20,000 bases of DNA from IMG/VR virus record IMGVR_UViG_3300009001_000010, positions 53,280-73,279 of that record. One strand, written 5' to 3'. Under the pieces are notes generated by a model. It worked only from the letters and a program-made list of their open reading frames with translations, did no database searches and was not told the origin of the DNA. Position 1 is the stretch's first letter. Each line of letters begins with the position of its first letter. Origin of the DNA: an uncultured virus (IMG/VR IMGVR_UViG_3300009001_000010). Lineage: Duplodnaviria; Heunggongvirae; Uroviricota; Caudoviricetes. Shown piece after piece: positions 1-20,000 of this stretch. Position numbers and translations under genes: made by a program.

Positions 1-1
1 G

Positions 2-466
2 TTTGTCATTATAAGATGAAATTTGTTTTAAAGAATAATCAAAAATATTTATATCAAAAGTTTGTTCTTGATTATTTTGTTTAAATAAAAAACATTTAAT
101 TAAATCTTGTTGAGAATATGTTTCTGAATTTAAAAGAAATAAATTATTTAATTCATCAGAAATTTCAGAAAAAGCAGTCGAGTCAGACCAACTATTTTCA
201 AAATAATTGATTCCAGAAAGAAAAGAAGAATATCTGTTAACAAGAGTAAAAAAAGGAATTTTTTTTTCTAGAAACGAAGAGTAAGTAGATTTTAAACTAT
301 AAGGAAAATTATATAAAAACCAATCTTTAGTCTTACGATTATAATAAATATCTTTATTTAAAATTTCAATAGAATTTAAATCTGAATTTAATTTAAAAAG
401 ATTGTTAATTTGAGAAAGCGTTTCAGGAGTGTAATCAGAAGTACAATAGTAATATTTTCTATTCAT
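2..466 (-). CDS. Hypothetical protein, partial (runs off the left edge of the window)
   Basis: Not in the ORF track. Manual translation from ATG at 466 (MNRKYYYCTSDYTPETLSQINNLF...) stays open to the window edge. The start overlaps the TAG stop of the 459..680 ORF. Confidence 0.75.
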   Translation of the reverse strand, partial: MNRKYYYCTSDYTPETLSQINNLFKLNSDLNSIEILNKDIYYNRKTKDWFLYNFPYSLKSTYSSFLEKKIPFFTLVNRYSSFLSGINYFENSWSDSTAFSEISDELNNLFLLNSETYSQQDLIKCFLFKQNNQEQTFDINIFDYSLKQISSYNDK

Positions 467-680
467 TTAAATGTTTAATAACCTTATTTAAAGTACGGAT
501 AGAATTAATAAAAAAATCATCATCAAAAGTTATTTGAAAATCATCTTCTACAATTAATGAATAATAATTACACTCTTCGCAAATTCCAAATGGAGAATTA
601 AAATCAATTGTTTTATATTCTTCATCAGTAAGTTGTCTCGAAAAAGCACATTCATCAAAAGAAAGACAAATTATTTTCAT
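459..680 (-). CDS. Small hypothetical protein with a CxxC motif
   Basis: 73-aa ORF overlapping both neighbours; contains CEEC. Confidence 0.6.
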   Translation of the reverse strand: MKIICLSFDECAFSRQLTDEEYKTIDFNSPFGICEECNYYSLIVEDDFQITFDDDFFINSIRTLNKVIKHLNE

Positions 681-1386
681 CTAAATAACTTTCATGTTTT
701 TGATTAGTAAGTTGATCAATTATAGCTAACCACGAATTTAAGGAATCTTCCATCGTAACATCATTGTCGTAATAATCTTTACACAACTTTAAATTTTTAA
801 TTTCTTCATCATGAAGTAAATTTTCATTAATATACTTTTTAACATAATCTAATATTTCAATAGATTTTAAAGATAAAGAAAATTCATACCTAGTTAAATA
901 CTTTTGAACTCTAGAAAGTATTTGAGTAATTTTAGAAGCAATTTCTTGTTTGCTTTTTAAACCTTCAAGTTGAAAAGAACGAATATCTAATTCATCTTTA
1001 GACCAAGATTTAAAAGTATCTAATGAAGTATAGATATTATTATTGTGTATAGCTACTGAAGCATTAACGAAATCATGCTTATAAATTAATTCTTCAGGAC
1101 TAATAAAATATTTTTTAATTAATTGACAATTTAAATTTAAAAAAGTATCAGCATTATCAGTAGATATAGGAGTTTCTATTTTAGATAATAGTGTAAAAGC
1201 TTTTTTATAATTCTCTTCAGATGCAAAATAAAAATCAATATCATGATATTCGCTAGAAGGAGAATAAACTAAATTAATCGCAAAAGAACCAGAAAGTATT
1301 GGTTCGCAATCAATTAAACCTGGAGCAATGGAATTTAACTTTTGTATGTATTTCGATATGACCTTATGATGATAAGGTATAATCAT
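655..1386 (-). CDS. Pol-beta superfamily nucleotidyltransferase (CCA-adding/poly(A) polymerase head-like)
   Basis: ILSGSFA...YHDIDFYF matches hG[GS]x9-13DhD. HDFVNASVAI resembles class II NTase motif B (RRDFTINAhA). The ATG at 1386, just after the stop of the Lon-like gene, is preferred over the track start at 1413. Confidence 0.7.
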   Translation of the reverse strand: MIIPYHHKVISKYIQKLNSIAPGLIDCEPILSGSFAINLVYSPSSEYHDIDFYFASEENYKKAFTLLSKIETPISTDNADTFLNLNCQLIKKYFISPEELIYKHDFVNASVAIHNNNIYTSLDTFKSWSKDELDIRSFQLEGLKSKQEIASKITQILSRVQKYLTRYEFSLSLKSIEILDYVKKYINENLLHDEEIKNLKLCKDYYDNDVTMEDSLNSWLAIIDQLTNQKHESYLDENNLSFF

Positions 1387-1390
1387 ATTA

Positions 1391-3013
1391 TTAAGTGTCG
1401 AAATTTGTAACAAAGCCTATCCTTTTCTTAGAAATAGAAATATTTTTATTAAATTTTAAATGAGTTTTTAATTTTATTTCATTTTTATAAGAAGAAGTTA
1501 AAATTTCTTTAGCTTTATTTCTTAAAAGTTTTTCTAGATGTTTTTTCATATCTCTTAAATTATAAGTTTTAGCAAAAAAATCTATAAGTTCTTGCTCTAA
1601 AATTAAATCATAAGAGTTCATATTGTATTTAGACAAAGCAGATTTAAATAAAAATTTAGTTAAAATAACTGTTTTTTCTTCAGTAGTATAATCTACAAAA
1701 TTAATTTGAAGCATACGATCTAAAAGAGGCGCAGGTATATTAGATTTAAAATTAGATGTACAAATAAATATGCATTTAGATAAATCTATAGGTATTTCTA
1801 AAAAACGATCAATAAATTTATCATTTTGTTCAGTATCTAAAAGTTCTAAAAGTGCTGCAAAAGGATCACCTTTATCTTTTGAAATTTTATCTATTTCATC
1901 TAAAAGTATAACAGGGTTTAAACTTTTAAGAGTAGACAAGCCTTGCACTATTCTACCTGGTTTAGAACCTACATAAGTACGTCTATGGCCACGTATTTCT
2001 GATTCATCTGAAATCCCACCTAAAGATATATGTAAAAAATCTCTATCTGTAGATTCGGCTATTTGTTTTGCAATAGATGTTTTACCAGTGCCCGGCGGAC
2101 CATCAAAAAGAAAAACTGCCCCATCTAAAGATTTTGTGAGCTCGTAAAGATAAAAGTATTCTAAAATAGATTCTTTGACATCATCTAAACCATAATGTTT
2201 TTGGTTTAAATCTTTTTCTATTTGAAGTGTTTCTTTGTTAGATTGACGTAAAGTAGACCAAGGCAAATTATCTAACAAATCAATATAATCTAATGTAGTT
2301 GAATATTCCGCAGAAGCGGTATTTATTTTTTCAAGACGAGTTCTTTCTTTAACATATTTTTCTTGAACATATTCTGGCCAAGATAAAAATCCAGATTCTT
2401 CAGAATCAATTACATCATTTTCGATAGATGAATGATCGTAAAGTAATAAAGTATCAAGTATGGCTTGGTAAATTAAAGTTCTTTTTTTAACTTGGCTTTC
2501 GGCTAAAAAGAATTCTAAATCATATGATAAAGCAGGAGTAAGATAAGCAAATATTTGATCATAAAGTGACGTATCTTCTATTTCCATCAAAGGAACATTA
2601 GCGCGAAGATAATTAAAAGCGTCATGAACATTTAAAAAAGTTAATATTAAATTAAGTTCTTTAGTTTTTTTGATTTTTTTAAAATCAATAACATCAAATG
2701 TAACTAAATCATTAGAACATTCTTTTACATTAGTTACTTTATTTAAAGAATGAAAAACAATATTTATTTCTTTTTTGCTTTCTACCAATTCTATCAAACT
2801 GCAAAGTACAGAAAAATTTAAATATTTTTCCTTTGAAGTTATCCTTAAAATAAAAACATCTTTATAAGTATTGGATTTATATTGATACTCGTCTGCTGTC
2901 AAAAAAATAAATTGCTTAGGCAATTTTCTTTTATCAAGATTAATTACATAATCATTTGCAGGATGAGGAATAATATATTCTTCAGATATTTCAAAATAAG
3001 GTAAGCTGGACAT
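1391..3013 (-). CDS. Lon-like AAA+ ATPase lacking the C-terminal protease domain
   Basis: Lon-type motifs LDNLPW, HYGLDDVKESILEY, Walker A GPPGTGKTS, LGGISDESEIRGHRRTYVGSKPGRI, Walker B LLDEIDK, GDPFAALLELLD, PLLDRM. Ends at 540 aa with KRIGF and has no PKDGPSAG protease motif. Confidence 0.85.
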   Translation of the reverse strand: MSSLPYFEISEEYIIPHPANDYVINLDKRKLPKQFIFLTADEYQYKSNTYKDVFILRITSKEKYLNFSVLCSLIELVESKKEINIVFHSLNKVTNVKECSNDLVTFDVIDFKKIKKTKELNLILTFLNVHDAFNYLRANVPLMEIEDTSLYDQIFAYLTPALSYDLEFFLAESQVKKRTLIYQAILDTLLLYDHSSIENDVIDSEESGFLSWPEYVQEKYVKERTRLEKINTASAEYSTTLDYIDLLDNLPWSTLRQSNKETLQIEKDLNQKHYGLDDVKESILEYFYLYELTKSLDGAVFLFDGPPGTGKTSIAKQIAESTDRDFLHISLGGISDESEIRGHRRTYVGSKPGRIVQGLSTLKSLNPVILLDEIDKISKDKGDPFAALLELLDTEQNDKFIDRFLEIPIDLSKCIFICTSNFKSNIPAPLLDRMLQINFVDYTTEEKTVILTKFLFKSALSKYNMNSYDLILEQELIDFFAKTYNLRDMKKHLEKLLRNKAKEILTSSYKNEIKLKTHLKFNKNISISKKRIGFVTNFDT

Positions 3014-3019
3014 AATAAT

Positions 3020-3061
3020 CCCTTAACACGATTATAAAAAAACTATAATCAATGCTAAGGG
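3020..3061 (-). promoter_or_regulatory. Hairpin in the 5' leader of the Lon-like gene that covers its Shine-Dalgarno and contains a TATAAT
   Basis: Minus-strand CCCTTAGCA-T-TGATTATAG / TTTTT / TTATAATCG-TGTTAAGGG forms about 18 bp including G-U pairs. The 3' arm carries AAGGG, ending 6 nt before the ATG at 3013. Confidence 0.55.
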
Positions 3062-3071
3062 AAAATCAAAA

Positions 3072-3377
3072 TTAGTTTCTAGAAAATCGAGTATATCCAG
3101 AAACAACAGCAGGTGAAGACTGTTGAAAAGAAGTCATGGGAGTATATGAATTAGATTGCTGAGGAGTTTGTGAATTTTGTAAAAGCAAAGAAGTCATAGA
3201 AGTATATGAAGGTGAAGGAAGAATTTCATCAAAATCTGTTACTTCAAAAGAAAGAAACTCTTCGTTATTTTCAAAACGATGATAAAGAATATCAATAGCT
3301 TCGTTTAAAGAAGAAGCCTCAATATTTTGAGCTGTGTGACGGGAAGTTACTCTTAAAGTTAAATTGTATGTAGGCAT
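3072..3377 (-). CDS. Hypothetical protein with a low-complexity S/Q/T-rich C-terminus
   Basis: 101-aa ORF with AAGGA SD upstream; internal repeat SYTSMTS/SYTPMTS. Confidence 0.7.
   Translation of the reverse strand: MPTYNLTLRVTSRHTAQNIEASSLNEAIDILYHRFENNEEFLSFEVTDFDEILPSPSYTSMTSLLLQNSQTPQQSNSYTPMTSFQQSSPAVVSGYTRFSRN
3127..3210. repeat. 24-bp imperfect direct repeat, 2 copies, 60-bp period, inside a CDS
   Basis: aaagaagtcatgggagtatatgaa (3127-3150) versus aaagaagtcatagaagtatatgaa (3187-3210); 22/24 identical and in frame. Confidence 0.8.
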
Positions 3378-3386
3378 ACATAATCC

Positions 3387-3641
3387 TTAATTAAGTTTAT
3401 TTATTAAAGAAGAAAAAATCTTTTCATTTTCTTCTTCAAGAAGAGAAATTTTTTGCTTTAATTTTTTGTTTTCTTCAAGCATAATAAAGTATTTTAATTG
3501 TTCTGGAGTCATGTAAGGTTTTTTATAAATATATTTATATGTAAAGAGTTTAGACAAATACATTAAATAATGTATTAAAAAACCAGCTCCAGTAAACATT
3601 AATACACCAATTATAACTTTTGGAATATAAAAGTGATACAT
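3387..3641 (-). CDS. Small membrane protein with a C-terminal coiled coil
   Basis: N-terminal hydrophobic segment VIIGVLMFTGAGFLIHYLMYL; heptad-like LEENKKLKQKISLLEEENEK. Confidence 0.65.
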   Translation of the reverse strand: MYHFYIPKVIIGVLMFTGAGFLIHYLMYLSKLFTYKYIYKKPYMTPEQLKYFIMLEENKKLKQKISLLEEENEKIFSSLINKLN

Positions 3642-3760
3642 TTTAAATCCAAATAAGTCTTAGACTTTTAAATGTTGATACTAATATATTTATTGTTTCA
3701 ATAATTTTTGGTATGTTAAATAATAAAGATAACATTTTTTTCCTTTTTTGAGAGATTTTA
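3642..3760. promoter_or_regulatory. Divergent intergenic region, probably carrying promoters for both strands
   Basis: The only divergent gene junction in the window. AT-rich, with palindrome aagtct-t-agactt (3655-3667). No unambiguous -35/-10 pair assigned. Confidence 0.4.
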
Positions 3761-4666
3761 ATGAAAAAATTAATTACTTATAATTTAAATTCATCTAAAA
3801 AACACGGTTGGACTCCAGAGTGGTTTGGAGCAGATTCTTTTGACGAGTCTTTAATTAAAAAAATTAAAGAATTTCAAAAAGAATATCAACTAGAAAGTGA
3901 TGGCCTTGTAGGACCTTCAACTTTAAGAAGACTTGAAACAAAACTTCTTGAAGAAGAAAGTTATAGTATCAAAAACAAACGTTTTAAAAATGAAGATAAA
4001 TATATTGTATATAATAATAAAAAGTTTCCCATTGCGTGGAATAAAGTAATACTTTGGGATGAATCCAGAGGATTAAAAGCTAAAGAGGGATGCTATTATG
4101 ATTGGTCAGGAAGACCTGATAGAAAACCTATTCAATTTGTAAACCATTGGGACGCAACATTATCTAGCGAAGCTTGCGCTAAGATTATTAATAAGAGAGG
4201 CTTATCTATGCATTTCTTAATTGATAATGATGGAACTATATATCAGATGCTAGACATCCAACATGTGGCTTGGCAAGCTGGATCTAAATTGTGGAATACT
4301 AATGGTATTGGAGTAGAAATTAGTAATGCTTTTTACACTAAATATCAGAACTGGTATGTAAAAAATGGTTTTGGTGAAAGACCAATTGTTACTTCTGAAG
4401 TAAATAGTAAAAAAGTAGGACCGCACTTAGATTTCTATCCAGTACAACTGCAAGCGCTAGCTGCTTTATGGGCAGCCATTGCAGATTCAACAGGAATGAA
4501 TTTAGAAGTATGTAATACTAAAGGGGTAGATGAAGATTGCAGAACAATGAAATTTAATGGTTTTGTAAACCATTATAATTTAACTGCTAATAAAATTGAT
4601 TGCGCATCTTTAAATATGGAAAAAATATTAAAGATGGCAAAAGATTTCAGTCAGCAGAATTGTTAG
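3761..4666 (+). CDS. N-acetylmuramoyl-L-alanine amidase (Amidase_2) with an N-terminal peptidoglycan-binding domain; putative endolysin
   Basis: PG_binding_1-like IKEFQKEYQLESDGLVGPSTLRRL. Amidase motifs NHWD, SMHFLIDNDGTIYQ, AWQAG, NGIGVEISN, NHYNLTANKIDC. Confidence 0.85.
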   Translation: MKKLITYNLNSSKKHGWTPEWFGADSFDESLIKKIKEFQKEYQLESDGLVGPSTLRRLETKLLEEESYSIKNKRFKNEDKYIVYNNKKFPIAWNKVILWDESRGLKAKEGCYYDWSGRPDRKPIQFVNHWDATLSSEACAKIINKRGLSMHFLIDNDGTIYQMLDIQHVAWQAGSKLWNTNGIGVEISNAFYTKYQNWYVKNGFGERPIVTSEVNSKKVGPHLDFYPVQLQALAALWAAIADSTGMNLEVCNTKGVDEDCRTMKFNGFVNHYNLTANKIDCASLNMEKILKMAKDFSQQNC

Positions 4667-5009
4667 GCCTTCTAATTAAAGAAATATCATCTACAACAAC
4701 TTCAAAAGCATTAAAATAAATTCCTTCTTTTTGAATACTTCGAGTACGTAAATGGCCGACAAGTCGAACTTTGTCACCTTTTTTAAAATTACTGCAAATC
4801 ATTTCAGCTTTATTAGCCCAAGCTACAACTGGAATTTTAGAAGTTCTTTTTTTGTAAGTAGATTCTTCTGAGTCTACTTTGCTTTTATAATTACTATCTA
4901 CATATAAATTAAAATTAGTAACAGCTTTTTGATTATCAAAAGTATGTCGAAGCTCAGGGTCACAACTAATGTTACCTTCACCAATCCATTGATTCATATT
5001 ACGTGACAT
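4647..5009 (-). CDS. ssb: Single-stranded DNA-binding protein, short form with no acidic tail
   Basis: MNQWIGEGNISCDPELRHT...VAWANKAE...FKKGDKVRLVGHLRTR is an SSB OB-fold pattern. The ATG at 5009 is preferred over the track start at 5069, which lies inside thyX. Confidence 0.85.
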   Translation of the reverse strand: MSRNMNQWIGEGNISCDPELRHTFDNQKAVTNFNLYVDSNYKSKVDSEESTYKKRTSKIPVVAWANKAEMICSNFKKGDKVRLVGHLRTRSIQKEGIYFNAFEVVVDDISLIRRPNNSAD

Positions 5010-5019
5010 AAAAAGTTCC

Positions 5020-5841
5020 TTACAAAGATTGTAATGTTTTAATAAAGTTTTGTTTTTCTTGAATATCAAGAGATTTAAAATAACTTAAAGCTAAAGATGA
5101 TTTCTTTTCATCTTTTGCTAAATTATATAATGAGAAAGTTAAAGGCCAAACTTCAGCAGCTAATTCTTTACAAGCAATAGCTAAGTCTTGTATTTCTTCT
5201 TGAGCGCCTTCATGTATTCTTAAATCGCAAAATTTAAAAAAATTATTTAGGTTAACAGTAGCCCAATAGTGAGTATATAAATTTTGAGGAAGAACCATGC
5301 GAGCTTGCTCTCTAGCTACTCCAGCATCAATCATCTGATTATACAATTGTAAAGAATTACTAACATGATCTTGTAAAGCTTTGTCTGCTTTACAATCATA
5401 ATTCATAGTAGTTCCTTCGATAATATGCAAAACAGGATTGTGCTCAGATCCACTGATACTAGCTTGTCTATTAGACTTAGATTGCTGGCGAAAATTAACA
5501 GGCATATAAAAATCTAAATCTTTATCAGTATATCGCCTGCTTATTTCATTATAAGACCAAGTTCTATGCCTCATATGTTGTCTAGCAACAAATAAAGGCG
5601 TCTTGATGGCAAAAGTTAAAGTGTTATGCTCAAGTATAGAAGTATGACCTTCTCTAACGCAGTATTTATAAAGTTTTTTATCTCTTTCAGTAAGAGAGTC
5701 GACCTCGACACCAAAAGACGCTCTAGCAGCATTTACGGGTGTAATAACATCATCACCCATATAATTAACTAGCTCAACGTAACCAGTATTAGTAGGTGAG
5801 TTTTTTTGATATAAAATTTTTGTTAATTTATATTCATTCAA
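5020..5841 (-). CDS. thyX: Flavin-dependent thymidylate synthase
   Basis: ThyX signature RHRx7S (RHRTWSYNEISRRY); also HTSILEH, AREQARMVLP, LRIHEGAQEEI. Confidence 0.95.
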   Translation of the reverse strand: MNEYKLTKILYQKNSPTNTGYVELVNYMGDDVITPVNAARASFGVEVDSLTERDKKLYKYCVREGHTSILEHNTLTFAIKTPLFVARQHMRHRTWSYNEISRRYTDKDLDFYMPVNFRQQSKSNRQASISGSEHNPVLHIIEGTTMNYDCKADKALQDHVSNSLQLYNQMIDAGVAREQARMVLPQNLYTHYWATVNLNNFFKFCDLRIHEGAQEEIQDLAIACKELAAEVWPLTFSLYNLAKDEKKSSLALSYFKSLDIQEKQNFIKTLQSL

Positions 5842-6167
5842 AACTGTATACCATCTTCATTAAGAGAAGTTTGTTGAGAATTGTTACGAAGATTTTCTAA
5901 TTCAGAATATTGGCAAAAAGCAATAATGATTAAATCATAATAATATTTTTGCAATTTTTTTAAAAATTCTTCTTTTTGATTGGATTTTAAAGTATTTGCA
6001 AATTCGCTAGAATAATAATAAAATTCAGAATCAGAAATGTGAGTTAAAATATTTTGAATTGCTTTTAATAAATCCTGAGGATTATAATGAGGTTCGGAAT
6101 AATATTTAATAAGATAATTTGATTTCAAATTATCTTTCAAAAATTCATTTTGATTAGATGTAAACAT
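5838..6167 (-). CDS. Hypothetical protein
   Basis: 109-aa ORF; its stop overlaps the thyX start (ATGA). Confidence 0.6.
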   Translation of the reverse strand: MFTSNQNEFLKDNLKSNYLIKYYSEPHYNPQDLLKAIQNILTHISDSEFYYYSSEFANTLKSNQKEEFLKKLQKYYYDLIIIAFCQYSELENLRNNSQQTSLNEDGIQF

Positions 6168-6172
6168 AGTAA

Positions 6173-6871
6173 TTAAACCTCTGAAAGGTCTTGCGGCTCT
6201 GGGCTTGGTTGATTAGTCTCTTCTGTAGAATCTGAAGTTAATTTAATATTTTTAATTAAATCAGAATTTAAATGATTGGGAGTATTAACAACTTCATTTG
6301 CATCTACGTTATAACTTGGAGGATTCGGGCCAGAAGACAAAAATAAAACTGTTTCTCCGAGAGGAGATTCTTTAATTAAAGTACACCCTCTAACGGCTTT
6401 ATTTGGACCAGTTCTATTTGGCCAATTAAAACTATTAACCATATTGATAAACTCTGAAATAAAAGTATTATTTGCTAAATGTTTATCAAAGTCTTCAAAA
6501 ACTGCTGTTTCTAAACTAACAGTATTTTCTTTTTTATTAAACTCAATTTTAACTTCTGGAGTTGCCAGAGTTAAAGTCCTATTATTAAAGCTTTGAAAAT
6601 GATTTTTCTTGGGCTTGTAAATTTTAGTATTAGTTTTTGTCATTGATGTTTCAATTAAAAACTTTCTAAAAGCTGTAACTTCGTTTTCAGAAAAATAAAC
6701 ATTTAATGCTGTAAGGAAAGCATTGTAATTTAAATTTTTATTTTCTAAATAAAAATTAGTAGCCTCAGTATAAGCAACATCAATTTCTTGATTAAAATAA
6801 TTTAAAATAGTGCTGTATACATATTTCCAGTCCCCCATAGGAACTGTTAAAGATCCATAAATCTTACTCAT
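6173..6871 (-). CDS. Hypothetical protein
   Basis: Long ORF. The ATG at 6871 (MSKIYG...) is preceded by AGGA and coupled to the TGA of the upstream small ORF, so it is preferred over the TTG at 6898. Confidence 0.7.
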   Translation of the reverse strand: MSKIYGSLTVPMGDWKYVYSTILNYFNQEIDVAYTEATNFYLENKNLNYNAFLTALNVYFSENEVTAFRKFLIETSMTKTNTKIYKPKKNHFQSFNNRTLTLATPEVKIEFNKKENTVSLETAVFEDFDKHLANNTFISEFINMVNSFNWPNRTGPNKAVRGCTLIKESPLGETVLFLSSGPNPPSYNVDANEVVNTPNHLNSDLIKNIKLTSDSTEETNQPSPEPQDLSEV

Positions 6872-7029
6872 TTGTTTTCCTGTAATATGATTTTGCAATA
6901 AGAATATTTAAATCCATATGCATGAATTTTAGGTTTAAGACAAATATATTTATATTTTTTTTTGCTAGAAGGAAATAGAAAAAAGAAAATAAACATAAAA
7001 AATATTAATAATAAAGAAAAATAGTTCAA
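6868..7029 (-). CDS. Small membrane protein, 53 aa (not in the ORF track)
   Basis: MNYFSLLLIFFMFIFFFLFPSSKKKYKYICLKPKIHAYGFKYSYCKIILQENK. Its TTG start overlaps the SLT stop, its stop overlaps the next ATG, and it fills the gap exactly. Confidence 0.55.
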   Translation of the reverse strand: MNYFSLLLIFFMFIFFFLFPSSKKKYKYICLKPKIHAYGFKYSYCKIILQENK

Positions 7030-7526
7030 AGAGAATTCTCTAAATCTAAATAGTATTTTTGAAATACTTTAGCATTATGAAGTATTTTTTTAGAATACAA
7101 AGGGTAATTGCATTTAACTCCTGTAGAATAGCATTGCAAAGCTTTTTCAATATTAGGAATTTTTAAAAATTCATATTTATATTTTTGCAAAACATATGCT
7201 CCAGCTTCTATAGCTAAATCTGGGGCACCTAAAAGAAAATCGCATTCTTGACCCAAATAACGAGGAATGACTTGCGTTAAACCACAAGCCCCTACGCTAC
7301 TTGTTAAATTAGAAATCCATCTAGATTCTTGATAAATTAAAGCTGCTAAAATAAAAGGATTAATTTTATTTTCTTCTGCAGATAAAACAAGATCTTCTGA
7401 ATATTTACAAAAATTAATTAAACCTTCAGATTTAATATTTATTTTGTGATCTAAATGCACATTGTAAAAAGATACGCAAAGTATAGCTGAATTAATCTTT
7501 GCTAAAAATAAACTCGTCAGACTCAT
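7026..7526 (-). CDS. Soluble lytic transglycosylase (SLT domain)
   Basis: INPFILAALIYQES (catalytic Glu), SSVGACGLTQV, AIEAGAYVL, ALQCYSTG. Confidence 0.85.
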   Translation of the reverse strand: MSLTSLFLAKINSAILCVSFYNVHLDHKINIKSEGLINFCKYSEDLVLSAEENKINPFILAALIYQESRWISNLTSSVGACGLTQVIPRYLGQECDFLLGAPDLAIEAGAYVLQKYKYEFLKIPNIEKALQCYSTGVKCNYPLYSKKILHNAKVFQKYYLDLENSL

Positions 7527-7725
7527 AATGTAATAAAGATTCTTCGTCTTCTAATAAAAGAGTTGTATCTTGGTCTTCAAGTAAACCTACATACTTATAA
7601 TCAAAATAAAGAGAGCCTTCATTAAAATCTATAGTAATTTTAGATTCTCTCATAAGAGTATTAAGATCGTTTAAAAAAGTATTTATTCTTTTTTTATATT
7701 CATTACTGTAATTATAACAACTCAT
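7492..7725 (-). CDS. Acidic hypothetical protein
   Basis: 77-aa ORF with AGGA upstream. Confidence 0.55.
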   Translation of the reverse strand: MSCYNYSNEYKKRINTFLNDLNTLMRESKITIDFNEGSLYFDYKYVGLLEDQDTTLLLEDEESLLHYESDEFIFSKD

Positions 7726-7738
7726 TTATATAAATATC

Positions 7739-8392
7739 CTATCTTTTCCAAGGGTTTTGTTGAGTATAAAAATTACTTTTAGAATTTTCAAGGTTTTTAC
7801 CTACATTATAAGTATAATAATTATAAGAACCTCTTTCATTTAAAGCTTTTCTAAAAGTAATGCTATATCTAATTTGTTCAAAATTATCAATTTTAGGAAC
7901 ACTGTGCTGATAATCTTTTTGACAATTATTTTGCATAATAAATAAATCGCCATGAGAAAGATTCCAAGATTGAGTTTGTTTAGTTTCTTTATTCTTTAAA
8001 CAAAAAGGTCTAGAAGCTCCTAAAGTTAAAGAAGGTATCATAGGGTTTTTACCTAAAAAGATTTCATCATCAGAATGGTATGCAATAGAATCTTTACCGT
8101 TTCTATACTTTGCAAAAAGCATAAAATTAAATTCTTGTTTTGCAAAATCTTGAATCAATAATTTTAATTCAACAAGTTTATCTGGGATCGGAGAGGGTTT
8201 TATATTATTGACTGGATAATATAAATTATTGTGAAAACCTGCACACCAAGTTTCTCTAGGAGTTTGAACGTAACCTCTTTCAGGTTTAAAATATCTTACT
8301 TGACGCCAAGGAATTTCATTTTCTAAATAACTTAATAAATAATCAGCCTCGTTCTTATAAAGAAACTGAGGGTGATACTGGTAATGACTCAT
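7739..8392 (-). CDS. AlkB-family 2OG-Fe(II) dioxygenase (ALKBH2/3-like)
   Basis: YRNGKDSIAYHSDDE (HxD), SLTLGASRPF, LSHGDLFIM, HSVPK, RYSITFR. The ATG at 8392 (MSHYQY) is preferred. Confidence 0.9.
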   Translation of the reverse strand: MSHYQYHPQFLYKNEADYLLSYLENEIPWRQVRYFKPERGYVQTPRETWCAGFHNNLYYPVNNIKPSPIPDKLVELKLLIQDFAKQEFNFMLFAKYRNGKDSIAYHSDDEIFLGKNPMIPSLTLGASRPFCLKNKETKQTQSWNLSHGDLFIMQNNCQKDYQHSVPKIDNFEQIRYSITFRKALNERGSYNYYTYNVGKNLENSKSNFYTQQNPWKR

Positions 8393-8666
8393 TTTTCTTC
8401 TTTTCTCTCCAGCGACGTTTACGTTGTCTAGCAGCGCAACGATCACTGCAATACTTAGAATCTTTATGTACTTTTTTTAAATTAGTACATTCGACTACTT
8501 CACAAAAAATAGTAGAGGGTGGAGGTTTAACACCTTTGCAATTATACCTCCAGCATCTTTTAGCAGAAGCTGGTTGTATTGCTCTATTACCCATTCGAAT
8601 AGGGCATTGCCAAAGTAATTCGCCAGTTTTTGGGTCATTAAAGTAACTTACGGAACATTTAGACAT
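8355..8666 (-). CDS. Cys-rich putative zinc-finger protein with a basic tail
   Basis: Several Cys residues; CEVVEC...KYCSDRC followed by ARQRKRRWREKKK, reminiscent of CGNR-type zinc fingers. Confidence 0.55.
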   Translation of the reverse strand: MSKCSVSYFNDPKTGELLWQCPIRMGNRAIQPASAKRCWRYNCKGVKPPPSTIFCEVVECTNLKKVHKDSKYCSDRCAARQRKRRWREKKKNESLPVSPSVSL

Positions 8667-8674
8667 AATTAACC

Positions 8675-8905
8675 TTACTTATTATAATTAGGATTGATTA
8701 TCATTGAATCAAATTCAAGGACTTCCATATCGTAACTAAAATCATTTAATTCATAATCACAATATATAATAAAAGAAGGAACCTTAAAATCTTCTTCAGT
8801 TACATACTGTGATTCACAAGCTGTTACAAACCAAAAGTTGAATAAAATCAACAAAATCGGCTTGTAAACTATTAATAAGTTTTGAATCGGGTTCATATTC
8901 CTCAT
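8675..8905 (-). CDS. Hypothetical protein, possible lipoprotein
   Basis: Hydrophobic ILLILFNFWF followed by lipobox-like VTAC. The start is uncertain and overlaps the upstream ORF by up to about 90 bp. Confidence 0.4.
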   Translation of the reverse strand: MRNMNPIQNLLIVYKPILLILFNFWFVTACESQYVTEEDFKVPSFIIYCDYELNDFSYDMEVLEFDSMIINPNYNK

Positions 8906-9026
8906 CTAGGGATTCATCTTCAGGGTTGCAAGAACAGTAGTTTTCAGATTGATGATAAAGTTTACCGCAATCTGGACAGTTAGAATAGTAGAGATGCCAA
9001 TCATCAGGTACGTTAGAAGGAAACAT
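8814..9026 (-). CDS. Small Zn-ribbon-like hypothetical protein
   Basis: CPDCG...YCSC; AAGGG SD upstream. Confidence 0.6.
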   Translation of the reverse strand: MFPSNVPDDWHLYYSNCPDCGKLYHQSENYCSCNPEDESLDEEYEPDSKLINSLQADFVDFIQLLVCNSL

Positions 9027-9028
9027 TC

Positions 9029-9268
9029 TTACCCTTTTAAATTGTTAACAAAAGTATAAGTAATAGGATCTAAAGAATTTATTTCTTTCCAAAAAATTAA
9101 ACTTTCTTCATAAGAATCAAAATAAATTTTTTTAGTATAAGAATCAGAATCTTGAATAAAAATTTCAAAACCTTTTTTTAAATGCTCAAAAGAAAGATAA
9201 ATTTTATTATCTGAAAAAAGTTTCCAATTATCATCAATTGCAGCGTCTTTTAAAACTCTAATTTTCAT
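9029..9268 (-). CDS. Hypothetical protein
   Basis: 79-aa ORF in the same tightly packed run. Confidence 0.55.
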   Translation of the reverse strand: MKIRVLKDAAIDDNWKLFSDNKIYLSFEHLKKGFEIFIQDSDSYTKKIYFDSYEESLIFWKEINSLDPITYTFVNNLKG

Positions 9269-9509
9269 CTTTATCCTTATCTAATAAATCTTTAGAAAGA
9301 TTAGTATATTTATCTAAAGCGGCTTGACCAAGAATATAACCTACTTGAATAAAACCACTTACAATTAAAAGCGTTATAATTACAGAAAAACTATAATGAT
9401 CAAACTTACTTTTTGATTGATAAAGAATATAAAACAAACTTAGTTTCCATCCTAAATCAGCAATCAAATAAGCTATAAATTTTTTAGATTGTAAAGGTTT
9501 TTTATCCAT
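9258..9509 (-). CDS. Two-TM membrane protein, putative holin-like
   Basis: Two hydrophobic segments. LQSKKF at the N-terminus and YILGQAALD near the C-terminus resemble the SRKF...YIxGQxxxD pattern of small phage holin-like proteins. Confidence 0.5.
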   Translation of the reverse strand: MDKKPLQSKKFIAYLIADLGWKLSLFYILYQSKSKFDHYSFSVIITLLIVSGFIQVGYILGQAALDKYTNLSKDLLDKDKDEN

Positions 9510-9981
9510 TGTAATTGTCTCTATCTGTAGGAAGCCACTCTTCTACATGTTTATCAAGTACAACTTGAGATTCACTTTTTGTTCTGATTGGATTTTCATT
9601 AACAAATAATGAAAGTTTATTAATGACAGCATTTTGAAGTTCAAAAATTTGCTCTCTAAGAAGCTGCATTTGTATTTGACTATCTCTAAGTCTAGCAATT
9701 AAAGCTTGTCTATCAGCATTAGCTGACGAAAGCTTATCTTTTAATTCTTCAACTTCGCTAGGATCTCTGCCACTAGCAATTGCTAGCATAGAGCTTATAG
9801 CGCCAGTAATCATACCAATTAAACCAACTAAAACATCTCTATTCTTTTCTTGTATTTCAACAAAAGAAAGAAACATTATTAAAGCTACAACAAGTATCAT
9901 AAAAAATACAGAGAACCACCAACCTCTTTTAGCTTTGTCTATCTGTATATCTTGTTTATTTGTATTTTTTTCTAATTTCAT
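9502..9981 (-). CDS. Two-TM membrane protein with a C-terminal coiled coil
   Basis: TM1 WWFSVFFMILVVALIMFLSFV, TM2 VLVGLIGMITGAISSMLAIA, then heptads EVEELKDKL...LREQIFELQNAVI. ATGA-coupled to the cyclase gene. Confidence 0.7.
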   Translation of the reverse strand: MKLEKNTNKQDIQIDKAKRGWWFSVFFMILVVALIMFLSFVEIQEKNRDVLVGLIGMITGAISSMLAIASGRDPSEVEELKDKLSSANADRQALIARLRDSQIQMQLLREQIFELQNAVINKLSLFVNENPIRTKSESQVVLDKHVEEWLPTDRDNYNG

Positions 9982-10829
9982 AATAAACCTTTTAAATATA
10001 TTAATAAATTTCTTATATACTCAAAAGGTTTAAAAATTAAATAATCTAAATTCCAAGCTTTTTTATAATAAGGAGAAGAAAGGAATGGATATAAAATATA
10101 CAAAATATAAAAAAGAAAAATAAAACATGATTTCCAATAAAAGAATTCAATAAGCTCTTTTATTTTTTTATGTTTGAGTTGAGTTCTTATTTTATTTTTA
10201 CCACCTAATCTTTTTGCTTTTTCAGAATCAAGAGGAGGTTGCAAGTGAGATTCTTCTGTACCTAAAGCATAAATTTTTTCTGGATTAGCAACACCTTTAA
10301 ACTTATATAAACCGACTAAAGCGGATAAAGCATCTTTAGGTATGTAATTTGAATTAGAAAGTCTTGATTTAAATTTTAAATAAGCTTTTTCTGAAAGTAA
10401 AATTTGATCTGGACCGCACAAAGACATTGTCCTCGCAGCAATATTTTTACCTATTCCTTCAATGTTAATCCTTTTTACGCCACCACGAACAAGCTTTTCA
10501 GAAGTTTTAACAATAATCATATTGTCATAATGTATGCCTACTCTGCTTTTGAAAGGAAATCTATATTTCTTTAATTTTGTTTTATAAGCAAAAGCAAAAC
10601 CAATAGCATCTTGTATTGAGTTAAAATACATTAAATGGCCATCTGAATTATCTACCCAAGTACCATTAAATCTTCCAATTAAACCCATAACAAATCTGTC
10701 ATGTTGACTAAATTTGATTGCAGCTTGATGAGCACCTGCTGCTTGCACAAACTTAGTACTACCAATTATATCAGTAAGTACTATAGCTATTTGTGCATTT
10801 TGCATGTCTTCAGGTTTTGGAATAGTCAT
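9978..10829 (-). CDS. Class III nucleotide (adenylate/guanylate-type) cyclase with a C-terminal membrane anchor
   Basis: IVLTDIIGST (first metal Asp), DNSDGHLMYF (second Asp), SRVGIH, EGIGKNIAAR, GPDQILLSE, KFKGV. Hydrophobic FIFLFYILYILYPFL near the C-terminus. Confidence 0.85.
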   Translation of the reverse strand: MTIPKPEDMQNAQIAIVLTDIIGSTKFVQAAGAHQAAIKFSQHDRFVMGLIGRFNGTWVDNSDGHLMYFNSIQDAIGFAFAYKTKLKKYRFPFKSRVGIHYDNMIIVKTSEKLVRGGVKRINIEGIGKNIAARTMSLCGPDQILLSEKAYLKFKSRLSNSNYIPKDALSALVGLYKFKGVANPEKIYALGTEESHLQPPLDSEKAKRLGGKNKIRTQLKHKKIKELIEFFYWKSCFIFLFYILYILYPFLSSPYYKKAWNLDYLIFKPFEYIRNLLIYLKGLL

Positions 10830-10980
10830 TATTTTTATTTAAGCAATGCTGTTTATTTTCAAAACAATCATCTAATGATAAGTGGCAATTACAAAGTAAG
10901 ACAATACAAGAACAAAACATGTTACCACAAAAAGAGCAGGGGTATTTGATTATTAAGAAATCTAATATTTTTCTCCACAT
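10810..10980 (-). CDS. Small Cys-rich protein, 56 aa with 8 Cys (not in the ORF track)
   Basis: MWRKILDFLIIKYPCSFCGNMFCSCIVLLCNCHLSLDDCFENKQHCLNKNNDYSKT. Strong AAGGAG SD upstream; overlaps the cyclase start. Confidence 0.65.
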   Translation of the reverse strand: MWRKILDFLIIKYPCSFCGNMFCSCIVLLCNCHLSLDDCFENKQHCLNKNNDYSKT

Positions 10981-11023
10981 TACTTACTCCTTAATTATTA
11001 TAGTAATAATTTGTTAATAAATT

Positions 11024-11101
11024 CTACATGTATACTAAAGTAAGAAAAGTAATAGAAAAAAGATAAAAACTAATAACAGTTTTTTCATTAATATAAGTCA
11101 T
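11024..11101 (-). CDS. Putative 25-aa hydrophobic peptide (not in the ORF track)
   Basis: MTYINEKTVISFYLFSITFLTLVYM with AGGAG about 7 nt upstream of the ATG. Confidence 0.4.
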   Translation of the reverse strand: MTYINEKTVISFYLFSITFLTLVYM

Positions 11102-11151
11102 TTAAATTCTCCTAAAATCTTGAATGGCTTTAACAAAAATATTTTTTAAAA

Positions 11152-11682
11152 TCAAGGAGGAGAATTAAAATAATTGCTAACATGATTCATTAATATTCCC
11201 GAAGCAGTACCAACATTTAAACTGCGTACGCTTCCGTATTGAGGAATATAAATACAAGCAGAACAAAGTTTTAGTACTTCAGGTAAAATCCCTGAAGACT
11301 CTTCTCCAAAAATATAAATATCTTCAGGTTGGGGGGTAAAGGAGTTTAAAGAGACAGTATTAGAAATATTATTTTCAACCCCAATCAAACGATACTTTCT
11401 TGACAATTCTATAATTTCAGAATAATCAGAAAGGTGTGTTAATTGTTTATAATTATGACTTCCTACAGACCCTCTTCTGTCCCAACGTTTCTTTCCGTAA
11501 TAATAAATTTCTTCAACACCAAAAGCATTTCCGTTTCTAATAAATGTAGAAATGTTAAAATCACCATTAATGTGTTGCATCATAATTTTATAAGGAAAAG
11601 CTTTTCTAGCAAGATCTTCTTTAATTAAAGCTGTTTCCATAACTTTATAACTATCCATTACATTCATCGTAAATACTTTCAA
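11152..11682 (-). CDS. SpoU/TrmH-family (SPOUT) RNA 2'-O-methyltransferase
   Basis: Motif 1 FNISTFIRNGNAFG, motif 2 IFGEESSGI, motif 3 IPQYGSVRSLNVGTASGI. The true start may be the ATG at 11667. Confidence 0.9.
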   Translation of the reverse strand: MKVFTMNVMDSYKVMETALIKEDLARKAFPYKIMMQHINGDFNISTFIRNGNAFGVEEIYYYGKKRWDRRGSVGSHNYKQLTHLSDYSEIIELSRKYRLIGVENNISNTVSLNSFTPQPEDIYIFGEESSGILPEVLKLCSACIYIPQYGSVRSLNVGTASGILMNHVSNYFNSPP

Positions 11683-11694
11683 AATAATAAATTA

Positions 11695-11765
11695 AGGATT
11701 TGATAGGATTCAAACCTATATCTAAGTGTTACAAACACTTGCTTTATCAATTAAGCTACAAATCC
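11695..11765 (-). tRNA. Atypical tRNA, best read as tRNA-Thr(UGU); no encoded CCA
   Basis: GGATTTG-TA-GCTT-AATTGATA-AAGC-AAGTG-TTTGTAA-CACTT-AGAT-ATAGG-TTTGAAT-CCTAT-CAAATCC-T. All four stems are fully Watson-Crick paired. It lacks nucleotide 26 and has A19/U56 instead of G19/C56. Confidence 0.75.
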
Positions 11766-11770
11766 AAAAT

Positions 11771-11863
11771 GCCCCTACACGATAAAAAAGTTAAGTGGTT
11801 TAAGCTCTCTTTTGTTTATCGACATATGATGCGCCTTTCATTATAAATGCAAAGGGTAGGGGC
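11771..11863 (-). ncRNA. Putative 93-nt structured RNA (three-way junction) of unknown class
   Basis: Terminal 8-bp helix GCCCCTAC/GTAGGGGC. P2 CCTTT-g-CATT/AATG-AAAGG. P3 CGATAA-ac-AAAAG/CTTTT-TTATCG with an 18-nt loop. Sits between two tRNA-like elements; strand inferred from context. Confidence 0.55.
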
Positions 11864-11865
11864 TA

Positions 11866-11915
11866 AGCGTTATTTAGGAATCGAACCTAAAAAAACTACC
11901 GTCAAGTTATAACGC
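11866..11915 (-). ncRNA. 50-nt tRNA-like element lacking the anticodon arm
   Basis: GCGTTAT-AACT-TGACGGT-AGTT-TTT-TTAGG-TTCGATT-CCTAA-ATAACGC-T. Perfect 7-bp acceptor stem, D-like arm with GG, canonical T arm, and only TTT where the anticodon and variable arms should be. Confidence 0.65.
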
Positions 11916-11917
11916 GA

Positions 11918-12214
11918 TTAATGAGTATAATCAGAATAAGAATCAAAAGAAGATAAAGTAACTTTTGGATCTGTTAAAAATTTTTCTCTAGCTTCAGGAG
12001 TAAGCTCTGGAAAAATTCTTTGAATATAAATGTCTTGATTACAATAAGTATGCAAGCGACTGCAAAGTAAATCGTAATCCATATTAATTTCAAAAGACCA
12101 AGAGCCAAGAAAATTAGAAATAACTTTTACTTCGCAAAGATTATTAGAAATTGTTTTAACAGTATAAGTTTTATTTACAAATTTATTTGGTGCTTTAAAT
12201 ACAAAAGTAGACAT
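11918..12214 (-). CDS. Hypothetical phage protein
   Basis: 98-aa ORF. IQRIFPELTPEAREKFLT resembles a motif I recall from uncharacterised phage proteins; no family assigned. Confidence 0.6.
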   Translation of the reverse strand: MSTFVFKAPNKFVNKTYTVKTISNNLCEVKVISNFLGSWSFEINMDYDLLCSRLHTYCNQDIYIQRIFPELTPEAREKFLTDPKVTLSSFDSYSDYTH

Positions 12215-12215
12215 A

Positions 12216-12455
12216 TTAATCTTTCTTGATAAGGTTTACATAAAAGCGAGTATAATATTTTTCTTCACAAGTCAAATGATCTAAAGAATTGGTTTTTTGT
12301 AAAACTTTATATTCATATTCAGACAAAGGTTTTAATGTTTTTGTTTTGCTAAAACATTCATAATATAAATATTTATTATGTTTATAATCATAAAAATTAA
12401 AAACTAATAAAAAAATTACAAATATTGAAAAACAAAATAAAAATATTTTTTCCAT
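12216..12455 (-). CDS. Small protein with an N-terminal TM or signal segment
   Basis: IFLFCFSIFVIFLLVFNFY at the N-terminus. Confidence 0.6.
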   Translation of the reverse strand: MEKIFLFCFSIFVIFLLVFNFYDYKHNKYLYYECFSKTKTLKPLSEYEYKVLQKTNSLDHLTCEEKYYTRFYVNLIKKD

Positions 12456-12457
12456 AA

Positions 12458-12832
12458 TTAATTTAAATAAGTGCAGTTTAAGTTGGACATAGAATCATAC
12501 CAATAAACTCTCTTAACACCTTTCCTAGTTAAAAGTTTAGTACACCCTTTACAAGGAGCGCCAGAACTTAATGTTCCATCAGGCCGTATTCTAATTGCAA
12601 GTACATTAGCGCCATGGATTTGATCTTGGCGTAAACCTGCTAAAGCATCTTTTTCACTGTGTATAGAACATTTTCTTCCGTCTTTATTAGAAGTAGTTTT
12701 AGCATAATTGTAACCAGCACCAAGAACAGTTTTATTTTTCCATATAACTGCTCCATGCCTATGCAACATTTGAGATTTTGATGCTTGCTGGATTGCTAAG
12801 GGAAGAAATTTTTCTATTATTTTATTAGCCAA
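12458..12832 (-). CDS. Zn-dependent cytidine/deoxycytidylate deaminase-fold protein
   Basis: HRHGAVI...GAGYN, HSE (HxE) and PCKGC Zn motifs, GVKRVYW. Confidence 0.8.
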   Translation of the reverse strand: MANKIIEKFLPLAIQQASKSQMLHRHGAVIWKNKTVLGAGYNYAKTTSNKDGRKCSIHSEKDALAGLRQDQIHGANVLAIRIRPDGTLSSGAPCKGCTKLLTRKGVKRVYWYDSMSNLNCTYLN

Positions 12833-13067
12833 AATTAATCTTAGTATTGTTAAATATTACACAAGCGTAATAAGTAAAATCAGAACAGTATATTTCAGTT
12901 TCATTATAATTATTTTTTTTAATTTGATAATCATCAAACATATAATCAGTAATAAATTGCTTAATATTTAAAATTGCTTCTGCCTCTGAATTAAAAATTA
13001 AAAATTTAGAAAAACCATGATTATGTGAACCTTGCACATCATCTACAATAAAATCTACAGAATACAT
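12825..13067 (-). CDS. Hypothetical protein
   Basis: 80-aa ORF with AGGT SD, coupled to its neighbours. Confidence 0.55.
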   Translation of the reverse strand: MYSVDFIVDDVQGSHNHGFSKFLIFNSEAEAILNIKQFITDYMFDDYQIKKNNYNETEIYCSDFTYYACVIFNNTKINFG

Positions 13068-13072
13068 AATAC

Positions 13073-13555
13073 CTACTTAGTAAATTTATCTGCAACAGAA
13101 CTAGCTGCCCAAGAGTTAGGTTTAACTTCAACATCAGGATAATCATAAGCTTTTACAAGATTAATTAAACCATTAGAATATTTACTTGTTTTAGTTCTAG
13201 CTTCATCAGAAGAAACATCTAAATGAATTGCAATATTTAATTTGTTATTAAAATTTAAAGAATGATCTCTTAAATTATTTGCAACATTAATTGAAACTTG
13301 AGTTTCATAAGAAACTCTTTTGTATAAATCAAAAAATTTAGAAACTTTTTCTTTTCCATAATAAAAAGTGCGGCTAAACCCAGGCATATCAGAAATAATA
13401 CAAACAGCTACTACTACAACAGTACCACCTGTGATAGGTTGAGAATCAGTACCTATCGTAATTTTATGTTCATAGCCTTGGTTCACCATGTAAGCGATGC
13501 TGTTTGTAATTTCTTGCCAATTAATATGCTCTTTATTAGGTTTAAACCATTTCAT
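13073..13555 (-). CDS. RNase H-like YkuK family protein
   Basis: IGTDSQ, YETQVSINVA, IHLDV and KPNSWAASSVADKFTK are typical of the YkuK family. Confidence 0.85.
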   Translation of the reverse strand: MKWFKPNKEHINWQEITNSIAYMVNQGYEHKITIGTDSQPITGGTVVVVAVCIISDMPGFSRTFYYGKEKVSKFFDLYKRVSYETQVSINVANNLRDHSLNFNNKLNIAIHLDVSSDEARTKTSKYSNGLINLVKAYDYPDVEVKPNSWAASSVADKFTK

Positions 13556-13576
13556 TATAAAAACTTTCTTAAAAAA

Positions 13577-13753
13577 TTATTTATAAGTCTTTTCTATTCC
13601 AGGATATTTTTCAGGATTGAGTGCTTGTTTCTCTAGTATTTGGATAATTAAACTTGGAGAATTAATATCAAAATTATTAGGTTTAATTTTAGTGTTAAAT
13701 TCTCGTTCTATTTCTTGAATTTTTTGTTTGTAAGTTAATTTATTTTCAGTCAT
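13577..13753 (-). CDS. Hypothetical protein, 58 aa (not in the ORF track)
   Basis: MTENKLTYKQKIQEIEREFNTKIKPNNFDINSPSLIIQILEKQALNPEKYPGIEKTYK. Its start overlaps the upstream stop and it fills the gap. Confidence 0.6.
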   Translation of the reverse strand: MTENKLTYKQKIQEIEREFNTKIKPNNFDINSPSLIIQILEKQALNPEKYPGIEKTYK

Positions 13754-13949
13754 AAAATTTAAGCTCTAATTGATCTGGATGAACTTTTTGTTCAGTTGGA
13801 ATTATTTGTAATGGTTTCCAACTAGATTTAAAAGAAATATTTTCTTGTAACTCAATTTGAACTGAAAAACTATTATCAGTAATTCTAGTTACATTGTAAT
13901 AGTAATTTTTAGATTCGTTTAAATCTAAATTTAATAAAACTCGTGTCAT
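13746..13949 (-). CDS. Hypothetical protein
   Basis: 67-aa ORF in the same run. Confidence 0.55.
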   Translation of the reverse strand: MTRVLLNLDLNESKNYYYNVTRITDNSFSVQIELQENISFKSSWKPLQIIPTEQKVHPDQLELKFYD

Positions 13950-13951
13950 AA

Positions 13952-14308
13952 TTAAAGACTTTCATTTAAGCAATTTAAAATTGATTGAATTTGCGAAATA
14001 GTAAGATATGGAGCAAGATAAGGATTTTGGGAATCTTCAAACAAGTTTAAAAGGTCTGCATGTACATACCCCATGCAATCGAACCAACCCTCTTTTTTAG
14101 GGTTCATAAAAGCAATTTCATAACGATCATAATCATTGAAATTATTTAAATAATGCCTAGGAGAAGAATATAAATAATCTCCTGCAATAATTGAAATTTT
14201 AACTTTATCTTTTAAAATAAATGTTAAAGACCATTTTCCTGTAATAGGATTATCTTTTAAAGATAAGTTTTCAGGAGAAAAACTCTCTACTAAATTCATA
14301 ATATTCAT
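13952..14308 (-). CDS. Hypothetical phage protein
   Basis: 118-aa ORF containing ISIIAGDYLYSSPR...YEIAF; no family assigned. Confidence 0.65.
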   Translation of the reverse strand: MNIMNLVESFSPENLSLKDNPITGKWSLTFILKDKVKISIIAGDYLYSSPRHYLNNFNDYDRYEIAFMNPKKEGWFDCMGYVHADLLNLFEDSQNPYLAPYLTISQIQSILNCLNESL

Positions 14309-14755
14309 TTAAGATACCTCAGTTTCAATAACAATAATGCCGTTTTGTTTTAAAACATTCACACCTGTATAATCTGGGTATGAATTTTCTAAAACAAAAA
14401 CACGTTTTACACCAGCTTGAACAAGCAATTTTGCACAAACTAAACAAGGATAAGTACTAAGAAAAACAATACTATTAACTAAAGAAGTATTAGTTCTGGC
14501 AGCATTTACAATTAAATTTTGTTCTGCATGTACACAACCTATTTCCATTTTAGTTCCAGATTGTATTTCTAATCTACTGCAAGGGCTACCACATACACTT
14601 GATTCAGAGCCACGAATCCAACCATTATATGCTTCTGAAAGCACAATATTGTTTTCATCTACAGCAACTGCACCAACACCTCGTTTAACACAAGAAGAAA
14701 GCTTCATAAGTTCTTTTACTTGACGCAAACGATGTTGGATATGTTTCAAATTCAT
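14309..14755 (-). CDS. dCMP deaminase (ComEB/dCMP deaminase family)
   Basis: SSCVKRGVGAV...AYNG, CVHAEQNLI, YPCLVCAKLLVQAGVKRV. Confidence 0.85.
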   Translation of the reverse strand: MNLKHIQHRLRQVKELMKLSSCVKRGVGAVAVDENNIVLSEAYNGWIRGSESSVCGSPCSRLEIQSGTKMEIGCVHAEQNLIVNAARTNTSLVNSIVFLSTYPCLVCAKLLVQAGVKRVFVLENSYPDYTGVNVLKQNGIIVIETEVS

Positions 14756-14757
14756 AA

Positions 14758-14925
14758 TTACTCTTTAGGCCATTTATTAAGCGGACAATCAAATATTTTT
14801 GCTGCAGCTTTAATTAATAAAAAACATCCACATTCTTTGCATTTTTTATAGTTAGGTTGATAACTGGGACATTCAAAACAAATATTTAAACGTTTTTTAT
14901 AATTTTCTTTATCAATTATTTTCAT
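14758..14925 (-). CDS. Small Cys-rich protein, DUF6171-like, 55 aa (not in the ORF track)
   Basis: MKIIDKENYKKRLNICFECPSYQPNYKKCKECGCFLLIKAAAKIFDCPLNKWPKE fits the RxxICxxC...CxxCGC...K...CPxxKW pattern. Confidence 0.75.
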   Translation of the reverse strand: MKIIDKENYKKRLNICFECPSYQPNYKKCKECGCFLLIKAAAKIFDCPLNKWPKE

Positions 14926-15788
14926 TATCTATTAATTAAACTAGTATCATTTAAAAAAGAAGAAGTTTTATTTAAATAAAGTGTATTTCTTTTTTTAAAT
15001 TCAAATGGAGCTAAAACAGTTATAGTACTATCTTCTTGATAAGAAGTACTGGTTTCATAAAAAATTAAATCAGTAAAATTTATACTAATATAATCATCAT
15101 GTTTAGGAAGCTCTCTAATTAAATGACGAGTAATAGATTTAGGATAACCTGAAAGCTTAATTATATTAATTGCCATGCGATTATCTGCTTTACTTTTTTT
15201 AGTAAATAAATGTTTAAATTTAAAACATAAAGATGTTTTTATATGGTTTTCATATGTAGGTTGTTTTGCTAAACCTAAAAACTTTTCAAAAATCAAAGCA
15301 TCTGTTTCTGATAATTTAAAAGAATAAGAAGTATTATCTTTTTTAATTAAATTATTAAAACGAATATATTTAATTTTATAATTTTCAAACCAAGAATTAT
15401 AACTGTAATTTATAGTTTTAGTTTTCAAATTATAATTTGAAAAATTATTAAAATCTACATTAAAACAAAAACGTTTATTGTAAATGCCAGTTTTTAATAA
15501 CTGCATTTTAGATTTATAATCTTTATATTCTTGAGTTTTTTTAAAAAGTTTTTTTTGCAAAGCAGTAGGATATTTTTGTTGAAGATCAAAAAAGTAAACT
15601 ACGTCTTTTTTATATAAAGCATTTATATAATTAAAAATACATTCAACTTTTTTAGTAAAATCATACTCTTTGAAACATTTAGATCCATAAATGCTATTAT
15701 TGTTATAAAAATAAACATCAGGATCTGTTTCAAAAGCAAAAATAGAAGAAGAATAAAATAAAATAAAACTAACTAGAAACACTTTCAT
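14925..15788 (-). CDS. Hypothetical exported protein
   Basis: Signal-peptide-like MKVFLVSFILFYSSSIFA; 287 aa; no recognised domain. Confidence 0.65.
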   Translation of the reverse strand: MKVFLVSFILFYSSSIFAFETDPDVYFYNNNSIYGSKCFKEYDFTKKVECIFNYINALYKKDVVYFFDLQQKYPTALQKKLFKKTQEYKDYKSKMQLLKTGIYNKRFCFNVDFNNFSNYNLKTKTINYSYNSWFENYKIKYIRFNNLIKKDNTSYSFKLSETDALIFEKFLGLAKQPTYENHIKTSLCFKFKHLFTKKSKADNRMAINIIKLSGYPKSITRHLIRELPKHDDYISINFTDLIFYETSTSYQEDSTITVLAPFEFKKRNTLYLNKTSSFLNDTSLINR

Positions 15789-16056
15789 AAAGTTCCTTTA
15801 ATTTAATAACTGATTCATTAGTAAGAAACTCTTTACTAGGAGTATTAAGTTTAAATATTTTTTGAGATGTTTTAACAGTGCGCCTTAAAGAATTAGGTTT
15901 ATCTAATTTGCAAATTGCAACTTTAAGTCTTGTAAAGTTTGGATCAGAAAGTAAAACTATTCCTACTTCTAGTGTTAATCCGCCATACCTAGCATTACCG
16001 CCAGGAACTAAGAAAAAGTCACCAGAGTTTACTTCTTGACCTATCATATCTAACAT
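15769..16056 (-). CDS. Hypothetical phage protein
   Basis: 95-aa ORF with AGGAG upstream; DMIGQEVNSGD resembles common small phage protein N-termini. Confidence 0.6.
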   Translation of the reverse strand: MLDMIGQEVNSGDFFLVPGGNARYGGLTLEVGIVLLSDPNFTRLKVAICKLDKPNSLRRTVKTSQKIFKLNTPSKEFLTNESVIKLKELYESVSS

Positions 16057-16065
16057 TTCATACTC

Positions 16066-17223
16066 CTAAAGTTTGTATTTAGATTGAACTTTTTCATAAG
16101 CATCAAATCTAGTAGAAGATAAAGAAGCTTTGAGTAAGTCTTCATGAGAGTCACAAACACTGTTATCAAGATTGTTTTGAATAACATCTTGATTCAAATG
16201 CATTGTATTTAAAAGATTAGTAATCTTTGTAGTAAGATTGCATATGAGGTGGAAGGATTGAGGCCAAATAATTCTTTCATTTGAAGAATGAGAGATATCT
16301 CTTTCCCACCAAAGGGTATTATTATCTAAAGCTACTTGTAAATTACTTTTAATATATCTAGAAAGACCACAAATATTTTCAGCTATTACAGGATTATTTT
16401 TATGAGGCATGGCAGAGCTGCCAGTTTGACCTGGTGAAAAATGCTCTTGTATCTCATTAATTTCATTAATTGCTGATAATCTAATAAAAATAGAAAAGCG
16501 CTCATAAAATGTTGCAAGCACAGTTAATGCATACATAGTATGGGTATAATAAAATCTAGGTATAATTTGAGTTGTAAAATCAGCTTGACAAAGTTTTAAT
16601 TCGCCTAATGTTTTTTTTGCAGCATCTTTATCAACAAAAGAAGATGTACCAACAGGACCTGTTAGTTTCCCATAAATAAAACTTTTGGCTTGATGAAGTA
16701 ATTGTAAAGCATAAATAATTTCTTCTTTGAATAATTCAAATCTATTTGCAAAAGGAAGTTGCTCAGCGTGTTTACCATGAGTTCTTCCTATAGCTTGAAT
16801 ATTATTTTCTTTACAAAATTTAATTTTTGTTTCAATAGCAGCCTTTAATTCTGTTATTAATTCAATTAAATAATTTAAAGACTCTTTAATTTGTAAAGAA
16901 AAAGCAGTATCAATAATATCGCTACTTGTTAAACCATAATGTAAATATTGATTAACTTCAGGGTATTTTTCATGGTAAATATCAAGTCGATAAGAAAGTT
17001 CTTTTAGAAAAGCAACCATTTCATGTTTTGTTCGTTTTTCATATTCAGAGAACATATAATAGTCAAATTGTTGCAAAGGATATAGTTTTTCATTATTCGG
17101 GATAATATTTTTATTTTTTAAAATATTATTTAAATAAATTAACTCTATTTTTTGCCACAAAAAGAAACGATGATCTTTACGCCAAATACGTTTTATTTTA
17201 AGATCTTGATATCTTTCAATCAT
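16066..17223 (-). CDS. purB: Adenylosuccinate lyase (shortened C-terminus)
   Basis: Fumarase-superfamily signature GSSAMPHKNNPVIAE; also HYGLTSSDI, GRTHGKHAE, ERDISHS. Confidence 0.92.
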   Translation of the reverse strand: MIERYQDLKIKRIWRKDHRFFLWQKIELIYLNNILKNKNIIPNNEKLYPLQQFDYYMFSEYEKRTKHEMVAFLKELSYRLDIYHEKYPEVNQYLHYGLTSSDIIDTAFSLQIKESLNYLIELITELKAAIETKIKFCKENNIQAIGRTHGKHAEQLPFANRFELFKEEIIYALQLLHQAKSFIYGKLTGPVGTSSFVDKDAAKKTLGELKLCQADFTTQIIPRFYYTHTMYALTVLATFYERFSIFIRLSAINEINEIQEHFSPGQTGSSAMPHKNNPVIAENICGLSRYIKSNLQVALDNNTLWWERDISHSSNERIIWPQSFHLICNLTTKITNLLNTMHLNQDVIQNNLDNSVCDSHEDLLKASLSSTRFDAYEKVQSKYKL

Positions 17224-18301
17224 TTAAAACATTCCAATCAATATCATTTTTAGGGGAAGCTGAGAAAATAATTTTAGGTGAAGATCTTAAATATCTAGTA
17301 GATTCAAAACTATGATTAAAAGCTTCTACAATAGCATTTTGCATAGCGTTTAAGTTTTTAAAAGTAGTCAATTCATTATTAAATACCATTGAAAATTGAT
17401 TAACTTGTTCGAAAATATCCCACTTGTTAATAACAACAATGTTGCAACCAGAAGCATGAGTAGAATGAATTAGTTCATCAAGATTTAAAAATCTTACTTT
17501 GCGTTGCCTACCAGTAGTAACTCCAAATTCTTTTCCTAAAGAAACAAGCCTATTTAAAACACTTTGGTATTTAACTAAAGAATAACTGTTTACATCAGTA
17601 TAAAAATTGGGATCTTCACCACTTCGGGTTTCATAACATTTAGCAACCCCAATAATGTTTCTAAATTTTCTAGGATCAAAACCTAAAGTGCCTGCAGCTG
17701 CAGCAGGTAAACAATGAGAGCTAGTAGTATAAGGATATCGTCCATTAAAAGGATCTAAATAAAAACCTTGAGCACCTTCTAATAAGGTATTATTCGCTTT
17801 AATATTATCTACAATATTAAAAACATTAATCAAATTAGAATCTTTAATTAATTTAGCTGTTCTATTGTAAAAATTAGCATATGCAGGAGCAATTCCTTGA
17901 TTAGTACTACCTTGCTTTGAATGATGGTAAGAAGAATCTTTTTCAATGTCTTCATTTTGAATTAAACAAACATTAGAAGAAATACTTAAATTTTTGGTTA
18001 CATTTATATTTGGATCAATTGACTTAACAATTTGAATTTCTTCAAAAAGTTTTTGTGCATTAATCACGCAACCTGAACCAATATGAGCAGGTTTATTATA
18101 CACAAGACTAGATGGTAATTGATGTAATTTAAAAACTTTACCATCGTCTCTTACAATAGTATGGCCAGCATTAGGGCCACCATTATATCTAATACAAATA
18201 TCATGTTGATTTGAATTGATTAAACCAGCAGTAATTTTACCTTTACCTTCATCGCCATATTGCAAACCAACAATAGCATCTACATTCTGTGTAAAAATCA
18301 T
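17216..18301 (-). CDS. purA: Adenylosuccinate synthetase (compact form with canonical PurA residues)
   Basis: GLQYGDEGKGK, GGPNAGHT, GSTNQGIAPAY, LLEGAQG, YPYTTSS, EFGVTTGRQR, NKWD. Confidence 0.92.
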   Translation of the reverse strand: MIFTQNVDAIVGLQYGDEGKGKITAGLINSNQHDICIRYNGGPNAGHTIVRDDGKVFKLHQLPSSLVYNKPAHIGSGCVINAQKLFEEIQIVKSIDPNINVTKNLSISSNVCLIQNEDIEKDSSYHHSKQGSTNQGIAPAYANFYNRTAKLIKDSNLINVFNIVDNIKANNTLLEGAQGFYLDPFNGRYPYTTSSHCLPAAAAGTLGFDPRKFRNIIGVAKCYETRSGEDPNFYTDVNSYSLVKYQSVLNRLVSLGKEFGVTTGRQRKVRFLNLDELIHSTHASGCNIVVINKWDIFEQVNQFSMVFNNELTTFKNLNAMQNAIVEAFNHSFESTRYLRSSPKIIFSASPKNDIDWNVLND

Positions 18302-18558
18302 TTATTTCCTTTAAAATAAGTTAAAATATAATAATTAGAAGATTTTAAATTTTCTAATTCAGATTCAGCAAGAGGCGGGCAAAGATAAATTTGCTCAGTT
18401 TCGTTATCTATACAAATTACAAAAGCAGAATAATTTTTAATTAAACTTTGTATAGTTATTAAAGCTGTTTTAAATCTTTTTTCTTTTTGTAAAAGAAGAG
18501 TGCTTTTTAAATATTGAAGCTTAGGCTTTTCTTTTAAAAAAGAAACAAAATCAATCAT
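18298..18558 (-). CDS. Hypothetical protein
   Basis: 86-aa ORF, ATGA-coupled on both sides. Confidence 0.6.
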   Translation of the reverse strand: MIDFVSFLKEKPKLQYLKSTLLLQKEKRFKTALITIQSLIKNYSAFVICIDNETEQIYLCPPLAESELENLKSSNYYILTYFKGNK

Positions 18559-18815
18559 TTTACATCGCCAATTAAAGTTCCAACAATATTAGTAAAAGCG
18601 ATGCAAGTAATTGCATAAACAAAATTTTGTAAAGAAAAACCATGAAAAAATATAGAAGAAAACAATCCTATCCAAAAACTTGTGCAAATCATACAATCTA
18701 GCATTTCATTTAAAATATCAGATTGATGAGAAAGCCACAATGCAGAACTTTCAAAAGCTTTGCTATGTACAATAAACCAAGTCAAACCATATACAAATAA
18801 ATAATAAGTAATCAT
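18555..18815 (-). CDS. DUF1360-like small membrane protein
   Basis: Hydrophobic segments around LDCMICTSFWIG (CxxCxSxW). Confidence 0.6.
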   Translation of the reverse strand: MITYYLFVYGLTWFIVHSKAFESSALWLSHQSDILNEMLDCMICTSFWIGLFSSIFFHGFSLQNFVYAITCIAFTNIVGTLIGDVK

Positions 18816-19327
18816 ATTTTTATCCTAGTACTTGAGCTGTTAGAAATAACAGCTAAACTGTTGTTTAAAGTTTCGATGCAGGTTTCATGAAAATCTTGTG
18901 CGTTATCTAAAAATTGAGCATGATGCTCAAAAAAATAATTATTGTACTGATCATTCAATACAAAAATAATTAAAGACCATTTTCTATCATGAAACTGAGA
19001 GTTAATTACAGCAGAATATTCTTGAAGAAAAATATTTAATTTTTGATTGTATTCATTAATTAATTCTTCATGTTTATGAGCTCTTGTTATATTTTCTTCA
19101 AAAAAAATTTTTGGAGACATAAACATATTTAGTTGAATTAAATAAAGTTTAAGCAACTCATCAAATTCTTCTTCAACTTTTTTCTTTAAGGTAGAGTATA
19201 GAATATCCTGCGATGTCTTTAAACGGGTCTTCAAGGTCTTCAGCATTATTAGTTGCAATCCTTTGGAGCTTGTCAAGCACTCTGGTAACATAGAGTAAAG
19301 AGGAATAATCTTCCGGCATAACGCCAT
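18812..19327 (-). CDS. Hypothetical protein (true start probably downstream of 19327)
   Basis: ORF from the track. Its first roughly 150 bp overlap the Nmad1-like gene, so the start is uncertain. The stop is ATGA-coupled to the next gene. Confidence 0.55.
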   Translation of the reverse strand: MALCRKIIPLYSMLPECLTSSKGLQLIMLKTLKTRLKTSQDILYSTLKKKVEEEFDELLKLYLIQLNMFMSPKIFFEENITRAHKHEELINEYNQKLNIFLQEYSAVINSQFHDRKWSLIIFVLNDQYNNYFFEHHAQFLDNAQDFHETCIETLNNSLAVISNSSSTRIKI

Positions 19328-19445
19328 TGGGGTAAAGTATTTTTAAAATTTCAGGAGCGGAATTATAAGCTGAACCATATTGTTCATTTTTAGTTTTTAA
19401 TAAGGTTGCTAAGCTTGTAGCAATTTCAAGAAACTCATTTTGCAT
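19173..19445 (-). CDS. Nucleotide-modification-associated domain 1 (Nmad1/DUF1599)-like protein
   Basis: KNEQYGSAY...RVLDKLQRI...EDPFKDIAGYSIL fits the KNxxYG...DKxxR...EDxxxDxxGY pattern. Confidence 0.7.
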   Translation of the reverse strand: MQNEFLEIATSLATLLKTKNEQYGSAYNSAPEILKILYPNGVMPEDYSSLLYVTRVLDKLQRIATNNAEDLEDPFKDIAGYSILYLKEKS

Positions 19446-19998
19446 TTAAATATTCTCTTTCAAAAGCATAATTCATATTAAAGTGTATTCTTTTTAATTC
19501 AGAAACTGGAGCTTCAAGTAATAATTCATTACAAAGCTTAAACATAAGTTTATAATCATTATTTCGGTAAGCAACCATAGAGCATTTATCTTTTAATAAC
19601 CATTCATAAATAGAAGAAGTTACAAATAAACAATTGGTGTCAACTTGTTGATTAAAATTAATTAATTCAATGAATTTATAAGCTTCTGAATATTTATTTT
19701 TGCTATATAAATAAGAAATTAAATGATAATAAATTTCATTTACTCTGTTTTCATTTATAATTAAGGCTTTAGGTAAAACATTTAAAGCAGAAGCAAGGTC
19801 ATTATTGTTTAAATAAATAGCAATTAATTTTAAATAAGATACAAAACGTTCTTCTGACCAACCATTCATTTTTACTCTGTTTAAATATTCTTGCTCAGCT
19901 AATTGATATTCTTGAGCTGAAAAATAAGATTGAGCTAAATAAAATTGAGATCTAGTATCAGTTGGATTTCTAATTAATTCATCTTTTAAAAGCTTAGC
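19435..19998 (-). CDS. TPR-containing protein, C-terminal part (probably a GT2 glycosyltransferase-TPR fusion); partial
   Basis: The track ORF extends in frame to the window edge: AKLLKDELIRNPTDTRSQFYLAQSYFSAQEYQLAEQEYLNRVKMNGWSEE, typical of the TPR tail of viral GT2-TPR proteins. Any catalytic domain would lie outside the window. Confidence 0.65.
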   Translation of the reverse strand, partial: AKLLKDELIRNPTDTRSQFYLAQSYFSAQEYQLAEQEYLNRVKMNGWSEERFVSYLKLIAIYLNNNDLASALNVLPKALIINENRVNEIYYHLISYLYSKNKYSEAYKFIELINFNQQVDTNCLFVTSSIYEWLLKDKCSMVAYRNNDYKLMFKLCNELLLEAPVSELKRIHFNMNYAFEREYLNAK

Positions 19999-20000
19999 AT

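Follow-up and report, generated by a model that had tools for sequence, protein, structure and literature searches.

The window analyzed here, a stretch of 20,000 nucleotides, makes up the final 20 kb of a virus record of 73,279 bases (G000) that is about 45% complete. A 154,760-base metagenome contig (L011) carries an identical stretch, with 12,372 of 12,372 bases matching and no variation. Genes for an amidase, a lytic transglycosylase, an SSB and deaminases in G000 mark the source as a large bacteriophage, and nearly all long open reading frames of the window lie on the minus strand. Table 1 shows the features of the locus, which follow each other on the minus strand in the order ORF98, mini-tRNA, 93-nt RNA, tRNA-Thr(UGU) and trmH. 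The 93-nt element begins 2 nt past the discriminator of the mini-tRNA and stops 5 nt short of tRNA-Thr, and the mini-tRNA, the 93-nt RNA and the tRNA form a compact three-part cassette of about 220 nt. The locus is a phage tRNA cluster, with syntenic clusters in relatives, and the element itself is not a tRNA. The preliminary description of this DNA had given the helices and lengths of the element correctly and had left out the mini-tRNA and tRNA-Thr that flank it.

Table 1. Features of the locus and of related RNAs (positions are those of the window unless a locus is named)
Feature	Position	Strand	Basis or remark
93-nt closed-stem RNA with a three-way core junction, which becomes four-way with the linker hairpin	11771..11863	-	Folding; candidate homologue L106:9550-9626 in G001
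P1, 8 bp (11863-11856 with 11778-11771)	5′ strand 11856..11863; 3′ strand 11771..11778	-	Pair probabilities 0.98-1.0
P2 arm, 9 bp, one bulge, stacked on P1 without linker	11834..11855	-	Pair probabilities 0.93-0.98, last pair 0.65
12-nt linker, may form a 4-bp hairpin	11822..11833	-	Hairpin probability 0.62-0.82
P3 arm, 11 bp, 2-nt bulge; A-rich 5′ strand, U-rich 3′ strand	11780..11821	-	Folding, pair probabilities
P3 loop, 18 nt	11791-11808	-	Folding
1-nt junction strand ahead of the P1 3′ strand	11779	-	Folding
5-nt trailer AUUUU, also the 5′ leader of tRNA-Thr	11766..11770	-	Same 5 letters between G001 element and tRNA-Met
50-nt mini-tRNA: 7-bp acceptor stem, 18-nt connector, canonical T arm, discriminator U; without anticodon arm, without CCA	11866..11915	-	Alignment, second example
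tRNA-Thr(UGU)	11695..11765	-	Rfam 59.6 bits, ARAGORN; CCA not encoded (3′ end inspected)
SpoU/TrmH-family RNA methyltransferase gene, downstream	11152..11682	-	PF00588, E 9.7e-23
98-aa ORF, stop 2 nt ahead of mini-tRNA	11918..12214	-	ORF list
Family B	L006:7204-7295, L013:2001-2088, L017:1322-1409, L021:931-1018, L096:563-649, L095, L014, L018		8 matches, 6 of them training sequences

The 98-aa ORF had no Pfam or PHROG match and no homologue among the relatives' loci compared. No promoter of its own was found for the 93-nt element, no minus-strand open frame spans it, and it is single-copy. In G002/L006, trmH also comes after the tRNA cluster.

We analyzed the fold of the 93-nt element by its pair probabilities. 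P1, P2, the 12-nt linker, P3 and the 18-nt loop had all been proposed before, and all were present on the minus strand as written. The first six pairs of P3 had probabilities of 0.74 to 0.92 and the distal pairs 0.36 to 0.58. In the MFE structure, three extra pairs (p ~0.5) close the P3 loop, and the linker folds as its 4-bp hairpin, so that the junction of this structure is four-way. The GC-rich 8-bp P1 is the solid part of the model; the inner arms are well predicted, and energy alone cannot prove them.

The element had an MFE of -24.0 kcal/mol and a z-score of -3.33, with 1 of 200 shuffles folding as well; a second shuffler gave a z-score of -2.54 (400 shuffles). The plus strand folded about equally well (z -2.74). 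Among GC-matched 93-nt windows of the genome, 37 of 473 folded at least as well, and z ≤ -3.3 was reached by 16 of the 643 windows of the 20-kb stretch (20 shuffles each). The energy of the element is modest and not exceptional for this genome. Shuffling the interior around a fixed P1 gave folds as good as that of the element in 109 of 500 and in 87 of 400 cases. The whole element folded better than shuffled controls, but its interior did not once P1 was fixed. This second test has little power, because three true tRNAs, at 16 to 29 of 400, did little better in it, and the same held for three sequences from a spacer family that is conserved and covarying (61 to 359 of 400). Perfect 8-bp repeats with at least six GC pairs and the span of P1 occur only twice in 73,279 bases, the second time in a GC-rich repeat gene. 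A chance origin of P1 is unlikely, since the repeat is rare and fits exactly between a tRNA-like element and a tRNA.

A search of the window against Rfam 15 at E ≤ 10 gave five matches. Only tRNA-Thr passed its gathering score, in keeping with the statement that the element fits no tRNA, riboswitch or ribozyme consensus; the matches touching the element scored 15.6 bits against a cutoff of 40 and 11.5 bits against a cutoff of 70. The latter, RAGATH-36 (RF03104), was rejected: the weak match covers the T-loop hairpin and the ten letters that connect the mini-tRNA and P1, and the same search gave matches in 5 of 14 control genomes. A tRNA identity (RF00005) of the element was also rejected, with no Rfam or ARAGORN match and no T loop. 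Nor did tRNA ancestry hold, as the best score against 127 clade tRNAs was equalled by 17 of 100 shuffles in sense and by 84 of 100 in antisense orientation.

Theta ribozymes of gut phages are structured RNAs just 3′ of a tRNA and, in the account given in PMC10879173, are proposed to trim phage tRNAs. The element is like them in that a phage tRNA or tRNA-like RNA lies a few bases upstream, and its start 2 nt past the mini-tRNA is the theta position as described there. One reading is a ribozyme whose self-cleavage would trim the mini-tRNA at its 3′ end. However, the fold is nested and closed by P1, with no nested double pseudoknot and no catalytic-C junction of the theta/HDV type. A pseudoknot check of loop-loop complementarity gave 4 and 2 pairs at best, with no such pairing kept, and the element contained none of the ribozyme core motifs checked and had no Rfam ribozyme match. 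We regard self-cleavage as highly improbable.

The closest of the four records compared was phage G001, which matches 66 of the 89 G000 ORFs at a mean identity of 60% (62 of 89 at 56% for G002). In its second tRNA cluster, a three-way junction of 77 nt (L106:9550-9626; z -3.21) takes up the 84-nt spacer between tRNA-Arg and tRNA-Met, starting 2 to 3 nt after tRNA-Arg. In a gapless comparison anchored at the P1/P2 junction, 9 of 12 pairs were identical to those of the window element, 3 were compensated and none was broken; P1 had five of seven pairs identical and two compensated, and the first five pairs of P2 had four identical and one compensated. In both elements P2 stacks on P1 and is followed by a C, a single-nucleotide strand precedes P1′, and the trailer ahead of the next tRNA reads AUUUU. 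P3 of the G001 element is also A-rich and U-rich, but its loop is 10 nt of other sequence, and its linker of 4 to 5 nt shares just the first C with the 12-nt linker of the window element. Depending on the background assumed, the 9/12 identity has a p value of 0.0004 to 0.015 before correction for the approximately 10 spacer elements examined. The genes flanking the element differ between G000 and G001.

The covariance model R2 was built from the window element alone, before the G001 element was seen. R2 aligned end to end to L106:9550-9626, at the limits of the spacer, with 13.9 bits, an E value of 0.56 and rank 4 of 11 in 87,764 bases. In a 214-base test, the G001 candidate reached an E value of 0.0014, and the antisense of the window element scored higher, at 15.8 bits. 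The reciprocal model R3, built from the G001 element, landed on positions 11773-11861 of the window with 12.3 bits, an E value of 1.4 and rank 7 of 17, and its alignment likewise ran end to end at the spacer limits. Filtered covariance-model searches missed the match in both directions, and among the spacers of 25 other tRNA-rich loci (95,039 bases) R2 scored none at E ≤ 3. A structural descriptor, written after both elements had been seen and thus post hoc, had six matches in 1,255,581 bases, the window and G001 elements among them. The other four were set aside (an antisense tRNA, one in a GC-rich contig and two away from tRNAs). The null for this descriptor was 0 of 20,000 shuffles of the G001 spacer and 0.3 matches per shuffled G001. 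Since the scores of the two models are weak, we consider homology of the window element and L106:9550-9626 likely rather than proven. On this comparison, the common features of the two are their junction, helix layout and 3′ trailer, not the loop or the linker.

This result bears on the suggestion in the preliminary description that the loop and linker are exposed segments for pairing with a target, as neither is kept in the G001 candidate. An antisense small RNA acting via the 18-nt loop or the 12-nt linker would be in accord with a long and exposed loop, the complement of which loosely resembles a tRNA D loop by eye. That likeness, however, was not above shuffles, and the longest complementarity within the G000 sequence was 10 nt for the loop and 9 nt for the linker. 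We consider such an antisense role very improbable.

The setting of the G001 element also bears on a terminator, riboswitch or leader controlling trmH, which would explain why the stem is followed by four U residues and why an RNA-methyltransferase gene lies 88 nt downstream. The G001 element precedes tRNA-Met and tRNA-Leu with no trmH near, and in the window tRNA-Thr intervenes. A search for an intrinsic terminator (a short GC hairpin with a 3- to 8-nt loop and a U run) was negative, with 0 sites in 11400-12500, and we find control of trmH barely credible.

It was also considered that the element is a decayed remnant without function, either a tRNA pseudogene or an inverted-repeat scar, and that its likeness to the G001 element is partly chance. 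The covariance-model scores for G001 are not significant, the flanking tRNA-Thr and mini-tRNA are reduced or atypical, and the energy lies only within the top 8% of the genome, all of which a remnant would allow. On the other hand, the element has no tRNA ancestry on either strand and no T loop, it is single-copy, and three pairs are compensated and none is broken relative to G001. A remnant is quite unlikely in our judgment.

We searched for further relatives with protein leads and with patterns of the element itself. The upstream deaminase as a lead gave 6 viral loci and 80 of 86 metagenome loci, most of them with tRNA clusters nearby; TrmH alone gave 0 loci, an RNase H-like lead 1, a TrmH alignment 3, and GTDB 0. 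In related phages, a tmRNA gene lies near the same deaminase (L007:5376-5741, L024:6818-7177 and L026:2833-3190). No homologue of the 93-nt element was found in G002-G009 or in the other relatives' loci beyond G001. Exact-pattern scans for the element had 0 matches in the viral set and 0 in GTDB genomes, and another such scan had four matches, none of which was scored by the covariance model of the element. Comparison with 50,697 phage records by blastn gave tRNA and short chance matches only, and the same short chance type was obtained for the G001 candidate. Pairwise local alignment of the element to seven other spacer elements, a set that did not include the G001 Arg/Met element, gave none above shuffles (best 33/300). 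Among sequencing runs, no RNA data set was listed as carrying the sequence, and four runs that carry part of it had no reads over the element, which has no weight either way. Literature searches on RNAs of this type in phage tRNA clusters brought up no account of it. GOLLD and ROOL, as described in PMC5737381, are comparable in being structured RNAs that are often near tRNAs and occur in phages, but they are large and highly conserved, and the element has no Rfam match. The 93-nt element is probably the first-seen member of a small uncatalogued family of phage RNAs.

Neither ARAGORN nor Rfam detected the mini-tRNA upstream of the element. Its relation to tRNAs is seen by alignment, with a score of 34, the highest score among 100 shuffles being 29. 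A descriptor run on all relatives' loci compared found one more mini-tRNA, L049:1091-1140 (+). Between the two, all 7 acceptor pairs and 1 of the 5 T-stem pairs show compensated double changes, and no pair is broken; the connectors have the same length of 18 nt and 10 of 18 letters in common. The L049 mini-tRNA is followed directly by a closed-stem RNA (L049:1142-1204; z -3.85) and then by a tRNA, so the trio recurs. This closed-stem RNA resembles the window element by eye, but neither R2 nor R3 matches it. Between tRNA-Arg and the L049 mini-tRNA lie approximately 220 nt of more hairpins (L049:867-1090) with no Rfam match. A pattern scan for the mini-tRNA had two matches, of which one lies within coding sequence and the other in a GC-rich contig that is unrelated. 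A glycine identity, suggested by the first three pairs and by U73, does not hold for L049 and was rejected.

The mini-tRNA has the form of a t-element, namely, an acceptor stem and a T arm without an anticodon arm, with compensatory change in the two examples. An encoded CCA is absent from 21 of the 21 tRNA genes listed for six clade loci. Alongside t-elements, mascRNA is another RNA to which the mini-tRNA can be likened. The t-elements of plant mitochondria are described in PMC1920247 as signals for RNase Z/P. The likeness to them lies in the acceptor stem and T arm of the mini-tRNA and in an adjoining RNA whose end it could define; the differences are the phage setting, in which the enzymes are presumed to be those of the bacterial host, and the 93-nt element itself, which has no T arm.

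Structured RNAs of other kinds occupy tRNA slots in the clade. Family B, represented by model R1, is an 87- to 92-nt three-way junction with an invariant core and with double changes at 10 of 27 pairs (0 of 500 shuffles). It lies just 3′ of tRNA-Arg or tRNA-Asn in L006, L013, L014, L017, L018 and L021, filling the Arg/Met slot in L013 and L021, and in L095 and L096 it lies away from tRNAs, after a gene end. The L096 member had no Rfam match near the cutoff. Family B is better supported than the 93-nt element. The element does not belong to it: none of the 26 unfiltered R1 matches at E ≤ 10 was on the element, R1 scored 2.9 bits on the window element and 2.8 bits on the G001 candidate, and a family-B-like fold of the window element costs 5.6 kcal/mol more. 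A three-hairpin RNA between tRNA-Tyr and tRNA-Gly (L006:8568-8659, z -6.6; L013:3493-3583) keeps its structure with the sequence largely replaced. In G001, two long G-U-rich hairpins (L002:9464-9663; z -4.65 and -2.63) lie between tRNA-Gly and tRNA-Asn. As varied folds fill such slots in the relatives, folded inserts of 65 to 105 nt between tRNAs recur in the clade. The comparison has also yielded two further uncatalogued RNAs with conserved structure. The tRNA-Asn/tRNA-Ile spacers of many distant relatives (L029-L067) are conserved and 70 to 124 nt long, with a promoter-like hexamer pair around a hairpin and a conserved motif before tRNA-Ile(UAU). The tRNA at L006:6716-6790 is degenerate; its anticodon loop has 8 bases, and it apparently descends from tRNA-Asn.

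We propose that the 93-nt element is a small phage RNA that the tRNA-maturation enzymes of the host free by tRNA punctuation and that a protein binds at its junction, akin to T4 RNAC and RNAD, a reading to which we give even chances. The cluster would be transcribed as one unit on the minus strand, from ORF98 to trmH, as the layout suggests. The CCA-less mini-tRNA would act as a t-element, and its 3′ processing would free the 5′ end of the 93-nt RNA. An RNase P cut at the 5′ end of tRNA-Thr would free the 3′ end, leaving the AUUUU tail on the RNA. According to the outline in PMC10879173, 5′ ends are made by RNase P and 3′ ends by multi-step trimming. We infer the release steps from the geometry of the locus and known tRNA processing, and release by this route is probable. 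The GC-rich P1 would then clamp both ends and protect the product as an acceptor stem does. The earlier proposal of a stable small RNA is compatible with the paired ends and the predicted tRNA-punctuated slot; pairing through the loop or linker, which was part of it, is not supported.

If the RNA is released, a function in trans is a good prospect. Because the G001 relative keeps the junction letters and helix layout and not the loops, the RNA most likely acts as a protein-binding shape, which is the least certain step of the model. P1 and P2 would form a coaxial stack. The partner may be a phage protein, or a host RNA-binding or defence protein that is being titrated, as presumed for T4 RNAC and RNAD. 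These are small RNAs from the phage tRNA region with roles given as unknown in the passages on them in PMC3014915 and PMC9697503. The window element is like them in being a small non-tRNA RNA in such a region; the difference is that expression is shown for T4, and the window element is predicted from sequence. No likeness in sequence to T4 RNAC or RNAD was found, as the blastn matches to T4-like phages cover the tRNA-Thr part only and none is on the element.

Alternatively, the element may be a structured spacer acting in cis, which separates the tRNA domains or times their processing and is then degraded. That the loops are not conserved, that unrelated folds sit in the equivalent slot of relatives and that P1 holds most of the folding signal would all be expected of a spacer. 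But in these clusters just 1 to 5 nt, without an insert, separate many of the tRNAs from their neighbours, so no insert is required. The junction letters shared with G001 also exceed the needs of an insulator, and an upstream mini-tRNA makes sense if the element is a product. We consider a role in cis rather unlikely.

A broader extension of the released-RNA model is that the clade uses its tRNA operon as a cassette from which a varying repertoire of small junction RNAs is expressed. Mini-tRNAs retained for this purpose and true tRNAs would serve as cutting handles, and the slots, with exchangeable unrelated folds (the window element, family B, the three-hairpin family and the long hairpins), would supply protein decoys against host defences that sense RNA or attack tRNAs. 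In this scheme, which is speculative and which we think unlikely as a whole, the 93-nt RNA would found one such family.

Elsewhere in the window, the strongest hairpin (approximately 3013-3070, minus strand; z approximately -8.5) lies just upstream of the start of a Lon-like ATPase gene. A 252-aa protein (655-1413, minus strand) has a nucleotidyltransferase-like motif by eye and no Pfam match; its Atlas look-alikes are viral, one cluster having Gad2 (PF26128) on 49% of its members. Outside the window, at G000:C1 48733-51512, adjacent ORFs resemble, by eye, a gene set with ubiquitin-like, E1-like and JAB-like members.
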